Assembly (NCBI GenBank): GCA_963816145.1
Contig: CAWFJP010000030.1
Location: 160,001-224,000 of the forward strand
DNA length: 64,000 bases
DNA from: an uncultured delta proteobacterium
Lineage (GTDB): Bacteria > Desulfobacterota > Binatia > UBA9968
Direction: 5' to 3'
Made by a program: the position numbers and the translations under genes. The notes below the pieces were generated by a model. The model was not told the DNA's origin, did not search any database, and worked only from the letters and a program-made list of their open reading frames with translations. Below are positions 1 through 64,000 of this stretch, one piece after another; position 1 is the first letter of the stretch, and the number at the start of each line of letters is the position of its first letter.

Positions 1-775
1 TAGGCTGCAGAAGTGTTACATTTGGTAACAATGCACAAGCAGACCGATCGGCGGCATTTGTCGCCCAAGTGGGTACAGCGGCAAACATTACCTCTCGGAA
101 TCTTCGTGCAAGCTCTAAAAAAATAGGCAGACCTTTAATATTGGAGGGATTGATCATGGTTACGTAGAGATTATCCCATGACCCCAGCGGTGGAAAGGGT
201 GGCAATCCATAGACCGGCACGCACGCGACAAAGGAATCTAAGCCGCCCCATTTCTCGATATAACTTTTCAGGTATTTGCTGCTGGTTAGAATACCTGCAA
301 CATCTTCTAGCATTTGCTTTTTGAATCGGTCGACCGTAAAGGCTTCCGGCCCGAACGGTAAAGTCGCCTGACTCTGGGATAAAAATAACGTACGTCGCGG
401 ATCGATTTCAGTAGCTGCAGCGAGCAGCATATAAGTAGGATCTTCGGAGATGATAATCCAAGTCGGATCAAACTCCTGTATCTGGGCTTTCAAGTGCTCA
501 TGAAGCCGTGCTCCATTGGCTAAAGCGTAAACTTTTACTCCATTACGGAAAAACACCTGACGGGATGGCGAGAGTTCCAGGATACTCACAGCAGATCTAT
601 CGTGTCGATTGAGACGTGCAAACGGTTTCAACTCTTCGGCGGGCGTCCCCACTAGAGCGATTGCTCTACATTCATGGCCTCTTTCCGCCAATCCCTCTAA
701 TAAACACCGACCCACTCGGCTGGCACCATTCAATACTGGCAGGTAGGGTAATTTTTGCGCAAATAGTATTTTCAC
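1..775 (-). CDS. GT4-like glycosyltransferase, 5' part (runs off window start)
   Basis: Not in ORF track; manual translation from GTG at 775 gives MKILFAQKLPYLPVLNGA...GHEC...TMINPSNIKGLPIFLELARRF..FAAVPTWAT, and the same frame is open at the window edge; GT-B/GT4-like N-terminus, directly after the FkbH gene. Confidence 0.8.
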   Translation of the reverse strand, partial: MKILFAQKLPYLPVLNGASRVGRCLLEGLAERGHECRAIALVGTPAEELKPFARLNRHDRSAVSILELSPSRQVFFRNGVKVYALANGARLHEHLKAQIQEFDPTWIIISEDPTYMLLAAATEIDPRRTLFLSQSQATLPFGPEAFTVDRFKKQMLEDVAGILTSSKYLKSYIEKWGGLDSFVACVPVYGLPPFPPLGSWDNLYVTMINPSNIKGLPIFLELARRFREVMFAAVPTWATNAADRSACALLPNVTLLQP

Positions 776-813
776 TTCGGCCCTGATGAAATGTTCGACG
801 TTACCACGCTTCT

Positions 814-3015
814 CTATTTTTTGCCGCTTATGCTGGTAAGGTCTTTTAATTCGTCCATCGACAAGGCATCCAGCTTATCCAAAATGGCGCCGATTTCCGC
901 AGGATCAGATTGTCGGAACTGCTCCATAAGTATTGCCTTCGACAGAACCGCCACCGTAAATTCCTGAGTCACGAGCAACCGCGGTGAGAGTTCGACGTCA
1001 AAACTTGCTCGTATACGAGACAACACCTGCATCGCCAAGAGAGAATGCCCTCCCAAGTCAAAAAAATTGTCGTTTATGCCGATTTCCTCAAAACCGAGAA
1101 GCTCGGACCAGATGTTGGCAATTTCTTTTTCGACCGGGGAAGTGGGCGCGACGAATGGCACTGTGAGCTCAGGGCGCGCTCCGCCAAAAGATGAGACGGC
1201 CTCATGGATCGTATTCGGATCATTCAATGTCATGGCGATATGGATCAAGACGTCGTCCCCACCCTGGGGCCTGAATCGCGATCTCGAATCTTGTGGGATC
1301 ACCGGCGCTGATGAAACCCCGTCTGACCCTTCATCGTTTTGGCGTGTCACTTTATCCGGATCCATTTTATAATCGGCCGCCATACTGGCGGTAACTTGAT
1401 ATCGCCAACCACCCTCGCAGACTTCTTTTTTTGCGCTTACTAGGGACTCAAGAAAGTTAGCGGCCGGTTTGTTTTTGGACGTCGGCATGAACCGAAGCTC
1501 CACAGAATCCGCGTCCTTTTCTATGGCTATCGTTCCTAACCTTGCCAACATTTGGTGTTCGACTCCGCGCCCCATCGCGCGGCAGCTGAGCAAGAATGTA
1601 TCTACAATTACCGAGCGTGACAAAACCTGATAAATAATCACGCCGACGAGGCCATAGTCACCAAATCGATCACCAACGTGGACAATCAGAATTTCCTTGC
1701 CTTCCTGCTGCAAGTGTTGCAATTCTGATTCAGACCGCCGAATGGTAGAAACGTTAAATTGGTTCGTCCGGTAAGTGAGGTCGGCGACTCTTGCCAACGA
1801 ATGAGCAGTGGCGGGCGAAATGTCGATTTGTAGTTGGAGCTCTGCGAGAAATTCCCCGAAAGTGAGTGATCGTTGTCGGACCGAGTCGCGCTGAAAATGT
1901 TCTCGATAGAGTTCCGTTCGACGCTTATCTTCAGTGGTTACTTTGCCATGATCAAAAACCCACAGATGATCGAGAAACTGCGGGGTACATTCCGGATCCG
2001 GCGGCAGCTGAATCGCCAAAACGTCAGCGCAGTTCGCTCTTACCTCGCCGCATTCAACCGGGTCATCGTCGATAAGAATAAAGGCATCGAGTCCCAGATT
2101 CAATTCCTTTGCCAACGATCTTAGATTTTCGGACTTAGGCCTCCAGTTGATCCGCGAAGCAAGGAAATGATCCCGCTGCACGAGCATTCCAGGATGGGCG
2201 TCAAATACTGCCTGGACATCTTCCTCATTATTCTTGCTGCAAAGACAGAGAACTATGCCCGCGTCGTGCTGCCGTAGGACGAATTCCTGTAGAGCTTTCC
2301 TCGTCGAATCAATTTGGACGGCCGTCGGCCCATCTTCTCCGCACGCCCCGCCCCATAGAGTATTGTCACAATCGAGGGCGATGACTTTGTGAGGAAGCTT
2401 TTTCAATGCGTAAATCTTCCGCGCGATCATAGTGGCTAGAGCCGTAAAGTACACTGGTGTGTAAGGCACGTGAGCGAGCTTGTCCGTATAATCGTCGCGA
2501 CAGTCTGGAACGGGATAAAGCTTTGCCATATCTTCGTGATGCAGGACGTGTACACCGGCGATCTCTCCAGCCTCCGAGACCAGGTAGTGTTCCATCTTAG
2601 TGATGAAAGCATTTGCCTCCGAATCGGCAGCGCGATGCTGGGATGGAGGGCATAAACACACAAGAAATGTCGTGGGCACTTTCCCTACGGCAGCCCGGAG
2701 ACACTGAAGAAAATCACCGACGTTTCGCTCTATCTCCGATTCAAACGAACCCGGCGCGTCGGTCGCGGGTGCGCCCCCCCAGTCTTCAAGCCGAACCAGA
2801 GTGACGTCTATATCGTTATTGCTGCTAGATAACGAGCCAGGGTAGGTCAGGAGATGTTGGAACAGCTGCCCATACGGCGCAAACTGAATCCGGACAGGTT
2901 GACGTAATTCTTCCATCCAGAAGCGCAGCGGCACTTCGACCGAATCAGCGGTAAACGATGCCGCAATAGTAAGTGAAATTTGTTCGTCGGTCGAACCCAA
3001 AGCGTTTGCGTCCAT
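814..3015 (-). CDS. FkbH-like HAD-IIIC phosphatase/glyceryl transferase fused to C-terminal carrier (PCP/ACP) domain
   Basis: LDCDNTLWGG (HAD DxD), CSKNN, RINWRPKS, IDDDPVE, RTNQFN, DRFGDYG, LLSCRAMGRG, and the phosphopantetheine site FFDLGGHSLLA. Confidence 0.92.
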   Translation of the reverse strand: MDANALGSTDEQISLTIAASFTADSVEVPLRFWMEELRQPVRIQFAPYGQLFQHLLTYPGSLSSSNNDIDVTLVRLEDWGGAPATDAPGSFESEIERNVGDFLQCLRAAVGKVPTTFLVCLCPPSQHRAADSEANAFITKMEHYLVSEAGEIAGVHVLHHEDMAKLYPVPDCRDDYTDKLAHVPYTPVYFTALATMIARKIYALKKLPHKVIALDCDNTLWGGACGEDGPTAVQIDSTRKALQEFVLRQHDAGIVLCLCSKNNEEDVQAVFDAHPGMLVQRDHFLASRINWRPKSENLRSLAKELNLGLDAFILIDDDPVECGEVRANCADVLAIQLPPDPECTPQFLDHLWVFDHGKVTTEDKRRTELYREHFQRDSVRQRSLTFGEFLAELQLQIDISPATAHSLARVADLTYRTNQFNVSTIRRSESELQHLQQEGKEILIVHVGDRFGDYGLVGVIIYQVLSRSVIVDTFLLSCRAMGRGVEHQMLARLGTIAIEKDADSVELRFMPTSKNKPAANFLESLVSAKKEVCEGGWRYQVTASMAADYKMDPDKVTRQNDEGSDGVSSAPVIPQDSRSRFRPQGGDDVLIHIAMTLNDPNTIHEAVSSFGGARPELTVPFVAPTSPVEKEIANIWSELLGFEEIGINDNFFDLGGHSLLAMQVLSRIRASFDVELSPRLLVTQEFTVAVLSKAILMEQFRQSDPAEIGAILDKLDALSMDELKDLTSISGKK

Positions 3016-3052
3016 TACCTAATACCTCAAATCCGTTTTCGCAAATCTACAA

Positions 3053-3802
3053 TTAGTCTTTGCGTCTGTTCGGTATCTCGTTGAGCCGCTTGGCTAATAT
3101 GTCCATCAGGCGTTTATAGGAAAGAGGCGGCGCCAAAAAGGAAAAGTCCCGGCTACCGATAGATTCAAACCGAGGCTGCTCGCTAGCGATAGCCGTTTTC
3201 TCAAATTCCGATTTCCATACTTCAGCAAGTTCGGGAAAGCCCAATTTCTGTGCGATATTGCATAAGATGTTTTCGCCCGAATTAAAATAGCCAGCTTGGT
3301 CGCGTTTCTTCACGCCGCAGAAGAGAATGCCCAGATCCAAATAATCTTCCAGTTCGTTCGCCAGACGAATTAAAACAACGTCTCTCTCAAACTGGCTCAG
3401 AGAATCCAACTGAACGCAGATGCTCTGTGCAACCTGCTGGTTCCACCTTAACTCGTTGTACCTTGCGACATACTCTTCCACTTCCGGGCCTACGGCGGCT
3501 CTTACATAGTCTTGTTTTGCAGACGAGAGACCTTGTTTGTTGTCGCCAAAATCACCGCTATCGTACGCGGCATGAAGGAGTCCGGCGGCTATTATGCGTG
3601 GCGCTGAACGAACACTCGTCAGGATACTCGCCGTGCCAACCAAGTGGGCAATGAAGGTTTTCCCGGACCCTCTGAAGCGTCCGGTGAAAAGGGTCATTGC
3701 GAGCTCGTAAGACTTTTTGACAGCAGCTATTTCCTGTTCATCGTACCCGAGGTCATACATCTGATTGAACAGCTGAATATTCGTTTGTGCAAAGCGATAC
3801 AA
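3053..3802 (-). CDS. HD-fold (RelA/Mesh1-hydrolase-like) protein with degenerate HD motif
   Basis: RGSGKTFIAHLVGTASIL...AAGLLHAAY...IRLANELED pattern; start moved to TTG at 3802 after GAAGGG RBS (the track start at 3940 overlaps the upstream gene). Confidence 0.65.
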   Translation of the reverse strand: MYRFAQTNIQLFNQMYDLGYDEQEIAAVKKSYELAMTLFTGRFRGSGKTFIAHLVGTASILTSVRSAPRIIAAGLLHAAYDSGDFGDNKQGLSSAKQDYVRAAVGPEVEEYVARYNELRWNQQVAQSICVQLDSLSQFERDVVLIRLANELEDYLDLGILFCGVKKRDQAGYFNSGENILCNIAQKLGFPELAEVWKSEFEKTAIASEQPRFESIGSRDFSFLAPPLSYKRLMDILAKRLNEIPNRRKD

Positions 3803-3813
3803 TTTGTTTCCCT

Positions 3814-5298
3814 TCAAAGTGTATGTGCCGATGTTAAATACGGGACGACTCCACTGCGTTCCAACTGAGGCACACTGACGACCTTGCCGGTCACGGCCTC
3901 GACCAGTTTCACCGGCGTACTGCCAAGATTCACGTCGCATAAATCACCGGCGACATAGGCGCTTCCTGCCAAAGGTGCAGAAATCGCGGTTGGCGCCGGT
4001 TGTACCACCTTCCGCAGCGCCGCTGCACTGCGCCAGTTTCCGGTATCGACTGCCAGCCAACATTGATATTGCTGCGGCGATGGCTCAAGAGTCAGGAACG
4101 CGAACGGTCTTATTTTGCGCAGCGGCTCGGCTTCTCTGGTTTCTACACAAACCAGGGTTGGATCGTTGGCTCGGCCTCGCGAGAGAGGGCGGATAACAAC
4201 GCCGGATCGACCCTCACTGGCTTGACGTAGGAGCTGAGGAAGTTTTCCAAAGGTTTCCTGTGCGTCCAAATTCGGCCAAGCCTCGATGGTATCGCTTTTG
4301 TTCTTGACGATGCTGAGATCGAAGCGGTCTCGATCGACCGATAAGAACATCGCCACCATGAGCTCGGCTTGCTCACGAGGCAGCTCGGGTTGATAGCCTG
4401 GCTTGCCATTGGGTACCGTTAGCCCTGTCAGAAACCGACGATGACCGCGGGCAAATTTGATGATCGTTTCCTCGCTCTCGGGCACCGCCTTTTCACTAAA
4501 CCAACGCAACGCGGACACACCCCATTTTGCATTGAAGTGGCGCACCGTTGCTAAGTTCCAGGCCTCGCTCCAACGCAACATAAAGTAGGGAACATCGAAC
4601 CATTCATAAGGAGGCGGTGGCACATAACTAGTAACTGCGCGCGGCTCAATATAAACCGATCCTCCTGCCTCACGCACAGCCATGCCAATGTCGATATGTT
4701 CATGCAGGCTTAAAAGTTTTTCGTCCAGCGGACCGAGACGTTGAAGAATCTCAGTACGTATAAGCATGCAATGGAATTCTGCATAATCCCAAGCGCGTCG
4801 CTGCAGACGATCCTGAACTTGGTCGAGCTTCGTTTCGAAAAGATATTGTTCGTCATACAGAATTCGCTTGCCTTCATGTTCCTTGACGTGCAGAGTGCCG
4901 CCAGCCATGTGAATGGTCTGTTTTTCCAGCTCTCCAATGAGGTAGAGAGGTCCGACGATCCAGGCATCGGTGTCGTTTGCACATCGGACAAGAGCCGCCA
5001 ACCAGCCGGGCCTCACCAGCGCGTCATTATCGATGAATACCGTGTATTTGGTCTTCACTTCGCGCCAGCCAAGGTTGCGAGCTTGGTTGGGAGACAGATA
5101 TCGATCCAGCGAAATTACCCGGAAGCCTTTTCGCTGCGATTCCTCCTTAAGGAATGTTCGCAAGGGCCCCGGGCTGCCTGCGTCGATGTATATTAAGTCG
5201 AACGGAAAGTCTGTGTTTTCATAAATATTGATCAAAGATTGTTGGGCGAAGCTAAATCGTTCGCGAGGAACCACCACGATGGTGACCTGGGATTCCAT
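3814..5298 (-). CDS. GT2 family glycosyltransferase with C-terminal extension resembling a RepB-type primase domain
   Basis: N-terminal VTIVVVPRERF..LIYIDAGS..ARNLG..VFIDND (DxD)..HEHID; the ~180 aa extra C-terminus is described in findings. Confidence 0.85.
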   Translation of the reverse strand: MESQVTIVVVPRERFSFAQQSLINIYENTDFPFDLIYIDAGSPGPLRTFLKEESQRKGFRVISLDRYLSPNQARNLGWREVKTKYTVFIDNDALVRPGWLAALVRCANDTDAWIVGPLYLIGELEKQTIHMAGGTLHVKEHEGKRILYDEQYLFETKLDQVQDRLQRRAWDYAEFHCMLIRTEILQRLGPLDEKLLSLHEHIDIGMAVREAGGSVYIEPRAVTSYVPPPPYEWFDVPYFMLRWSEAWNLATVRHFNAKWGVSALRWFSEKAVPESEETIIKFARGHRRFLTGLTVPNGKPGYQPELPREQAELMVAMFLSVDRDRFDLSIVKNKSDTIEAWPNLDAQETFGKLPQLLRQASEGRSGVVIRPLSRGRANDPTLVCVETREAEPLRKIRPFAFLTLEPSPQQYQCWLAVDTGNWRSAAALRKVVQPAPTAISAPLAGSAYVAGDLCDVNLGSTPVKLVEAVTGKVVSVPQLERSGVVPYLTSAHTL

Positions 5299-6824
5299 GT
5301 TGAAGACTCCTACTGATCTAAACGAGAAATACCGCCGAGGTTACTTTGACAATTTTCCATGACGACAGTTCCGTCTCGCCAAAACGAACATAGGATTGTG
5401 GTGTTGTACGCTGATTTAGTACACGATTTGACACATGCCATTTTTATGCTTTTTAGATCCGTGAGCAAGGAGAAAGAGCTTCGAATAAAGTACATCACCC
5501 CGATGTAAGACTGCAAACTACGTTGACTCTAAAGTGCTAGGTGAGAAAGGACTACGGCTCACTGCTCAAAGCGAGCGTTAACTCTAGGAATCTAGGTCCG
5601 TAACGCAGAATTACATGGAAATGGAGGACGATTCATGGCGTACTCGTAGGGATAAATCTTAGCGCCGAATCATACGGAGAACGGCCTGAACAGCCAATCG
5701 GAACGCCTTAGAGAGTGAATAGAAGCAAGTTGCCGGACTTTTGTCCGCGTAATAATGACAAGCCCCAAAAACTACCGATGAAAGCGTCACTCAGGGCTTG
5801 GTTTCGTTGGGCTTGAGGGTCGCGCTTAAGTTCTAAGACGATTCACCCACGATCGATTTTAGAATGGCCTTCAAGAGGTCCTCTAGTTTCCACTCCGTGC
5901 TGCCAGTTTGCCGCAACTTTACCGAAACTAATTGCTGGTATGTGTTTTCGAACGGAAATTGAGTGAGCGTGATGTAACTGTAGGCGCTTGAATTCCTTGA
6001 GTTGACTACCATAGGTTGCACACAGCCCGGCTACCACTCCGGAACTGAAAATCCTCATGTCGCTGATCGATCATGCGCAATGGCGATTGTGTCTTTTATG
6101 TTTCCAGTGTGATTCCAGATGAAGTTAACGGAACCAGAGAAACGGTTCCATCCTCATGCTTATTTACCTCGTTTTTGTCGGTTTTTTCTAGTCGAGTTAT
6201 GTTCTGGAGTTGGCTAGTGTTTTTCGTAATCAGTGGATCGCCGGTTCACCTTCGGCGCATCGCTCCAGATTTTATCGATGATTTGGAATCCCGTCCGATG
6301 AGATGATTTGGCTTTGCGGGCGCATTGTCCGTGTTCAGCCCGCTTTCGCGCACTCAGCGGACCGATCGGGACGAAGACTTCAACTGCAAAAGACTTGCAG
6401 GATATTCTGAACAGGTTACGCGGGACGCCTTACAACTTTCGAAAGCACAACGGAAGCGTTCGCAAGTCCAGCGGCCAACGCAAGATATCCGAGCTCGGCA
6501 TATCCTCCCGACACCGACCGACTGGAGTGATTGCATACGAATTAGCGAGCTCTTGGGAGTGAGACACCATGCTATCAGCGAGCCGAGGGGGAATAGGCTT
6601 AGCGAGGCAAGTATTTTATTCTGGCCGGAGCAAGCGAGCATGGTGAATCGAGACTAGCCCCTTCCCCCCTTTGTCAACAACGGATGCGCACATTGCGCGA
6701 TGTCGGGTTTTTGACAGTTAGTTTGTTGAAAACACCGAAAGCATGTACAAACTGGATAAACGTGAATGCAGTAAAATTGCAGAGTTAGAACCATCGTGAT
6801 TGATGCTTAAAGGGTAACGCAGAA

Positions 6825-6868
6825 CTCTCCCGTCGGGAACACGGGGTCGAGTCCCGTTCGGACCATCA
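6825..6868 (+). other. Degenerate tRNA 3' fragment (tRNA-Glu-like), possible att remnant
   Basis: ctctcccgtcgggaac-acggg-gtcgagt-cccgt-tcggaccatca: T-arm stem ACGGG/CCCGT with near-TTCGAGT loop and acceptor-like 3' strand; no 5' half. Confidence 0.5.
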
Positions 6869-6998
6869 AGTTTGCTTCCCTTGCCTAAAACGATGCAACA
6901 GCGGCCACACGATCGCGCATCTCAGCTCGGGGCTGTTCCGATGAAGCGCCGGTTGCGCGAATGCAATCTCGACGAAGCGCGGCAAGAAGAAGAACTTC

Positions 6999-8228
6999 AT
7001 GCTTCTAAACACTACCTTCCGCGCCTTTCGCCACCGCGACTACTTGATCTACTGGCTCGGTCTATTTCTTGGCCATACCGGCACATTGGTGCAGACCACC
7101 GCGCAGACCTGGCTGATCTTTCAACTGACCCATTCGCCATTTTATCTAGGCCTAGAGGGACTCTGCCTGGGTTTACCGCGGGTGCTGTTTTCCGCCTTCG
7201 GCGGCGCCGTGGTCGATCGCACGGACCTAAAAACCATTTTTGTCCTGACCCAAATTTCTTTCGTCGCGATGGCGCTGTTTCTCGGCGTGATGCGTCATCT
7301 CGGGCTCATTCAGGTATGGCATCTCCTGCTGGTCTCCGCCCTCACCGGCTTTCTGGTTTCGTTCGAGCAACCGGTGCGCCAGTCGATCCTACATCATCTT
7401 GTGCCACGCGAAGATCTGCCCAACGCCGTCACGCTCTATCAAATGGTTTTCAATGGCTCGATGCTGTTCGGACCTTCGATCGGAGGTTTGCTGATTCCAG
7501 TGATCGATACCAAGGGCTGTTTCTTCCTAGCCACCATCGGCAATCTGCTCGTGTTAGTCACGATATTTCTCATCCGCATACCCGCCACGGAACCGTCGGC
7601 GGCCAAAACCAGTATTACGCGCGACATGATCGAAGGTCTTAAGCTCGCGTGGAAAACCCCGATGTTTCTGGCGCTTCTAACAGTCCTCGCCGTCGTCAGC
7701 TTTTGCACCAAACCCTATACTCAGTTCATGCCGGTGTTCGCGCAGACAATTCTCAACGTCGGCGCCCCCGGTCTCGGCATGTTGCTCATGGCGCCGGGCG
7801 CCGGCGCGATCTTGGGCGGGCTGACCCTCGCCTCGGTGCGCCGTTTTCCTAAACCGCCGCGTTTGCTGTTTGGCCTAGCTGCCGGATTCGGCATCTGCAT
7901 CGTTCTATTCGCCACCTCGCGCAGCTTTCTCTTGTCGCTGGTATTCTTGTTCTTCGCCGGTAGCTTTCAGACCACATTCCTATCGTCGGTCGCCACGCTG
8001 CTACAATTCCACACCAACGAGCACAACCGCGGTCGTATCATGTCGATGTTTGGTCTGATCAATCGCGGCCTCGGCCCAATGGGCAGCTTTCCCTTCGGAC
8101 TGATCGCGACCTGGATTGGCGCCCCTTGGACTGTGGCGATCTGCGGCGCGCTCACCATCAGCCTGGTCGGCTATGTGGTTAATTACCGTGCAAGTTTACG
8201 TGACGCCAAAGCGGTCGGTGAGAATTAA
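6999..8228 (+). CDS. MFS transporter (DHA3/MFS_3-like efflux family)
   Basis: FRAFRHRDY start, GGAVVDR, FEQPVRQS, NRGRIMS motifs; about 12 hydrophobic segments. Confidence 0.9.
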   Translation: MLLNTTFRAFRHRDYLIYWLGLFLGHTGTLVQTTAQTWLIFQLTHSPFYLGLEGLCLGLPRVLFSAFGGAVVDRTDLKTIFVLTQISFVAMALFLGVMRHLGLIQVWHLLLVSALTGFLVSFEQPVRQSILHHLVPREDLPNAVTLYQMVFNGSMLFGPSIGGLLIPVIDTKGCFFLATIGNLLVLVTIFLIRIPATEPSAAKTSITRDMIEGLKLAWKTPMFLALLTVLAVVSFCTKPYTQFMPVFAQTILNVGAPGLGMLLMAPGAGAILGGLTLASVRRFPKPPRLLFGLAAGFGICIVLFATSRSFLLSLVFLFFAGSFQTTFLSSVATLLQFHTNEHNRGRIMSMFGLINRGLGPMGSFPFGLIATWIGAPWTVAICGALTISLVGYVVNYRASLRDAKAVGEN

Positions 8229-8469
8229 CTATTGCTGGGAATCATCCCAAGCGATAGCCATCCATGCCGAAACAGCAAATCTGCCAGGGCGAACGAATGT
8301 TATGCTTCAGCGATAGCCAAAGGATCTCGACTTTGTACGCAGCAGAAAAGACGATTTTGTTCGTTGACGATCAAAATGACACTTTGGCAAGTTTCGCGAC
8401 TGCCGCACGGACTCAAAGCAAGGCGAGTCTCTCTTAAAACTACTGATTTAGAGTGGCACCGAAGTCGGC

Positions 8470-9021
8470 CTAAATTTTTCCCTGTGACCTCAGGTGTTCG
8501 ATGCGCTGGCGCACGATCTCACCGAGATCATTTGTCTCCAGCGCATCCGGGACTTGAATTCCTTCGGCGCCCAACTGGGTGAGCTTCTGATTGAGCGCGT
8601 CGAGGCTCGCGCGGATGCGCGCATGCTCTTGCAGATATTGCCGGCATGCGAGGATGTTGTCGTCGACCTCTTCGATGCACTTGCTCAAACGACGGCTTTC
8701 CTGGCTGAAAGTTTGGCGCAGATGATCGACGTTAGCTTGGATAATCTGCTCCTCGACGGGGCGGATCTGCTTGGCGATCTCGCTCTTCATGTCTTGCAAG
8801 GCTTGGAGCAAGCGTTCGTATGATTGTTCTTCCCTCATGAGATCCTCCGGCATCTGGATTTTGACTTCTCTCGTCGCGATGTAGTGCTGCGCCAGTGATT
8901 CCGACACCCGCCGTTTAACCAACACCAACGCCGCCTGGGTTTCATGAATGCGCTCGTCCACCAGGGCTTCGTCGCCGATGAGTTTAACCAACTGTTCCAA
9001 GGGTGCGGTGGCAAGTGTCAT
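8470..9021 (-). CDS. Hypothetical coiled-coil protein
   Basis: Long helical heptad-rich ORF with typical codon usage; start taken at ATG 9021 (MTLATAPLEQL), alternative 9075. Confidence 0.65.
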   Translation of the reverse strand: MTLATAPLEQLVKLIGDEALVDERIHETQAALVLVKRRVSESLAQHYIATREVKIQMPEDLMREEQSYERLLQALQDMKSEIAKQIRPVEEQIIQANVDHLRQTFSQESRRLSKCIEEVDDNILACRQYLQEHARIRASLDALNQKLTQLGAEGIQVPDALETNDLGEIVRQRIEHLRSQGKI

Positions 9022-9259
9022 GGTTCGATTGGGTTTAACGGACAGTGTTACAGTCCGCCCCAGCTCAAGAGCCATGTATTATCCAGTCGCAGGTGAAACT
9101 GCAAGCATCACCAAATCTAAGGTAAGAATACGAAATACTTGATATTTTAAGAGGTAAAAATCAAAGATAAAGTCGACCTTAACGCACCATCTCGGGTCTC
9201 GTTGGCGCGCATTGACAACGAATGTAAGACGGTCTGGTGCGAGCGCTGGCGCGGCTCGA

Positions 9260-9595
9260 TTAACGTTTGTTTTCAGTAAGCTGGCGCTTCCAGCCGAGGG
9301 TACGCGCCTTCGCGCCGACTTCTTCGGCTTCGGCGATCAGACCCTTCTGTTGATAGAAGATTGACAGGCTCGTATAAGCCAGTTCATCGTCCGGCGCCGC
9401 CGCGATCAAACGTTTCGCGATGTCGATGGCTTGATCAAGTTTTTCTTGGTGCGAATAAGTCATCGCCAGGGCATGCAAAGCGTCGGCGTAATTGGGATCT
9501 TCATCGAGGGCGCGCAAATAAGCGGCAACGGCATCGTCCAAGTGATCCTGGGCGAAATACTCCATCCCCTGATTGTAAAAATCTTCTTTGTTCAC
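9260..9595 (-). CDS. Small TPR-repeat protein
   Basis: YNQGMEYF..AVAAYLRALDEDPNYADALHALA..AYTSLS TPR consensus. Confidence 0.85.
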   Translation of the reverse strand: MNKEDFYNQGMEYFAQDHLDDAVAAYLRALDEDPNYADALHALAMTYSHQEKLDQAIDIAKRLIAAAPDDELAYTSLSIFYQQKGLIAEAEEVGAKARTLGWKRQLTENKR

Positions 9596-9628
9596 TGGGG
9601 CAGTTAGTTGGGCGATTTTGCGCCGAAA

Positions 9629-10750
9629 TTATGAAGCTGCCATGGACAGCCGTTGGACCTGTTCAGGTCGGCATTGCTGCAGCAAGACTTTTTTGAGCAT
9701 CGTCGGATTGACCGGCTTTTTGAAGATGACACCCTGCAAGCCTCCGAGGCAGCTGCGCTTGATGATGTGGTCTTTGTCGTAATTGAATGCCGTCATCAAG
9801 ACGACCGGCAGTCCGGGCATGTTTTTCTTGACGGTTTGGTACAGCTCGTAACCGTCCATGTCGGGCATGACGACATCGCTCAACACGACATCGAAGCGGT
9901 GCCGCCTCAACCACTCCATGGCATGGACTCCGGAGGCCGCGGTCTCGATGCAGCAGCGCTCCGACTCCAAGAGCTGCTTGAGCGACTGGCAGATGCTGGC
10001 GTCATCGTCGACGACCAAAATGTTCAAGCCGCTTAATGGATAACACGCGTCGGGCGACGGCCGGGCACAAGGTTTGTCGCTGGCTGCGGCATCGACATGG
10101 AGATCCGTCATCATCTTGCCGTCGAGGTACTCGGTCGTGCCGTACTCGCCCTCTTCGGCCATTTTGGCCATGCGCGTGGTGATATCTTGTATTTTGCGCA
10201 CCTGAGACGCCACGGAGTCGAGCCGGTCCGACTCGACAATGTAGTCTTCGTCGGTGGCGACGCGCTCGACATACTTCTTCATCAGTTCGGTCTGATTGAC
10301 CAGGACTTCCAAACTATTATTGATCTCGTGGGAAAGCCCGATGGCGATCTCGGCGAGCGTCACCAGTCGGTCGCGCCGGCGGATCTCGCGAATATCCTTA
10401 GCAAAACCAATCGAGCCGATCTCCTGACCCTGATCGTCGTAGATGATCGACGCAGAAATTGCCACTGGCATCTGCTCGCCTCGCTTGGTCTTGAATATGG
10501 TTTCGAAGTTTCTCACCCGCCCCCTGCCTTCGCCATCGCTCGCACGCATCGCCGCCATCACTCGGCGCGCTTCTTCGAGATTGGGATAGATCTCCAGGAC
10601 GTTTTTGCCTAAAACCTCGTCGAACGAAAAGCCGAGATTCTGCCGCGCACCGTCATTGTAGAAAGTAATCGTACCGTGACGATCGACCGAAATAATAATG
10701 TCGGGACAGCTCTCGACGAGCTTCTGAAAGTATTGAACCGGCAGGGCCAT
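9629..10750 (-). CDS. PAS - HisKA - receiver protein lacking an HATPase domain
   Basis: PAS (CPDIIISVD..FYNDGA), H-box GLSHEINNSL, then REC (ILVVDDD..LSDVVMPDMDG..MTA..KP); no N/G1/F/G2 boxes. Confidence 0.88.
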   Translation of the reverse strand: MALPVQYFQKLVESCPDIIISVDRHGTITFYNDGARQNLGFSFDEVLGKNVLEIYPNLEEARRVMAAMRASDGEGRGRVRNFETIFKTKRGEQMPVAISASIIYDDQGQEIGSIGFAKDIREIRRRDRLVTLAEIAIGLSHEINNSLEVLVNQTELMKKYVERVATDEDYIVESDRLDSVASQVRKIQDITTRMAKMAEEGEYGTTEYLDGKMMTDLHVDAAASDKPCARPSPDACYPLSGLNILVVDDDASICQSLKQLLESERCCIETAASGVHAMEWLRRHRFDVVLSDVVMPDMDGYELYQTVKKNMPGLPVVLMTAFNYDKDHIIKRSCLGGLQGVIFKKPVNPTMLKKVLLQQCRPEQVQRLSMAAS

Positions 10751-10864
10751 AGAGTCAGATGTTATCTTGTATCATAAGTCGAACGGCGTTATCAATGCAA
10801 GAGTCTTTTGAGACAACCCGTGTACGCGCCATTTTTCTCCCCTTAGTTCACTAACGATACGTTT

Positions 10865-12703
10865 ATGCAACCGACAAAAGATACCCGTCAGTTGAACTGG
10901 TTTCTCGCCTGGGCGGTGGTGTTCTGCGATATCGGCACGTCGGTCTATTACGTTCCCGGCATCATGTACGGCCATGTCAAAGACGCCACGCCGTTTTTCG
11001 TCTTACTGACCACCGGCGGGTTCATCCTGCTCGCGCTGAAATACATCGAAATCAGCTGGCGCAATCCCGAAGGCGGCGGTGTCGTCACCATCACCACCAA
11101 AGCGTTCGGCCCCATGTGGGGATGCTTGGGCGGTATGCTGATCACGGTGGATTATTTTCTCACCACCGCGATCTCGTCGGTCTCCGGCTTTCAATACATC
11201 GGCAGCGCCTTTCCATCCCTCGATGGCCATATCATGGTGCTCGCCTGCATCGGCATCGGCGTCCTCGCGCTGCTCAACCTGATCGGCATTCGTGAAAGTG
11301 CGGGCGTCTCGCTGGTGATGGCCTGCGCGTCGTTCGTCGTCAATATGATCGTCATCGTCATCGCCATCTTCACGATGAATGCCGAACAATGGGGGGCGGT
11401 GCTCAGCCGGCTCGGCACCGGCAACAACATCTCGACCTATCAACTCATGGTCGGTTTCTCCTCGGCCTGGCTCGCCTTCTCGGGCCTTGAGAGCATCAGC
11501 CAACTGAGCCCAACCATGCGGCTGCCATTGCGCCGAACCACCCGCTGGGCCATGGCGGCGGTCATCATCACGATGGTCTTGACATCGCCGGTGTTGACGG
11601 CGCTATCCATTGGCCTGCTTCCGGAACATTTCAAAGCTGCCGAGAGTGAACGGTTTATCTCCGAGCTGGGACGAATCACCGGTGGGCTGGGGATCAAGCT
11701 CGCTGTCGTGCTCACGGCATCGAGCTTGCTGCTGTTCGCCTCCAATACAGCGATCATCGGTTCATATCATGTCTTTCTGGCCCTGGTGAAAGGCGAATTT
11801 CTTCCCAAAATCATTTCCCTGCGAAGCAAGACATTTAATACCCCCTATATCGCCATCGGCATCGCCACGATGATTCCGGTCATGGTGATCCTGGCCAGCC
11901 AAGGCGACATGAAGATATTGGGCGACATGTACGCCTTTGGGTTATTGGGTGCCTTCGTGTTTTCCTCTCTTAGCTTGGACTCGATTCGCTGGAACTTGGG
12001 CCGGCGCGACTTGGGCTTTTGGATCGGCGTCTTGACGACCCTTATGGTCACCGGCGCCTGGGGTGTAAATCTTGTCGAAAAACAGCTGGCGACGTTGTTC
12101 GGCAGCAGCGTCACGTTGATCGGCATGCTGATCGCCGTCGGCGTGCGTCGCTCCTGGTTTGTCGATGCCCTGACCAAGATACCGTTGATTCAACGCCTGC
12201 AAGCGCGCGCCTACCGGGCTTCGGAAGGTCTCGTTGAAGACGAACTCAAAGGCCTGGTCACCCTGGCTGAAGCCGTCGAACTCAAAGCACTCTACCCGTC
12301 GACGACCATGCTGGCCATACGCGACGAAAGCCCGCGGCTCATTCAAGAGGGCATCACGCGGGCCAAAGGCAAAGGCGAGTCGGCAATTTACTGCATCTAT
12401 GTCGAAGAGTGGCCTGGGTTGTTCGCCGGCGACACACCCCATACCCCAAACGAAGAGGGCGTCCAAACTCTACGCGCCACGCTGCAAGCGGTGCGCGAGA
12501 AAAACATCGAAATCATTCCCATATGGACCGTCGCCCACAACGCCGCCGACGCCATCGCCAACGCCGCCAAAGCCCTCGACGTCGATACCGTCTTCATCGG
12601 CGCCTCGCGCCGCTCGGCGTTCTACCACATGTTGCGCGGCCATGTAATCAAAGGATTAATGAAAAAGCTGCCTAGAGACTGCCACTTGATGATCTGCAAT
12701 TGA
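10865..12703 (+). CDS. APC-family permease with C-terminal USP domain (KimA/YdaO-like)
   Basis: DIGTSVYY, PEGGG, DYFLTTAIS, FSGLESIS, YAFG; USP tail IGASRRSAFYHMLRGHV. Confidence 0.85.
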   Translation: MQPTKDTRQLNWFLAWAVVFCDIGTSVYYVPGIMYGHVKDATPFFVLLTTGGFILLALKYIEISWRNPEGGGVVTITTKAFGPMWGCLGGMLITVDYFLTTAISSVSGFQYIGSAFPSLDGHIMVLACIGIGVLALLNLIGIRESAGVSLVMACASFVVNMIVIVIAIFTMNAEQWGAVLSRLGTGNNISTYQLMVGFSSAWLAFSGLESISQLSPTMRLPLRRTTRWAMAAVIITMVLTSPVLTALSIGLLPEHFKAAESERFISELGRITGGLGIKLAVVLTASSLLLFASNTAIIGSYHVFLALVKGEFLPKIISLRSKTFNTPYIAIGIATMIPVMVILASQGDMKILGDMYAFGLLGAFVFSSLSLDSIRWNLGRRDLGFWIGVLTTLMVTGAWGVNLVEKQLATLFGSSVTLIGMLIAVGVRRSWFVDALTKIPLIQRLQARAYRASEGLVEDELKGLVTLAEAVELKALYPSTTMLAIRDESPRLIQEGITRAKGKGESAIYCIYVEEWPGLFAGDTPHTPNEEGVQTLRATLQAVREKNIEIIPIWTVAHNAADAIANAAKALDVDTVFIGASRRSAFYHMLRGHVIKGLMKKLPRDCHLMICN

Positions 12704-12879
12704 AATCGTCTCAATGAAAAACTGCGGCGATCTTATCCTAAGCAATAGCGAAGGATCTCACCTCTCCCAATACTCAACAACTTTGACCGTGGACAATCGC
12801 CATCGTCAGAAAGCGAATAGGGAGCGACTGTCCGCGAATGCAGATAGCAGGTCCCGCCGTGCTAAATAGCACGACCCCG

Positions 12880-12907
12880 TTGACACCGAAGATTTGAATC
12901 CGATACT
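12880..12907 (+). promoter_or_regulatory. Putative sigma70 promoter
   Basis: TTGACA-N16-GATACT ending 17 nt before ATG 12925. Confidence 0.4.
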
Positions 12908-12924
12908 CTGCCGACCCTGATCAC

Positions 12925-13818
12925 ATGAAGCGATTTATCCGCATTTCAGTATTCTTGCTGATATCACTCCTGGCTGCTGTCTCATCTGCCGACTTTACCG
13001 GCATAGGCCACGTCCATACGCTCGCGGAGACCAAACAGGTCTTTTTGAATCCTGACTGCCGCTCTACCAGCAGCTGCGATCTCAAGCGATTCACCCTGAC
13101 CAAGGTGGTGAACGAGATTTGGTTCAGCGACAACGCTGATTATCCTACTTACAGTAACGGTGTGATCATGGAATATGAGACCGATTCCGTTGCTGCCCTG
13201 GAGAAATACGCCATCGTGCAGTTCAAAAAAGGCTGCGTATTCGACAGCTACAAGAATCGAGCGGGCAAGATCCAGCGAAACATCACCGACACAGTGGGGA
13301 GCTTTGGCGAGCAAATCCCTTTTTGCTTTCACCGATGGGTGATCGATTCGCTGGACCGCGATCCAGCCTACAATAGCGATCCAGATTACGGCAGATTTTA
13401 CTTATTGCGGTGGAACAATCCTGGATCTTACGACAACCGGACCCAAAAATATTACGGCGCCGAAAAACCGAAAACGCCCGTTGTCTACATGGCCGACTAT
13501 CCCGCTGGCGCCTTTATTTCCCGCACTGGAGTCAGAAATGTCGCACTAGAGTTCAACACCTGCATCTACAAAGCTAGCGACGTTCCCGCAGAGACCAGCA
13601 GAGACAACCTAAACTTTGCCCAGCCCATCAGCTGCTTTGAATGGCAGAACGTTTATGTCTACGACTTTGCCAAGGCAAGATTCCAGAGCGACTTGGCGGT
13701 TCTTCCCAGCTGGGAAGAACCGCCCGCGCCGGTCGAGATTTATCAACGCATGTTCATTGTCACTCTGTTGATGATGATCGTATTCATTGGTTATTTGGGC
13801 TGGCGGAGATTCCGCTGA
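12925..13818 (+). CDS. Hypothetical exported protein with C-terminal membrane anchor
   Basis: Signal peptide MKRFIRISVFLLISLLAAVSSA; several Cys; C-terminal TM helix followed by WRRFR. Confidence 0.75.
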   Translation: MKRFIRISVFLLISLLAAVSSADFTGIGHVHTLAETKQVFLNPDCRSTSSCDLKRFTLTKVVNEIWFSDNADYPTYSNGVIMEYETDSVAALEKYAIVQFKKGCVFDSYKNRAGKIQRNITDTVGSFGEQIPFCFHRWVIDSLDRDPAYNSDPDYGRFYLLRWNNPGSYDNRTQKYYGAEKPKTPVVYMADYPAGAFISRTGVRNVALEFNTCIYKASDVPAETSRDNLNFAQPISCFEWQNVYVYDFAKARFQSDLAVLPSWEEPPAPVEIYQRMFIVTLLMMIVFIGYLGWRRFR

Positions 13819-14061
13819 CACAAAAGCCGATTGGTTCTTATCCTATCACCCAACGCTACGGCTTTGGCTGCACAGCTCGACTTCCCGTCAAGAAGGTCGC
13901 CGCAGGCTGGGCTGGATGCTCGCGTGCATGATCGCGCGCGAGCTCCAGATTGCCGCTAATCGCTTCCGCTAAGCTAGTCATCGCTGGGTAAATCTCTGGC
14001 ACAAACCTCGCCCTCTTCAACTATGTCAGGTGCACGAAATCGCCATAACCAGCTGAATCAA

Positions 14062-14996
14062 TCAAGAAAAAAACGGTCTCAATGCTCGCCGAATGAGCTT
14101 ACTGTGCTCCCAGTTGATTCTTCTCAACCAGGACGGGTAGCGATCTCTTTGAGTCTCCAAAAGATAGCGGACACTACGCACAAAATTAAAGTGGCCAGCG
14201 GAAAAATCCTGGTCCTGTATGGTAAACCCCGCAAGTTCCGCAAGCGTCCGTAAAGTCTTCGGCGAATAGGAAATCACATGGCGGGGCACGTCGAGCGCGT
14301 ACCAACTTCTCGCCAAACAACCGGAAAACCAAATTCTGAGTGTTGGGGACCTTTACATAAACTAATCCATCAGGCCGAAGAATTCGATAAATTTCGTCAA
14401 ACGTGGTTCGGGGATTCGGCAAGTGTTCAAGCACAGTGCTTAAGTGCACGACATCAAAAAAGCTGTCGGTAAAACCAGCAGCCTCAACCGTGCCGTTAAA
14501 CACGTTCAAGCCGAGCGATCGGGCCCGTTGGCAACCGGTTCCGCTAGGTTCAACGGCGAAGGTATTTCACCCCACTGTTTCAATCGAAATAGGTAGGAGC
14601 CTCCTCCCGTGCCGATATCGAGCACTTTACCGGAACCGCGATAAGGGATGGCCCCTTTGGCGGTCACCCACGACAGCACTCTTGCCGCCATCCGAGTAAC
14701 GCGGCTCTTGCGTAAGCTCGATTGTGAAGGATAGCCGTAATGATGTTCCACAATAAAGCGACGCCAATCATGGTGGCGCTTCTTTTGAAGTGATTCACGG
14801 TGGCGAAACCGACCATAATCCGCCGGATAATAGCGCAACAACTCTTGGGCAGTATGCCAAGGTTGAATGAAATAGGCTTGGCAATATTCGCAATGATAGA
14901 TCGAGAACTCGCCGGCAATCCGATGAACTCGGTCTCGACCCGAGAACCGGCGTTGACCGTCCGGCTGACAACACGAAGGACGCTCAATCATACCCA
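14062..14996 (-). pseudogene. Class I SAM-dependent methyltransferase (Zn-ribbon N-terminus), frameshifted into three pieces
   Basis: Consecutive fragments VLDIGTGGGSYL (14506-14996), FDVVHLSTVLEHLPNP..LRPDG..VPN (14186-14509), LDVPRHVISYSPKTL..AGF (14062-14316). Confidence 0.8.
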
Positions 14997-15544
14997 TCTC
15001 CGTCGTTGTCGAGGCAGCGGCGTTTCGCCGCTGCCCAACAGGAAAAACGATTTCAAGCCGTCGCACCGGTACGGTGAAACAAGCCCCGTTGGACAAACAA
15101 AGGGGCTAGGCCTGAACGGAGGATGAAGTGTCGGAAACGGAAGAACGCGGCAAGGCAATCCGGTGGCGACGAGATGCTTTAAGACCCAAAAAATTCAATT
15201 CACGGGCCAAGAAGACTGAAGCTAAGATTTCACTGGAAGACTGGACTTCAGGGAAGATGCCAAACTTCAGTACACCGAAATTTGGCGTAAATACCGGGTT
15301 GATATCGGTGACGTTTTCAGCGATGAAGATCTCGCTCTTGCCCGCCGGTGTTGGTGCACGTTGGGAGCCATCAAGATCCAAGACATCGAACAAAAGGTAG
15401 GAGCTGACGATAATTGAGCAAGCAATATTGAACGCGGAACCACAGACTACGACGCGGGAGAAATACCAACGGATTCATAAATTCGACTTCTTGAGTTTTG
15501 ATCAATCAATGACTCTAGTCAAGATAACCGTCTGCCGCTCCGAA

Positions 15545-15903
15545 TCAACCCCTAGGAACGATGTGCTTAAAGAACTCCTCCGCGACTTCCAGCAATGGGC
15601 TCTCCTTTAGTTCTCTTGTAAGACCTCGGGCCATGACGATCTGACTCCAATCTTCCTGAATGCGGTTCCGAAGCATGTCAATTCGTTGTTGGCTCGCATG
15701 ATGGAGCAGCAATCTTCGGAGCATGTTCACATCCGATTGCAGATCAGTTTCATCATCTTTCAGGTCGATCATCTTCTCGCGCATGCGCCAACACGCGTAA
15801 TCGCAGCCACGGGCATCGAGCACAGCGGCTTCGACAGCATGGGCGATGATCGCTAGCCATGAAATAAATAGACAAGCCGCTATGCGATCTCTTTGAGGAT
15901 CAT
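15545..15903 (-). pseudogene. Small exported helical protein, probably frameshifted near its start
   Basis: GGGAGA RBS + ATG at 15903 closes after 7 codons, while a hydrophobic signal-like stretch (CLFISWLAIIAHAVEA) continues in the frame of ORF 15545-15823; sigma54 promoter upstream. Confidence 0.4.
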
Positions 15904-15945
15904 AGAAATTTCTCCCGTCACGTTATTTGATGTATGGCAAATCTT

Positions 15946-15961
15946 AGCAAGGCGCACGCCA
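15946..15961 (-). promoter_or_regulatory. sigma54 (-24/-12) promoter
   Basis: Minus strand TGGCGTGCGCCTTGCT = GG-N10-GC, about 40 nt before ATG 15903. Confidence 0.65.
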
Positions 15962-16124
15962 GAAACTTTTTCCCGACGCATGAAACCGATTCGAGGATTG
16001 ATACTCCGTCGCGACGAATCCGGGCGTGGGCAAATGGCAACGTGGCGCGCAAAAGCGTCTCAGTTTTACAGTCACCCGGGATCCTCTTCGCATGGTTCAC
16101 AGTGATTTCCCTCATATTGCCGCG

Positions 16125-16140
16125 TGGCATATTGCTTGCT
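16125..16140 (+). promoter_or_regulatory. sigma54 (-24/-12) promoter
   Basis: TGGCATATTGCTTGCT = GG-N10-GC upstream of CDS 16304. Confidence 0.7.
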
Positions 16141-16303
16141 GATTAGCGTGCACAAGATTCACAAAGTGCAAAGTCCCGTGTCGAAAGAAGGTGAGTGAAT
16201 AATGAAACGCTTCACAGCCGAGACATTGTGATGGTTCGATAACAGCAACATCGACGATTAGCGCCGCATCGACGGCATTAAAACAGAAAAAGGAGATAGG
16301 ATT

Positions 16304-16612
16304 ATGAAACACATCGGAACTACGTTATCCATGTTGGTTTTGGCTGGCTCTTTGGCTGGCAGCGCGATGGCAGCGGACAATGATGCGCCGGTAAGAGCAG
16401 CGACGGGCGAAAACTATTGCAACATGAGATTTCCCGCGATGACCCAAAAGAGTCTTGCGAGTAATCACCCGCAACTCAAGAACGCGCAGACGGGCGACAT
16501 GATCGACTATTCGGGTCCCTGCGACGAGACCCCGACCGGGAAGGATCAGGTTCAAAAACAGACGCACGAAGAGTCGTTTATGTTTGGCCGAGCTTACGCA
16601 GACGGCGAATGA
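16304..16612 (+). CDS. Small secreted protein with Cys pair
   Basis: AGGAG RBS, signal peptide ending AMA-A, YCNMRFPA...DMIDYSGPCDE. Confidence 0.8.
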   Translation: MKHIGTTLSMLVLAGSLAGSAMAADNDAPVRAATGENYCNMRFPAMTQKSLASNHPQLKNAQTGDMIDYSGPCDETPTGKDQVQKQTHEESFMFGRAYADGE

Positions 16613-16632
16613 GCCGTGTCGAAACCACCGCC

Positions 16633-16668
16633 GCGCGGCGAGAAATAATCTCGCCGCGCCATTTTTTT
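16633..16668 (+). terminator. Rho-independent terminator
   Basis: gcgcggcgaga-aataa-tctcgccgcgc stem-loop followed by T7. Confidence 0.85.
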
Positions 16669-16933
16669 GAAACCCAACTCGTCGAAATTATCATCTTTCC
16701 GGCCCACCCACTAAGCTGCAAGCGTGTCTAACAATGCACTCCATCATAATAATAGACTTACTCACCGCCAGGAAGCGATCCTCATGTTCCGTAGCGATCG
16801 TATCTAAGTTATCAACCGCCGGCCAATTGCGACCGAAAGGAATTATCATTAAAAGAATCGGTGAGGTCTGAATCACGAGGCTAATATCGGCCGAACCGCG
16901 TCAATATGCGGTTTTCTGTGCGCTGTCTGCCTC

Positions 16934-17480
16934 TTGCTGACCGGCGTCCCTTGCACTGCCGTCGCTGCTGAGCCAATGGACCAACTGAGCTTCACCGTCA
17001 AAAAACTTACCGATCTGCTCGCAGACACACCGGCTGCGAATCGACCGAACGACGAACTGCTCACAAATCTCATCAGGCTTTCTGATCAATGGTTCGAGTT
17101 TGCTGCCATGGCAGCAAGATCACTCGGCAGCCATGGGCCCGAACTATCGCCTGAGGAGCGCCGCCAGTTTGTCGAGGTCTTTACCGTTTATGCGCTGGGC
17201 TCGTACACCGATGGGTTGAAATCGCAAATCAGCGCGAAAATCTCCTTCGACCGCAAAATCCAGAGGGGAGATAACGCCGAGGTCGAAACATCATTGGTAA
17301 CCAGCAACCGCGCAAAGCTTTCGATTAACTACAAACTGCACCGTGTCGGCGAAAGCTGGAAGGCTTATGACGTCGATTTCGAACACGTGAGTGTACTAAA
17401 TACCATTCCTCGCAGTTCAACCAAATCATAGAACGGACATCGCTCGATGATTTGATCCACCGAATGAAGGAACATAGCTC
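16934..17480 (+). pseudogene. MlaC/Ttg2-like phospholipid-binding protein, frameshifted near 3' end
   Basis: FEFAAMAARSLG..LSPEERRQFVEVF..INYKLH..WKAYDV; the conserved tail SQFNQIIERTSLDDLI lies in another frame after ~17405. Confidence 0.75.
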
Positions 17481-17694
17481 GAACGGTTCATCGGCAGCGT
17501 ATGCGGTTGTGCCGACGGCGTGGGAAGCGGGACGAACTATCCCCCCCGGCCAATGGCAAAGCCACTTTAGTCGAATCGAAGAACGATCTTTACCAGGCCG
17601 CAATTCGCGGTGAAGGGAATGTTCAGCAACGACGGCACGAGAACTCTTGGGAATGAATGACGGCTGGACGAAAACAGTGCTACTCGCCGGAGAA

Positions 17695-17922
17695 TCAGAC
17701 AGTGTTAACGCCGTCAAGATGTCGTGCGACAGAATACCGGGAGATTCCGGCGTGACGGATGCCTTCTATGAATTTGAGCTTAGTGCTGATCTTTATATCA
17801 ACGATCATGTCACTTCGTTCGACACCGGAGTGATCGGCTGAGCTGGCGGGTTGAGCCGCGGCAACGATGGCGCCTTCGGCCCGGTGGAGGCCCAGTTGGT
17901 CGGCCAGATGGTCGGCGGCCAT
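17695..17922 (-). pseudogene. PDZ-domain remnant of an HtrA/DegP-like protease
   Basis: LADQLGLHRAEGAIVAAAQPASSADHSGVERSDMIVDI matches the HtrA PDZ1 pattern; no protease domain. Confidence 0.5.
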
Positions 17923-18033
17923 CCCACGGCCAATCCGAAATCACCGTCCGCGAATTTCGTCGCGGCGTCGTTTTCTTTCACTGCGCCGTCGGCCATAAGG
18001 CGAGCTATACGCCGCTGCCATGGCGCATCATGT

Positions 18034-18441
18034 TCAATGGTCGGTTTTGTTCTGCTTCCTGCCCGGCCAATAACTGGCGGGACGCTGAGCGGCTCGTTCT
18101 GCCAACGCGATTTCCTTCCACGCCATCAGCCCCTGGCGCAGATAGGCCGGCGCGAACCCAAGTTCCGTGCAAATATTTTCGAAGGAGAAGAAATAATTTG
18201 GATCCGAGTCCGAGATCCACCGTTCCGCTTCGAGAAATAGTTGCTGCTTTCTGTTACCGTTTGCGCCGAGGTTTCCTTGAAAACAAGCTATCGCATCCCA
18301 CAGCACAGCGAGCATCAGCAGTTTTTCTGACTCTAGACTTAAGGTTCTCATACAGGTGGCACGAAACTGTTCGGGGATGAGAATGTCCGGCTGAAAGATC
18401 GCAAGCGCCTTATCAGAGTCGGGAGCACCAGACGTCGGCAT
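18034..18441 (-). CDS. Conserved hypothetical protein
   Basis: GAGAGG RBS before ATG 18441; FQPDILIPEQF..EKLLMLAVLWDAI..EAERWI..FSFENICTELG..YLR pattern. Confidence 0.7.
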   Translation of the reverse strand: MPTSGAPDSDKALAIFQPDILIPEQFRATCMRTLSLESEKLLMLAVLWDAIACFQGNLGANGNRKQQLFLEAERWISDSDPNYFFSFENICTELGFAPAYLRQGLMAWKEIALAERAAQRPASYWPGRKQNKTDH

Positions 18442-18839
18442 ACCTCTCACCCAGCGAAATGAAGCGTCGTTTCTGAGTTGTATGGATTGGCTAGCTGCTT
18501 TCTTGGCCCGCACTCGAATCCCTCCCGGCGTTTTGGTCTTGCTCCTTAGCTTAGAGCAACTGCCGGGCCAGCCGATCTCGGCCGGAATCCCCGGGTGATT
18601 TAATCGGTGCGTCGATTTCAGCCTGCCATTTCGCCACACCCTCCACGCAAATGCGCCCCAGCTCGCTGCCCGACCAGGAATGTTAAGAGTAGCTCCATTA
18701 CGAGGGATAGTGCTGCGCCAGAGCCACAATACCAACCGCACCGACATTTCACCCAGTCATTCTAAGTAAATTGACCTTATGGCTCATCCCAACCATTCGT
18801 CCCGCCTAGCTATCAAGCTGTCTTACAAGTATTTAGCAC

Positions 18840-18855
18840 TGGCTTCGGATTTGCT
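18840..18855 (+). promoter_or_regulatory. sigma54 (-24/-12) promoter
   Basis: TGGCTTCGGATTTGCT = GG-N10-GC upstream of the 18880/19027 ORFs. Confidence 0.55.
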
Positions 18856-19026
18856 CTCTCCAAGAGTAGAACTTGGTGAAATGCATATCCCCGCCGAACC
18901 GAGCGCTGACTATGACCAGTATTTTTCACGTCGACATCGCCTCGACAATGGTTCTTGCCCCGGCGGGTCAGCAGACCCGGTGGCGGCGCATTAATCATTT
19001 GATGACTCAAAAATTTCGCGTATAGA

Positions 19027-19623
19027 ATGTGGCGAATCCCGATCATGAACTTGTGTTTCATCCTGGTCCTGATAACGATTTTAGCGTTACGGCACTCCGC
19101 GGTTGTGTTTGTACCTGACAAATTTTCATATGAGTCTGCTAATAACCGCGGCTTATTCCAGAAGCATCGGATTGTAAGTTCGCTGGGCAATCAAATACAA
19201 GCTGCCCTCGGTAACCTGAGCGATATGGGGCAGCGTTCGCGAATAATTAAAGAATGGTTTCTGGAGTACAAAAACGCCTCGTGGGAAATTCTTCGCGCCG
19301 CCCGCGGCGCCGAATCCGATCTGGTGCAAGCGAGATTTCACATCGCGAACGCAGAAGCTTTTGGCGCCGCGACCGGTCACAAGCAAAGGGCCAAAAAAGA
19401 GCTCATCCGCGCCGATGGCTATTTGCAACACGCTGTTACGGACGTTGCGAGCAATTTGAAGCCCGTCGTGAACGCCATCCGTAAAGAAATTACCGACGCA
19501 AAGTTCGACCTGGAGATGGACCGCCCTGACACCGATATTAATGATGAAAAAATCAAAAACGACTTGGATTCGGTGATCCAATTGCTGCGCGGTAAATCAC
19601 TCCAACCGGTTTCAAAAAGGTAG
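19027..19623 (+). CDS. Hypothetical membrane-anchored helical protein
   Basis: N-terminal hydrophobic segment, 198 aa helical ORF; start uncertain. Confidence 0.6.
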   Translation: MWRIPIMNLCFILVLITILALRHSAVVFVPDKFSYESANNRGLFQKHRIVSSLGNQIQAALGNLSDMGQRSRIIKEWFLEYKNASWEILRAARGAESDLVQARFHIANAEAFGAATGHKQRAKKELIRADGYLQHAVTDVASNLKPVVNAIRKEITDAKFDLEMDRPDTDINDEKIKNDLDSVIQLLRGKSLQPVSKR

Positions 19624-19734
19624 CCGCAACGGCCTTATAGTAAACAGCCGAAGCCGGCTATAACTCCAATCAGTGCACCGTTATGAACTGCTTACTTTAT
19701 GCACGAAATTCCGGCGGGGATCGATTGAATGTTT

Positions 19735-20112
19735 TCAGCGCAGTCGGCCACTGCCGGGCGGCTCACCCAAGGCGAGCTCAACCGCTTCGAGCAATTGCGC
19801 TTTGGTAAAAGGTTTCGATAGTAGCGCAATTCCTTTGCACGCTGTATAGGCCTGCAACGCCTGATCCGCAAAAGCCGATGCCAAGATAATTTTTAAACTC
19901 GGACGCTCTTGCAAAATCGCCTCGGCCAAATCAGCGCCGAGCACTAGCGGCATACGTTGATCGATGATGCATAGATCGAAAGCATCGTCGGTCATCAACT
20001 TGTAAGCGGCAAGACCATCAGCTATACAGACCGCGCCGATACCAACGTCAGCCAGTAATTCTACCAACAACCGGCCGAAGACTTCATCGTCATCGATCAC
20101 CAGTACCCGCAT
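19735..20112 (-). CDS. Single-domain response regulator
   Basis: MRVLVIDDD..IIDQRMP..LASA..SKPF; GGAGGAAGG RBS before ATG 20112. Confidence 0.88.
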   Translation of the reverse strand: MRVLVIDDDEVFGRLLVELLADVGIGAVCIADGLAAYKLMTDDAFDLCIIDQRMPLVLGADLAEAILQERPSLKIILASAFADQALQAYTACKGIALLSKPFTKAQLLEAVELALGEPPGSGRLR

Positions 20113-20140
20113 CAGGCCTTCCTCCCATCGATGATCTGAG

Positions 20141-20156
20141 TGCAAGGGGAGTGCCG
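20141..20156 (-). promoter_or_regulatory. sigma54 (-24/-12) promoter
   Basis: Minus strand CGGCACTCCCCTTGCA, near-consensus, 28 nt before ATG 20112. Confidence 0.7.
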
Positions 20157-20259
20157 CAGCGTGGTTCGATGGCGGTGAGCGGATTTAGCCAGCAGAATCG
20201 ATTCGATTAGCGCGACCGCCGATCGGCCGGGTCGCAACTCGCTACCGACGACGTTAATT

Positions 20260-21660
20260 TCACTCGCCTTTCAAAAGCGGCTCGATCTTATAGCGGGCAA
20301 ACATTCGATAGAGAGATCGCCGGTCGACGTTCAGTAGCCTGGCGGTCGCCGACACGTTTCCATGGGTTTGTCTGAGCACATGCAGCACGTAGCGTCTTTT
20401 GACATCCTCAAGGCTCGGAGTGTCAGGAAACAAGAATTGCCCATCTTCCGAAGGCGCAGCTGAAAGTCGTGAATTTTTTGGCTCGCCAACGTCTCGGGGC
20501 AAATCTTCCGGTGTCAAAACCGAGCGATAGGAGAGGGCGACGGCCTGCTCGATGGCGTTTTCGAGTTCGCGAATGTTCCCCGGCCATGTATACGCGCACA
20601 AGAGCGCCATAGCATCGTCGGAAATCATTGGGATCGCCTTGTTATTTTCCTCGCTATACTGCTTGAGAAAGTGCTGCGCGAGCAGCGGGATATCGTCACG
20701 GCGATCGCGTAATGGTGGCAAGTGAATCGCAACAACGTTCAATCGGTAATAAAGATCCTGGCGGAACTCACCCAGCCTGACAGCTTCGGCCAAGTTGAAA
20801 TTGGTCGCGGCGACAACCCGGGCGTCGACTGGGGTCCAATCTTTGCCGCCGACACGGCGGACTTCATGTTCCTGCAGCACTCGCAGGAGCCGGGCTTGCA
20901 AGTTCGGACTGATGCCACCGATTTCGTCGAGGAAGCAGGTGCCGCCCTGTGCTTCTTCGAATACTCCCTTCTTATCGGCAATCGCGCCGGTGAACGCGCC
21001 ACGCACATGTCCAAAAAGCTCGCTTTCGAGAATCGATTCAGTTAAAGCGCCACAGTCTACTGCCACAAAAGGCCGGTGCGCCCGCGGGCTATGTTCGTGA
21101 ATCGCGCGCGCGATCATTTCCTTGCCGGTGCCGCTTTCTCCCAGAATCAGCACGGTGCTTTTCGCCGGAGCGACCCTGGCCACAGTCTTATAAACTTCCA
21201 GCATGGCTGGAGTCTTGCCGATAATTTTGCTGGCTGCTTGGCGCGAAGACATACCCTCGTTGGAATCGAGCGGCTGATCGCCTGGGCGTTGCACGGACCG
21301 GGAAGTCAACGCCCTTTCGACGGTTTTTTGCAGCTCGGCGAGATTCATCGGTTTCGAAATGAAATCGAAAGCGCCATCATGAATCGCCTCCACCGCTGTT
21401 TCGATGGAGCCGAAGGCGGTCATGACGATCACCGGCAGGCCGGGATACTTTTCGTGGACGATACGCGTAACTTCCAAGCCGGACGTACCGGGCATGCGCA
21501 CATCGACGATCAACAAGTCATACGGGCCCTGCGCTAAGCATGCGAGCGCCTGGTCACCCGAAGTCACCTTTTGCACATCGTAGCCCTGGCCTTCCAAGGT
21601 CTCGGCAAAAAGCTGACAACTCACTTCGTCGTCGTCAGCGATCAGAATCTGTGCGTTCAT
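20260..21660 (-). CDS. sigma54-dependent response regulator (NtrC/AtoC family)
   Basis: REC, GESGTGKE, ESELFGHVRGAFTGA, FLDEI, FRQDLYYRLNV, WPGNIRELEN, Fis-type HTH. Confidence 0.96.
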   Translation of the reverse strand: MNAQILIADDDEVSCQLFAETLEGQGYDVQKVTSGDQALACLAQGPYDLLIVDVRMPGTSGLEVTRIVHEKYPGLPVIVMTAFGSIETAVEAIHDGAFDFISKPMNLAELQKTVERALTSRSVQRPGDQPLDSNEGMSSRQAASKIIGKTPAMLEVYKTVARVAPAKSTVLILGESGTGKEMIARAIHEHSPRAHRPFVAVDCGALTESILESELFGHVRGAFTGAIADKKGVFEEAQGGTCFLDEIGGISPNLQARLLRVLQEHEVRRVGGKDWTPVDARVVAATNFNLAEAVRLGEFRQDLYYRLNVVAIHLPPLRDRRDDIPLLAQHFLKQYSEENNKAIPMISDDAMALLCAYTWPGNIRELENAIEQAVALSYRSVLTPEDLPRDVGEPKNSRLSAAPSEDGQFLFPDTPSLEDVKRRYVLHVLRQTHGNVSATARLLNVDRRSLYRMFARYKIEPLLKGE

Positions 21661-22948
21661 TGCGATTCTCTGTTGGCTCTATAACTATCGGCGCGGCGGC
21701 GCTTGGCAGAGATACGGTAATCGTCGTTCCGACCCCCAGCCGACTTTCCACGGCGATCGAGCCGCCATGAGCTTTGACAATTTCTTGACAAATGACCAAA
21801 CCTAAGCCCGTCCCTTTGCCAGGCGCTTTTGTCGTGACAAATAGATCGAAGACTTTCGGCAACATGTCTGGCGATATGCCCACGCCCGTATCGGTGAGCT
21901 TAATGACCACATAGGGTCCTTGATCAGCGATCCCGCCTGCGACGACGCCGGAGATCTTAACCTGACCGCCGCTATCGCAAGCATCGATTGCGTTGTCCAA
22001 TAGGTTGATGAGTACTCGCTGGATGGATGTGCCGTCACCATAAATGACCGGCGAGTCATCGGCGAGCGCCGCGCTTATCTCCACGCCGCGCTGCTTGAAG
22101 ACTGGTTGAAGCAAAAGCAACGTGTCCCGGATCAGCTCGTTGATATCGATTCGCTCCCGCGGTGAACTGCCACGCGTATACGACAAATAGTTTTGGATAA
22201 TATCCCCCATCCGATGGATTTGAGTTTCAATGATCGCTAACCGGCGGCGGGCTCGATCGGGCAGGTTTTCTTGCGCCAGAAGTTGCGCATAACCCAATAC
22301 CGAATTGAGCGGCGTGCCCAAATCATGGGCCACGGTTGCCGTCATCCGGCCAAGCGTGGCAAACCGCTCGACCGGGCCGATCTGCTGTTGCAATCGCAAG
22401 AGTTCCTTCTCAACTTTCCGGCGTTCAACGACCTCGGCTTGCAAAGCTTCGTTGGCCTGCGCTAGCTCGGCGGTTCGCTCCTGAACCCGATCCTCCAGTT
22501 TCGCGTGAGCTTGCCGCAATTCCGCTTCGGCGCGACGTTGGGCATTGGTTAAATAGTTGGTAAGGAATGCAACGATCAAAAAGACGCATAGGCGTACGAG
22601 GGCGTGGGAATCGAGCTCGATCGAAGCGATTGGCGCGATGAAAAGATAATCGAGGGCGAGAGCCGAACACACTGTGGCGACCAACCCTGCGCCGAGACCG
22701 CCGTACCACGCACTCAGCATGACCGCGAGAAAATAAAAGGTGAAATGACTGGGATCGAGCCGCGGCGGCAACAGGGAGGCAAGAAATGAGGCCAGAGCGA
22801 CGGTGGCAAAAGGAACGAAGTAGCGGAACGGAAGCGGCCGGTCGATAACCAGCAGGTTCCGGTATCGCGACAGCAGAGGATGGTGACTTGTCGGACTCAA
22901 AGTGCGCACCGATTCGAGGAACGGATTAAAAGCAGATTTGATTTCCAC
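21635..22948 (-). CDS. Sensor histidine kinase with DUF4118 (KdpD-like) membrane domain
   Basis: FLAVMLSAWYGGLGAGL..DYLFIAP; H-box VAHDLGTPL, NLLDNAIDA, DTGVGI, FVTTK, GTGLGL. Confidence 0.93.
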   Translation of the reverse strand: MEIKSAFNPFLESVRTLSPTSHHPLLSRYRNLLVIDRPLPFRYFVPFATVALASFLASLLPPRLDPSHFTFYFLAVMLSAWYGGLGAGLVATVCSALALDYLFIAPIASIELDSHALVRLCVFLIVAFLTNYLTNAQRRAEAELRQAHAKLEDRVQERTAELAQANEALQAEVVERRKVEKELLRLQQQIGPVERFATLGRMTATVAHDLGTPLNSVLGYAQLLAQENLPDRARRRLAIIETQIHRMGDIIQNYLSYTRGSSPRERIDINELIRDTLLLLQPVFKQRGVEISAALADDSPVIYGDGTSIQRVLINLLDNAIDACDSGGQVKISGVVAGGIADQGPYVVIKLTDTGVGISPDMLPKVFDLFVTTKAPGKGTGLGLVICQEIVKAHGGSIAVESRLGVGTTITVSLPSAAAPIVIEPTENRNERTDSDR

Positions 22949-23226
22949 GATTTCGGGTCCGAGCCGGCTAGCGGAGCCAAAAAATAAAGCCGCAGTCGCC
23001 GCGATCTCACCCTAAAGCGAGCTAGATGTACAAATTTCATTCCACCGGTCCTGAAGACGATTCCGATGATTCCCGCTCATGGAATGTCTACTTGATGCCA
23101 TGCGCCACTGCAAGAACGCCACACCCATCCGACATTTTTGCCTCAATCCGCTGCACGACTGAGTATGGATGGACGATTAAAGACAAGCTCCAGAGGTGTC
23201 CAGCAGCCAACATCATCTCTCATTAC

Positions 23227-23242
23227 TGGCCTCTCCTTTGCT
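23227..23242 (+). promoter_or_regulatory. sigma54 (-24/-12) promoter
   Basis: TGGCCTCTCCTTTGCT = GG-N10-GC, followed by AGGAGG RBS and ATG 23272. Confidence 0.65.
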
Positions 23243-23271
23243 CGGTGGCTCATGCAGGAGGGAAACTAAAC

Positions 23272-24282
23272 ATGAAGAATCCGATCCTGGACAGATTCTA
23301 CAACCGCAATCGCTTCGCCGTCATACTCGCGGGCGGGGATGGAATGCGGCTTCGGCCTTTTGTGCGTAAACTGCGTGGGGATTTGTTGCCCAAGCAATAC
23401 GTGAAATTCTTCAACCAACAGTCGTTGCTCGAAGCAACGCTCCAGCGGATACGCCGATTGGTCCCGGCAGAAAAACAATTTGTCGTCGTCACCGAAAATC
23501 ATTTCGATCACCCTGAGGTCGCGGAGCAACTTAACAGCCATCCCGCGGTCGGCGTTACAATACAGCCCAGAAACCGGGACACCGGCTTGGGTTTACTTTT
23601 GCCGCTTGCGCAATTACATCGACGGCATCCCGACGCCATCGTCGCGGTCTTTCCATCAGACCACTTTATCGAGCAGGAGGGTTTGTTTCTCACCCATGTC
23701 GAAGCCGCCTACAATTTCGTCGAACGCGAAAACTCGAAAATAGTGCTGCTCGGGATCGCTCCCACCGCGCCGGAAACCGACTACGGCTACATCCTTCCGA
23801 GTAACCGGTGGCACAACGCGTTTCCATTCGGAGCCAGAGAGGTGGCGCGATTCGTCGAAAAACCCGACGCCATTCTGGCCCGCAAACTCATACTGCGAAG
23901 CGGCTTCTGGAATACCATGGTGATGATTTTCAAAGTCAGCACGCTGATCGAGCATGTCCGCAAGATCGTTCCGCAGGCGTATCGCATGTTCGAGGGAACG
24001 GACAAGGCCGGAATCGCGGCCGAATTTGAAAAGCGCATCGAGCAGGCCTTTGACGAGATCGCGCCGTTTAATCTTTCCAAAGATCTGTTGGAAACGCTCG
24101 CCGCGCAACAAGGCCGCGCGCTCGTGGTCTTACCGGTTCGCGGCGTTCACTGGACCGATTGGGGTTCGGAGGAACGCATCATGAAAACCGTGAAACTCCA
24201 TAAAGAAACGCGAATCGGCCTGGAGTCATCGGGTGCCGCCTTCAATTCTTTGCTCAGGGAATTTGTAGCGGGATCGGCCTAG
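23272..24282 (+). CDS. Sugar-phosphate nucleotidyltransferase (mannose-1-phosphate guanylyltransferase-like)
   Basis: VILAGGDGMRLRP..PKQY..QPRNRDTG..FPSDH..DYGYI..FVEKP..WN..WTDWGS. Confidence 0.88.
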   Translation: MKNPILDRFYNRNRFAVILAGGDGMRLRPFVRKLRGDLLPKQYVKFFNQQSLLEATLQRIRRLVPAEKQFVVVTENHFDHPEVAEQLNSHPAVGVTIQPRNRDTGLGLLLPLAQLHRRHPDAIVAVFPSDHFIEQEGLFLTHVEAAYNFVERENSKIVLLGIAPTAPETDYGYILPSNRWHNAFPFGAREVARFVEKPDAILARKLILRSGFWNTMVMIFKVSTLIEHVRKIVPQAYRMFEGTDKAGIAAEFEKRIEQAFDEIAPFNLSKDLLETLAAQQGRALVVLPVRGVHWTDWGSEERIMKTVKLHKETRIGLESSGAAFNSLLREFVAGSA

Positions 24283-25439
24283 GGCGCGCCGAAGCATTTT
24301 GTCGCATTGTCCCAGAGCATTTTTCCCATGACCTCGGCTCCGAGGGATTGCCACGCCAGCACCTTGTTCGTCGATTCGGGAAAGCGCGATTCGGCGTGGG
24401 GATAATCGGATGAATACATCAGCACGCCGTCGCCAAGAAAATCGCTGACCATGCGCGCCATCTTCTCGCCTTCGTGGATCACCACGCTGGCGAAAAATCG
24501 CCCACCGGTCATGTATTCGCTGGGTTTATGGGCGAGGTTCGCCGGCAAGGCATAGGGCATATATTCGCATTGATCGTCCATCCGTGCCGCCCAAAACGGC
24601 AGCCAGCCGAAACCGGATTCGAGAATGCAGTAACGAATGTTCGGATAGCGGTCCATGATGCCTGCGCCGAAAAACGCCGTCACGGCGCGCATGGCGCCCC
24701 AAGGATGCGAAGCGGTGCGGCCGATGAACGGGTTGTCCCACAGATCGCGGTACCCGGGATAACCGGCGGTAAAACTATGATGCGCCACACATAATCCAGC
24801 CTCGTTGGCCGCGGCCCAAATCGGCTCCAGCACCGGGTGATCGATGGGCATGCCTTCAGCCAGGTTGGGATGGATGCCCGCGGCCCAGGGCGCGCGCGCC
24901 CAAGCTTTGATTTCCTGCACCGAAGCCTCGACGGCACGGCTGGTGACCACGATGAGCGATTTCAGCCGGTGCGGATACTTGCTGCAAAAATCGTCGGTGA
25001 AACGGTGGTTGGCGCGAATGAAGCCGACTTCAACCTCCACTTCATCGGTTGCCGGCGGCAGACCGGGCAGCATGAGCTGAACGTCCACACCCTCCTCGTC
25101 CATGTCGCGAATGCGCGCGCCAGCGTCATCATCAGCCCCGCCGGGCGTTGGGAAACGGCTCCCCATGAACGTCGGGAAATGCGGCTCGACATGTTCTCGC
25201 GGTCCCGCCTCGCCCAACACCCGCAGTTCCTCGCGCCAACCGGCACGTTTGATAAACCGGTAGCGGTGGCGATAGGGCGGCTCGAGTTTCTCACCGGCCC
25301 AGCCGATGCGAAAGGGCACCTTGCAGCTCTCCCACTCCGGCAACCGCCGGCGCATGGCGGCATCGAAGTACGGTTCCAAAGTTTCCGCCGATGGACTGAG
25401 ATGGGTATCCGAATCGTAAATCTTGAAACCGTTGCGCAT
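24279..25439 (-). CDS. Amidohydrolase (Amidohydro_2)
   Basis: IYDSDTH, DMDEEGVD, ILESGFGWLP, SSDYPHAES. Confidence 0.9.
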   Translation of the reverse strand: MRNGFKIYDSDTHLSPSAETLEPYFDAAMRRRLPEWESCKVPFRIGWAGEKLEPPYRHRYRFIKRAGWREELRVLGEAGPREHVEPHFPTFMGSRFPTPGGADDDAGARIRDMDEEGVDVQLMLPGLPPATDEVEVEVGFIRANHRFTDDFCSKYPHRLKSLIVVTSRAVEASVQEIKAWARAPWAAGIHPNLAEGMPIDHPVLEPIWAAANEAGLCVAHHSFTAGYPGYRDLWDNPFIGRTASHPWGAMRAVTAFFGAGIMDRYPNIRYCILESGFGWLPFWAARMDDQCEYMPYALPANLAHKPSEYMTGGRFFASVVIHEGEKMARMVSDFLGDGVLMYSSDYPHAESRFPESTNKVLAWQSLGAEVMGKMLWDNATKCFGAP

Positions 25440-26026
25440 GAGTGCTCCTTCCTCGTGTGGCTAGCAACCCGTGTGAAGCTATCCATAACACGACTACCAG
25501 CGCCAGTGAACATTGGGTGCCTCGCCCATCCCATTTACAACTGACTTTGTTGCCAAAGAAAAAATCCTACAGCTCGGTTGGAAGCGTAAAAACCAATAGA
25601 TCGCCATCACTTAACATCAACGCGAAGCAAAATTTCGATGATTTTATGCATCACCTTACTATATTTATCGTCATGTGTTATGCTTGCGCTACTGATTGAC
25701 GAAGAAAAGACAACTCCATTTGAAGATTCGCGGAATTCGAAGTTGATCTCCAACCGAATTCTGGTTTGACTCTACTCGTCAGGGTCCTGCCGGTAGTTTT
25801 TCTCAGTTGGTCCAGAAAGCGTTTATCTCCCGTTAGCTGATCGCCACAGTGAGATGACGGCGATGGCAGCGGAATTGCTCGTTTAGTTCTCTGTTAATCC
25901 AGCCTGGTTAGGAGTAGCTACCCGGGCCGAGTAGCTATTGCCGCCTATTTCCGGAAACGCCGCCGGGTGGTGACACGGAAAAACCAGCGGGCCAAATTGG
26001 TATGCTCGTGTCAAATGTTATGAAAC

Positions 26027-27330
26027 TTGAAAGTAGGTAGATTGGCTGATCAAAAAACCGGTATTCAATTGCTCCTGCGTGCTCTGGCTTCAAGAAACTA
26101 TCGCCTTTATTTCACTGGACAAGCACTGTCGCTGATCGGCACGTGGATCCAACAAATCGCCATGCGATGGCTGGTGTATCGGCTGACCAAATCTGAATTG
26201 TTGCTCGGCGTCGTCGGATTCGCCAGCGACATTCCCGTCTTCGTTCTGGTACCCGTTGCTGGGGTGATCGCCGACAAATTCAAACGCCACCGGATATTGG
26301 CGATCACTCAATCTCTGGCGGCGCTCCAAGCATTTATCCTTGCGATTCTCGTGCTCACCGGCCACATCGCGGTTTGGCACATTGTCGCACTGGGCGTTTG
26401 CTCGGGGATCGTCAACGCGTTCGACATACCGGCACGCCAGGCGTTCTTGGTGGACGTGGTTGAGAACAAGGAGGATTTAGGCAACGCCATCGCGCTGAAC
26501 TCCTTCATCTTCAATGGCGCACTGCTGATCGGGCCGTCGATAGCGGGTGTGGTGATCGCCTTTTTCGGCGAAGCGCCATGCTTCATTTTGAATGGCGTAA
26601 GCTATCTGGCTCTGATCGGTGCGCTCTTCATCATGAAGATTCCCGAGAGAACAATAGCCTCCGCTAATCTTAAGATTGGCCGGGGAATCCTGGAAGGGGC
26701 GAGTTACGCGTTTCGTTCGGTTCCGATCAGATCGATCTTACTGCTGGTCGCTCTGGTCAGCTTTATGGGAGTTTCTTACGTACTGCTCATGCCGGTATTC
26801 GCTGCAAGTATTCTGCGCGGCGGTCCACAAACATTTGGCTATCTTATGTCGGCGACCGGCGTCGGGGCTTTGGCGGGCGCGGTCTTTTTGGCGTCGCGCA
26901 AGAATATTATCGGGTTAGCCAAACTGATTGTTGTCGCAGGTGTCTTGTACGGTATCGGGCTCTCCGCTCTATCCTTGTCGCATTACTTAACTGTTTCATT
27001 GTTGATAGCCGTCATGATCGGTACGACATTGATGTTGCAGATGGCCTCCAGCAACACGATCCTGCAGACCATCGTCGATGATGCCAAGCGCGGCCGGGTG
27101 ATCAGTCTCTTTGTCATGGCGCGCCGGGGCGTCGAAGCATTTGGCAGCTTATTGGCTGGCCTTCTCGCCCACAACAAATTGGTACGCCGAACACCTTTTT
27201 GATCGGCGGCATAGTTTGCGTGCTCGCCTCCCTCGCTTTCGCGAGCAAAATATCCTTGCTGAAAACTACCAGCAAATCCTTCTACGCAAATCAGCGAGCC
27301 ATAAAGTTAGCCACCGGACCTGTCCCATAG
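26027..27330 (+). CDS. MFS transporter (MFS_3-like); last helix frameshifted near 27175
   Basis: LRALASRNYRLYF..AFDIPARQAF..KRGRVIS; final TM (KIGTPNTFLIGGIVCVLASLAF) continues in another frame to TAG 27330. Confidence 0.85.
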
Positions 27331-27449
27331 CTCACGTGTGAACTTAGCCATTCCCGACTGCGTATGGCGGCATCGAAGGAAAGACTCCAGGGTTTCGGCT
27401 AAAGGATTGAGGTGCGTGTCCGAATCGAAGATCTTACAACTGTGGCGCC

Positions 27450-30400
27450 TTACCCCACCGCCCTCTTCCGCACATCGTCGAGAATCAAAACCAGCTCGTC
27501 CACATCCTTCGACTCGAATACCCCGTCGACCCCGCGCGGACTGAAGTCGGTGTACGGTGAATCGTAGAGCAAGCGCGCATCCATCGAACCATGCTCGGTT
27601 AGGTGATCAATGATCAAGTTCAGGAATTCAATTTGATTCGCACCCAAGGTTCTCCCGGTGAGAAACCCACTCAGAGATTTCTTGGCGGCTTCACGGTCCA
27701 GGCCGATCAATGAACGGACAAACAAACCTAACCCCTCGCTGGTCTCCTTAGCTTTTTGCACATCCTCGACGTTGCCGATTCCGCTCTCCGAGAGCATGCG
27801 CTCCAACTCTGCCAAGTCAGTCGAAGTCAGCGGTTCATTCATGCGCAGCTTATAGACTGAGAGGTGATTTTCATTGGCTTTGAGAAACTGACGCGCCTTG
27901 GCGCGGAATCGTTCGAAATCGCTCGGAGTCGAGAGCCCTGGCAAGGTGAATTCTCTTTCGCTGCCCATCAAGTCTTCGAAGTCGGTATAGATCGGCTTGC
28001 GCTGCTTTTTCTCGATCAACTTCACCAGCGAACGGAGCCTGCGTCTGACATTTTCCAAAATTGGCACCGTGACGTTCTGCCACCAGTCGTCGGTCTGCAG
28101 GTCGAGAATCAGCGGCAACTCGGCCTGAATCATCGGAATGCTGGATTTATCCTGGAGCAGACCGGCAATGCCCTTTACCTGATCGCGCAGGCGGGCAAAC
28201 CAAGGCTCCTGGCGTAAGACCGCGAGCTGCAAATTGAGAATCAGCAAGTCGAAGCGCTTCGCCTCTTCGTCTTCGGCATCGAGCTCGGTCGGCAAGCCTG
28301 CCACTTCGTGCGACAGCTCAGTGTACGCAACGCCGTCTAGTTGACTCCACGCGATTGTCGAGGCGTATTTCTCGACCAGCCGCCGTTTGGGCCGGACGAC
28401 GAAGTTGTTCAGATTCATCGCTGCCACTTCCATGCGCAGCAATTCCGCCGTCGCGCGCCGCACCTCATCGTCTGAGGATCCGGCGCCGAAGGTCGCGCCG
28501 GCCTCACCGCTCTGCCCGCCACCATCCTGTGTTGGTTCAACCGACACCTTCTTGTCCAGCTCGCCAATCAACTCCAGCCGCGCGTTAAACAAGCGCTTGG
28601 CCAACGATCCACTGAGATTGCCCTCGGTGACCGGTAGCTGTTGGCTGAAGTATTCGAGGTTCTGGCAATAGTCGAAAACGTAAAAAAACTCTTTGTCCTT
28701 GCCCGGCCCGAACAAGTCGGGACACAACCGGGTTCCCCGCCCGAGCATCTGCCAGAACTTAGTCTTTGAACGCACCAGCTTGAAGAAAACCAGGTTGACC
28801 ACCTCGGGGATATCGATGCCGGTATCGAGCATATCCACGGAGATCGCGATAAGCGGCTCTTTGGCGAGGATGGAGAAATTATCGATCAGGTTTTGCGCAT
28901 ACTCGGTCTCGAAGTCGATGACCCGGGCGAACTCGCCTTTGTAGTGCGGGTAATTAAGATTGAACCGCTCAGCGATGAACTGCGCGTGATCGTGATTTTT
29001 GGCAAAGACGATGGTCTTGCCCAGGCGATCGCCGCCGGCGACTTTGAGGCCGCGCGTCATCAGATGTTCCAGCACCTTGTCGACGGTATCTTTGTTGAAC
29101 AGCCAGCGGTTGACCGCTTCGGCTTCGACCCGATTGGGGATGCTACCGTCGTCGTTCCAGTCGAGCGCATCCCACTCTTCTTTCTCTTCCTCGGAAAGTT
29201 GTTCGTAGGAGATCCCTTCGCGCTGGAATCGCAGCGGCACCGACACCGCTTTGGGCGGCACCAGGAAGCCGTCTCTAACCGCTTCGTCGAGCGTGTAGTT
29301 ATCGGTCGGCACGCCGCTTTCAAGGTTGAACAATCTGTAAGTATTGCGATCGACTTCGTCCTTCGGCGTCGCGGTGAGCCCGACCAACAAGGAATCGAAG
29401 TACTCGAAGATCGCGCCGTATTTTTGGTAGACTGAGCGGTGCGCCTCATCGATGATGACCAGATCGAAATGACCGACGCCGAAGCGCCGCTGGTCGTCAC
29501 GCGACTCCTCGATCAAACCCATCATCGTTGGATAAGTCGATACATAAACACGGCCCTCGGTATCCTTCTCCGTCACGAGATTCACCGGCGACGTATCCGG
29601 AAGAAAGTTCTTAAAAGCGTTCACCGCCTGGCGCACCAGCGCCACCCGGTCGGCGAGGAACAACACGCGCTTTGCCCAGTTGCAGCGCATCAACAGCTCG
29701 CACAGCGCGATTACGGTCCGGGTTTTGCCGGCGCCCGTGGCCATGGTCAGCAAAGCCTTGCGGTCTAGATCCCGTTCGAAGGCTTCACCGACGCGCCGGA
29801 TCGCCCGCGATTGGTAATAGCGCTCGACAATCGACTCGTCGATTTTAGCGTCGGCGAGGCTCTTGCGCGCTTCACGCCGTTGGATCAGCAACTCCAACTC
29901 AGGCTTCTTGTAAAAGCCTTGCACCGGCCGCGGCGGATAACTCAGCTCGTCCCACATCCAGTGGTCGTAACCGTTGGAGTAAAAGATTATCGGCCGTTGG
30001 CCGAACTGTTTCTCCAGGCAGTCCGCGTACAGCTTGGCTTGCTGTTGACCGACCCTTGAGTCGCGTTTGGTCCGTTTCGCCTCGACCAGGCCGAGCGGCT
30101 TGCCATCGTCGCCCCACAGGACGTAATCGACAAAGCCTTCGCCGGTATTGTTGGGCATGCCGGTGACGGGAAACTCCCGGTCTTGCGGATCGGCGAGCGC
30201 CCAGCCTGCTTCCTTCAGCAGCAGATCGATGAAGTAGTCGCGAGTTTCGGCTTCCGAATAGTCGTGATCGTCGGCCCGCGCGGCGTTTTGCTTTTTGGTC
30301 TCGGCGACTTCGATCCGCAATCTTTGCAGTTCGTCATCCAACGCCTTCTTGCCCGATAATAGTTGGGAGAGTTTTTCGTCGCGCTCGCGCAAGTCGCTCT

Positions 30401-30872
30401 CTAACTTCTGCAGTTGTTCGAGCGTCTGCGGCGAGGCGGCGCTGCTCTTCGGGAGCAAATCTGGGTTGAAGGAAAGATCGTCCGCCGGCTTCGCGCCACG
30501 CCCATAGCTGCGCGCCAGCCAGAACATGAAGTGAAACAGTTCCTTCGCCGCCGCTAACGCGTCGAGTTGGCGCACCGGCTTATGGCTGTGAACCGCGAGA
30601 TTACCGAGGTCTTTGACGACTTTGATTTTGGCGAAGATCGCCGGGCCGACGGCGTTGCGAAAGGACGGCGCGTGAATCAGCGCGCTGAGATGGTCTTGAT
30701 AGGGAAGTTTGAGAGCCGCGTCGTGTTTATAAAGCCACTGCACCGCCAGCTCCAACGCCCGGCGGGCATGGAAGCAAGAACTGCGCGAGTCCGGATAAAC
30801 CAGCGACTCCGCCTGCGCCGCCGGATCGAACAGTTCCGGCCATTCATCTTTAAGGAAGTCGAAAAAGCTCAC
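27450..30872 (-). CDS. hsdR: Type I restriction enzyme R subunit
   Basis: DYVLW..LVEAK nuclease motif, MATGAGKT, IIDEAHRS, GLTATP, DMLDTGIDIPE, QMLGRGTR; intact 1140 aa. Confidence 0.96.
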   Translation of the reverse strand: MSFFDFLKDEWPELFDPAAQAESLVYPDSRSSCFHARRALELAVQWLYKHDAALKLPYQDHLSALIHAPSFRNAVGPAIFAKIKVVKDLGNLAVHSHKPVRQLDALAAAKELFHFMFWLARSYGRGAKPADDLSFNPDLLPKSSAASPQTLEQLQKLESDLRERDEKLSQLLSGKKALDDELQRLRIEVAETKKQNAARADDHDYSEAETRDYFIDLLLKEAGWALADPQDREFPVTGMPNNTGEGFVDYVLWGDDGKPLGLVEAKRTKRDSRVGQQQAKLYADCLEKQFGQRPIIFYSNGYDHWMWDELSYPPRPVQGFYKKPELELLIQRREARKSLADAKIDESIVERYYQSRAIRRVGEAFERDLDRKALLTMATGAGKTRTVIALCELLMRCNWAKRVLFLADRVALVRQAVNAFKNFLPDTSPVNLVTEKDTEGRVYVSTYPTMMGLIEESRDDQRRFGVGHFDLVIIDEAHRSVYQKYGAIFEYFDSLLVGLTATPKDEVDRNTYRLFNLESGVPTDNYTLDEAVRDGFLVPPKAVSVPLRFQREGISYEQLSEEEKEEWDALDWNDDGSIPNRVEAEAVNRWLFNKDTVDKVLEHLMTRGLKVAGGDRLGKTIVFAKNHDHAQFIAERFNLNYPHYKGEFARVIDFETEYAQNLIDNFSILAKEPLIAISVDMLDTGIDIPEVVNLVFFKLVRSKTKFWQMLGRGTRLCPDLFGPGKDKEFFYVFDYCQNLEYFSQQLPVTEGNLSGSLAKRLFNARLELIGELDKKVSVEPTQDGGGQSGEAGATFGAGSSDDEVRRATAELLRMEVAAMNLNNFVVRPKRRLVEKYASTIAWSQLDGVAYTELSHEVAGLPTELDAEDEEAKRFDLLILNLQLAVLRQEPWFARLRDQVKGIAGLLQDKSSIPMIQAELPLILDLQTDDWWQNVTVPILENVRRRLRSLVKLIEKKQRKPIYTDFEDLMGSEREFTLPGLSTPSDFERFRAKARQFLKANENHLSVYKLRMNEPLTSTDLAELERMLSESGIGNVEDVQKAKETSEGLGLFVRSLIGLDREAAKKSLSGFLTGRTLGANQIEFLNLIIDHLTEHGSMDARLLYDSPYTDFSPRGVDGVFESKDVDELVLILDDVRKRAVG

Positions 30873-31094
30873 GGGAAATCCACCGCCGGGCTATCGGCAA
30901 ATAGTTTCACATAAGGATCGTAGCGAAAGCGACCGCCTCGGACATATGATTCAGCGACGAGTTCGGCCATATTATCGTTTGCATGCAGTATAGATCGCTA
31001 TTGGCTCCATATTATAGGCAGCGTGATATTTGGAAGTCACCTATATGATGGTCTCTTATTACCAAGCGGGCGCAATATGGCCAGCCTATAAGCC

Positions 31095-31160
31095 TGTCAT
31101 CCGGTCACGGATGACTGTAACAACATGTCACAGCTCCATGTCATAGCTTGTCACAGCTCC
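31095..31160. repeat. Tandem TGT(C/A)A direct repeats at the fic 3' end, upstream of hsdR
   Basis: TGTAAC 31116, TGTCAC 31126, TGTCAT 31139, TGTCAC 31149, plus TGTCAT 31095; TGTCACAGCTCC occurs twice. Confidence 0.6.
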
Positions 31161-32203
31161 CCGAGTACATAGTGTCGGTTGGGATCGGTCGGTCCAGTTG
31201 CCACCTCCCGAAGCAGCCCTTTGTCGAGCATCGCTTTGAGGTCCCGTTGCAGAGTGCGGCGGTTGACCTCGGGAAAGTTGCTTTCCAGCTCGCTTAACGT
31301 CAACTTGCCGTAGGCGAGCAAGTGATCGAGCGCTCCGGTCTGCCGCGGATTGAGCCGATGCGCCCTGGCCACCACGTCAGTGCGTATCGCGATCTCGCCG
31401 CGCGCTTTCACTTCGTCCAGCTGTGTGGCCAGCCCGCCGACAAAAAACTCCAGCCAGCCGGTCAGATCCATGCCCTGCTCTCGGACACCCTGAATCGCCC
31501 GGTAGAAAGCGCTCCGGTCGCGGTCATAATACTCGCTGATCGTAAACAGCCGCTTGAAGTCGTAACCCGCCCGGTAAAGACACAGCGTCGACAGCAGCCG
31601 CGAAGTGCGCCCGTTGCCGTCGACAAAGGGATGAACATGCACCAGTTGAAACTGCGCGATACCTGACATCAGCACGGGATGGATTGCCGACTCTGCGCGC
31701 AGCCAACTCACGAGCTCCTGCATCAGCGGCGCCACCTCTTCGGGCGGTGGCGGCGTGTAAATGATTTCACGAGTTCGGCTGTTCGCGACGTAATTTTGTA
31801 TCTTGCGATACGCGCCGGGGCCGCCCTGCCCGCCTCGCACTCCCTCCACGAGCCGCTTGTGAATCTCGCGGATCAGCCCCTCAGTGATCGGCTCGCCGCT
31901 TTCAAGATACTCTGAGACTAGATTGAACGCTTCGCGATAGTTCAGCAACTCGCGCACGTCGTCGGGCTGCGCCTCGTCGACCTTCTTGCCGGCCCACAAC
32001 CGCTCGGCTTGTTCGATGGTCAGTTGCGTGCCTTCGATATGCGTCGTGTGGTGTGCTTCCAAAAGCAACGCGCGTTGACTCATGCGCCGCACCCACGCCT
32101 CCGACAGCGTCGCCGCCTCCAAAAACCCGCGCGCCCGCTCGATCGTCGTCAGCCCGGCGGTGATGGCGTTGGTAATCGTGAAGCGCGGAGCGAACGCCGT
32201 CAT
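31151..32203 (-). CDS. Fic-domain protein with C-terminal DeoR-like wHTH
   Basis: [12 protein letters not shown] catalytic motif, TTHIEG inhibitory motif, [12 protein letters not shown]; ATG follows the hsdS stop after 1 nt. Confidence 0.93.
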
Positions 32204-32204
32204 T

Positions 32205-33470
32205 TTATAGCTCCCCTCGAAAAGCACGGTGCTGTAGCGAGGCGAAGAGCGCGTCCAGCTCCGCCAGCGACGCGCGCTGCGCCGTCTTCAGCTTCTCCAC
32301 GGCTCGAACTCGACGGGCAGAATTCGCGCTGCAACTCGATGGGGGGAATGGAACATGGTCGTCGTATCTGCTCGAAGTTCAAGCCCGGTTTGGTTTACGG
32401 CCGTATTGGGCTTTTGCAACCTCTGTCGCATGTCCTCCTGCTCTCAAGAGCTCAGGAAGAACGAAAGGAAACTCGGTTCGATGCGCGTTTGAATCCACGC
32501 GGAGCAATGGACGACGTGCTGACGATGAAAGAACCTTCGGGCAGATCACTCGGCACGGGTGCAACGCGACCGAATTCGTGTAGTCGCGTAATCGTGAGCG
32601 AGAACGTCGCCGGCTTGTCGCACTTCTCTGTTCGCTGCGCCTCGGCGTTAGTCACGGCGCGGCAACTTCGATAAGCGACGGTCATCACGGTGACAGCGCT
32701 AAGATGTTGATGCATCTGAACATCGATGATGATGGCGTATGATCACCTGCTTCCTGTCCGAAGCGAAGACTTCGCCCAACCTCTGACCTCGCTTGAGACA
32801 AACAACAAGTGCTCGCGAAGCGACTGAACCGGCCAAGCCTCTTCGGATTGGTGGATGGGTCGCCGAAGAGTTCGAGGAAGAGGGATTGGGTGAGGGAGTC
32901 GAGTTGGGCGAGGGCGGCGCGGCGCTTGGCCCGCAACGCCTCCGCCCGGTCCAGCACCTCCGCAATCCGACGCTGCTCCGCCAGGCGGCGAGGAACATGA
33001 AGTCATGAATCGGCACTGCAGTTCCATTGCGCCGTTGACCGAGATATCGTCCTGGTCGCGTCGGTCATGGCGTGACGGGTCAAGCTTCGTCAGCGACTCG
33101 CATTCGCGAGATTCTGATACGCTGGTTCGCGTGCGCGACAAAACGGCGACGTTCCGACAGGTCCAGATATTCGCCGCGTCAATTAACCTTCATCTCCGGC
33201 ATTGCCGAGGCTAGCCTGTGCGATTGCGCCCGGCAGACGGTGCGCGCGTCTCGGCACGACGTAGCTTTCGCATTGAGCGAGATTGTATCGAGCCCTGCGC
33301 GGCTCTGTCGGCTTGGCACACGGTAAGTCTTTGTGCCTGCGCGCGAGTCATTTCTCCGATTACGGAGCCTTTGGCTCACGCGAGGAACGCTCCGCCGCTT
33401 CGGGCTTGTCGCCCGAGTGAAGCACATCGGCGATGAAACTGCTACATCGTTAGGCGTGGACAGCGCGTCA
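32205..33470 (-). pseudogene. hsdS: Type I R-M specificity subunit, multiply frameshifted
   Basis: Conserved helices [33 protein letters not shown] and [31 protein letters not shown] are visible; the target recognition domains are broken by many indels. Confidence 0.8.
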
Positions 33471-35027
33471 CCTGCAGCATCCCCTCCAGTTCCTTCATCC
33501 CCTGCTGAATCTCCGCTTCCAGTTTGCCGAGGCTGGCGAGGAATTTCGCCCGGCGGGCGGTGCGCGACTTCTTCGTGGACGACTTCCTTGTAGCGGTTGA
33601 GCGAGAGATCGTAGCCCTGCGCGGCGATGTCGGCCTTGGGCACACAGAAGCTTTGCGCGGTGCGCGAGCCGGCTCATCTCTTGCGTTTGGATTTTGCGTC
33701 TGCGGGGCGCTGGATTTGGATGTCGTCGAGCGCGAAGTTGTCGGGGAGATTATTTTGCGCGTTCGTCGGCGCTGAGCGCGACTTGGAACCGGGCCGAGTT
33801 TTTCTTCCGGCAACAGCGGCGTGCGTTTGTCGTCGAGGGACAGGCCGTCGGCGTCTACGTCGTAGAACCAGACATGATCCGTGCCACCGGAGTTGGTCTT
33901 GGTGAAAAGGAGAATCGCGGTGGAGACGCCGGCGTAGGGCTTGAAACACCGCCCGGCAGCGAGATGACCGCGTCGAGTTTCTGTTCTTCGACAAGTATCT
34001 TGCGCAGCGTCTTGTGCGCGTTGGACGAGCCGAAGAGCACGCCGTCGGGGACGATGACGGCGGCGCGTCCGCCGGGCTTGAGCAGGCGCAGGAAGAGGGC
34101 GAGGAAGAGCAGTTCGGTTTTCTTCGTCTTCACGATCTGCAGCAGATCCTTGGCGAGTTCTCGTAGTCGAGCGATCCGGCGAACGGGGAGGTTGGCGGGA
34201 CCAGCGTGTATTTCTCCTCCTCGCCGGCGTGGTCCTGCGCCAGCGAGTCGCGGTAGCGGATGTCGGGGTCTCCACGCCGTGCAACAGCATGTTCATGCTG
34301 CCGATGCGCAGCATGGTGTTGTCGAAGTCGAAGCCTGGAAAAAGCCATGATGAAAGTGCGCATCAGCTTCGGGTCGCGAAAAATCTCCGGGTGCTGGCGC
34401 AGATACTCGCCGACCGCCACAAGAAAGCCGCAAGTGCCGCAGGCCGGATCGCACATAATGTCCGTGGGCCAGGCCGGACGATTTCGACCATTAGCGAATA
34501 ATGTGACGCGGCTGCGGAACTGGCCGTTTTGACCGGCGCTGGCGATCTTGGCGAGCATGTACTCGTAGAGGTCGCCCTTGGTGTCGCGCTCCTCCATCGG
34601 CACCTTGTCGATCATGTCGACGACCCGCGCCAGCAGTCCGGGATGTGGAATGGTGAAGCGCGCGTCCTTCATGTGATGCGCGTAGGTCGACTCATCGCCG
34701 CCTAAGTTGCGCAGAAACGGAAACACATGCTCGCCCACCACTGCGTACATGTCGGGGGGCGAAATGCTTGAAGTGCGACCAGCGATAGTCCGCGTAGGGA
34801 CGCGGCGAGCGCGGATGATCGTCATCGCCTTCGGGAAACAAGCGCCGCTCGATGGGCGCCTTCAGCCTTGTGGCTTTCAACTCTTCGAGCGTCTGCAGCT
34901 CATCGAGCCGCTTGATGAACAGCAGGTAGGTAATCTGCTCGATCACTTCCAGCGGATTGGAAATCCCGCCGGACCAGAAGGCATTCCAGATTTGATCGAT
35001 TTGGCTGCGAATCTCGTTGGTCAGCAT
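33468..35027 (-). pseudogene. hsdM: Type I R-M methyltransferase subunit, multiply frameshifted
   Basis: Pieces in several frames: [83 protein letters not shown]. Confidence 0.9.
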
Positions 35028-35091
35028 AAGTCTACAGACGACCTCCGCTCCTTCCCTTCGCTGAAGGCAGGCGGCGAGGTTCGCGCTCTCG

Positions 35092-36099
35092 CTACTTCAT
35101 GCCGAGATTTTTTAGAAAGCCAGACTTAGTTAAGGCATCGACGAAGGAGTTGTCGTAAAAATCCTTCGGATCGGCGCTCTTCACCTTGGGAAATTCCTTT
35201 TCGTCGATATATTCGAATTGGCCGCGGATCGCTTCCGGCCGCACCGCGAGACTCATCGCCCAGTACGGTGCAAACGCATCATAGGTGCCGTCGATGGTCG
35301 GCGCGTCGTCGATCTTGGCGTATTTGCCGATGGCTTTCTTGGCCACCGCCGGGTCTTGGCGCGACAGCACCACGCCTTCGGCGATCGCTTTCAAGAAGGC
35401 GTACACCGTGTTGGGGTTATTTTTTAAATATTTTTCCGTGGCACCGTAGGTCACTTGAAACGCCGGGATATTGAGCTTGCCGACATCGACCAGCAAATTA
35501 AGTCCCGACTCTTTAGCCTTGATGGTGTTGGGCGCCGACAGCGTGCCGGCGGCGGTCTTGCCGCCAAGAATTGAACTCAAGATCGCCGGCACCGACTGCA
35601 CGTAGAGGATCTGCACGTCCTTGTCCGGGACCAGGCCGTTTTTCTTGAGCGCCTCCCGCGTAGCCGTATCGAGAGCAGCGCGCGGTGTGCTCGCCGCCAC
35701 CGCTTTGCCTTTTAAGTCTTGAATGGTCTTGATCTCCTTGGCGCCCCAAATTTGAAACACTAGCTGTTGCATCGTGCCGCCAAAATATTTCACCTGCCCG
35801 CCATGCAAGCGCGCGTTGATCAGATCCGGTCCGTCGGTGTAAAAGTCCGCTTCCTCGGAGATGACCGCCTGAGCCGACACCTGCGGCGTTAACAGCTGCA
35901 AGCTGGCATTCAAGCCATACTTCTTGAACAGCCCGGCTTCATAGGCTACCCAAATTGGCGTGAACGCGCCGCTAGGCTGCGCGTAGGTGACAACCACATC
36001 GGACTTCTCTGGCTTACCGCCGGGTTCGGCCGCGCGCGCTAACTGGACTAAACCAAACATCAAAACCGTGCTAGATACGATCGCGTGCAGAAATTTCAT
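35092..36099 (-). CDS. ABC-type substrate-binding protein (NMT1/SsuA/TauA-like)
   Basis: Signal peptide, WVAYEAGLFKKYGL, DLKGK, FYDNSFV. Confidence 0.88.
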   Translation of the reverse strand: MKFLHAIVSSTVLMFGLVQLARAAEPGGKPEKSDVVVTYAQPSGAFTPIWVAYEAGLFKKYGLNASLQLLTPQVSAQAVISEEADFYTDGPDLINARLHGGQVKYFGGTMQQLVFQIWGAKEIKTIQDLKGKAVAASTPRAALDTATREALKKNGLVPDKDVQILYVQSVPAILSSILGGKTAAGTLSAPNTIKAKESGLNLLVDVGKLNIPAFQVTYGATEKYLKNNPNTVYAFLKAIAEGVVLSRQDPAVAKKAIGKYAKIDDAPTIDGTYDAFAPYWAMSLAVRPEAIRGQFEYIDEKEFPKVKSADPKDFYDNSFVDALTKSGFLKNLGMK

Positions 36100-36166
36100 A
36101 CCATTCCCTCGCCTATTTGAACTCTCCGAAACTGATCACTGACAACTAGCCACTAAGCACGATCCT

Positions 36167-37894
36167 CTATTTTGCCTGCCGCACATCGGCGATCTTCAAC
36201 TCGACGCTGGTGTTGCCGTTCCACTGGTTTTCCGTCAACCGGTAGGCGACGTCAAGAGTCTCACCGGGCCGGCCGGGGTAGTCGTCGCCGACGCCGAAGA
36301 TGACGCCGCTGACGATCTTGCCCCCGTGGCGCAAGCGCAGCCGTACACCGGCGGAAAAAACCTTGCGCTCGCAAACCTCGGCGCCGAACGTCGCGAACAG
36401 CGGTTCCGGATTGCCGACGCCGAAGGGTTGCATAACTTCCAGTTCGCGCATCAACGGCAAAGATAATTGCGAGAAATCCAACTGCGCATCGATCTCCAAG
36501 AGCGGCGAAAGTTGCTCGGCGGAAAGAGTGTGCCGTGCCGCCGCTTCGAAAGCCTCGGTGAACGGCGCCAATTGCTCCGGGCGCATCGACAAGCCGCCGG
36601 CGAACTCATGACCGCCGAACTTTTCCAAATGTTCGGCGCAGCCGCGGAACGCCTCGACCATGTGAAAGCCGCGGATGCTGCGCGCCGAGCCTTTGCCGAC
36701 GCCGTCGTTGAATCCAATCACCACTGTCGGCCGATAAAAACGCTCGACCACGCGCGACGCGACGATGCCGAGCACACCGGGATGCCAACCCTCGCCGGCC
36801 AGGACCAAAGAATGGCGGTCGCCGCCAGCAACCGCCGCTTCTGCCTGCGCCAGGGCATGCAGCTGCACCTGCGCTTCGATGGCACGCCGTTCGAGATTAT
36901 GTTCTTCCAATTCCTGGGCGATGCGCTGCGCGGTTTCGCTGGAGTCCGTCGTCAAGAGTTCGACGACTTTGATGCCGTAATCGACCCTGCCGGCGGCATT
37001 GATGCGCGGTCCCAAGCGAAATCCCACTTGCCCAGCGCTGACTTCGCCATCGCCAATCCCGGCGACACGTTTGAGTGCCACCACGCCGGGCCGTGTCGAA
37101 GTAGCCAGCTCACTGAGCCCACGTTTGATCAACGTCCGATTGACGCCCTTGAGCGGCACCATATCGGCGATGGTGCCAAGCGTGACGATGTCGAGGAAAT
37201 GGCGGATATCCGGAGCGGCGCCGTTCTTGAACCAGCCGGCCTCACGCAGCTTGGCGCGCAAACCGATTACCAAGTAGAAGGCCAGCCCAGCGGCGCACAT
37301 GCCTTTGTCCGGGAAAGTACAGTCCTTGCGATGGGGATTTACCACCGCCACCGCCGGCGGCAGTTCGTCGGGCGGCTGGTGATGATCGATGACGACGAGA
37401 TCGAGCCCGAAGTCGTTCGCCGCGGCGACTTCTTTGGCATTGGAGATGCCGCAATCGACGGTGACAACAAGCCGGGCGCCGCGTTCTTGAAGCCGCTTCA
37501 GCCCTTCGACATTAAGGCCGTACCCCTCTTCGATGCGATGCGGCACATGATAGATCGGCTTGGCGCCAACCTCGCGCAAAAACGACACCAACACCGACGC
37601 GCCGGTGGTGCCGTCGACATCGTAGTCGCCCCAGATGCCGATCTGTTCCTGGTTGCGCACGGCATCGACGATACGACGTACGGCCGCGTCCATATCCGCC
37701 ATCTCAAAGGGCGATGGTAAATCCGAGCGTAAACTCGATGACAGGTAGCAGCGGGTCGCGTCGTTGTCGGTAAAGCCGCGCAGGGTCAGGATGCGCGCGA
37801 TCAGCGGTGAGAGATTAAGTTCTTCGGCGAAGCGATCGGCGGTCGCTTGGTCGACCGGTTTCAGTCGCCAACGCTTGGCGTGATCATGGGGCAT
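36167..37894 (-). CDS. recJ: Single-stranded DNA exonuclease RecJ
   Basis: GDYDVDG, TVDCG, DHH, GTIADMVPL, PRINAAGR, GSARS, FGGH. Confidence 0.97.
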   Translation of the reverse strand: MPHDHAKRWRLKPVDQATADRFAEELNLSPLIARILTLRGFTDNDATRCYLSSSLRSDLPSPFEMADMDAAVRRIVDAVRNQEQIGIWGDYDVDGTTGASVLVSFLREVGAKPIYHVPHRIEEGYGLNVEGLKRLQERGARLVVTVDCGISNAKEVAAANDFGLDLVVIDHHQPPDELPPAVAVVNPHRKDCTFPDKGMCAAGLAFYLVIGLRAKLREAGWFKNGAAPDIRHFLDIVTLGTIADMVPLKGVNRTLIKRGLSELATSTRPGVVALKRVAGIGDGEVSAGQVGFRLGPRINAAGRVDYGIKVVELLTTDSSETAQRIAQELEEHNLERRAIEAQVQLHALAQAEAAVAGGDRHSLVLAGEGWHPGVLGIVASRVVERFYRPTVVIGFNDGVGKGSARSIRGFHMVEAFRGCAEHLEKFGGHEFAGGLSMRPEQLAPFTEAFEAAARHTLSAEQLSPLLEIDAQLDFSQLSLPLMRELEVMQPFGVGNPEPLFATFGAEVCERKVFSAGVRLRLRHGGKIVSGVIFGVGDDYPGRPGETLDVAYRLTENQWNGNTSVELKIADVRQAK

Positions 37895-37926
37895 GGGAGA
37901 TTACCAATACGAGGAAAGACCCGATC

Positions 37927-38000
37927 TCACCACGAAGATCACGAAGGTTTCGGAAGATTAAATCTCCAAACTTCGTGATCTTCGTGTCCTTCGTGGTGAA
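37927..38000. repeat. REP-like palindrome built from CACGAAG units
   Basis: tcaccacgaagatcacgaag ... cttcgtgatcttcgtgtccttcgtggtga inverted arms between secF and recJ. Confidence 0.75.
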
Positions 38001-38042
38001 ACTATTCTTTTATGACTTGGCTGCGGCGACACAACAAACCGC

Positions 38043-38966
38043 CTACTTCTTAAAGGACTTATCCCACAAAAGAATGACCGGGCTGGCGATAAAAATCGTC
38101 GAATAGACGCCCGAGGTGAAGCCCACCAAAAGCGCGAATGCGAAGGGCCGGATCACCGCGCCGCCGAGCAGATAGAGCGCCAACAACACCAGCAATGCCG
38201 TGCCGGTGGTCAGAATCGTCCGGCTTAGGGTTTCGTTAATGCTGGTATTGATGATGTTTTCCAAACTTTCGCGGCGGACTTTGCGCAGATTCTCGCGGAT
38301 ACGATCGCAAATAACCACGGTGTCGTTGACCGAGAAACCGACGATGGTGAGCAGCGCCGCCACCACCGTCAGATCGAATTCGTAGTTCGCCAGCATCAAG
38401 GCGCCGACGGTTACCAGCACGTCATGGATCAACGCGATCACCGCGCCGACGCCAAAATGCAGACCGAACCGCGCGCCGAAAGCCGAGGCGAAGCGAATCC
38501 AAATGTACACCCCCATCATCACCGTCGAAGCGATGACCGACCAGGTGCCGCGCCAACGCAGATCCTCGCCGATTTTCGGACCGACATATTCGATCCGGCG
38601 GATCTCGAATTTGTCGGCGCCGAATTTCGCGCCGAGCCCCTTTTTCAACTGATCGCCCAGGGCCGTCACTTTCACCCCGGCCTTTTCGACGCGCACGAGA
38701 AATTCGTTGGCGCCTTCCTGACCGAAATCTTGAATCGTGCTGCCGCCCATTTGGATCGTCTCCAAGGCTTGGCGAATATCCGGGATCGTGGTCTTTTGTT
38801 GGAACTTCAACTGCACGATGGTGCCGCCGGCAAAGTCGACACCCATGGTCGGCCCTTTGAAAAACAGAAATGCCAGGACGATAACGTTGACCAAGGTCGA
38901 CAGAATGATCGCGATCTTGCGATAGTGGGTAAACGGAATTTTGGTTCCGGACCGAATGAGTTCCAT
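38043..38966 (-). CDS. secF: Protein translocase subunit SecF
   Basis: GVDFAGG, VGPKIG, ALIHDV, GFSVNDTVVICDRIREN, TLSRTI. Confidence 0.96.
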   Translation of the reverse strand: MELIRSGTKIPFTHYRKIAIILSTLVNVIVLAFLFFKGPTMGVDFAGGTIVQLKFQQKTTIPDIRQALETIQMGGSTIQDFGQEGANEFLVRVEKAGVKVTALGDQLKKGLGAKFGADKFEIRRIEYVGPKIGEDLRWRGTWSVIASTVMMGVYIWIRFASAFGARFGLHFGVGAVIALIHDVLVTVGALMLANYEFDLTVVAALLTIVGFSVNDTVVICDRIRENLRKVRRESLENIINTSINETLSRTILTTGTALLVLLALYLLGGAVIRPFAFALLVGFTSGVYSTIFIASPVILLWDKSFKK

Positions 38967-38975
38967 TGCTAGCCT

Positions 38976-40604
38976 CTAGATGCTGATTCGCTCAAGGCGC
39001 CGGGCGCCGATGCGGTAATCATAGTAAACACGCGTCAAGTAGACCGCGGTGATGATGGTAGTTAAGATGCCGACGCATAGGGTTACGGCAAAGCCCTTGA
39101 TAGGTCCGGTGCCGAATTGAAACAAGATCACTCCGGAAAGAAATGTCGTGATGTTGGAATCCAAGATGGCCGGCAAGGCGTTTTGATAGCCGGCCTCGAT
39201 GGCCGAACGCACCGCGCGCCCGGCGCGGATTTCCTCGCGAATGCGCTCGTTGATGAGCACGTTGGCATCCACCGCCATACCGATGGTCAAGACGATACCG
39301 GCAATGCCGGGAAGCGTAAGCACGGCCTGGAAACCGGCGAGGATCGCGACCATGAACAAGACGTTGAATAACAGCGCCACATCCGCCACCAAGCCTGCAC
39401 CCTTGTAGTAGGCAACCATGAACAGAATTACCAACGCGCCGCCGACGGCAAATGAGGTCAAACCCTGAGTAATCGAGTCGCGTCCCAGCGAAGGTCCCAC
39501 CGTGCGCTCTTCGACGATCTCCACCGGCGCCGGCAGCGCGCCGGCGCGCAGGACGATCGACAGATCGCGCGCTTCCTTGATATCGAAGCTGCCGGTGATC
39601 GAGGCGCGGCCGCCGCCGATCCGCTCTTGGATCACCGGCGCCGAGTAGACGTTGTTGTCGAGAACGATCGCCATGCGCCGCTTGACGTTGGCGGCGGTAA
39701 TCTGCTCAAAAAGCCGCGCCCCCTGATCATTGAGAATCAGCTCGACGTACGGGCCTTGCAGCTGTTGGCCGGGACGGACCTTGGCGTCTTGAATATATTC
39801 CCCGGTCATCAGCGTCCGTGCTTCCAAGACATAAGGAATCTTCGCCGTACTCGCCCCAGCGACACCTTTGCCGGCCTGGCCATACAACACCTGGCGCCCC
39901 GGCGGGGCGCCGTTCTTGACCGCCTCTTCCGGATTGACGTTGTCGTCGACCAGCTTGAACTCCAATAGCGCGGTCTTGCCGATGATATCCTTGGCCCGTT
40001 GCGGGTCTTGGATGCCGGGAAGTTGGACCAGAATATGATCGATTCCCTGGCGCTGAATCACCGGTTCGCTGACGCCGAACTGATCGATGCGATTACGGAT
40101 GGTTTCCAGCGATTGATCGACGATATAGTCGCGTAGCGCCCGCGTCTCTTCCCGGCTGAGCGTCATGTAAAATTCGGTGCCGGCGGCGCTCGTCTGGGGC
40201 GTCTTGGCTTCAACCAAGTTGCCGAAGTCGGCTTTGAGGATGCTGCGCACGCGCTCGACGCTGGCAGGTGCGACTTTGAGCTGCAGCTGTGTCCCTTCAA
40301 CGCGCTCCACCGAGACCCCCGATATACCCTTGTCGCGAAAACTGTTGGTGAGATCGACCTTCAAACGCTCCATGTGATTCTCGATCGCCTTGTCGAGCTT
40401 CACCTCGAGAACCAAATGGCTGCCGCCCTGCAGGTCAAGGCCCAGATGAATGACATCCGACGGCAAGAATCCGGGCCACCAGCCAGGCATTTCCGCTCTG
40501 CCAGTGCTGTCTCTTTTGCCGAGAAAGTTGGGCGCAAGAAAGAGCAACGACAACAGAGCCAGTACCGAGAAAGTTATGACTCGGGTAAGAACGCCCCGTC
40601 GCAT
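38976..40604 (-). CDS. secD: Protein translocase subunit SecD
   Basis: LGLDLQGG, RIDQFGVSEP, GALPAP, VGPSLG, GMAVDANVLINERIREE. Confidence 0.97.
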   Translation of the reverse strand: MRRGVLTRVITFSVLALLSLLFLAPNFLGKRDSTGRAEMPGWWPGFLPSDVIHLGLDLQGGSHLVLEVKLDKAIENHMERLKVDLTNSFRDKGISGVSVERVEGTQLQLKVAPASVERVRSILKADFGNLVEAKTPQTSAAGTEFYMTLSREETRALRDYIVDQSLETIRNRIDQFGVSEPVIQRQGIDHILVQLPGIQDPQRAKDIIGKTALLEFKLVDDNVNPEEAVKNGAPPGRQVLYGQAGKGVAGASTAKIPYVLEARTLMTGEYIQDAKVRPGQQLQGPYVELILNDQGARLFEQITAANVKRRMAIVLDNNVYSAPVIQERIGGGRASITGSFDIKEARDLSIVLRAGALPAPVEIVEERTVGPSLGRDSITQGLTSFAVGGALVILFMVAYYKGAGLVADVALLFNVLFMVAILAGFQAVLTLPGIAGIVLTIGMAVDANVLINERIREEIRAGRAVRSAIEAGYQNALPAILDSNITTFLSGVILFQFGTGPIKGFAVTLCVGILTTIITAVYLTRVYYDYRIGARRLERISI

Positions 40605-40608
40605 TCGA

Positions 40609-40944
40609 TTAATCCTTTCCGTCTTTAGCGGGTGACTTGTCGACGGTAGTAACGGCTGAAATCTGCGGACGATTCACGCGGATGCGCACGTTCGGCGCAA
40701 CTTCGAGGGTCACCACCTGATCTTTGAGTTCCGTCACCTTACCGTAAATTCCGCCGGAGGTCATCACTTCGTCGTTTCTTTTTAGTTTGTTGAGCATCTC
40801 CTGATGCTCTTTCTGCTTCTTCTGCTGCGGCCGAAAAACCATGAAATACATGATGACGAGAATAACGATGAACGGGAATATCGTCATCAACGGACCCGGC
40901 CCGCCGATGCCCGGCCCCGCCTGTGCATAAGCAAAATCGACCAT
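40609..40944 (-). CDS. yajC: Preprotein translocase subunit YajC
   Basis: YFMVFRPQQKKQK..VMTSGGIYG; AGGAGGAG RBS before ATG 40944. Confidence 0.95.
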   Translation of the reverse strand: MVDFAYAQAGPGIGGPGPLMTIFPFIVILVIMYFMVFRPQQKKQKEHQEMLNKLKRNDEVMTSGGIYGKVTELKDQVVTLEVAPNVRIRVNRPQISAVTTVDKSPAKDGKD

Positions 40945-40966
40945 GACTCCTCCTAAAAGGTTTTTT

Positions 40967-42076
40967 TTATGAAGCTTCGGCAAATTTGACGAGTTCAGCC
41001 CAAGGTTCCGGACGCCCGTCGCGAATCGCTTCCCGACACTTATCCATGAGGCGGTGGTAAAAGTAAAGATTGTGCAGCGAATTTAGCTGCGCCGACAGGA
41101 TCTCGCCGGCCATAAACAAATGGCGCAGATAAGCACGCGAGAAGTTTTTACAACTGTAACAGCCGCAAGTTTCATCGAGCGGGCGCGGATCGTCGGCAAA
41201 CTCGGCGCGCTTGATACTGACCTTGCCCTGCCAAGTAAACAGCGTGCCGTTGCGGCCGTTGCGGGTCGGGATCACACAGTCGAACATGTCGAAGCCGGCG
41301 CGCACGGCGTGAATAATATCCTGAGGGCGGCCGACGCCCATCAAATAGCGCGGCTTATTCTCGGGTAAAAACTGCACGGTGAAAGCACCGACGGAATTGA
41401 GCTTCTCCTCGCCCTCGCCCACCCCAAGGCCGCCGACGGCAAAGCCCTCGAAATTCAGCGCCGACAGTTCGTCTACACACCAGCGTCGTAAATCCTCGAA
41501 CATGCCGCCCTGAACGATACCGAACATCAATTGCTCCGGCCTGTTTCGGGCATTCAAGCAACGCTCGGCCCAGCGGATCGTCCGTTCCGTCGACTCGCGC
41601 ACGTAACTGCGCGCCGCGTCATGGGGAATGCACTCGTCAAAAACCATCGCGATGTCGCTGCCCAGGGCTTCCTGAATCTCCACCGCCTTTTCCGGTGTCA
41701 GCAAATGGGACGAGCCATCGATATGCGATTGAAAGCGCGCACCATCCTCGGTGATCTTGCGCATGGTTCCGAGACTGAAAACTTGATAACCGCCGCTGTC
41801 GGTCAAGATCGGCCCCGGCCAATTCATGAATCGATGCAGCCCGCCCAGCTTGCGTATCAGCTCATGCCCAGGGCGCAGATAAAGATGGTAAGTATTGCCG
41901 AGCAGGATCTGGCACCCGAGCTCATGTAAATCCCGCGGCAGCACCGCCTTCACCGTACCCTGCGTCCCTACCGGCATGAAGCAAGGGGTTTCGATCACAC
42001 CATGAGCCGTCGTCAAACGGCCGAGACGGGCTTTAGTAACAGTGTCCTTTTTGAGGAGAGTGAAATGATCAGCCAT
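40967..42076 (-). CDS. tgt: tRNA-guanine transglycosylase
   Basis: TPCFMPVGT, NTYHLYLRPG, TDSGGYQVFSL, GIVQGG, DMFDCVIPTR, CGCYSC..HN. Confidence 0.97.
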   Translation of the reverse strand: MADHFTLLKKDTVTKARLGRLTTAHGVIETPCFMPVGTQGTVKAVLPRDLHELGCQILLGNTYHLYLRPGHELIRKLGGLHRFMNWPGPILTDSGGYQVFSLGTMRKITEDGARFQSHIDGSSHLLTPEKAVEIQEALGSDIAMVFDECIPHDAARSYVRESTERTIRWAERCLNARNRPEQLMFGIVQGGMFEDLRRWCVDELSALNFEGFAVGGLGVGEGEEKLNSVGAFTVQFLPENKPRYLMGVGRPQDIIHAVRAGFDMFDCVIPTRNGRNGTLFTWQGKVSIKRAEFADDPRPLDETCGCYSCKNFSRAYLRHLFMAGEILSAQLNSLHNLYFYHRLMDKCREAIRDGRPEPWAELVKFAEAS

Positions 42077-42083
42077 AAAAATC

Positions 42084-42153
42084 GGCATGAGGCGCGAGGC
42101 ATGAGGCGCGAGTAAGAATCCGGACTCATGCCTCGCGCCTCACGCCTCGTGCC
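42084..42153. repeat. Palindromic heptamer repeat (GAGGCGC/GAGGCAT units)
   Basis: ggcatgaggcgcgaggcatgaggcgcgag ... ctcatgcctcgcgcctcacgcctcgtgcc between queA and tgt. Confidence 0.75.
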
Positions 42154-42156
42154 TTC

Positions 42157-43197
42157 CTAAAGAATCAGCATCGCGTCGCCATAACTATAAAATCGATACT
42201 GCCGCTCGATCGCCTCACGATAAGCCCGCCGCACCAAATCGAGACCGGCAAATGCGGCGACCAGAATCAGCGGCGTCGACCCGGGCAGATGAAAATTGGT
42301 GATCAGGGCATCGAGCACGCGAAACTTGTCGCCGGGTCGCATATATAGCCTGGCGATGCCTTCATCGGCGGCCACCTCGCCCTTTTGCAGAGCGATCCAT
42401 TCCAAGGTGCGCGTGCTGGTCGAGCCGACGGCGATGACTCTGTGGCCGGCCTGCTTCGTACGATTGATTTTTTCCGCGCTGGCGGCGCTGAGCGAGTAGC
42501 GCTCCCCTTCCATGCGGTGATTTTCGATCTCCGCCGTGCGCACCGGCTGAAACGTACCGGGCCCGACATGCAGGGTCAACAACGTATGATCGATGCCCTG
42601 GGACCCAAGCCCCCTCAGCAACTCCGGCGTGAAGTGAAACCCAGCCGTGGGCGCCGCGATGGCGCCGCGATGGGCCGCATAAACGGTCTGGTAACGTTCG
42701 CGGTCGAGGGACTCGGCGCCGCGCTCGCGCCGCACATACGGCGGTAAAGGCGGCTCACCAAGAGCTTCCAACCGCTCATCGAATTCGCCGTCGTGGTGGA
42801 AATCCAAACCGTATCGGCCGCGCCCAAGGTCGCCGATCACTTCCGCCGTCATGTTCGCGCCGAAACCCAGAACGCTTCCCACCTGTGGTTTTTTGGCGGC
42901 ATCGACCATAGCGATCCACAAACTTCGACCGTCGTCGGGGAACCGCTCGATCAACAGGACTTCGACTTTGCCGCCGCTATTCTTTGTGCCGCGCAAGCGC
43001 GCCGGAAAGACTTTGGTATCGTTGAGCACCAGCAAATCGCCGACATCGAGAAAGTTGCCGAGTTCACCAAACACGCTATGAATAATCTCGCCCGTGGCGC
43101 GGCGCATCACCAACAAGCGCGAGCCAGCGCGCTCCCGGCTGGGAAAGGCCGCGATCAGCGACTCGGGCAACTGGTAATCGAATTCCTTGAGATCCAT
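42157..43197 (-). CDS. queA: S-adenosylmethionine:tRNA ribosyltransferase-isomerase
   Basis: FDYQLP, NDTKVFPARL, RYQTVYA, AAPTAGFHF, TNFHLP, YRFYSYGDAM. Confidence 0.97.
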   Translation of the reverse strand: MDLKEFDYQLPESLIAAFPSRERAGSRLLVMRRATGEIIHSVFGELGNFLDVGDLLVLNDTKVFPARLRGTKNSGGKVEVLLIERFPDDGRSLWIAMVDAAKKPQVGSVLGFGANMTAEVIGDLGRGRYGLDFHHDGEFDERLEALGEPPLPPYVRRERGAESLDRERYQTVYAAHRGAIAAPTAGFHFTPELLRGLGSQGIDHTLLTLHVGPGTFQPVRTAEIENHRMEGERYSLSAASAEKINRTKQAGHRVIAVGSTSTRTLEWIALQKGEVAADEGIARLYMRPGDKFRVLDALITNFHLPGSTPLILVAAFAGLDLVRRAYREAIERQYRFYSYGDAMLIL

Positions 43198-43270
43198 CGA
43201 AACCGATAAGGTAAAAGAAATTATGGCTGGCTTACTGCAATGACATTTTCACCACGCGGGGCGCGAACCT

Positions 43271-43300
43271 GTAGGGGGCAAGGCGTGCCCTGCCCCCCTA
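43271..43300 (+). repeat. GTAG-type REP element
   Basis: gtagggggca-aggcgtgccc-tgcccccctA: GTAG tetranucleotide plus GC-rich hairpin. Confidence 0.6.
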
Positions 43301-43356
43301 AGGGTGTCAATTATGCCCCGAAGCGACTATTAGGCTGGATGCGTACAGATCGGGAA

Positions 43357-44109
43357 TCAAGTGTCCTTCTTCAAGAACGGCGTCAGGAGATCGATCGGCA
43401 CCGGAAAAATCGTCGTCGAGTTTTTCTCCGAGGCGATTTCGACCAGACTCTGCAGATAACGGAGCTGCAACGCCATCGGTTGCGAAGCCATCACTCCCGC
43501 CGCATCGGAGAGCTTCTGCGATGCCTGGTACTCGCCCTCTGCGTGGATGACTTTGGCACGCCGCTCGCGCTCGGCTTCCGCCTGCTTCGCCATTGCGCGC
43601 TGCATCTCCTGCGGCAGATCGATATGCTTCAACTCGACGAGCACCACCTTGATGCCCCAGGGATCGGTCTGTCGATCCAAGATGTCCTGGATGCGGCTGT
43701 TGATCTTTTCCCGTTCGGACAAGAGTTCGTCCAATTCGCCCTGACCGCAGACACTACGCAGTGTCACCTGGGCGAGCTGCGAGGTAGCAAAAAGATAATT
43801 TTCGACTTCCCGCACCGCCAAATTGGGGTCAATGACCCGAAAATAAAGCACGGCGTTGACCTTGACCGAGACGTTGTCGCGAGTGATCACGTCCTGCGGT
43901 GGGATATCCATGGTCACCGTGCGCAGATCCAGTTTGACCATTTTTTCGATGCCCGGAATGACGTAAATCATGCCGGGGCCGCGCGCGCCGACCATGCGGC
44001 CGAGCCGGAACACTACACCGCGTTCGTACTCTTTGAGAATCTTGATGCCGCTAATAAGCGCGGCCGCCGCGATAATGATAAACGTCGCTATCGGTCCGAA
44101 TCCAAACAT
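43357..44109 (-). CDS. SPFH/stomatin-like (slipin) protein
   Basis: [51 protein letters not shown]. Confidence 0.95.
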
Positions 44110-44145
44110 GTCGCCCTCCTGTTGTTAGTCCGCCGCTTAGCCGCC

Positions 44146-45438
44146 CTAAACCCGGCGCACTTTTAGCATCATTCCATCGTAACCGATCACTTCGACCTTG
44201 GCGTTCACTTCGATGGGGTTATCCGCCCGGGCGTTCCAATACTCACCACGAACAAATATCTGTCCCGCCGGCGCCAGCGCCAATCTAACCTCGCCAACCT
44301 TCCCGACCAAGGCGTCCATTCCCATGCTCGGCTTAGTCTGTTGGGTGCGGAAAACTAAATAGCTCAGCGCCAGCATAATCGCGCCCACCGTGCCCACTGC
44401 GGTGAAAATGATGGTTTTGTCGACGATCAGATCCGAGCTCTCAGTATCGAACAGAAGCAGCGATCCGATGGCCAGCGCAATGATCCCGCCGATACCCAAG
44501 AAGCCGAAACTAGGCACGAACATCTCGGCAACCAGCAACCCTACACCCAATGCGATCAGCGTGAGACCGGTGTAGTTTAGCGGTAATAGTTGAAACGACG
44601 CCAATGCCAGCAACAAGCAGATCGCCCCCACCACGCCGGGGAAGATCACCCCGGGATGGGAGAACTCCATGTACAAGCCGAGCAGCCCGGCCATCATCAG
44701 CAGATATGCGATGTTGGGATCGGCCAGAGTATTTAACACTTTCTGCTTCAGGCTCATCTCATGACGATTTACTTTGGCGCCTTTAAGCGCCAGTACGTGC
44801 GGTATGCCATCAAGGTCGACCTTGCGGCCATCGGCTTGCTTGAGCAGGTCGTCGATGTCTTTGGCGACGATATCGATGACGTTTTTCTTGAGGGCATCGC
44901 TTTCGGTGATCGCCACGCTTTTGCGCACCGCCTGGATCGCCCATTCGGTGTTACGACCGCGCTTCTTGGCGATGCTCTCGCTGAACGATGCGGTGAAGTT
45001 CTCGATCTTCTCGCCCATCACGCCCTTGACCTCCTGGCCGCCGCCCGACACCGGATGGGCCGCGCCGATGTTGGTGCCCGGCGCCATCGCCGCCACATGG
45101 GCCGCCAGCGTGATGAACACGCCCGCGGAGCCCGCCCCGGCACCGCTCGGTCCGACCCAAACCATTACCGGCACCTGCGCGCCGAGCATCTCTTTGACAA
45201 TCGTGCGGGTTGAAGTCAGCAGCCCGCCGGGGGTGTCGAGCTGCACGATCAGAGCGCGGGCGCCCTTGTTTTTCGCACGCGCGATGCCCTCGCGGATGAA
45301 ATCATCCACCGCCGGATTGATGCTGCCGTCGATGGCGATCAAATCGACATGCGGCGCTGCGGCGTCCTTGGACTGCGCAAAGACACCGGCGCCAAGCGTG
45401 ATCAGCACAAGCAACAGAATGGTTTTAAGCGTTTTCAC
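44146..45438 (-). CDS. nfeD: NfeD membrane-bound serine protease
   Basis: LDTPGG, AGSAG, APGTNIGAAHPV, C-terminal VRGEYWNA; adjacent to the SPFH gene. Confidence 0.93.
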   Translation of the reverse strand: MKTLKTILLLVLITLGAGVFAQSKDAAAPHVDLIAIDGSINPAVDDFIREGIARAKNKGARALIVQLDTPGGLLTSTRTIVKEMLGAQVPVMVWVGPSGAGAGSAGVFITLAAHVAAMAPGTNIGAAHPVSGGGQEVKGVMGEKIENFTASFSESIAKKRGRNTEWAIQAVRKSVAITESDALKKNVIDIVAKDIDDLLKQADGRKVDLDGIPHVLALKGAKVNRHEMSLKQKVLNTLADPNIAYLLMMAGLLGLYMEFSHPGVIFPGVVGAICLLLALASFQLLPLNYTGLTLIALGVGLLVAEMFVPSFGFLGIGGIIALAIGSLLLFDTESSDLIVDKTIIFTAVGTVGAIMLALSYLVFRTQQTKPSMGMDALVGKVGEVRLALAPAGQIFVRGEYWNARADNPIEVNAKVEVIGYDGMMLKVRRV

Positions 45439-46189
45439 CGCGCATCACTTTAATGACTTGTTTGATGTCTTCCCAGACCAGCTTTTTGTCCGCCGGATTG
45501 CGCAACAAGTATGCCGGATGAAAGGTCGGCATGAGTTGAATGCCATGGTAGCTGGCCCAGATACCACGCAGCTTGCTGATCGGCACTTTGCTATTGAGCA
45601 ACGTCTGCACGGCGAATTTGCCCAAGCCGACGATGATGTCAGGACCAATGATGTCAATCTGTTTTTTCAGGAACGGTTCGCAGGCGGCCACTTCGTCCGG
45701 CTCGGGATTGCGGTTCTCCGGCGGCCGACATTTGACCACGTTACAGATGTAAACATCTTCCCGTTTGAGCCCCATGCCCTTGGTGATGATGTCGGTCAAC
45801 AGCTGCCCCGCCCGGCCGACGAACGGCTCGCCCGTGAGATCTTCGTCGCGTCCCGGGCCTTCGCCGACAAACATCAACTTGGCGTGAGGATTGCCGACGC
45901 CGAAAACGATATTCGTCCGGCCCGAGCACAGCTTACAGCGCTGGCAATCTCCGATCGCGGCGCGCAGATCTTCCAAGCTCGCCGCTTGTACAGCCACAGA
46001 AGTCTCTGCAAGCATGTCGAATTCGGTACCAGCCAAGACGTTGGGAATTTCACTGGGAGTCATGGGTTTCGGTAGCGCTGCCGAAGCTTTCGGCAGGTAG
46101 CGCAGCCCGGCCTGTTGGCGCCGCTCTAGATGGCGCTTGAGCGTGGCGCTTAACTCAGCCAGTTCTTCGCCGTCACTGGGCTCGGACAT
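45425..46189 (-). CDS. Uracil-DNA glycosylase, family 4 (Fe-S)
   Basis: CQRCKL, VGEGPG, PFVGRAGQLL, NVVKCRPPENR, TFHPAYLLR. Confidence 0.95.
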   Translation of the reverse strand: MSEPSDGEELAELSATLKRHLERRQQAGLRYLPKASAALPKPMTPSEIPNVLAGTEFDMLAETSVAVQAASLEDLRAAIGDCQRCKLCSGRTNIVFGVGNPHAKLMFVGEGPGRDEDLTGEPFVGRAGQLLTDIITKGMGLKREDVYICNVVKCRPPENRNPEPDEVAACEPFLKKQIDIIGPDIIVGLGKFAVQTLLNSKVPISKLRGIWASYHGIQLMPTFHPAYLLRNPADKKLVWEDIKQVIKVMRGENA

Positions 46190-46256
46190 TGGGAGAATCC
46201 TTTCACCGCCGGATCGTACCACCCGACACCAGCGCGAAGCAATAACAGTAGAAACA

Positions 46257-46811
46257 CTAATGGATCGAGGTGCGCACGACCAAGTGGCGCAACTGCTCGA
46301 CATAGATCGAGCGAATTCGATTCAGAAACTCGGTCGCCTGCGGCGTCGAATAGTCCGAATAGGTGTAAGACAATCCGTGAAATGCGCCATGGTGATAAAA
46401 CAGGGTGGCTTCGGCGAAAATCCCTGAGTTGAGATAGATGCGCTGGTTGGCGTTTTTGGTCGAGGCAAGAACGACTTTGAGTGTGTCGAGATAACCGGGA
46501 TCGAGATTGACCCGGCGACTGCCGGAAACTGAATCGCGGAACTTATCTTCGATCGCTTGGGTCTGGAGTTTGGCGGCAGCGAGTTCCGCCGCGCCGCGCA
46601 GCGACCGCAACGACCAGTATCCGCGCCAGAGGCGTTCGCCCATCTCCTTTTCGTAGTACTTCGACTCTTGCCAAGGCGTGACCACGCTCCGCGCATCGAT
46701 CTCCCCCAGCGTCGCCAGAAGCTCTGCTTCGACACCGGCAAGCAGCGCGAGCTCGGAAACCAAAAAGGAGATAAAATACTTCGCTGGCTTGGGCTCGACC
46801 GGCGCGCCCAT
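46257..46811 (-). CDS. DUF4416 family protein
   Basis: YYEKEMG..RRVNLDPGY..VLASTKN..RIYL..GIFAE..YTYSDY. Confidence 0.85.
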   Translation of the reverse strand: MGAPVEPKPAKYFISFLVSELALLAGVEAELLATLGEIDARSVVTPWQESKYYEKEMGERLWRGYWSLRSLRGAAELAAAKLQTQAIEDKFRDSVSGSRRVNLDPGYLDTLKVVLASTKNANQRIYLNSGIFAEATLFYHHGAFHGLSYTYSDYSTPQATEFLNRIRSIYVEQLRHLVVRTSIH

Positions 46812-46814
46812 TTT

Positions 46815-48020
46815 TCAGCACCGGCTCTTGAGCGCGAGGAAGTGATCGTAGATGCGGTCTGCCAATTCGTCTTTGCTCATGAGCGGTAGTGATTGCGACA
46901 CGCCGGTGCGGTCGAGAAGGGTGGCAATATTCGTATCGCCGTCGAAACCGCTGCCCGCTTCGGCGACGTTATTGGCGACGATCATGTCGAGATTTTTTTC
47001 GCGCAACTTCTTGGCGGCGTTAGCGGTCAAATCTTGAGTTTCAGCGGCAAATCCGATCAACACTTTGCCGTCTTTGTTCTGACCAAGCTCTTTAACGATA
47101 TCGGGATTGGGTTCCAGGCGCAGCTCGATGGGGCCTTTGCCGCGCTTTATTTTTTGATCCGCCGTAACGACCGGCCGATAATCGGCCACTGCCGCTGCCA
47201 TCACCACCGCCGTCGACATGGCAAACTCTTTGAACACGGCGTCATGCATTTCCGCGGCCGTCGTGACTGGAATCCTGCGCACGTCCGAGGGACATTCCAG
47301 CGCCGTGGGGCCGCTTACCAGTACCACCGCGGCGCCCCGGCGCGCCGCGGCCCGCGCCAACGCATAACCCATCTTTCCGGATGAACGATTGGAGAGGTAG
47401 CGCACTGGATCGAGCGGCTCGCGGCTGGGCCCGGCGGTGATCAAGATCCGCTCTCCTGACAGATCCTTTTTTCTGAGCAACCGCTCGACCTCATCGGCAA
47501 TTTTTTCCGGCTCGGGCAGCCGGCCTTTACCCTCGTAGCCGCAAGCCAGGAATCCTTCCGCCGGTTCCAAAATGTGATAGCCGACCCGGCGCAGTTTGCG
47601 TAGGTTTTCCTGCAGGATCGGATTCCCAAACATATGGATATTCATGGCCGGCGCGATCAGCACCGGCGCCTGGGTCGCCATAATTACCGTCGTCAAAAGA
47701 TCGTCGGCGATGCCGCTGGCGATCTTACCGATGATGTTCGCCGTCGCCGGCGCGATCACGAACAAATCGGCCGAATCGGCCAGGTTGATATGGCCGATCT
47801 CGGACTCTTGGGTGAGATTGAAGGTTTCGCTAGCCACAGGATTGCCGGAAAGGGTTTGAAACGTCAGCGGCGTGACAAACTCCATGGCGCCGCGGGTCAT
47901 GATGACCTGAACGCGATAACTTGCTTTGACAAGCAAACGCACCAGTTCCACCGCCTTGTAACAGGCGATGCCGCCGGTCACACCGAGAACGATGGTTTTA
48001 CCTTTATCGATCTTCCCCAC
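46815..48020 (-). CDS. coaBC: Phosphopantothenoylcysteine decarboxylase/synthetase
   Basis: GVTGGIACYK, APATAN, PAMN, LACG, DPVRYLSNRSSGKMG, AAVADY, GFAAET. Confidence 0.97.
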   Translation of the reverse strand: MGKIDKGKTIVLGVTGGIACYKAVELVRLLVKASYRVQVIMTRGAMEFVTPLTFQTLSGNPVASETFNLTQESEIGHINLADSADLFVIAPATANIIGKIASGIADDLLTTVIMATQAPVLIAPAMNIHMFGNPILQENLRKLRRVGYHILEPAEGFLACGYEGKGRLPEPEKIADEVERLLRKKDLSGERILITAGPSREPLDPVRYLSNRSSGKMGYALARAAARRGAAVVLVSGPTALECPSDVRRIPVTTAAEMHDAVFKEFAMSTAVVMAAAVADYRPVVTADQKIKRGKGPIELRLEPNPDIVKELGQNKDGKVLIGFAAETQDLTANAAKKLREKNLDMIVANNVAEAGSGFDGDTNIATLLDRTGVSQSLPLMSKDELADRIYDHFLALKSRC

Positions 48021-48228
48021 AGCGATAAACTAACCGATCCCGCCGGTCGGCGCAAACTTTTAGACAAGATGCAAAGCCGAGCGCCGATGACTGATAATGT
48101 ACCCGCAGTTGCAGCGATGGGACATTTTGTCACTAACCGTTGGCAAAACAGCTCAGCGTTTTGACCGTTCGCTGGCCCTAACTTCTCTATTTTGCTATCG
48201 GTGCCGCTGCCATTGGAAGGGTTCAGTG

Positions 48229-48244
48229 TGGCATGAATTTAGCT
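48229..48244 (+). promoter_or_regulatory. Possible sigma54 promoter
   Basis: TGGCATGAATTTAGCT = GG-N10-GC upstream of mlaA. Confidence 0.4.
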
Positions 48245-48346
48245 CCTGTTTCAGCCACCGACGCAGAGAAGTTTGAAAGGAAATAAAGCGCATGAAGACC
48301 GTTTCAGCTTGACCGTTTGCCGTGGTACATATAAGTCAAGTTAAAC

Positions 48347-49192
48347 ATGGTGAAGGAGTTGAGGATGTTTAGAACGTTTCGCCGATGGTTACCGAGAATA
48401 AGAGCGGCTGGAGCGCGAGTCGCCGTAATCAGCCTTTTGGCCCTCGCCGTTGGATCAGTACAGGCACAGGAAATTACCGCAACTGACGAGGCGGGAAGTC
48501 CGGAGTTGAGCGTTGTGGTCGCTAGCGACACAACCACCGAAATGGCCGCCCAACCAAACCTGACGGCCGCCGCCCCAGGGGATGACTTCGATGAGGACCC
48601 TTGGGAGGGATTTAACGAGAAAATGTTTAACTTCAACCGCGAAGTTCTCGACCGCTTCCTATTGAAGCCGATCGCCACGGGCTGGGACTTTGTGTTTCCT
48701 GACCTGGTGCAACGTGGCATCCGCAACATGTTCGACAACCTCTGGGTAGTCCGCCGCGTGGTCAATAATACCCTCCAGCTGAAGCTCGCCGGTGCCGGCA
48801 CCGAGCTTGCCAGATTCACCATCAACAGCACGATCGGATTAGCCGGCTTCTTCGATATTGCAAAGGACGGCTTCGGCATTGAGCAGAAGGATGAAGATAC
48901 CGGCCAGACCTTCGGTACTTGGGGCATGGGCCCTGGCCCCTATCTCGTGTTGCCCTTCCTGCCGCCACTGACCGTGCGCGACGGCGTCGGCTACGCCTTT
49001 GATGGAGCGATGTTCCCAGCCTCTTACTTTCTCCCGTGGTGGAGCACCCTCGCCGGGACTTTGACCGAGACGGTTAACGAGCGCTCGCTCAATCTCGACC
49101 GCTTCGAACGGGTCACAGAGAGTACTGTCGACCTCTACGGCGCTGTGCGCAATGCCTACCTGCAACGGCGCGCCGCCGCGATCAAACAATAA
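48347..49192 (+). CDS. mlaA: MlaA/VacJ family protein
   Basis: DPWEGFNEKMFNFN, RFTINSTIGLAG, EDTGQTFG.WG..GPYLVLP..TVRD, DLY..RNAYLQRR. Confidence 0.9.
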   Translation: MVKELRMFRTFRRWLPRIRAAGARVAVISLLALAVGSVQAQEITATDEAGSPELSVVVASDTTTEMAAQPNLTAAAPGDDFDEDPWEGFNEKMFNFNREVLDRFLLKPIATGWDFVFPDLVQRGIRNMFDNLWVVRRVVNNTLQLKLAGAGTELARFTINSTIGLAGFFDIAKDGFGIEQKDEDTGQTFGTWGMGPGPYLVLPFLPPLTVRDGVGYAFDGAMFPASYFLPWWSTLAGTLTETVNERSLNLDRFERVTESTVDLYGAVRNAYLQRRAAAIKQ

Positions 49193-49413
49193 TTGAACGC
49201 CTTCCATTCGGTACCAACGCGGAAGATCGGCAACGGTCTTCCGCGTTGCTGTTTTAGGGGAAAGTTGCTGGGAGATCTCATCTCATAGGTGATCCCAAGT
49301 AGTCGGCGAGTTCGAATCGGCGGCCTTTCGAGCCAGCAGACTTTTAATTCAGCTGCAAAGACTGTAAGGATTAGCCGAACCGACCAGCGCAATCGTAAAC
49401 AATCGAGACATCG

Positions 49414-50247
49414 ATGCCCATCGCAAGTCTGCCCACAGGCACCGAGCTTTACTTCGAGACCCACGGCGTCGGCGAAGCGCTGTTGCTGTTTCCCTCGACG
49501 GCGTTTTCCGGCGAGGTCTGGAAGCCCTTCCAAGTGCCGGCACTCGCCCCGGCCATGCGGCTGATCCTGCACGATCCGCGCGGCTGTCCGCGCACCAAAG
49601 CGAACCAGCAAGTCTACACCATCGAGCAGATGGCCAACGACGCGGTCGCCCTGCTCGATCACCTGGAAATTTCCAAAGCCCACTTGCTTGGCCACTCCAT
49701 GGGCGGCCGGGTCGCTTTGACCGTGGCGCTAAACTTTCCCGGCCGCGTCAATAGTTTGATCATGGCCGCCAGCGGCTCGGGTCTGGTCACTCGCGCCGGG
49801 CCCGATTGCATTCCCGGTTTGCCGCACTGGCTCGTGTTCGGCTTGGTCGAGAAAGGCTTCGAGAAATTTCTCCGCGACGAGTACTGTGAGTCCGAGGTAT
49901 TTTTCACCAAGGAGTTTCGCGCCGCCCATCCGGAGCGCATCGAAGAGTTCTTCAAATTAGCGCGCGCGACTCACGCCAATCTGTCCGAATACGTCCACTT
50001 GAGCATCGCCCGCCACAACTGGGAAGCCAGTCATCGTCTCGGCGATGTCCGCGTGCCCACTCTGGTGCTGATCGGCAATAACGACAAAGCGCGCAGCAAC
50101 CATCTGCTCCAAGCCGAAGCTTTGAAGAATCGAATTCCCGGTGCGGAGCTCACGATACTCGAAGGCCAGTCCCACGGCTTTTTCTGGCAAGCCCCCGATG
50201 AAACCAACGCGGTGATTCTCGACTGGGTATCGCGGCACGCATCCTGA
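49414..50247 (+). CDS. Alpha/beta hydrolase
   Basis: HDPRG, GHSMGG nucleophile elbow, VPTLVLIG, C-terminal His (QSHG). Confidence 0.92.
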   Translation: MPIASLPTGTELYFETHGVGEALLLFPSTAFSGEVWKPFQVPALAPAMRLILHDPRGCPRTKANQQVYTIEQMANDAVALLDHLEISKAHLLGHSMGGRVALTVALNFPGRVNSLIMAASGSGLVTRAGPDCIPGLPHWLVFGLVEKGFEKFLRDEYCESEVFFTKEFRAAHPERIEEFFKLARATHANLSEYVHLSIARHNWEASHRLGDVRVPTLVLIGNNDKARSNHLLQAEALKNRIPGAELTILEGQSHGFFWQAPDETNAVILDWVSRHAS

Positions 50248-50352
50248 CTCGTTGGGTGAAGCGCCAAACTCTTATCTTTCTTCCGTAACGCGACTCCAGC
50301 ATTTGTCCTTCAGTCGATATTTGCGCTACAAAGAGCCGCAAGGAGACCGACG

Positions 50353-51243
50353 ATGCCTTACTGTTATCCACCCGATCCCAACACGCGCAGACCCAAGTTC
50401 ACGCCGCCGCCTAACGCCTGCGACACGCACTTTCATGTCTTCGGCCCGCCCGAAGTGTTTCCGTTCGTCTCGACTCATGAATACACGCCGCCGGCGGCGC
50501 CACTGGAACATTACCGAAGAATGCTCGCGGTGATCGGCATCGACCGCGCCGTCGTTGTCCAACCAAGCGTGCATGGCCTCGACAACTCAGCGACCCTGGA
50601 CGCAATCAAAAACTCCAACGGCAAGTTTCGCGGCGTCGGCCGCATAGACGACAAGACGCCGAACAGCGAACTCAAACGCCTGCACGACGGCGGCATCCGC
50701 GGTGTTCGCTTCAACCTGCTCGACCGCCCGCGCGGCAACGTCAACCTCGAGGGGCTCGACCGCTGTATCGAGAACATCGCGCAACTCGGCTGGTCCTTGG
50801 ACCTGCATATCGACATGAAAAATTTGATCGCTCAGGAACAGCGCATTCGCGCCTGCCCGGTGCCGGTGATCATCGATCACATCGCGCGCGTCAAGCCGGC
50901 GCAAGGTTTGAACCAACCGGGTTTTCAGCTGTTACTTGACTTGATGAAACTCAAACATGTCTGGACCAAAGTCAGCGGCGCCGACAAGATTTGCGAGACC
51001 CTCGTGCATTCCTACTACGGCTTGCCGTTCGTCGAAGTGATCCCCTACGCCCAGGCGGTGATCGCCGTCGCTCCCGACCGGGTGATCTGGGGCACCGACT
51101 GGCCGCACTCGAATAACTTCGCCCCCGGCCACACGCCCAACGATGGCGATCTAGTGGATCTGCTCGCGGCTTTCGCTCCCGATGAGTCGATCAGACGCAA
51201 GATCCTTGTCGACAATCCCGCCGCACTGTATGGTTTCAAGTGA
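50353..51243 (+). CDS. Amidohydrolase, LigI (2-pyrone-4,6-dicarboxylate lactonase)-like
   Basis: ACDTHFHVFGP, VVVQPS, GIRGVRFN, IIDH, WGTDWPH, LVDNPAALY. Confidence 0.88.
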   Translation: MPYCYPPDPNTRRPKFTPPPNACDTHFHVFGPPEVFPFVSTHEYTPPAAPLEHYRRMLAVIGIDRAVVVQPSVHGLDNSATLDAIKNSNGKFRGVGRIDDKTPNSELKRLHDGGIRGVRFNLLDRPRGNVNLEGLDRCIENIAQLGWSLDLHIDMKNLIAQEQRIRACPVPVIIDHIARVKPAQGLNQPGFQLLLDLMKLKHVWTKVSGADKICETLVHSYYGLPFVEVIPYAQAVIAVAPDRVIWGTDWPHSNNFAPGHTPNDGDLVDLLAAFAPDESIRRKILVDNPAALYGFK

Positions 51244-51374
51244 TTTCCCAACTCTTGGGAGGAATTTGCCGTGATCAAAATGTCCGACGAGATGAAACGC
51301 AAGGGTGAAGGATGAAGTTAGGTATCAACCGAAGCAGAATTTTTTCCTTCCGCCTTCACCCAGCATCCTTAGTG

Positions 51375-52334
51375 ATGTTTGGCGCGCCGCTACTTTTGCT
51401 GGCTACCACACTTGTGATCACGCACCGCGCCTTTGCTGCGGATCGCATCCGCATCGCCGTCTCCAACCCCAACATGCCAAATCTGACCTCACAGATGGCG
51501 CTGAAACGCGGCTTCTTCAAGGACGAAAATCTCGACGCCGAAATTATCCGCATGAATCCCAACGTCGCCATTACAGCGCTGGCCACTGGCGATATCGATT
51601 ATTGCCAACTCTTCGGCGCCGTGGTCGGCGGCGCGGTTTCCGGGCTGCCGGTGCGGATCGTTGCCGGCTTTCTCGACAACTGGCCGATGACGCTGATCGC
51701 CCAACCGGAGATCAAAACGCTCAAAGATCTCAAGGGCAAAACCCTCGGCATCAGCAGTTTCGGGGCGACTCCCGACGTCGCCGCGCGGATGATGATCAAA
51801 CAGGCCGGCATCGATAGTGAGAAAGAAATCAAAGTGCTCGCCTTGGGCTCCGACGCGGCGCGGATGACCGCGCTGACCCAGCGCATCGTCGACGTCGTCG
51901 TCATGTCGCCCCCCGCCGACACCCAACTGGAAAAACAAGGTTACAAAATCTTGGCGCGAGCTTACGAGCTATTCAGTTTTCCCTACCTCGGCCTGGGAAC
52001 GAATCTGCGTAAAATCAAAGAGAAGCCATTAGAGATTCGCCGAACCATCAAAGCGACCGTCAGGGCCAATCGTTTCATTCGCGATAATCGGGACGAATCG
52101 GCGCGCACGCTGATCGCGTGGGGCAAGGTCGAGCGCGAATTCGCCTACGCTTCCTACGACGCGCTGCGGGTCTTGTTCAACAGCGACGGCGCCGTGCCCG
52201 ATGAAGGCTTGAAGCTGGTCATCGACCAAGCCCGGCGCAATGCCAAAGTAAGCCGCGAGATCGCGCCGAACGAAGTAGCGGATCTAACCTTCCTGCGCGA
52301 AGCCCAGGTGGAATTGGGAATAAAGGGGCGGTAG
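51375..52334 (+). CDS. ABC-type substrate-binding protein (NMT1/SsuA-like)
   Basis: Signal peptide, RGFFKDENL, DLKGKTLGISSFG; start placed after an upstream hairpin repeat (alternative 51312). Confidence 0.85.
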   Translation: MFGAPLLLLATTLVITHRAFAADRIRIAVSNPNMPNLTSQMALKRGFFKDENLDAEIIRMNPNVAITALATGDIDYCQLFGAVVGGAVSGLPVRIVAGFLDNWPMTLIAQPEIKTLKDLKGKTLGISSFGATPDVAARMMIKQAGIDSEKEIKVLALGSDAARMTALTQRIVDVVVMSPPADTQLEKQGYKILARAYELFSFPYLGLGTNLRKIKEKPLEIRRTIKATVRANRFIRDNRDESARTLIAWGKVEREFAYASYDALRVLFNSDGAVPDEGLKLVIDQARRNAKVSREIAPNEVADLTFLREAQVELGIKGR

Positions 52335-52356
52335 TGAACGGAGCGCAGCCCAACGA

Positions 52357-52391
52357 ATTGAACGTCTGGAACGGTTTGAACGACTTGAACA
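52357..52391 (+). repeat. 9-bp tandem repeats with T(T/G)GAAC core
   Basis: ttgaacgtc tggaacggt ttgaacgac ttgaac just before the RBS of CDS 52408. Confidence 0.7.
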
Positions 52392-52407
52392 AATTCAGGA
52401 GCACTTA

Positions 52408-53331
52408 ATGATCATCGACTGGCATGCCCATGTTTATCCGCCCGAGTTGGCGAAAGAGCGGCGCTGGGGCGGCGCGTCGCCGCTGACCATTGAAAACCTC
52501 CTCGAAGCCCATGAAAAAGCCGGCATCGAGCGCTGTGTGGTCAGCAACACGATTCATTACTTGAAAGACAAAACCGCCGACGAGTCGCTCGCCTTCCTGC
52601 GCCGCTGGAACGAATACGGCGCGGAGATTCAGCAAAAATTTAAAGATCGCATTATCGTTTTCACCAGCACGATCCCCTGCGGCGGCGTGCCGTTCAACAA
52701 AGAATTGGAGCGCGCCATCACCGAGTACGGCCTGCGCGGCGTGCTGATCAATTCGAGCCACCAGCATGCCTATCCCGACGATGACGAAGCCAAGCCGTTT
52801 TTCGAACTGGTATCGGGCCTCGGCATCCCGATGATGATGCACGCGCCGTCGGTCGGTTACGGCGAGGAGCGCATGCGCGACTACCGGCTGGCGTCGAGTG
52901 TCGGCCGGCCCTTCGATGAATGCTTGAGCATCGCGCGCATGATCGTGCGGGGCGTGTTCGAGCGCCACCCGAATTTGAAATTCGTCGGCTGTCACCTGGG
53001 CGGCGGCATCTGCGACGTCATCGGCCGCATGGACTACGCCTACGAGCTGGGCGATCAAGCCTCGGGGCTGGGCAGCTACGAACCCATGCTGATCACGAAA
53101 AAGCCCAGCGAATATTTGAAAACCCTTCACATGGACACGGTCGCCTACCACCCGCCGGCGGTGATGTGCGCTTATCAAACCGTAGGCGCCAGGCAACTGC
53201 TCTTTGGCAGCGACGCGCCGCCGCTCTTGTCGCTGCTGCCGCGCGCCAAGCAGCTCATCGAAGAGCTGCCAATCGGCGCCGCCGAGCGCGAAGCGATCTT
53301 CAGCGGCAATGCCCTGCGCTTGCTCGGGTGA
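52408..53331 (+). CDS. Amidohydro_2 decarboxylase/hydratase (ACMSD-like)
   Basis: IIDWHAH, MMHA, HLGGG..GRMD, LFGSDAP, IFSGNALRLL. Confidence 0.85.
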   Translation: MIIDWHAHVYPPELAKERRWGGASPLTIENLLEAHEKAGIERCVVSNTIHYLKDKTADESLAFLRRWNEYGAEIQQKFKDRIIVFTSTIPCGGVPFNKELERAITEYGLRGVLINSSHQHAYPDDDEAKPFFELVSGLGIPMMMHAPSVGYGEERMRDYRLASSVGRPFDECLSIARMIVRGVFERHPNLKFVGCHLGGGICDVIGRMDYAYELGDQASGLGSYEPMLITKKPSEYLKTLHMDTVAYHPPAVMCAYQTVGARQLLFGSDAPPLLSLLPRAKQLIEELPIGAAEREAIFSGNALRLLG

Positions 53332-53400
53332 CTGCAGCGGGCGATTGACCTTTGACCGAAGGCAAGCTAAGGAAAGCTAAAACCAGCGGAACGAAACAGC

Positions 53401-53691
53401 ATGAGCGCTAATCTGTCATCTCGCACCGGCCTGATCGGCGCCCTGATCATTCTCAGCTTGATCTATGCCGTCGCGCCCATCACCGGAACGGAGCCGGCGG
53501 CAAACCAAAGCATTCGCGAGCTGCTCGAAAAGAGCTAGAAAGAGCGCAAGGGTTTGATGTTCTACGTGAAGGGCCAAACCATCGGCGGCGCGGTGACCAA
53601 AATCGGCACAGACTACGTCGAAGTGAAAAATCAGACCTACAGCCGCATCATCATTCGCTTCGACAGCATCGATGCCATTGCGATTAATTAA
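53401..53691 (+). pseudogene. Small exported protein interrupted by an in-frame TAG
   Basis: ATG 53401, hydrophobic N-terminus, LLEKS*KERKGLMFYVKGQTIGG...IDAIAIN TAA 53691; TAG at 53536-53538. Confidence 0.7.
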
Positions 53692-53731
53692 CTGAGCGGC
53701 AAAATATCTCTGGACAACGAAGGGAACCCTC

Positions 53732-54007
53732 ATGGCCGGATTATCCTACGACGATCTGATCGAACCAACGATCGTCAAACAGGTATCGAAAAGCGTCGCC
53801 TACTGCCGCTGCACCCGCAGCAAGAATCTGCCGTTTTGCGACGGTTCCCACGAGGGCACCAATATGCAGCCGGCGATGATAGAGCTTGCCAGCCCGGAAA
53901 CCATCGCCATCTGTCGTTGCTGGAGGTCCAAAGACCACCCCTACTGCGACGGCACCCACGGCAGGTTAGTCAAACCGAAAGAACGCCCGCCCAGAGCCCA
54001 TGGTTAA
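53732..54007 (+). CDS. Double CDGSH iron-sulfur domain protein (CISD3/MiNT-like)
   Basis: CRCTRSKNLPFCDGSH and CRCWRSKDHPYCDGTH. Confidence 0.92.
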   Translation: MAGLSYDDLIEPTIVKQVSKSVAYCRCTRSKNLPFCDGSHEGTNMQPAMIELASPETIAICRCWRSKDHPYCDGTHGRLVKPKERPPRAHG

Positions 54008-54053
54008 TATGGTCCAAGCCCATCGAGCTCCTGTGCGTTAGGCAACCTGTCCA

Positions 54054-54087
54054 TTGGAACGATTGGAACATTTGCAACGATTGGAAC
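54054..54087 (+). repeat. 9-bp tandem repeats with TGGAAC core
   Basis: ttggaacga ttggaacat ttgcaacga ttggaac before the RBS of the cupin gene. Confidence 0.7.
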
Positions 54088-54106
54088 AAAACCGAGGAGG
54101 TTATTT

Positions 54107-54493
54107 ATGGTTGAAATGAAAAATCCGGTTAAGGAAGCCGACGGTAATCCAGAGATCGGCCATCTCCAGCTCTGGCGCACCGACTTAGCCTACTACTGGG
54201 TGATCAACTGCGAGCCGGGCCTGCAAGATGACATGCATTATCACGACAACGACGACCACATCTTCATGGTCCTCGAAGGCCGGTGCATTGTGCGCACGCC
54301 GCACAAAGAGTTCGACTTGAAACAATTCGACACCGTGCTGCTCAAGTCCGGCGATTCCTATCAGCTCTGCAATCCCGGTCCGGGCAGAATGCTATTACTG
54401 GGCGCCGGCAACAGCCATGTCGATGGCAAGCCGCGCTCCCGCGTGCCGAAGATTCCCAGCCACACGCCAATGAAGCAGCCGGTCGTGGCCTAG
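54107..54493 (+). CDS. Cupin domain protein
   Basis: MHYHDNDDHIFMVLEG..YQLCNPG; GAGGAGG RBS. Confidence 0.85.
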   Translation: MVEMKNPVKEADGNPEIGHLQLWRTDLAYYWVINCEPGLQDDMHYHDNDDHIFMVLEGRCIVRTPHKEFDLKQFDTVLLKSGDSYQLCNPGPGRMLLLGAGNSHVDGKPRSRVPKIPSHTPMKQPVVA

Positions 54494-54602
54494 CGATCTG
54501 ACGCGTACTTCACCCGCAGCTGCGACTCTTCCGTCGTACGAATCGACTAGATAGGCTGCCGCGCCCGTTTGATTTGCAAAAAGGTTGGGTGACGCCAACC
54601 AC

Positions 54603-54642
54603 AAAAAAAACCGGCGGTGCATGAACTCACGCACTGCCGGTT
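54603..54642 (-). terminator. Rho-independent terminator of the Tim44-like gene
   Basis: Minus strand ccggcagtgc-loop-gcaccgccgg followed by T8. Confidence 0.8.
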
Positions 54643-54664
54643 CGAACTGGTCTAGGTAATCGAC

Positions 54665-55648
54665 TTAGGCCTGCTGCACCGCTGTCAGCTTCCAGCCATT
54701 CGGCCCCACAGGGCGGCTGAAGGTCCAGAACTCCTCGAACTCCACCGGGTCGCTGTCACTACCGTTCAGCACCTTGCCGCTCTTCTCATCGACAGTGAAA
54801 TCGAGCAAGTTGGCATGTAAGCGCACGGTGATGAAGTCCTCGCCGCTCTCGGTCCAGACTTCGGTGATCTCACTCTCGCGCAGGGCTATATTGTCCATGC
54901 GATTGCGCTGGCCGCGCAACTTGTGCTGAGCCAACTCTTCTTCCCAGCTTTTCATCAACTCGCCGCCGCAGAGCGTGCGCAGAGCGGTAACATCCTGCTT
55001 GTTCCAAGCGCCTTGGATCTTGAAAAAACTATCCTGCGCGGTTTTCAAAAACTTGTTGGCGTCGAAGCCCGGATCCATCATCGTCAGCGAGCGATAGTCG
55101 GCACCGTTGAAAGGCAGCGGCTCCTGCACGGGCGGATTGCCGGAATAACTCGGCGACGGCGCTTGATAGGAACTGTCTTGATACGGCATCGAGCCGCCGC
55201 CCGTCGCGAGAGCCGGCGTAGTGGCTGATTTGTATTTGCGATAGAGAAAAAACGCCAAGCCGCCGAACAGCAAGATTTCCAGCATGCCAAAGCCGCTGCC
55301 GCCGAGACCGCCGCCGAAACCGCTGGCACCAGCCAAACCCGAAAACAGCATCGAGCCCAAGAACCCGCCGAGCACGGCCGTGCCCAAGCCGCGCATAAAG
55401 CCGCCCGGTTGCGGCATCATCGGCGTCGGTTGCCGCGCCTGTTGTTGCGGCATGGCATCCTGTCGTTGTGGCGATGTCGGAGTTGTCGAGCGACTTGGAG
55501 CTTGGTAACTGCGCGAACCGCGGAAACCGCCGGAGCGGCCGCCGCCGGCACGCGCCTCGGCCAAAGTTTCAAGAGCAATTTGGCTCAGCGCGAAGACCGC
55601 GAAAAGCCCCACGGCCATGACAAATGATTTACGCTGGGGAATGGACAT
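54665..55648 (-). CDS. Tim44-domain protein
   Basis: AEARAGGGRSGGFRGSRS, Gly-rich TM, FDANKFL..IQGAW, EEFWTFSR..WKLTAVQQ; AGGAGG RBS. Confidence 0.9.
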   Translation of the reverse strand: MSIPQRKSFVMAVGLFAVFALSQIALETLAEARAGGGRSGGFRGSRSYQAPSRSTTPTSPQRQDAMPQQQARQPTPMMPQPGGFMRGLGTAVLGGFLGSMLFSGLAGASGFGGGLGGSGFGMLEILLFGGLAFFLYRKYKSATTPALATGGGSMPYQDSSYQAPSPSYSGNPPVQEPLPFNGADYRSLTMMDPGFDANKFLKTAQDSFFKIQGAWNKQDVTALRTLCGGELMKSWEEELAQHKLRGQRNRMDNIALRESEITEVWTESGEDFITVRLHANLLDFTVDEKSGKVLNGSDSDPVEFEEFWTFSRPVGPNGWKLTAVQQA

Positions 55649-55824
55649 AGATACTCTTCCTCCTAAGGAGTTTGATCTCAGTGCCGGAAGTCTAACCATG
55701 CCAAGAAATCGAGTCAATGCACTATTTTTAATAATTCCCAAGCGAAAAATGCGTGTCCACGAGAGACCAAGACACTGGTTTCGGCGTTGCCTTTTTCAGC
55801 CTGTTATGGCACTTGAGCCCAACC

Positions 55825-57066
55825 GTGGCCGAATCCAAGTGGTATCAAGAACTCACGACCTACCAGTGGCGCGTGCTGCTGTGCGCTTGCCTGGGTTGGG
55901 CGCTCGACATCATGGACGGCTACCTATACGCCATCATCCTGTTCCCCGCCATGAGCGACTTACTCGGCACCGCCGAGAGTGCCGTTATCGGCTGGTACGG
56001 CGGCATTGTCCTGAGCATCTTTATGATCGGCTGGGCCCTGGGCGGGCTGATCTTCGGTCCCATCGCCGACCGCTACGGTCGCGCCAAAACCATGGCGATT
56101 ACGATCCTGATCTACGCCACTTTCACCGGCCTCTGCGGTATCGCCAGTGGCTGGTGGGAGTTGGCGATCTTCCGGTTCCTCACCGGCTTGGGCATCGGCG
56201 GCGAGTGGGCCGCCGGCGCAGCGCTCATCGCCGAGAGTTTTCCGGAAAAATCGCGCGCCAAGGCCGCGGGCATTATGCAAGCCTCGGGCGGCCTCGGCTT
56301 TTTTCTCGCCACGGCGCTTTATTTGATCATCGGACCCTACGGCTGGCGCTGGGTCTTTGCCCTCGGCGTCTTGCCCGCCATCGTGGCCTTCTACGTGCGT
56401 CACTCGTTGGAAGAGCCGGCGCGCTGGACCCAATCCAAACAGACCGGCAACCCCTATCCCGCCCTATTTGCACGCGGGGTACGCCGCGATGTGCTGGTCG
56501 GCACCGGCCTCGCCGTGGTCGCGACCTTCGGCTATCAAGGTGCGGTGCAATGGGTCCCCAGCTGGATCGCCGCCATGCTCCACGCCCAGGGCGCCCGCGC
56601 GGTGATCCCCCAGGTAAGTTTGATCACGACGACTCTAACCACCGGCGGCATCATCGGCTGCCTGTGCATGCCGTTCATCGCCGAGCGCTGGGGGAGAAAG
56701 GGCGCGTTGTTTATTTATTTCCTCGGCGCGTTGCTCACTGTGCCGACGACCTTTTTGTTCGCCAAGGAGTTCAACCACGCCGTCTTCGCTTCGCCGGTGA
56801 TGGGCTTTTTCGCCGCCGGCGTGACCACCGCCTTCGCGATCTATTTGCCGGAACTTTTCCCGACCAAAATTCGCGCCACGGCACAAGGCTTTTGCTTCAA
56901 CTTCGCCCGCTTCTTTTCCGCCGCAGGCCCGCTGCTCGCCGGAGTGCTCACCTCCGCCCACGGCTCCTTCGCCCCCGCGATCGCCATTGTCGGTATGGTT
57001 TACTTGCTGGGTTTGATAGTTTTGATTTTCGCGCGGGAAACTCGCGGACAGCCATTGCCTGAATAA
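55825..57066 (+). CDS. MFS transporter (aromatic acid/sialate-like)
   Basis: GWALDIMD, GPIADRYGR, GLGIGGEW, PELFPTKIRA, ETRGQPL; GTG start assumed. Confidence 0.9.
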   Translation: MAESKWYQELTTYQWRVLLCACLGWALDIMDGYLYAIILFPAMSDLLGTAESAVIGWYGGIVLSIFMIGWALGGLIFGPIADRYGRAKTMAITILIYATFTGLCGIASGWWELAIFRFLTGLGIGGEWAAGAALIAESFPEKSRAKAAGIMQASGGLGFFLATALYLIIGPYGWRWVFALGVLPAIVAFYVRHSLEEPARWTQSKQTGNPYPALFARGVRRDVLVGTGLAVVATFGYQGAVQWVPSWIAAMLHAQGARAVIPQVSLITTTLTTGGIIGCLCMPFIAERWGRKGALFIYFLGALLTVPTTFLFAKEFNHAVFASPVMGFFAAGVTTAFAIYLPELFPTKIRATAQGFCFNFARFFSAAGPLLAGVLTSAHGSFAPAIAIVGMVYLLGLIVLIFARETRGQPLPE

Positions 57067-57128
57067 TTCGTCAACGTGCAGTTAGCGAACCAACCCTGCA
57101 ACGGCCGGGAAGTCGAGCGCGAGTGTTT

Positions 57129-58406
57129 TTATTCGGCAGACTTCGGCTCCAGGGCGCGCGCGGCTTCATGCTGCATCGCTTCGGCGCGTTGCCGGCGGCT
57201 GACGATCAACAAAGCGGCCGCGGCGGTGGTGCAAACGACACCGCAGACCGCGAAGGTCCAGTCGATGCCGATGGCGGAAGCCGAGGTGCCAATGATCAAA
57301 CCGCCGAGGGACCACAACCCGCGGTCCATGAAGAACAAGCTCAAGACTCGCCCGAGTAATTCCTGCGGCGTTGCGGTTTGAATCACCGTATTGGTCAACG
57401 CCCGCTCGCCCACCTGGCAAAAACCCACCATGGCCAAAAACAAAATCGACAAAATAAACGAATGAGAAAAGGCGAACAGGGTCAAAGACAGCGCGAATCC
57501 GAGCACGCAAAAACAGATCGAGCGGGTGCCGACGCGTAGTTTATTCACCGTGGCGAGCGACAAGGATGCCACCGTGGCGCCGATTCCTGGCGCGGACATG
57601 AGTATGCCGAATCCCGACGCGCCGACATGCAGCACATTGGTCGCGAACATCGGCAAAAACCGGTTATAGGGCGCGCCGAACAGCGCCATGACGTAGGAAA
57701 TCCCGACAATATAGAGCATGCGGCGGTTGCCGCGGAGATAGACAAATCCCTCCTTGATGTCGGCCAACAAGCCTTGCTTGTGGTGGCGACCTTCCCAGGG
57801 CGGCAGTTCCATCTGATAGAGATTGAAAATCAGATAAACAAAACTGAGCGCGTTGATCAGAAAACAGCCGGCGATGCCGATGTAGGCAATAATCAAACCA
57901 CCCGCCGACGGCCCCATGATTTTCGAGAAATTGAAGACCGAGGACTGCAAGCCGATGGCGTTGAGCAGCTCATCCTTCGGTACCAAACTGTTGACCAGCG
58001 ATTGCCGCGCCGTCTGGTTGATCGTGTTGACGACACCGAGAAAGAAGGCCAGAAGAGCGATATGCCAGAGTTCGATTCCTTCAAACTTCACCAGCAGCCA
58101 ATAGGTGAATGCTTGCAACATTGCCAAGCTTTGCGTGATCATCAAGACGCGCCGACGGTCGAACCGATCGGCGATGGCGCCGCCCACGGCGCCGATCAGA
58201 AGCCGTGGCACGGTGTCGAATACCGCGATCACACCGATGGCGACCGGCGATTGCGACAGATGCCACACCAACCAGCTCTGCGCGACGTTCTGCATGAAAT
58301 CGCCGGAGCTGGAAACCAAAGCCCCTTCCATCAATAGACGGAAGTTCCGATGGCGCAGGGAACGGAGAGTTCTCAATGATGACAGCGACAGCATGATGTT
58401 CGACAA
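57129..58406 (-). CDS. MFS transporter (MFS_3-like)
   Basis: LRHRNFRLL, GGAIADRFDRR, TARQSL, LLGRVLS. Confidence 0.9.
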   Translation of the reverse strand: MSNIMLSLSSLRTLRSLRHRNFRLLMEGALVSSSGDFMQNVAQSWLVWHLSQSPVAIGVIAVFDTVPRLLIGAVGGAIADRFDRRRVLMITQSLAMLQAFTYWLLVKFEGIELWHIALLAFFLGVVNTINQTARQSLVNSLVPKDELLNAIGLQSSVFNFSKIMGPSAGGLIIAYIGIAGCFLINALSFVYLIFNLYQMELPPWEGRHHKQGLLADIKEGFVYLRGNRRMLYIVGISYVMALFGAPYNRFLPMFATNVLHVGASGFGILMSAPGIGATVASLSLATVNKLRVGTRSICFCVLGFALSLTLFAFSHSFILSILFLAMVGFCQVGERALTNTVIQTATPQELLGRVLSLFFMDRGLWSLGGLIIGTSASAIGIDWTFAVCGVVCTTAAAALLIVSRRQRAEAMQHEAARALEPKSAE

Positions 58407-58590
58407 ATCTCAGCGGTGACAACCCTATTGTTATTCCAAATGCGCCGACAACGCAAAACGTCTTGCGAATCGCTGGTGAATCGGTTGATTCATCCGGCCG
58501 CCGGTCATAGAGTTTAATGCGAATAGATTACTCTAAGGGGACAACGCGGATGTCCTTCGTATCTGGCCTTCCTACGAGATTTCCGAATCC

Positions 58591-58623
58591 GAACCTTGAA
58601 CCTTGAATTTTGAACTCTTGAAC
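58591..58623 (+). repeat. 7-9 bp TTGAAC tandem repeats
   Basis: gaaccttgaaccttgaattttgaactcttgaac directly before the AAGGAG RBS of CDS 58640. Confidence 0.65.
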
Positions 58624-58639
58624 AAAGGAGACAAAGCCG

Positions 58640-59158
58640 ATGTTTTCCATGCCCATCGTCAACTTACTGGCTGAAGGCAGCAAACTTGCCGCAACGGGCA
58701 AACGCGTCAACGTCCTGTGGCAGCACGACGACTGTCTCGCCTTCGTCGCGCGCGGGCGAGAATACCGCAGCGAGTTCCATATCAATCCGAGCGACGAAAC
58801 CATGTACATGATCAAAGGCGAAATGCGCCTCCACTACCGCACGCCGGAAGGCAAAGAAGCTGTCGCGGTAATCGCCGAAGGCGCGATGATCTACACCCCC
58901 GCCGGCACACCGCACTCGCCGCGCTTCCCGCCCGACGCCTTCGCGCTTATTTCGGAACGAAAACGCCGCCCCGGCGAGATCGACAAGTTTCACTGGTATT
59001 GCCCGAAGTGCGACACGCTGCTGCACGAACAACAGTTCATCGTCGACGACTACGCCAAAGACCCGGTGTCGAAAGCCTATCGGCAATTTTTTGAAAGTTT
59101 GGAATTCAGAACCTGCAAACAATGCGGCGAAGTCATGCCGGCGCCACAAGCGCTATGA
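58640..59158 (+). CDS. 3-hydroxyanthranilate 3,4-dioxygenase (NbaC/HAO)-like
   Basis: Cupin metal ligands FHINPSDE..PHSP, ERKR, and rubredoxin-like WYCPKC...RTCKQCG. Confidence 0.88.
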   Translation: MFSMPIVNLLAEGSKLAATGKRVNVLWQHDDCLAFVARGREYRSEFHINPSDETMYMIKGEMRLHYRTPEGKEAVAVIAEGAMIYTPAGTPHSPRFPPDAFALISERKRRPGEIDKFHWYCPKCDTLLHEQQFIVDDYAKDPVSKAYRQFFESLEFRTCKQCGEVMPAPQAL

Positions 59159-59218
59159 CTTCACATCTGGAGCATTGGGAACCAAACAAACAGACTCGAC
59201 GCATTTGTCCACATTGCG

Positions 59219-60226
59219 TTATTTCAATGTACGGGCGAGCTTTTGTGCGATGCTAAAATCAAACACTTGGTCGGGCAGCACCGGCTGTTTCGGCTTCACC
59301 CGCTCGGAAGCGTCCGCGATCATTTGGCGCTGAATATCTTCACTCACCGTGCCGTCGTCCAATAGCGCTGGGCCGGCAATATCATAGACGCGACTAGCGA
59401 TTTTGTCCGGGTCTTTCCCGATGTCCACCCACGGCCCCTTGAGAAACTCAATGGCGTACTTGCGATCGGTTTTGATCAGCCGCATCGCCTTCAACATCGC
59501 GCGCACCACCTTGGTCACCAGCTCGGGCTGCTCGGTCAACATCGCCTTGGTCGTTGCAAGTCCCCCCTGCACCGATCGATACACGTCAGCCGCAGAAACG
59601 AGCTTGCGAAACCCTTCGTCTTGCGCGGTAAACGTCAAGGGCATTTGCAGCGGCGCGGCATCGATCACTTTAGCCTTCAACGCGGTATAGGTAACGTGGC
59701 TGGGGCCAGTTGCAAGAATAGCGACGTCTTCAAGGCGTACGTTATGCGCAATAAGAATTCGGCGCGCGAGTATTTCCGCTAAGGATCCGACTCCGCCGGT
59801 GCCGATTTTCTTGCCTTTCAATTGCTGGACACTGGTAATGTTGGGCTGGACGATGAGGTCGAAAGACGGTTGGTCCGTGACTGCCAATATCACCCTGATG
59901 TCAGCGCCCCTGACAGCGGCGGCGACGGCCGATCCAGTTGCCGAAGCGAACTGCGTGCTGTTTCCCAGAGTGGCCTGTATGGTTTGGATCGCTTGCATCA
60001 CAATCAACTCTACATCGAGACCTTCCTCACGGAAAAAACCGCGCTCCTTGGCGACGAAATAGGGCATCGAAGTCGTGCTTCTCGCCGCCAAGCCCATGCG
60101 CATAGGGATTAGCTTGTCAGCACTCTCAGCCACACCGAGATTCTTAAGAAGGCATGACACGACGATGAAAGCGCCCACTAAGATTGGTCTTAGACTCATC
60201 ATTGGATCCTCCGAAACTCTGTGCAT
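59219..60226 (-). CDS. ABC-type substrate-binding protein (NMT1/SsuA-like)
   Basis: VAKERGFFREEGLDVELI, QLKGKKIG, VFDFSI; start uncertain. Confidence 0.85.
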   Translation of the reverse strand: MHRVSEDPMMSLRPILVGAFIVVSCLLKNLGVAESADKLIPMRMGLAARSTTSMPYFVAKERGFFREEGLDVELIVMQAIQTIQATLGNSTQFASATGSAVAAAVRGADIRVILAVTDQPSFDLIVQPNITSVQQLKGKKIGTGGVGSLAEILARRILIAHNVRLEDVAILATGPSHVTYTALKAKVIDAAPLQMPLTFTAQDEGFRKLVSAADVYRSVQGGLATTKAMLTEQPELVTKVVRAMLKAMRLIKTDRKYAIEFLKGPWVDIGKDPDKIASRVYDIAGPALLDDGTVSEDIQRQMIADASERVKPKQPVLPDQVFDFSIAQKLARTLK

Positions 60227-60337
60227 CACCAAGCGACTTGCGGCCGAATCATGATGATTAGCCAACTTTTGCAAGTTTGAGTCAATGGGCTTTTAAAATC
60301 GGCGCTGCGAAATCATCCCTCGACAATGAGAATTTAG

Positions 60338-60583
60338 CCGCTCCTACGCTTCCAGCCCAATGCCTTCGCCTTGATCTCAGAAAGAAAACGCCGCCCCGGC
60401 GAGGTCGACAAATTCCATTGGTACTGCCCGAACTGCGACACGCTCCTGCACGAAGAACAGTTCGTCGTCGACGACTACGCCACAGACCCGGTGTCAAAGG
60501 CGTACCAGCGATTCTTTGAGAGTTTAGAATTCAGAACCTGCAAGCAATGCGGCGAAATCATGCCGGCGCCGGATGCGCTTTGA
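60338..60583 (+). pseudogene. Second copy of the dioxygenase 3' end (82 codons)
   Basis: RFQPNAFALISERKRRPGEVDKFHWYCPNC...RTCKQCGEIMPAPDAL*, colinear with 58913-59158. Confidence 0.9.
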
Positions 60584-60653
60584 ATAGGACCCTAGAGAAG
60601 AATTCGCCGCTAGTCAGGATTAGGTCGATGGAGATATCAATTTAATCCTAGCA

Positions 60654-60743
60654 TCAACGAATCACCCGATCCGCTCGCACAAGCACGTTCGGCGGAATCG
60701 TCACACTGATCTGCTTGGCGGCCTTCAGATTGACCACGAGCTC
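60654..60743 (-). pseudogene. 3'-terminal fragment of an ABC_sub_bind-type substrate-binding protein
   Basis: Manual translation ELVVNLKAAKQISVTIPPNVLVRADRVIR*, the typical C-terminus of this family; nothing recognisable upstream. Confidence 0.8.
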
Positions 60744-60949
60744 ACCTGCGACTGCCCGCTAACGGGCAGCGCAACGTCAAACATGGTGTCTACGACAACT
60801 GCGGCACGCCACCGCAGCTTGGGCAATGCTCCGAGTCAATATCGAACAACACGATTCCGACTTTGAGCCTTCGTCGAAAGGTATAGAGTGACAAAGATCG
60901 AGGTGCTAACGTGACGCCAGCACAAGTCTAGAAACCCACGGAGGCGCAC

Positions 60950-61468
60950 ATGTCCTTCCTTACTGACGAACAGAAAGACCTTGCGAACGAGATCGCCGCC
61001 CTACTGACCGAGCGAGGCGAGACGGTCTGTGTGGCGGAGTCCACCACTGGAGGCCTCGTGTCCGCGGCACTACTGTGGGTGGCCGGAGCGTCCAAGTACT
61101 ACGCCGGTGGCAGCGTGCTCTACACGCTTGTCTCGCGCACGGCGCTGGCGGGTGTGCCGGCATCAATGTTTGAGAACTACCGCGGCACCACGCCGGAGAT
61201 GATCACCGCTATCGCCGACGCCATGCGCCAGCGACTGGGCACCACCTGGTGCATCGCCGAATCCGGCCTCGCCGGCCCCACCCGCGGCCGATCCGGCCTG
61301 CCGCCCGGCCGCACGACGATCTGCGTCTCCGGCCCTGTAACGCGTGTCAACGTGCAGCAGACCGGCCTGCCGGACCGAGAGCCCAACATGATCGCCTTCA
61401 CGACTCTGACGCTACGCTATCTGCGGGACGCGATTAAAGAGGGAGCACTAGTGTCGAGAAATATGTGA
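60950..61468 (+). CDS. CinA C-terminal domain protein (PncC-like)
   Basis: VAESTTGGLVSA, GASKYY, AESGLAGP; GGAGG RBS. Confidence 0.9.
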   Translation: MSFLTDEQKDLANEIAALLTERGETVCVAESTTGGLVSAALLWVAGASKYYAGGSVLYTLVSRTALAGVPASMFENYRGTTPEMITAIADAMRQRLGTTWCIAESGLAGPTRGRSGLPPGRTTICVSGPVTRVNVQQTGLPDREPNMIAFTTLTLRYLRDAIKEGALVSRNM

Positions 61469-61583
61469 TAGCGAGGGCCTTCTGCCATCGCTTCGAGTTC
61501 CCTCTCATGGATGCCCAACGACTCAACGCTCAGCCGCGAGCGGTGCGGGAGTTGACGAACGTAAAGCCGCAACTGTCACGCGC

Positions 61584-61829
61584 CACTCGCCGCGCTTCCC
61601 CCCCGACGCCTTCGCGTTAATTTCCGATCGCAAACGCCGCCCCGGCGAGATCGACAAGTTTCACTGGTATTGCCCGAAGTGCGACACGCTGCTGCACGAA
61701 CAACAGTTCATCGTCGACGACTACGCCAAAGACCCGGTGTCGAAGGCGTATCAGCGTTTCTTTGAGAGTTTAGATTTCAGAACCTGCAAACAGTGCGGCG
61801 AAGTCATGCCGGCGCCGGACGCGCTCTGA
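61584..61829 (+). pseudogene. Third copy of the dioxygenase 3' end (82 codons, no start codon)
   Basis: HSPRFPPDAFALISDRKRRPGEIDKFHWYCPKC...RTCKQCGEVMPAPDAL*; about 113 nt identical to 58961-59073. Confidence 0.92.
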
Positions 61830-62138
61830 TTGCGTACGGGTGTTCGTTCTAGCTTGAAGGTTTGAGATTTGACACGTGAAGGTTCCAATCAATGGAAATT
61901 TTTGAGCAACTGAAACTGTTGGCACTACTCATTGCCGCATTTCCTAATCCTCCCGGGCAATGAATTGAAGTCTATTCCAGAATAGCCTCGACTCGATCCC
62001 AGCGCGACGACAATGACAGACATGTCGACGTGAACGATGACAATGTCACAATCATGCTCGAGAACAATCGCACCGCAATCTATCATAGAAGATCCGTCGC
62101 GGACAAATTTTACCGAAAATTCCGGCGGTGCCATGGAC

Positions 62139-62154
62139 TGGCATTCCTTGTGCA
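62139..62154 (+). promoter_or_regulatory. sigma54 (-24/-12) promoter
   Basis: TGGCATTCCTTGTGCA = GG-N10-GC just upstream of the response regulator. Confidence 0.55.
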
Positions 62155-62176
62155 GTTCCTTTCTCTCATGAGAAAC

Positions 62177-62560
62177 ATGGTTAACAAAGTATTGATCGTA
62201 GATAGTAACGATACCTTTCGGGGAACGCTCATGACCTTTATCGAGGGTTTGGGCCACCAAGTCTTCGAAGCCACTACAGGGCCAGAGGCGCTCGAAAAAG
62301 CCTCAAGCATTCATCCCAACTTGATCATGATGGACGTTCGCTTGCCGGGAATGAACGGCGATGAGGTCACCGCAAAATTGAAGTCGAATTCCGCCACACG
62401 AAACATACCAGTGGTGATAAACACCGGCTGGACCACGTCCTGTAACGTTGAAGACCGCATCCACCGCGCCCTCAATGCCGGGGCGGCGGAAATTATGTAC
62501 AAGCCAATCCAGATGCCGGAGCTTCGCGGCGTCCTGCGCAACTATTTATTAGCCTGCTAG
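62177..62560 (+). CDS. Single-domain response regulator (DivK-like)
   Basis: KVLIVDSND..IMMDVRLPGMNG..TRNIPVV..YKP. Confidence 0.85.
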   Translation: MVNKVLIVDSNDTFRGTLMTFIEGLGHQVFEATTGPEALEKASSIHPNLIMMDVRLPGMNGDEVTAKLKSNSATRNIPVVINTGWTTSCNVEDRIHRALNAGAAEIMYKPIQMPELRGVLRNYLLAC

Positions 62561-62655
62561 ACCGCCAGATGGGTGAGCGCACCCGGCTGACAGATTATCG
62601 GTCCCAAGTCCTGCGCATTTACATCCGACCTTGAAACTGGTGAAACTTGAACGTA

Positions 62656-63567
62656 TTACCTCTGCATCTCCATAATGAAATCTCTGAGTCCCGCTTCCAC
62701 ATCAAACTTCGACACGTAGCCCAATTCACTCCGCGCCCTGGTAATGTCCAGAGCTGGCCGCGGGCGTGACGATACTTCGCGCGTGAAGCGCACAGCGCCG
62801 AGAACTTTCTTCAACCCCAGCTGAATGTCGGCGATCGTCGCCGCTACGCCGGTGCCGAGATTGTAGGCTTGGTGCGGCAGATTCGCGGCATGCGTCATTA
62901 AGTTTAGTCCTTGGGCGATATCTTTAACGTAAACGAAGTCGTTGGCGTCGGCGATGCCCGGCCCCATGGGCGCCGGTTTGCCGGCGAGCGCGGCTTGCAG
63001 CATCGCGTACATGTCCATGCCGACGTTGCCGCCACCGGTGTAGGGGCCGTAGCCGTAGACCGACGCGAAGCGCGGCAGGGCGAGTTCGAACTTGTACGTC
63101 GCCGCGTAAGCGGTCAGCACTTCCTCGCACGCCGCCTTTCCTGCTTGATAGACCCGCGCGCCGCCGTCGCGCCACGCCTCTTCGTGAATCGGCACCGGCG
63201 GATTGCGCAGATCGTAAACGCCTTGACTGCTGGCATGGATCAATCGGCGCACTCCGGTGAGCCGCACCGCCTCGGCAACGTTCAATGTCCCAATCAAGTT
63301 CACCTGAAAGCCGAAGTACGGCGTCCGATTGCCTTGCAGCCCGGCGGTGTGAATCACCACCTCGGCGCGCGTGCGCTGCATCGCCTCGATCAACGCCGGC
63401 AGCTCCCGAATATCGCCGCGAATCATCGGCAACTCTCGTCCAAGAACTTTGCGCAAATAATCCAAGTTGGGCTGCAAGTCGAAAAACGTCACCTCATCAC
63501 CGCGCTCCGTCAACTCCTTGGCCGTGTAGCAGCCGATCAAACCACATCCGGTAATCAAGACTCGCAT
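62656..63567 (-). CDS. NAD-dependent epimerase/dehydratase (extended SDR)
   Basis: MRVLITGCGLIG, NLIGTLNV, ASSQGVY, YQAGK, RFASVYG; GAGGGG RBS. Confidence 0.92.
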   Translation of the reverse strand: MRVLITGCGLIGCYTAKELTERGDEVTFFDLQPNLDYLRKVLGRELPMIRGDIRELPALIEAMQRTRAEVVIHTAGLQGNRTPYFGFQVNLIGTLNVAEAVRLTGVRRLIHASSQGVYDLRNPPVPIHEEAWRDGGARVYQAGKAACEEVLTAYAATYKFELALPRFASVYGYGPYTGGGNVGMDMYAMLQAALAGKPAPMGPGIADANDFVYVKDIAQGLNLMTHAANLPHQAYNLGTGVAATIADIQLGLKKVLGAVRFTREVSSRPRPALDITRARSELGYVSKFDVEAGLRDFIMEMQR

Positions 63568-63592
63568 GACAGTCCCCTCATCAAAATCCCGG

Positions 63593-63724
63593 AAGGGCGA
63601 CCGCCGGTCGCCCCTACGCTCCTTGAGAACCCCCACCTCTCTCCTCCCCCGCGTCGCGGGGGAGGAGAGAGGTGGGGGATTGAACGATTTGGAACATCTG
63701 GAACCTCTGGAACAACTGGAACGA
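63593..63724. repeat. Composite intergenic repeat: GTAG-REP, long hairpin and TGGAAC 9-mers
   Basis: Minus GTAGGGGCGACCGGCGGTCGCCC (to 63617); ccccacctctctcctcccccgcg/cgcgggggaggagagaggtgggg hairpin; five ttgaac/tggaac units. Confidence 0.75.
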
Positions 63725-63727
63725 GCT

Positions 63728-64000
63728 TTAGATATTGAGTTCTTTCGACCGATCATAATCATGCCGCCCACCCGCCGCCGCACCGAGCGGGAAGATCCGG
63801 TCGATCGCCGCCAGATCGTCTGGCGTTAACGAAACATCCGCCGCCGCGGCGTTGGCTTCGAGATTGGCGATCTTGTACGTGCCGGGGATCGGCACGAAGA
63901 AGTCGCCTTGATGGAGAATCCACGCCAGCGCCAATTGCGCCACCGTGCATTTCTTAGCTCTGGCAATCCCTTCCAATTGCTTGAGCAAGCCTACGTTATG
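63728..64000 (-). CDS. Aldo/keto reductase, 3' part (starts beyond window)
   Basis: AQLALAWILHQG..PIPGT..LEANAAA. Confidence 0.9.
   Translation of the reverse strand, partial: HNVGLLKQLEGIARAKKCTVAQLALAWILHQGDFFVPIPGTYKIANLEANAAAADVSLTPDDLAAIDRIFPLGAAAGGRHDYDRSKELNI

Follow-up and report, generated by a model that had tools for sequence, protein, structure and literature searches.

A glycosyltransferase fused to a degenerate RepB'-type primase domain at an FkbH-linked locus of an uncultured delta proteobacterium

Archaeo-eukaryotic primase (AEP) and primase-polymerase domains have been described in replication, repair, mobile elements and defence. The locus described here, which lies in a 64,000-nucleotide stretch of an uncultured delta proteobacterium genome (the window), raises the question of how such a domain came to form the C-terminal tail of a GT2 glycosyltransferase encoded beside genes for carrier-protein chemistry, and what it does there. 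The original prediction, made from the sequence alone, described the gene product as a GT2 fused to a degenerate RepB-type primase domain and knew of no earlier description of such a fusion. Our literature search agrees on the latter point: no paper was found that joins 'glycosyltransferase' with PF16793 or RepB primase, and a cassette with the GT2-tail fusion is not described in the literature found on FkbH and glyceryl-ACP. The main text of PMC5862659 contains the word 'glycosyltransferase' 0 times, its family members being listed in Supplementary data file 1 of that paper.

Domain layout and homology of the tail

The fusion gene and its neighbours are laid out in Table 1. The full-length AF2 model has a pLDDT of 90.9 and a pTM of 0.90, and 109 of the 120 homologs among the matches listed cover at least 96% of the protein. 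The N-terminal domain is assigned to GT2 on two grounds. PF00535 matches residues 18-185 above its cut-off (48.6 bits, cut-off 23.3), and the DxD motif is conserved: across 77 sequences, the position of D90 holds D in 69 and E in 8, and N91 and D92 are invariant (77/77 each), as are E174, H176, C177, E200 and D203. The similarity of tail-less sister GT2s to the fusion ends at approximately residue 262. The interval 3814-4370 given in the original prediction corresponds to residues ~310-494 plus the stop codon. An Rfam search of the ORF-poor region upstream of the fusion gene (5200-7100) gave no match at E<=0.1.

Table 1. Coordinates of the fusion gene, its domains and motifs, and its neighbours in the window.
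Feature	Residues	Positions	Strand	Basis or remark
GT2 with RepB'-like degenerate primase tail, whole gene	1-494	3814..5298	-	494 aa (P0001); stop 3814-3816
GT2 (GT-A) catalytic domain	1-262	4513..5298	-	PF00535 1.1e-12; PF13641 8.7e-10
DxD motif of GT2	D90-N91-D92	5023-5031	-	
Linker, including helix 277-290	263-305	4384..4512	-	Secondary structure of full-length model
RepB'-type AEP (primase catalytic) domain, degenerate	306-494	3817..4383	-	Profile, AF2, Foldseek, VIA
SVDRDRFDL, acidic motif specific to the fusion clade	320-328	4315..4341	-	
VVIRP	367-371	4186..4200	-	Equivalent of RepB' Y62-I-R-P
LVCVETRE, motif I equivalent	382-389	4132..4155	-	RepB' LVLVDDLS; D77->E386, D78->T387
LEPSPQQYQCW, motif II equivalent	404-414	4057..4089	-	RepB' ETSPKNYQAW; Gln retained
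APLAGS, motif IV region	441-446	3961..3978	-	RepB' GRLAGF; R145->P442
HD_4/DUF6817 protein, downstream gene, longest ORF		3053..3940	-	PF20680 1.8e-10; PF13328 2.1e-07
FkbH-ACP, glyceryl-carrier-protein loading enzyme with own carrier domain	733 aa	814..3015	-	TIGR01686; PP-binding
GT4-type glycosyltransferase, 5' part, runs off the window		2..775	-	PF00534 6.6e-13; PF13692 8.2e-12

The strings on which the prediction was built are all present in the 494-residue ORF and in the order given, namely FLSVDRDRFDLSI (residues 318-330), LPQLL (353-357), GVVIRP (366-371), TLVCVET (381-387), IRPFAFLTLEPSPQQYQCWLAV (396-417) and APLAGS (441-446). The order of RepB motifs given in the prediction is likewise correct, as an alignment with RepB' of RSF1010 places YIRP, LVLVDDL, ETSPKNYQAW and GRLAGF in the matching columns. 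Searched alone, the window tail matches no Pfam family, PF16793 is absent at E<=10 from both the tail and the whole protein, and phmmer against the PDB finds 3h25_A only at E 1.1; it is the profile of the family, together with the fold, that makes the resemblance significant. When a profile of the tail family (A2) is used, the two RepB' chains are recovered at E 3.1e-8 (3h25_A) and 7.7e-8 (3h20_A), just three PDB sequences reach E<=10, and profile positions 57-188 align with RepB' 37-171; a second profile (A1) matches 3h25_A at 3.8e-7 over residues 320-473.

Structure prediction and fold search returned RepB' as the top match, as had been expected. The AF2 model of the tail (pLDDT 83.8, pTM 0.82) gave in Foldseek the two RepB' entries as the first two matches (4.2e-7 for 3h25_A and 3.3e-6; TM 0.53/0.57), followed by PrimPol/AEP domains. 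VIA alignment with 3H20 (3h20_A) superposes 162 residues at 4.0 rmsd with Z 13.0; the two RepB' chains score 13.0 and 12.7, the S-2L PrimPol 9.5 and the first unrelated chain 7.2, such that only these three of 48,161 chains reach Z>=8. Among family members, PF16793 is matched by 8 of 43 tails and by 7 of 7 homologs that were chosen for a precomputed match (26-32 bits against a cut-off of 24.3), and RepB_primase clusters make up 22 of the 30 matches in the Atlas feature search. The PF16793 model has no match in the whole genome, the three genomic copies of the tail being too diverged for it. The resemblance is well beyond chance: the tail is homologous to the catalytic domain of RSF1010 RepB', has the AEP fold, and descends from a RepB'-type plasmid primase of the archaeo-eukaryotic primase superfamily.

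Loss of catalytic residues and a single origin of the fusion

We compared the columns of 119 fusions with those of 79 free-standing relatives. According to PMC8567376, RepB' cannot do without D77, D78 and D134, its catalytic domain shows no activity in isolation, and priming needs a helix-bundle or PriCT-type C-terminal domain. The column of the motif III Asp (RepB' D134) holds D in 4/119 fusions versus 65/79 free relatives, and the motif III loop is devoid of any acid in 57/119 fusions, the window protein included. Arg at the R145 column is found in 38/119 fusions versus 76/79 free relatives, the following Asn in 41 versus 77/79, and the Lys after it in none versus 77/79. At motif I, the D78 column is D in 49/119 fusions versus 77/79 free relatives, while the D77 column keeps an acid in 110/119 (94 D and 16 E) versus D in 77/79. 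The proposed replacement of the acidic pair holds only partly for the window protein: D78->T387 is non-conservative, but D77->E386 is conservative. No PF22448 helix-bundle match is found in the fusion, which ends ~10 residues after the domain. Because the motif III Asp, usually the motif IV Arg and D78, and the helix-bundle have been lost, the tail is predicted to be unable to act as a primase, and the profile, the predicted fold and this column comparison together bear out the description of a GT2 fused to a degenerate RepB-type primase domain.

Other positions have been kept or gained. At the IRP columns, R is retained in 91/119 fusions and P in 113/119, with M, L, A, T or V at the Y62 position. 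The motif II Gln, which PMC5862659 describes as a feature of the RepB' family, is present as Q412 (RepB' Q106 equivalent) in 111/119 fusions, and W414 in 110/119. The conserved residues specific to the fusion tails are D322, D324, E309, R423 and R462: D322 is D in 113/119 fusions and G in 68/79 free relatives (52/58 and 16/21), D324 is D or E in 107/119, and R423 and R462 are each conserved in 93/119. D327 is common to fusions and free relatives, and position 389 is D in 78 and E in 13 of the 119 fusions.

A search for other GT2s with this tail found it in 119 of the 120 homologs among the matches listed, from many sources. The genome itself holds three fusion paralogs belonging to three subclades, and a scan of genome contigs with the single protein gave three loci. 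In a tree of the GT2 domain, 45 tail-bearing sequences (plus 3 undetermined) are separated from 25 tail-less sequences (plus 8 undetermined) by a branch with support 99/92, and the tail is present in 45/45 determinable members of the fusion clade. In a tree of the tail domain, one branch (SH-aLRT 100) splits the 40 sampled fusions from 71 free relatives. The fusion therefore arose once, and selection continues to maintain its tail. That two genes were joined by loss of a stop codon or by misassembly can be dismissed, because the tail recurs in 119/120 listed homologs, in three paralogs and throughout a clade set apart by the 99/92 branch, and the model gives a confident two-domain fold; the AEP similarity is real and the fusion is not unique. 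A search for the tail in 400 other genomes of the phylum gave one weak, stop-interrupted match, and none of the plasmid records holds the fusion.

Gene context and the role of the tail

Downstream of the fusion gene lie an HD_4/DUF6817 gene, FkbH-ACP and a GT4-type glycosyltransferase gene, the last of which encodes 433 aa in full (L008, 13474-14775). The conserved part of the HD gene begins near 3802-3817 and its homologs match from residue ~38-50, so that it likely starts at the TTG at 3817, overlapping the stop of the fusion gene. FkbH-ACP matches the FkbH-domain model TIGR01686 (2.1e-88; 296.6 bits, cut-off 146.65) and PP-binding (1.8e-13). A comparison of 29 sequences shows no variation at D215, D217, T219, C478 and S658; we take these to be the HAD DxDxT motif (D215/D217/T219), the conserved Cys and the carrier Ser. 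The enzyme presumably takes glycerate from 1,3-bisphosphoglycerate and attaches it to the carrier domain that it contains.

Comparative loci came from a metagenome scan, which supplied 49 tail-bearing and 25 tail-less loci. The tail-bearing GT2s are linked to FkbH: a core match is found in 41/49 tail-bearing loci and in 29/29 of those with at least 2700 nt downstream, and at none of the 25 tail-less sister loci, including 15 with at least 2000 nt downstream. Another carrier-protein gene (NRPS) lies directly upstream in three further tail-bearing loci, where these NRPS carrier modules stand in for FkbH. The five tail-bearing loci with neither FkbH nor a carrier gene are all on short contigs, but in L016 and L019 neither gene appears although 2652 nt and 2308 nt, respectively, lie downstream. 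NRPS A or C domains are found in 12/49 tail-bearing loci. The linkage outlasts rearrangement, as the HD gene may be inserted or not, the third genes differ and NRPS genes come and go. The tail-bearing and tail-less GT2s are two sister groups, so these locus counts are not independent and reflect one evolutionary transition; tail and FkbH linkage could simply both be features of the clade.

We consider, with a probability of about one half, that the tail is a non-catalytic docking or recognition module that ties the GT2 to carrier-bound glycerate and leads to a glycosyl-glycerate product. A presumably working GT2 of the GT-A type is permanently fused to an ex-primase domain that is predicted to pack rigidly against it. 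FkbH-ACP would load glycerate onto its own carrier domain, the dead primase fold would bring the GT2 to this carrier-protein pathway, and the GT2, followed by its GT4/GT1 partner, would glycosylate the glyceryl unit on the carrier or just after it has left, giving a glycosyl-glycerate building block that might be released or handed to an NRPS. Modification of such a unit on its carrier has been proposed for the suomilide pathway, in which the accessible part of PMC13122637 has FkbH-loaded glycerate methylated and sulfonated on the carrier. It is possible, and we put this forward tentatively, that the AEP fold has become a reader of the carrier protein or of phosphopantetheine-bound glycerate, with the GT-A domain glycosylating the substrate tethered to the FkbH carrier. 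As the first acid of motif I, the motif II Gln, IRP and LAGS are kept, a ligand pocket for a nucleotide or phosphate could still matter, which fits the rival readings. Two prediction runs for a complex between FkbH-ACP (733 aa) and the tail (209 aa), made without controls, both scored 0.00, a value that speaks neither for nor against binding.

Among the rivals, the one that survives best is a purely structural appendage that stabilises or oligomerises the GT2 without a specific ligand or partner, the FkbH linkage being a mere feature of the clade. The pTM of the full-length model suggests tight packing of the tail on the GT2 domain, tail and FkbH linkage fall on the same single branch such that their association is not independently replicated, and at diverged loci the tail evolves faster (28-49% identity to the window protein versus 53-72% for the GT2 domain). 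However, the tail-less sister GT2s fold and persist at 25 loci, the charged residues of surface type D322, R423 and R462 are conserved only in the fusions, and the linkage to FkbH or a carrier survives rearrangement of the locus, which makes this reading doubtful.

The original prediction went further: it took the inactivated primase fold to be reused for binding nucleic acid or a nucleotide and raised the possibility that the GT2 glycosylates DNA, RNA or a nucleotide-like acceptor. The parent domain does bind ssDNA and dNTPs, as stated in PMC8567376, the tail keeps the first acid of motif I, the motif II Gln, IRP and LAGS, the frequent HD partner is a member of HD_4, a family of nucleotide pyrophosphohydrolases, and is fused in L016 to a Methyltransf_4 domain (PF02390), and the window tail is itself basic (net +3, pI 8.85). 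Against this, the conserved partners are FkbH-ACP, GT4/GT1 glycosyltransferases and often NRPS; the conserved surroundings of the fusion include no genes for replication, mobile elements, restriction or base modification; the helix-bundle is absent; and Leu or Ala mostly occupies the position that aligns with W50. The HD dyad of the HD partner reads H-A in 24/26, and since this partner also occurs at 10/25 loci of tail-less GT2s it does not explain the tail. The family's tails tend to be acidic, with a median net charge of -2 and a pI of 6.15, and a pI above 8 is found in 16% of them. The free primase-like relatives lie on the basic side (+2, pI 8.54), 60% of them having a pI above 8. The charge of the window tail departs from the family median. 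The gene context does not suggest glycosylation of DNA or RNA, and we regard the nucleic-acid reading as unlikely, although binding of a nucleotide by a remodelled pocket is compatible with the motifs kept.

Remodelling into a different enzyme appears more improbable still. On this reading, D322, D324 and D327 together with D/E386 and D/E389 might form a metal site for a new reaction, e.g. transfer of a phosphoryl or nucleotidyl group with glycerate, a sugar phosphate or the phosphopantetheine arm as substrate; conserved acidic residues have been gained, acids prevail at 386 and 389, and the motif II Gln is kept. Yet motif III has lost its Asp and motif IV its Arg, as well as the Asn and Lys after it, and no AEP chemistry is known to work without those residues (PMC8567376, PMC5862659).

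A docking or recognition role in a carrier-protein pathway would carry wider meaning. A conserved dead primase on a glycosyltransferase would clearly exemplify how metabolism recruits a replication fold, here apparently put to a new use in the biosynthesis of small molecules. The company of FkbH-ACP points to a compact cassette, widespread in soil metagenomes, of the GT2-tail fusion, FkbH-ACP, a second glycosyltransferase and sometimes HD and NRPS genes, whose product is probably a glycosylated glycerate unit. If the tail does guide the glycosyltransferase to its substrate on the carrier, it would represent a portable recognition module, of interest to natural-product enzymology and to the reuse of dead enzymes. 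Should it read the carrier, the fusion would form a module dedicated to on-carrier glycosylation, and the AEP fold would have its first known role unrelated to nucleic acids.

Comparison with known systems

The neighbouring gene encodes a clear FkbH-domain protein with a carrier, as in the FkbH-type pathways (which we take to include FkbH/OzmB, with their glyceryl-loading chemistry) and the loading domain of the suomilide/banyaside NRPS. The suomilide account, as far as the accessible part of PMC13122637 goes, describes neither a glycosyltransferase acting on carrier-bound glycerate nor a primase-like domain. For the GT2 N-terminal half, the best NCBIfam match is MftF, the mycofactocin glycosyltransferase (TIGR03965, 1.4e-15, residues 3-117); since the match scores 57.1 bits where 280 are required and covers only a quarter of the model, membership of that family was rejected.

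The tail shares its fold with RepB' of the IncQ plasmid RSF1010 (3H20, 3H25; PF16793), with 162 residues aligned at Z 13.0, and has in common with it the order of IRP, the motif I strand, ETSP..YQxW with its Gln and LAG, at a profile E of 3e-8. It differs in lacking the motif III Asp, the motif IV Arg, D78 (in the window protein) and the PF22448 helix-bundle, and whereas RepB' is encoded on a plasmid, the tail forms the C-terminal end of a glycosyltransferase that is encoded in a biosynthetic operon on the chromosome; it is not a RepB' primase in the functional sense. Its nearest relatives in sequence are RepB-like proteins that stand alone and measure either ~300 or ~560-690 aa (e.g. P0142, P0149, P0129, P0137). 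Found with the tail profile at E 1e-20 to 3e-53, they carry PF16793 and, unlike the fusion tails, keep all catalytic columns. PF22448 is found at E<=0.001 in four of the eight sampled free relatives with a C-terminal extension, above cut-off in three. In 13 records, P0142 matches repB/mobA genes that small mobilizable plasmids carry, at 25-27% identity. NCBIfam and PDB searches with the nearest free relatives gave no match, including for the ~280-aa N-terminal extensions of P0129, P0137 and P0140.

The full-length model has its best Foldseek matches among the polypeptide GalNAc-transferases of GT27 (E 6.7e-13, 11-16% identity), although no GT27 family is among the Pfam matches and membership was rejected on this ground and on the AEP-like C-terminal domain. 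These enzymes offer a parallel in layout, in that a GT-A domain is followed by a non-catalytic C-terminal domain that reads the acceptor, a role that the tail of the fusion may share by analogy. In the GalNAc-transferases that domain is a ricin-type lectin at work in eukaryotic protein O-glycosylation, whereas in the fusion it has the fold of an AEP.

A GT2 glycosyltransferase with a RepB-type tail

The stretch for which the original prediction proposed a glycosyltransferase fused to a degenerate RepB-type primase domain, window 3814-4370, corresponds to residues ~310-494 plus the stop codon of a single open reading frame (ORF) (Table), and the peptide strings quoted in that prediction all occur in this ORF in the order stated. 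Residues 1-262 of the protein form a GT2 glycosyltransferase domain (PF00535, 1.1e-12; 48.6 bits, the cut-off being 23.3). An alignment of 77 homologs shows conservation of the DxD motif (D90 is Asp in 69 and Glu in 8; N91 and D92 are each present in 77/77) and of E174, H176, C177, E200 and D203, and on these grounds the GT2 half looks like an active enzyme. The full-length model (pLDDT 90.9, pTM 0.90) implies that the two domains would be held in a fixed arrangement, and its best fold matches are the ppGalNAc-transferases (E 6.7e-13). Homologs of the fusion are annotated in databases solely as 'GT2 family glycosyltransferase'.

Searched alone, the last ~190 residues (the tail) match no Pfam family, and their best phmmer match in the PDB is just E 1.1, to 3h25_A. 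A profile built from 43 family tails matched both chains of RepB', the RSF1010 primase (PDB 3H20/3H25; E 3.1e-8 and 7.7e-8), with one further sequence at E<10 (0.19), and its alignment pairs the family motifs IRP, L-x-x-D-D-L, ET.P..YQCW and LAGS with YIRP, LVLVDDL, ETSPKNYQAW and GRLAGF of RepB'. PF16793 (RepB_primase; cut-off 24.3) was matched by seven full-length homologs, which scored 26-32 bits and were picked for already having a precomputed PF16793 label, and by 8/43 tails in an unselected set cut from the loci. A Foldseek search with the tail's AF2 model (pLDDT 83.8, pTM 0.82) placed RepB' first (4.2e-7 and 3.3e-6), ahead of PrimPol/AEP domains. Exhaustive VIA alignment ranked 3h20_A (Z 13.0, rmsd 4.0, 162 residues aligned), 3h25_A (12.7) and S-2L PrimPol (9.5) as the only 3 of 48,161 chains with Z of at least 8, the next scoring 7.2, and RepB_primase clusters made up 22/30 matches in a language-model look-up (top score 0.95). 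At the family level the tail is a RepB-type primase domain, and on the profile match and VIA score the predicted fusion, together with the fold expected for its tail, is confirmed.

The tail is carried by 119/120 best homologs, the exception being the 311-aa protein P0038, and by three paralogs in the same genome, on the window's contig and on contigs C14 and C5; at least 96% of the query is covered by 109 of the 120. The fusion is thus real and maintained, other GT2 proteins sharing the tail as sought, and a lost stop codon joining two genes is excluded. In a GT2-domain tree of 81 loci, one branch (support 99/92) divides tail-bearing genes (45 rows, plus 3 undetermined) from tail-less sisters (25, plus 8 undetermined), and the three paralogs fall into three separate subclades. 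A tail-domain tree of 40 fusions, taken as every third of 118, and 71 free relatives, RepB-like primase proteins without GT2, is likewise split between the two by one branch (SH-aLRT 100). The simplest reading of these trees would be that a GT2 captured the tail once. Five conserved tail residues, D322, D324, E309, R423 and R462, are absent from the free relatives; D322 occurs in 113/119 fusions (Gly in free forms), and R423 and R462 each in 93/119.

In three loci the fusion gene is interrupted, being either broken into separate ORFs or stopped where the two domains meet, which could reflect pseudogenisation or sequencing error. In a 400-genome sample of the same phylum the tail domain is nearly absent (one weak, stop-interrupted match). 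The genome itself measures 7.8 Mb, compared with 1.6-5.6 Mb for the relatives listed individually, and has a contamination estimate of 6.7%.

Loss of primase features

An exhaustive search with the tail profile returned 715 representatives at E<=1e-3, 356 of them at <=1e-10. The 149 listed representatives outside the family's own cluster comprised N-terminal domains with a C-terminal extension (~300 aa; 58), short pieces (56), proteins extended on both sides (~560-690 aa; 24), GT2 plus tail (10) and one other architecture. Ten representatives were sampled for a Pfam check, eight being free forms with the C-terminal extension: PF16793 was matched by all eight, and PF22448, a helical C-domain, by four at E<=0.001, three of which exceed its cut-off. 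One free relative, P0142, matches repB/mobA on 13 small plasmids (25-27% identity; 11 mobilizable, 2 conjugative); plasmid matches of the fusion are confined to two records, via the GT2 half only. A second architecture with this dead primase domain is found in P0247 (749 aa), one of the two remaining sampled representatives, where two GT2 stretches precede a tail at 536-704.

We compared catalytic columns, in RepB' numbering, between 79 free relatives and 119 fusions. D77 is found in 77/79 free relatives, whereas the fusions have Asp in 94 and Glu in 16; D78 falls from 77/79 to 49/119, the motif III Asp from 65/79 to 4/119 (57/119 having no acid anywhere in that loop), and R145 from 76/79 to 38/119. 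After the LAGS motif, Asn falls from 77/79 to 41/119 and Lys from 77/79 to 0/119, while the motif II Gln is found in 76/79 and 111/119. The window protein has E386, T387, a loop without acid, and P442. PMC8567376 describes D77, D78 and D134 of RepB' as each essential, R145 as positioning the dNTP, and the isolated catalytic domain as inactive without its helix-bundle domain; motif II Gln and motif IV Arg are RepB'-family features according to PMC5862659. Pfam searches found no helix-bundle domain in the fusion protein, which in the model terminates ~10 residues past the tail fold. Because the catalytic columns are lost and the helix bundle is absent, the tail is degenerate and the fusion is not a primase. 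The predicted degeneracy is therefore borne out; the claim that the acidic pair is replaced holds for the second residue (T387) but not the first, a conservative D77-to-E change, and underplays the loss of motifs III and IV, which is the stronger evidence.

Linkage to FkbH and a proposed role

The conserved part of the HD_4/DUF6817 protein begins near 3802-3817, and its gene probably starts at a TTG at 3817. The overlap of this TTG with the TGA that closes the fusion gene suggests that the two genes are translationally coupled. In the HD genes of 26 loci, H-A replaces the H-D dyad (Ala 24/26, Ser 2/26), so that this partner is possibly something other than a canonical HD phosphohydrolase. Next in the operon is FkbH-ACP, which joins a glyceryl-loading FkbH domain to a carrier domain; all 29 FkbH-ACP sequences compared have the DxDxT aspartates, C478 and the carrier serine S658.

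Features in the window, its genome and related loci
Feature	Contig or locus	Coordinates	Strand	Remarks
GT2-tail, operon gene 1	window	3814..5298	-	operon head; 494 codons
HD_4/DUF6817 protein, gene 2	window	3053-3940	-	
FkbH-ACP, gene 3	window			TIGR01686 296.6 bits vs cut-off 146.65; PP-binding domain
GT4 glycosyltransferase, gene 4	window			
Upstream interval, ~1.7 kb	window	5299-6998		no ORF > ~110 aa; no Rfam match at E<=0.1
GT2-tail paralog	C14 (L005/L009)	7252-8760		FkbH-ACP directly next; 4Fe-4S protein ~900 nt further on
GT2-tail paralog	C5 (L006/L010)	7564-9096		FkbH-ACP directly next; third gene EryCIII-like GT1/GT28
Alpha-glucan metabolism genes	L008, window's contig	647-5915	same strand	downstream, 8-17 kb past window's left end
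NRPS module	L017	3-3131		abuts GT2-tail upstream
NRPS module	L029	1-3017		abuts GT2-tail upstream
NRPS module	L032	3-5990		abuts GT2-tail upstream
NRPS module	L044	728-4939		abuts GT2-tail upstream
NRPS module	L052	218-2161		abuts GT2-tail upstream
HD-family partner fused to Methyltransf_4 (PF02390)	L016	2001-3140		one lineage
Tandem cassette	L040	356-988, 1921-3399		tail-HD unit, then another GT2(-tail) gene
Tandem cassette	L019	2466-3278		tail-HD unit, then another GT2(-tail) gene
Interrupted fusion gene	L002	7995-9495		
Interrupted fusion gene	L021	~1243		
Interrupted fusion gene	L052	2282-3699		

Genes were scored by local tblastn in 49 tail-bearing loci (3 from the same genome, 2 from MAGs, 44 metagenomic) and in tail-less sister loci; 12 other loci, ending too early for judgement, were left out. 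An FkbH core match is present in 41/49, and in 29/29 with a downstream flank of at least 2700 nt; three further loci have an NRPS carrier module directly upstream, and the five with neither each lie on a short contig. In tail-less sister loci tblastn found FkbH in 0/25, including 0/15 with at least 2000 nt downstream. The HD gene occurs in 18/49 tail-bearing and 10/25 tail-less loci, GT4 in 13/49 tail-bearing loci, and NRPS A or C domains in 12/49, such matches not adjoining the window's copy. As tail-bearing and tail-less genes form two sister groups, these counts represent one evolutionary transition rather than independent events, and the weight of the linkage lies in its persistence through deep divergence (tail identity as low as ~28%) and rearrangement of other genes. 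The NRPS modules abutting GT2-tail genes include C-A-PCP, A-PCP, C-A-PCP-TE and bimodular C-A-PCP x2 forms, and the alpha-glucan genes encode a GlgC-like nucleotidyltransferase, a CBM48/alpha-amylase family enzyme and an alpha-amylase with DUF3459.

FkbH-type enzymes transfer a glyceryl unit from 1,3-bisphosphoglycerate to a carrier protein, as in the suomilide loading module, where methylation and sulfonation of the carrier-bound glycerate are proposed (both from PMC13122637). In the simplest model using all conserved parts, FkbH-ACP would produce glyceryl-S-ACP, the GT2 would place a sugar on a glycerate hydroxyl, a second glycosyltransferase would extend it, and the unit would be released or, where an NRPS exists, passed to it. 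Since the tail is the sole feature setting FkbH-linked GT2s apart from their FkbH-free sisters, we infer that it links the GT2 either to the substrate held on the carrier or to FkbH-ACP itself. The tail is possibly instead a purely structural appendage, or possibly a remodelled enzyme that has gained an acidic site. The proposal that it targets the GT2 to nucleic acid or a nucleotide, and with it glycosylation of DNA, RNA or a nucleotide-like acceptor, is weakened: the old primase pocket is partly conserved and the tail in the window is itself basic (+3), but gene context points elsewhere, the helix bundle is missing, and tails are acidic on average (median charge -2, pI 6.15, n=118) whereas free relatives are basic (+2, pI 8.54, n=72).

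Place among known systems

The tail is an offshoot of RepB', a family of AEPs, that has diverged and been inactivated. It has the RepB' fold and motif order, but we do not class it as a primase because four of the catalytic and architectural features that define the family are missing. The literature searched (main texts, few subscription journals), including the main text of PMC5862659, yielded no account of a GT-RepB fusion. The fusion combines two known kinds of arrangement, a glycosyltransferase with an accessory domain and the exaptation of an AEP fold, and the coupling role suggested for the tail can be likened to that of the C-terminal lectin domain of ppGalNAc-transferases, which reads the acceptor.

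What the first reader, a model, noticed from the sequence alone, without database searches (positions are those of the whole stretch)
58913..61829. Candidate cassette array built on a triplicated gene 3' end, with no integrase nearby
Seen: the last 246 nt of the dioxygenase gene occur at 58913-59158, 60338-60583 and 61584-61829 (periods 1425 and 1246 nt). Both orphan copies begin at almost the same codon (HSPRF region), keep the frame and all four Cys, and differ largely at synonymous positions. Different cargo lies between them: an NMT1-like binding protein, then a CinA-domain gene plus a binding-protein stub. No integrase or transposase was recognised anywhere in the window. Known: elements that integrate into genes often restore the target with their own copy of its 3' end and displace the old end. 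Inference: repeated insertion of ~1.2-1.4 kb mini-cassettes at one att site inside a metabolic gene, mobilised in trans, giving an integron-like array.
Basis: partly seen in the sequence, partly recalled or inferred. Interest (0 to 1): 0.88.

Follow-up and report, generated by a model that had tools for sequence, protein, structure and literature searches.

The report
Stacked orphan 3' ends behind dioxygenase gene
A soil bacterium's 3-hydroxyanthranilate dioxygenase gene is followed by two leftover copies of its own last 246 bases, each left behind when DNA from a related bacterium, carrying its own version of the gene plus a neighbouring gene, was spliced in; it records gene capture that seems to need no dedicated mobile-element enzyme.

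Summary
The last ~246 nt of a 3-hydroxyanthranilate dioxygenase (HAAO) gene occur three times, in frame, and similarity stops at the stop codon. An NMT1-type binding-protein gene lies between copies A and B. A binding-protein stub and a CinA gene lie between B and C. The array is not an assembly artefact: short-read contigs from separate studies bridge its junctions.

The copies diverged under purifying selection (dN/dS 0.10-0.14). Each copy plus its downstream flank is attached to a full HAAO gene in some other population, and empty sites exist.

The integron-like reading is only partly supported. I found no recombinase and no cassette-end motif, and the orphan left ends are clustered but not identical. 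Identity to the closest backbone relative drops upstream of the whole HAAO gene and recovers only at the 3' end of copy C. That fits homology-anchored insertion with an illegitimate far joint inside the resident gene ("3'-end displacement", as proposed for rhs and T6SS loci).

The same architecture recurs at 11 or more other loci of this genome. In a relative, the same CinA gene is flanked by repeats of a different gene's 3' end. The mechanism is inferred, not shown.

The parts
57129..58406 (-). MFS_3 transporter gene. This is the conserved left backbone. The left recombination breakpoint lies at its 5' end or in the intergenic region (about 58380-58440).
   Evidence: Pfam PF05977, E 1.6e-58. 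Identity to L037 is 96-100% up to about 58360, then 74-81% over 58420-58600.
58640..59158 (+). Intact 172-aa 3-hydroxyanthranilate 3,4-dioxygenase (HAAO) gene.
   Evidence: PF06052, E 1.2e-20. Orthologs are syntenic in 16 relatives' loci.
58913..59158 (+). Copy A: the 3' end currently attached to the gene.
59219..60274 (-). Cargo 1: NMT1-like substrate-binding protein gene, convergent with HAAO.
   Evidence: PF09084, E 1.1e-26. The same gene directly follows a full HAAO in L043 (91.2% over 318 nt) and L049 (81% over 1580 nt).
60338..60583 (+). Copy B: orphan 3' end, in frame. Firm similarity runs from about 60347. There is a stop codon just upstream in frame.
60651..60743 (-). Stub: the last 30 codons plus stop of an ABC-type binding-protein gene.
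   Evidence: tblastx finds 77-90% identity to the C-termini of many paralogs in G000. The same stub and flank follow a full HAAO in L039 (94.2% over 312 nt, no gaps).
60812..61519 (+). CinA unit (ORF 60950-61468). It is 89-97% identical in DNA to single-copy CinA genes that sit at different loci in six relatives.
   Evidence: PF02464, E 3.7e-34..
61584..61829 (+). Copy C: orphan 3' end, in frame, with no start codon. Its 3'-most part and its downstream flank are the native sequence.
   Evidence: Against L041 there are 22 mismatches in gene nt 272-400 but only 1 in nt 466-519, and the downstream flank is 93.1% identical over 736 nt.
58961..59073 (+). 113-nt tract identical between A and C (the partner tract is 61632-61744). 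This is a gene-conversion or recombination patch.
   Evidence: Longest identical run 113 nt with 20 differences in 246. P = 2e-5 under uniform placement, 4e-4 on third codon positions. Short-read contigs break here and the tract has about twice the depth.
62030..62560 (+). Response-regulator gene. This is the native right flank of the empty site.
   Evidence: PF00072, E 2.4e-19. It directly follows HAAO in G002/L036, L041, L040, L051, L047 and L061.
62656..63783 (-). NAD-dependent epimerase gene. This is conserved right backbone.
   Evidence: PF01370, E 1.9e-32. Synteny.

Best explanation
The array is a fixed relic of two successive '3'-end displacement' events at a recombination hot spot.

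Proposed history:
- The ancestor had MFS3 - HAAO - response regulator - epimerase.
- DNA from related Binatia entered. It carried a complete or 3'-partial HAAO allele together with that donor's own downstream neighbour.
- On the left it recombined by homology, in the MFS3/HAAO intergenic region or inside HAAO.
- On the right it had no homology, because the region after HAAO differs between lineages. It was therefore joined illegitimately inside the resident HAAO gene, around codons 88-95.
- The incoming allele keeps the enzyme intact. The resident gene's remaining 3' end stays behind as an in-frame orphan.
- The first event brought the B-type end with the stub and CinA, and left C. The second brought the A-type end with NMT1, and left B.
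- Later gene conversion between A and C made 113 nt identical.

No dedicated att site or integrase is needed. This is homology-facilitated illegitimate recombination.

Shown: the structure, its reality in reads, the selection signature, the empty sites, donor-like arrangements in other populations, and the left breakpoint.
Inferred: the order of events, the donors, and the joining mechanism.
For: 1. The structure is real. Contigs of X1 (59044-60840, 2 differences), X2 (59156-60723 and 60741-61658) and X4 (59044-60718) bridge A-cargo1-B-cargo2, and the X2 contig also bridges cargo2-C. 20 runs from 18 studies hold at least 55% of the sampled words.
2. The copies diverged as parts of working genes. 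dN/dS is 0.10-0.14 at dS 0.30-0.69, the same as between orthologs.
3. C plus its flank is the native arrangement: L041 93.1% downstream, L037, G002. B plus the stub follows a full HAAO in L039 (94.2%). A plus NMT1 follows a full HAAO in L043 (91.2%) and L049.
4. The left breakpoint lies outside the gene. Identity to the nearest backbones L037 and L038 is 93-100% through MFS3, then falls to 61-81% in the intergenic region and 80-92% in HAAO. WIN 58447-58567 is 98% identical to L039, whose MFS3 is only 68-82% identical. Identity to L041 recovers from 84% to 92-97% from the 3' end of C onward.
5. Most lineages have variable cargo after HAAO and no orphan, as expected if the illegitimate joint usually lands downstream of the gene.
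6. No recombinase, tRNA, inverted repeat or shared cassette-end sequence was found.
7. The same topology occurs at many unrelated genes in this genome: 13 pairs with the full gene upstream and the orphan downstream, against 1 pair in the opposite order. dN/dS at 10 of these loci is 0.03-0.48.
8. This mechanism has been proposed for T6SS effector-immunity arrays (PMC5361080, passages read).
Against: - Four orphan left ends fall within 49 nt of a 519-nt gene (P about 0.005; for three within 45 nt, P about 0.03). They lie in the most conserved DNA stretch, which hints at a preferred site that plain illegitimate joining does not predict.
- The HAAO parts are less similar to the putative donors than the cargo is: B vs L039 86.5% against 94.2% for the cargo, and A vs L043 87.3% against 91.2%. 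The first 100 nt of HAAO are only about 83% identical to L039. More recombination events are therefore needed than the two-step story provides.
- For the second event, the left crossover and the right joint both appear to map near gene nt 260-290. A single crossover with a circle, or a site-specific enzyme, would explain that more simply.
- The genome has no Ku.
- The donor sequence beyond each right joint is unknown, so microhomology could not be checked.
- In G021 the same CinA gene is flanked by a 69-nt repeat of another gene's 3' end.
- Orphans of a GST-like gene recur with left ends at nt about 481-493 and about 637-643 in several genomes. Both this and the CinA case look cassette-like.
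Confidence: 0.55

Rival explanations
1. Small integrative units (1.2-1.4 kb), each carrying a surrogate HAAO 3' end as attP, were inserted one after another by a site-specific recombinase encoded elsewhere (accretion). This would resemble e14 at icd, tycheposons at tRNA genes, or CIME/ICE arrays, with the units now being integrase-less remnants or cassettes mobilised in trans.
For: - Partial copies of the target gene flank each unit, and the gene is restored.
- The orphan left ends cluster at the conserved cupin motif 2.
- The units are uniformly small and each holds one intact gene: WIN 1179 and 1000 nt of cargo, G019 about 1450 nt, L065 about 1490 nt.
- The CinA gene is flanked by target-gene repeats at two different genes in two genomes.
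- GST-like orphans have recurrent left ends.
- The genome holds 11 PF00589 matches on other contigs.
- One low-depth contig in X1 joins 58934 to 60360, which is the form lacking unit 1.
Against: - No recombinase gene or fragment lies in or near any of the arrays. In 8079 six-frame ORFs from the window plus 176 loci there was 1 hit, upstream of HAAO in L136.
- HAAO was not found in IMG/VR or in phage records.
- The sequences just upstream of the three orphans share nothing.
- The left ends differ by 16-45 nt.
- The resident 5' half and the intergenic region are not native.
- Cargo and the adjacent 3' end have discordant similarity to the same relatives.
- L049 carries HAAO-NMT1 with no orphan within 4 kb.
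- The array is the same in the three runs that cover it.
- CinA sits at seven different contexts, so it is not site-specific.
Confidence: 0.2
2. Campbell-type insertion by general homologous recombination. A circular DNA carrying a 5'-truncated HAAO 3' part plus cargo, popped out of a donor array by recombination between its repeats, integrates by one crossover in the resident 3' part. This is the model proposed for rhs C-terminal displacement.
For: - It explains duplication without an integrase.
- It explains the mosaic copies: C is native only at its 3'-most part, and A and C share 113 identical nt.
- It explains the near coincidence of crossover and joint for unit 1.
- The model is described in PMC2935791 (passages read).
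Against: - It needs a pre-existing array in the donor, so the first event is left unexplained.
- It predicts that the resident intergenic region and 5' half remain native, which they are not, unless a separate allele replacement followed.
- No circles were seen. Only contigs were available.
Confidence: 0.12
3. In-situ partial duplication of the gene's 3' end, either tandem duplication or a long target duplication made at insertion. This would be followed by cargo turnover and by replacement of the working allele through recombination.
For: - Tandem duplication always places an orphan 3' end downstream of the full gene, which would also give the 13:1 asymmetry.
- HAAO alleles are clearly exchanged between lineages.
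Against: - The repeat is far shorter than the period, and the cargo of the two units is unrelated.
- Similarity ends exactly at the stop codon.
- The differences show purifying selection in all three pairs, including B/C, which are both orphans.
- B and C each have their own flank attached to full genes elsewhere.
Confidence: 0.05
4. Assembly merge of strain variants.
For: The genome is a metagenome-type assembly with 6.7% contamination. Several HAAO alleles coexist in soils.
Against: Short-read contigs from X1, X2 and X4 (different studies) bridge the junctions with 0-10 differences. They break only in the 113-nt tract shared by A and C, which has about double depth. One of these runs may be the source sample.
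Confidence: 0.01
5. The orphans are kept as silent donor cassettes that diversify or repair the working gene by gene conversion, in the manner of pilE/pilS.
For: - A 113-nt conversion tract lies between A and C.
- The orphans are in frame and intact.
- A 78-nt GST-like orphan is conserved with its flanks across at least 5 genomes.
Against: - The C-termini are conserved, not variable (86-94% aa identity).
- The gene encodes a metabolic enzyme.
- Orphans in G019 and L065 are decaying: an in-frame stop and a frameshift.
- Only 2 of 31 genomes of the genus have them.
Confidence: 0.03

Closest known systems
C-terminal displacement arrays of rhs, mafB and cdiA, and sequential displacement of T6SS effector-immunity modules (Jackson et al. 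2009, PMC2935791; Kirchberger et al. 2017, PMC5361080; passages read)
   Same: - A full gene is followed by a string of 5'-truncated copies that keep part of the conserved region.
- Each displaced end is found attached to a full gene in other strains.
- Arrays are stable among close relatives.
- No integrase is known.
- Proposed mechanisms are homology-facilitated illegitimate recombination or a circular intermediate.
   Different: - In those systems the displaced tips are hypervariable toxin domains with cognate immunity genes, and retention is thought to be selected.
- Here the displaced ends are conserved (86-94% aa) parts of a metabolic enzyme.
- The material between them is unrelated housekeeping-type genes.
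- The host is an uncultured Binatia lineage.
- In the 12 of 84 papers listed for the phrase 'C-terminal displacement', every bacterial case concerned Rhs or T6SS toxins.
Integrative elements that replace the 3' end of their target gene: e14 at icd with the icdC fragment (PMC13626634, passages read; Hill et al. 1989 is cited there, not read)
   Same: The working gene runs into inserted DNA that supplies an alternative 3' end with mostly synonymous changes. The old C-terminal fragment remains as a pseudogene on the far side.
   Different: e14 is a 15-kb prophage with its own integrase, and it excises precisely. Here the units are 1.2-1.4 kb with no recombinase, the left breakpoint lies upstream of the whole gene, and the joints are not identical.
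Tandem accretion at tRNA genes (tycheposons; bioRxiv 10.1101/2020.12.28.424599, passages read) and CIME/ICE accretion (PMC5704250, search listing only)
   Same: Successive insertions at one site push older units inward. The units are separated by partial copies of the target gene. Degenerate, integrase-less remnants occur.
   Different: Those arrays contain integrases or integrase fragments, and the repeats are att sites of a site-specific enzyme. None of this was found here.
Integron cassette arrays
   Same: Small, mostly one-gene units are stacked at one place, with new units displacing older ones.
   Different: There is no intI and no detectable attC-like inverted repeats. The genes are in both orientations, and the repeats are coding sequence of the upstream gene.

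Membership tests
Integron | intI tyrosine recombinase next to the array | tested here: not met
   There are 11 PF00589 matches in the genome and 0 on contig C30. An HMM built from the genome's own integrases found nothing in the window.
Integron | attC imperfect inverted repeat at the end of each cassette | tested here: inconclusive
   No inverted repeat of 12 nt or more within 150 nt was found in 58800-62000, and none of 30 nt or more in 56000-64000. The tool needs a 9-nt exact seed and could miss a degenerate attC.
Integron | Cassettes co-oriented and promoterless behind Pc | tested here: not met
   NMT1 is on the minus strand and CinA on the plus strand.
Integrase-mediated insertion into a gene's 3' end (e14/icd type, accretion arrays) | Partial copies of the target gene flank each unit and the gene is restored | tested here: met
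Integrase-mediated insertion into a gene's 3' end (e14/icd type, accretion arrays) | Recombinase gene, or its remnant, in or beside the units | tested here: not met
   Only PF00589, PF00239, PF00665, PF01609 and one custom HMM were searched.
Integrase-mediated insertion into a gene's 3' end (e14/icd type, accretion arrays) | Sequence to the left of the crossover (the gene's 5' part and its upstream region) remains that of the host | tested here: not met
   Identity to L037 and L038 drops from 93-100% to 61-81% at about 58400 and stays at 80-92% through HAAO.
Integrase-mediated insertion into a gene's 3' end (e14/icd type, accretion arrays) | The same crossover point in independent insertions | tested here: inconclusive
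   The left ends lie at gene nt about 266 (C), about 283 (B), about 240-259 (G019) and 235 (L045 fragment). They are clustered (P about 0.005) but not identical.
Integrase-mediated insertion into a gene's 3' end (e14/icd type, accretion arrays) | Excised circles and precise empty sites within one population | not testable with these tools
   Only assembled contigs of older runs could be laid. One low-depth joint, 58934->60360 in X1, was seen.
C-terminal (3'-end) displacement arrays (rhs, cdiA, mafB, T6SS E-I) | A full gene followed by 5'-truncated copies that retain conserved sequence | tested here: met
   The same is seen in G019 and at a GST-like gene.
C-terminal (3'-end) displacement arrays (rhs, cdiA, mafB, T6SS E-I) | Displaced ends occur attached to full genes in other strains | tested here: met
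   L039 (B type), L041/L037/G002 (C type), L043/L049 (A type).
C-terminal (3'-end) displacement arrays (rhs, cdiA, mafB, T6SS E-I) | Variable toxic C-terminal tips with cognate immunity genes | tested here: not met
   The ends are 86-94% identical in protein. The cargo is NMT1 and CinA.
Homology-facilitated illegitimate recombination | One junction in homologous sequence and the other in non-homologous sequence | tested here: met
   There is a left switch of ancestry at about 58400 within alignable sequence. The right joints at 60337/60338 and 61583/61584 lie between unrelated sequence and the resident gene.
Homology-facilitated illegitimate recombination | Short microhomology at the illegitimate joint | not testable with these tools
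   The donor sequence beyond the joints is not available. L039 and L043 end before it, and L049 is too diverged.
Diversity-generating retroelement (template/variable repeat at a gene's 3' end) | Mismatches confined to adenines of one copy, with a reverse transcriptase nearby | tested here: not met
   By my reading of the alignment, about half of the 20 A/C differences involve an A in copy A and the rest do not. No reverse-transcriptase-like ORF lies among the annotated neighbours. No specific RT search was run.

The most novel reading that the evidence does not exclude
Binatia may have a general, integrase-independent way of capturing single genes behind resident genes. Incoming DNA would be anchored on a gene and joined inside it, so in-frame orphan 3' ends pile up downstream at many loci. 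The pointers are:
- HAAO, a GST-like gene, binding proteins, a caspase-domain gene, a cyclase gene and a DUF1329 gene all show the pattern.
- At least one one-gene unit (CinA) hops between such sites in different genomes, flanked by repeats of whichever gene it lands behind.
- The orphans then act as an archive that feeds gene conversion of the working copy.

Alternatively, an unrecognised trans-acting recombinase that targets conserved coding motifs near gene 3' ends could drive this, which would make it a true integron-like system without attC.
Probability: 0.18. Interest if true: 0.8.

Novelty: new variant of a known kind. Interest (0 to 1): 0.55.

Why it matters
Displacement arrays have so far been described for polymorphic toxin loci, where keeping old tips and immunity genes is thought to be selected. 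Here the same topology appears at an ordinary metabolic gene with a conserved C-terminus, and probably at a dozen other ordinary genes in the same genome.

This suggests the process is a general by-product of recombination between diverged relatives, not a speciality of toxin loci.

The orphans also act as dated fossils of earlier alleles. They mark where and in what order foreign DNA entered, in a phylum with no cultured member.

If the clustered joints or the hopping CinA unit turn out to reflect an enzyme, that would be a new kind of gene-capture system.

Tried and rejected
**Assembly artefact.** Rejected. Run X3 showed no depth over 59259-60628 and 60903-61450.

**Diversity-generating retroelement.** Rejected. 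The mismatches are not adenine-specific and no RT was seen among the neighbours.

**tRNA or known RNA in the array.** None. There are 0 tRNAs in the window. The only Rfam hits are sub-threshold, at 63624-63683.

**Phage or plasmid carriers of a truncated HAAO.**
- IMG/VR: 10 pattern matches, 0 confirmed.
- Phage records: no match.
- Plasmids: 77 records, all full-length homologs below 60% identity.

**Integrase near HAAO in relatives.** One 94-aa fragment in L136, upstream of the gene.

**Ku-type end joining.** No PF02735 in the genome. ComEC is present, but it is also present in 10 of 14 control genomes, so this is uninformative.

**Class-wide search.** 401 genomes were searched and 95 had a match. 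No further clear array emerged beyond G000. G019 was not in that draw.

**Right end of cargo 1.** I tried to define it by aligning L049. The upstream region is too diverged.

**The C4 locus.** I followed it as a possible second array. It is a repeat of a gene's 5' end with unknown ORFs, and I did not pursue it.

**Not used.** Structure prediction, complex prediction, the protein atlas and the large protein searches were not used, because the proteins belong to well-known families.

**Papers.** Supplements of papers are closed. Figures and supplements of PMC5361080 and PMC2935791 could refine the comparison of joints. PMC122325 (pneumococcal HFIR) is not held. What I say about GC-rich microhomology at such joints is recalled, not read.

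Full report
**What is there**

The window lies on contig C30 (160001-224000) of a 7.82-Mb, 31-contig genome. The record titles of its closest relatives read 'Candidatus Binatia bacterium' or 'uncultured delta proteobacterium' MAG.

The repeat finder finds one family of three direct copies, 58906-59158, 60331-60583 and 61577-61829, spaced 1425 and 1246 nt apart.
- In register, the 60 nt on either side are random: 15-24 of 60 upstream and 14-16 of 60 downstream.
- Similarity therefore begins near the HSPRF codons and ends at the stop codon.
- There are no other copies in the genome. Four paralogous HAAO genes at about 40% identity lie on other contigs.

Gene content:
- 58640-59158 is a 3-HAO family dioxygenase.
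- 59219-60274(-) is an NMT1-type binding protein.
- 60950-61468 is a CinA-domain protein.
- 62030-62560 is a response regulator and 62656-63783(-) is an epimerase.
- About 60651-60743(-) encodes the last 30 residues of a binding protein whose C-terminal motif is shared by many paralogs.

Both orphans keep the frame and the four Cys. dN/dS between the copies is 0.10-0.14 at dS 0.30-0.69, the same as between orthologous full genes (0.05-0.24). This holds for B/C too, although both are orphans. So most of the differences arose while each end was part of a working gene.

**It is real**

20 public runs from 18 studies hold at least 55% of the sampled words of 58300-62400. I laid the contigs of four runs from four studies.
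- X1 has a contig over 59044-60840 with 2 differences.
- X2 has contigs over 59156-60723 and 60741-61658.
- X4 has a contig over 59044-60718.
- Together these bridge A-cargo1-B-cargo2; the X2 contig (and X3's 61490-61661) also bridges cargo2-C.
- Contigs break only at 58929-59044 and 61613-61715. That is where A and C share 113 identical nt, and a 113-nt contig there has about double depth.
- One of the runs may be the source sample, so independent support comes from at least two studies.
- One contig in X1 (depth 2.5, 37 nt on its shorter side) joins 58934 to 60360, which is HAAO running straight into B. This is weak evidence for a form lacking unit 1.

**Relatives**

In 16 loci from 15 genomes of the genus, the left side is syntenic: cupin, Tim44-like, MFS, MFS_3, HAAO. 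The right side is variable.
- G002 has HAAO, about 175 nt, the response regulator, then the epimerase. This is an empty site.
- G008 has the epimerase 87 nt after HAAO.
- Eight loci have the gene that normally follows the epimerase.
- Others carry a di-haem oxidoreductase (G007), an antitoxin-family ORF (G003), or other genes.

Among 31 genomes of the genus, 25 have the 3' end, and only G000 (3 copies) and G019 (2 copies) have extra copies beside the gene. G019 has HAAO, then an AAA_14/DUF4143 gene on the opposite strand, then an orphan (gene nt about 259-503, with an in-frame stop; dN/dS 0.25-0.35), then the epimerase.

I compared each HAAO with its own downstream region in 161 loci that have at least 150 nt downstream (with duplicates). 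Credible remnants appeared in three:
- G019.
- L065: gene nt 406-506, frameshifted, after a di-haem oxidoreductase-type ORF.
- L045: 48 nt, gene nt 235-282.
Two further hits of 25 and 45 nt come from the 5' region and look like chance.

**Where the pieces come from**

Each copy with its own flank is found attached to a complete HAAO gene in another population.
- C and what follows it: L041 (93.1% over 736 nt downstream), L037, G002, L040, L051, L047 and L061.
- B and the stub region: L039 (94.2% over 312 nt, without gaps, up to the end of that contig).
- A and the end of NMT1: L043 (91.2% over 318 nt) and L049 (81% over 1580 nt, with no orphan within 4 kb).

The decisive comparison is the sliding identity.
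- The closest backbones, L037 and L038, are 93-100% identical to the window through the MFS_3 gene.
- They fall to 61-81% in the intergenic region from about 58400, and stay at 80-92% throughout HAAO.
- 58447-58567 of the window is 98% identical to L039, whose MFS_3 gene is only 68-82% identical.
- On the right, identity to L041 rises from 84% at the start of C to 92-97% from the end of C onward. C has 22 mismatches to L041 in gene nt 272-400 but one in nt 466-519.

So, relative to an L037/L041-like ancestor, everything from about 58400 to near the end of C is of other origin. The left switch lies upstream of the entire gene, and the native gene survives only as the tail of C.

This is what homology-facilitated illegitimate recombination gives: a homologous crossover on one side and a non-homologous joint on the other. 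Here the joint landed inside the resident gene. A second event of the same kind, with NMT1, would have left B.

**What does not fit neatly**
- The HAAO parts are less like the putative donors than the cargo is: B vs L039 86.5%, A vs L043 87.3%.
- The first 100 nt of HAAO are about 83% identical to L039.
- A and C share a 113-nt identical run (P = 2e-5; 4e-4 on third positions).

The gene is thus a patchwork of more exchanges than two.

The four orphan left ends (gene nt 235, about 240-259, about 266 and about 283) lie within 49 nt (P about 0.005), in the most conserved DNA of the gene, the cupin motif 2 with the metal-binding His (my recollection of the family). G019 and L045 belong to one subclade and may share one event. 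For unit 1, the change of ancestry in A and the start of B map to about the same place. A single crossover with a circle, or a site-specific enzyme, would explain that more simply. The genome lacks Ku.

**No machinery**
- PF00589 has 11 matches in the genome and none on C30.
- Resolvase: none in the genome. rve: 2 matches. DDE_Tnp_1: 16 matches. None of these is on C30.
- An HMM built from the genome's own integrases hit 1 of 8079 ORFs from the window and 176 loci. The hit is a 94-aa fragment upstream of HAAO in L136.
- There is no tRNA in the window, no Rfam hit in the array and no inverted repeat.
- HAAO does not occur in IMG/VR or in phage records.

**The wider pattern (followed only in part)**

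I ran a self-comparison of the genome, looking at direct repeats of 90-900 nt lying 300-8000 nt apart. There were 38 pairs in which both copies are open and end at a stop codon. Of these:
- 13 have the full gene upstream and an orphan 3' end downstream.
- 1 has the opposite order.
- 12 are two full genes.
- 12 are two short frames.

Apart from HAAO, the 11 loci involve NMT1-type and other binding proteins, a 455-aa unknown, a caspase-domain protein, a cyclase and a DUF1329 protein. dN/dS at 10 of them is 0.03-0.48.

A GST-like gene at C11:443709-444425 has two in-frame orphan ends with left ends about 60 nt apart, and Usp and unknown genes between them. Orphans of it occur in at least six other genomes, with left ends near gene nt 481-493 or 637-643.

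The CinA gene of cargo 2 is 89-97% identical in DNA to single-copy CinA genes that sit in different surroundings in six relatives whose HAAO is far more diverged; G018 (CinA 96%) and G045 (96%), for example, have HAAO at 75-79%. In G021 it is flanked by a 69-nt direct repeat of the 3' end of a GST-like gene.

**Comparison with what is known**

The topology is that of C-terminal displacement in rhs, mafB and cdiA, and of sequential displacement of T6SS effector-immunity modules. For these, a circular intermediate (PMC2935791) or homology-facilitated illegitimate recombination (PMC5361080) has been proposed. I read passages only.

It also resembles e14 at icd with the icdC fragment (PMC13626634, passages), and accretion at tRNA genes (bioRxiv 10.1101/2020.12.28.424599, passages). 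It lacks their integrases.

It is not an integron by any tested criterion. The difference from the toxin loci is that here the displaced ends are conserved and there is no evident benefit in keeping them.

**Verdict**

The att-site and integron part is not supported. I commit to homology-anchored insertion with an illegitimate joint inside the resident gene as the mechanism (0.55). Integrase-mediated accretion (0.2) and Campbell-type insertion of circles (0.12) are the live rivals.

Noticed in passing
G000 C11:443709-447836 (locus L209 1709-5836): A GST-like gene (PF14497) is followed by two in-frame orphan copies of its 3' end (299 nt at 84%, 237 nt at 84%). Both end at the stop position. Usp and unknown genes lie between them. 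This is a second triple array of the same build in the same genome.
   Followed up: partly
G000 genome-wide: C3:412232/413288, C3:672680/676367, C8:17384/19284, C8:49479/55066, C11:334361/335386, C14:441212/442167, C14:535738/536584, C14:567750/570788, C17:87278/89922, C29:45846/46872, C31:353180/355117: Eleven further loci have a full gene with an in-frame orphan copy of its 3' end downstream. Counting the two HAAO pairs, that is 13 pairs against 1 in the opposite order. dN/dS is 0.03-0.48 at 10 of them. The gene families are diverse.
   Followed up: partly
window 60812-61519; L204-L208, L198: The CinA gene is 89-97% identical in DNA across relatives; in G018 and G045 (96%) HAAO is only 75-79% identical. 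It sits in a different neighbourhood in each. In G021 it is flanked by a 69-nt direct repeat (84%) of a GST-like gene's 3' end. It behaves like a hopping one-gene unit.
   Followed up: partly
L216 10962-11038, L217 3046-3117, L218 6580-6657 (G000 C18:125580-125657), L221 1801-1873, L224 4891-4926: A fragment of about 78 nt from the GST-like gene's 3' end is embedded in flanks that are conserved on both sides in five genomes. In G000 it lies on a different contig from the full gene. It is either a long-lived orphan or part of a conserved element.
   Followed up: no
window 58400-59158 versus L037, L038, L039: HAAO and its upstream intergenic region are far more diverged from the closest backbone relatives (61-92%) than the flanking MFS_3 gene is (93-100%). 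The gene itself is exchanged between lineages.
   Followed up: yes
G000 C4:576440-579301 (L203 6440-9215): The first 300 nt or so of a 232-aa gene of unknown family are repeated (99% and 64%) as separate 102-aa ORFs, with unknown ORFs between them. In G045 and G014 the CinA gene sits beside the homolog of this gene.
   Followed up: partly
G000 whole genome: There is a very large expansion of NMT1-like binding-protein genes. tblastn with the cargo-1 protein gives several hundred hits at E <= 1e-5 across nearly all contigs, often in tandem arrays.
   Followed up: no
L021 8479-8994 (G019); L025 8305-8821 (G018): The full HAAO copy of G019 reads out of frame between about codons 70 and 135. That of G018 shifts frame at codon 96. 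These are either long-read indel errors or real pseudogenes.
   Followed up: no
window 63624-63683: Sub-threshold Rfam hits occur on both strands (hairpin-type models, 27-37 bits against cut-offs of 71-95). They point to a palindromic stretch near the 5' end of the epimerase ORF.
   Followed up: no
G000 C5:154257-158546 and C18:120878-132022: Repeated elements of 146-235 nt (88-98% identical) lie between consecutive genes. The C18 region is rich in small ORFs, some resembling PIN-type toxins by eye. No integrase match lies on C18.
   Followed up: no
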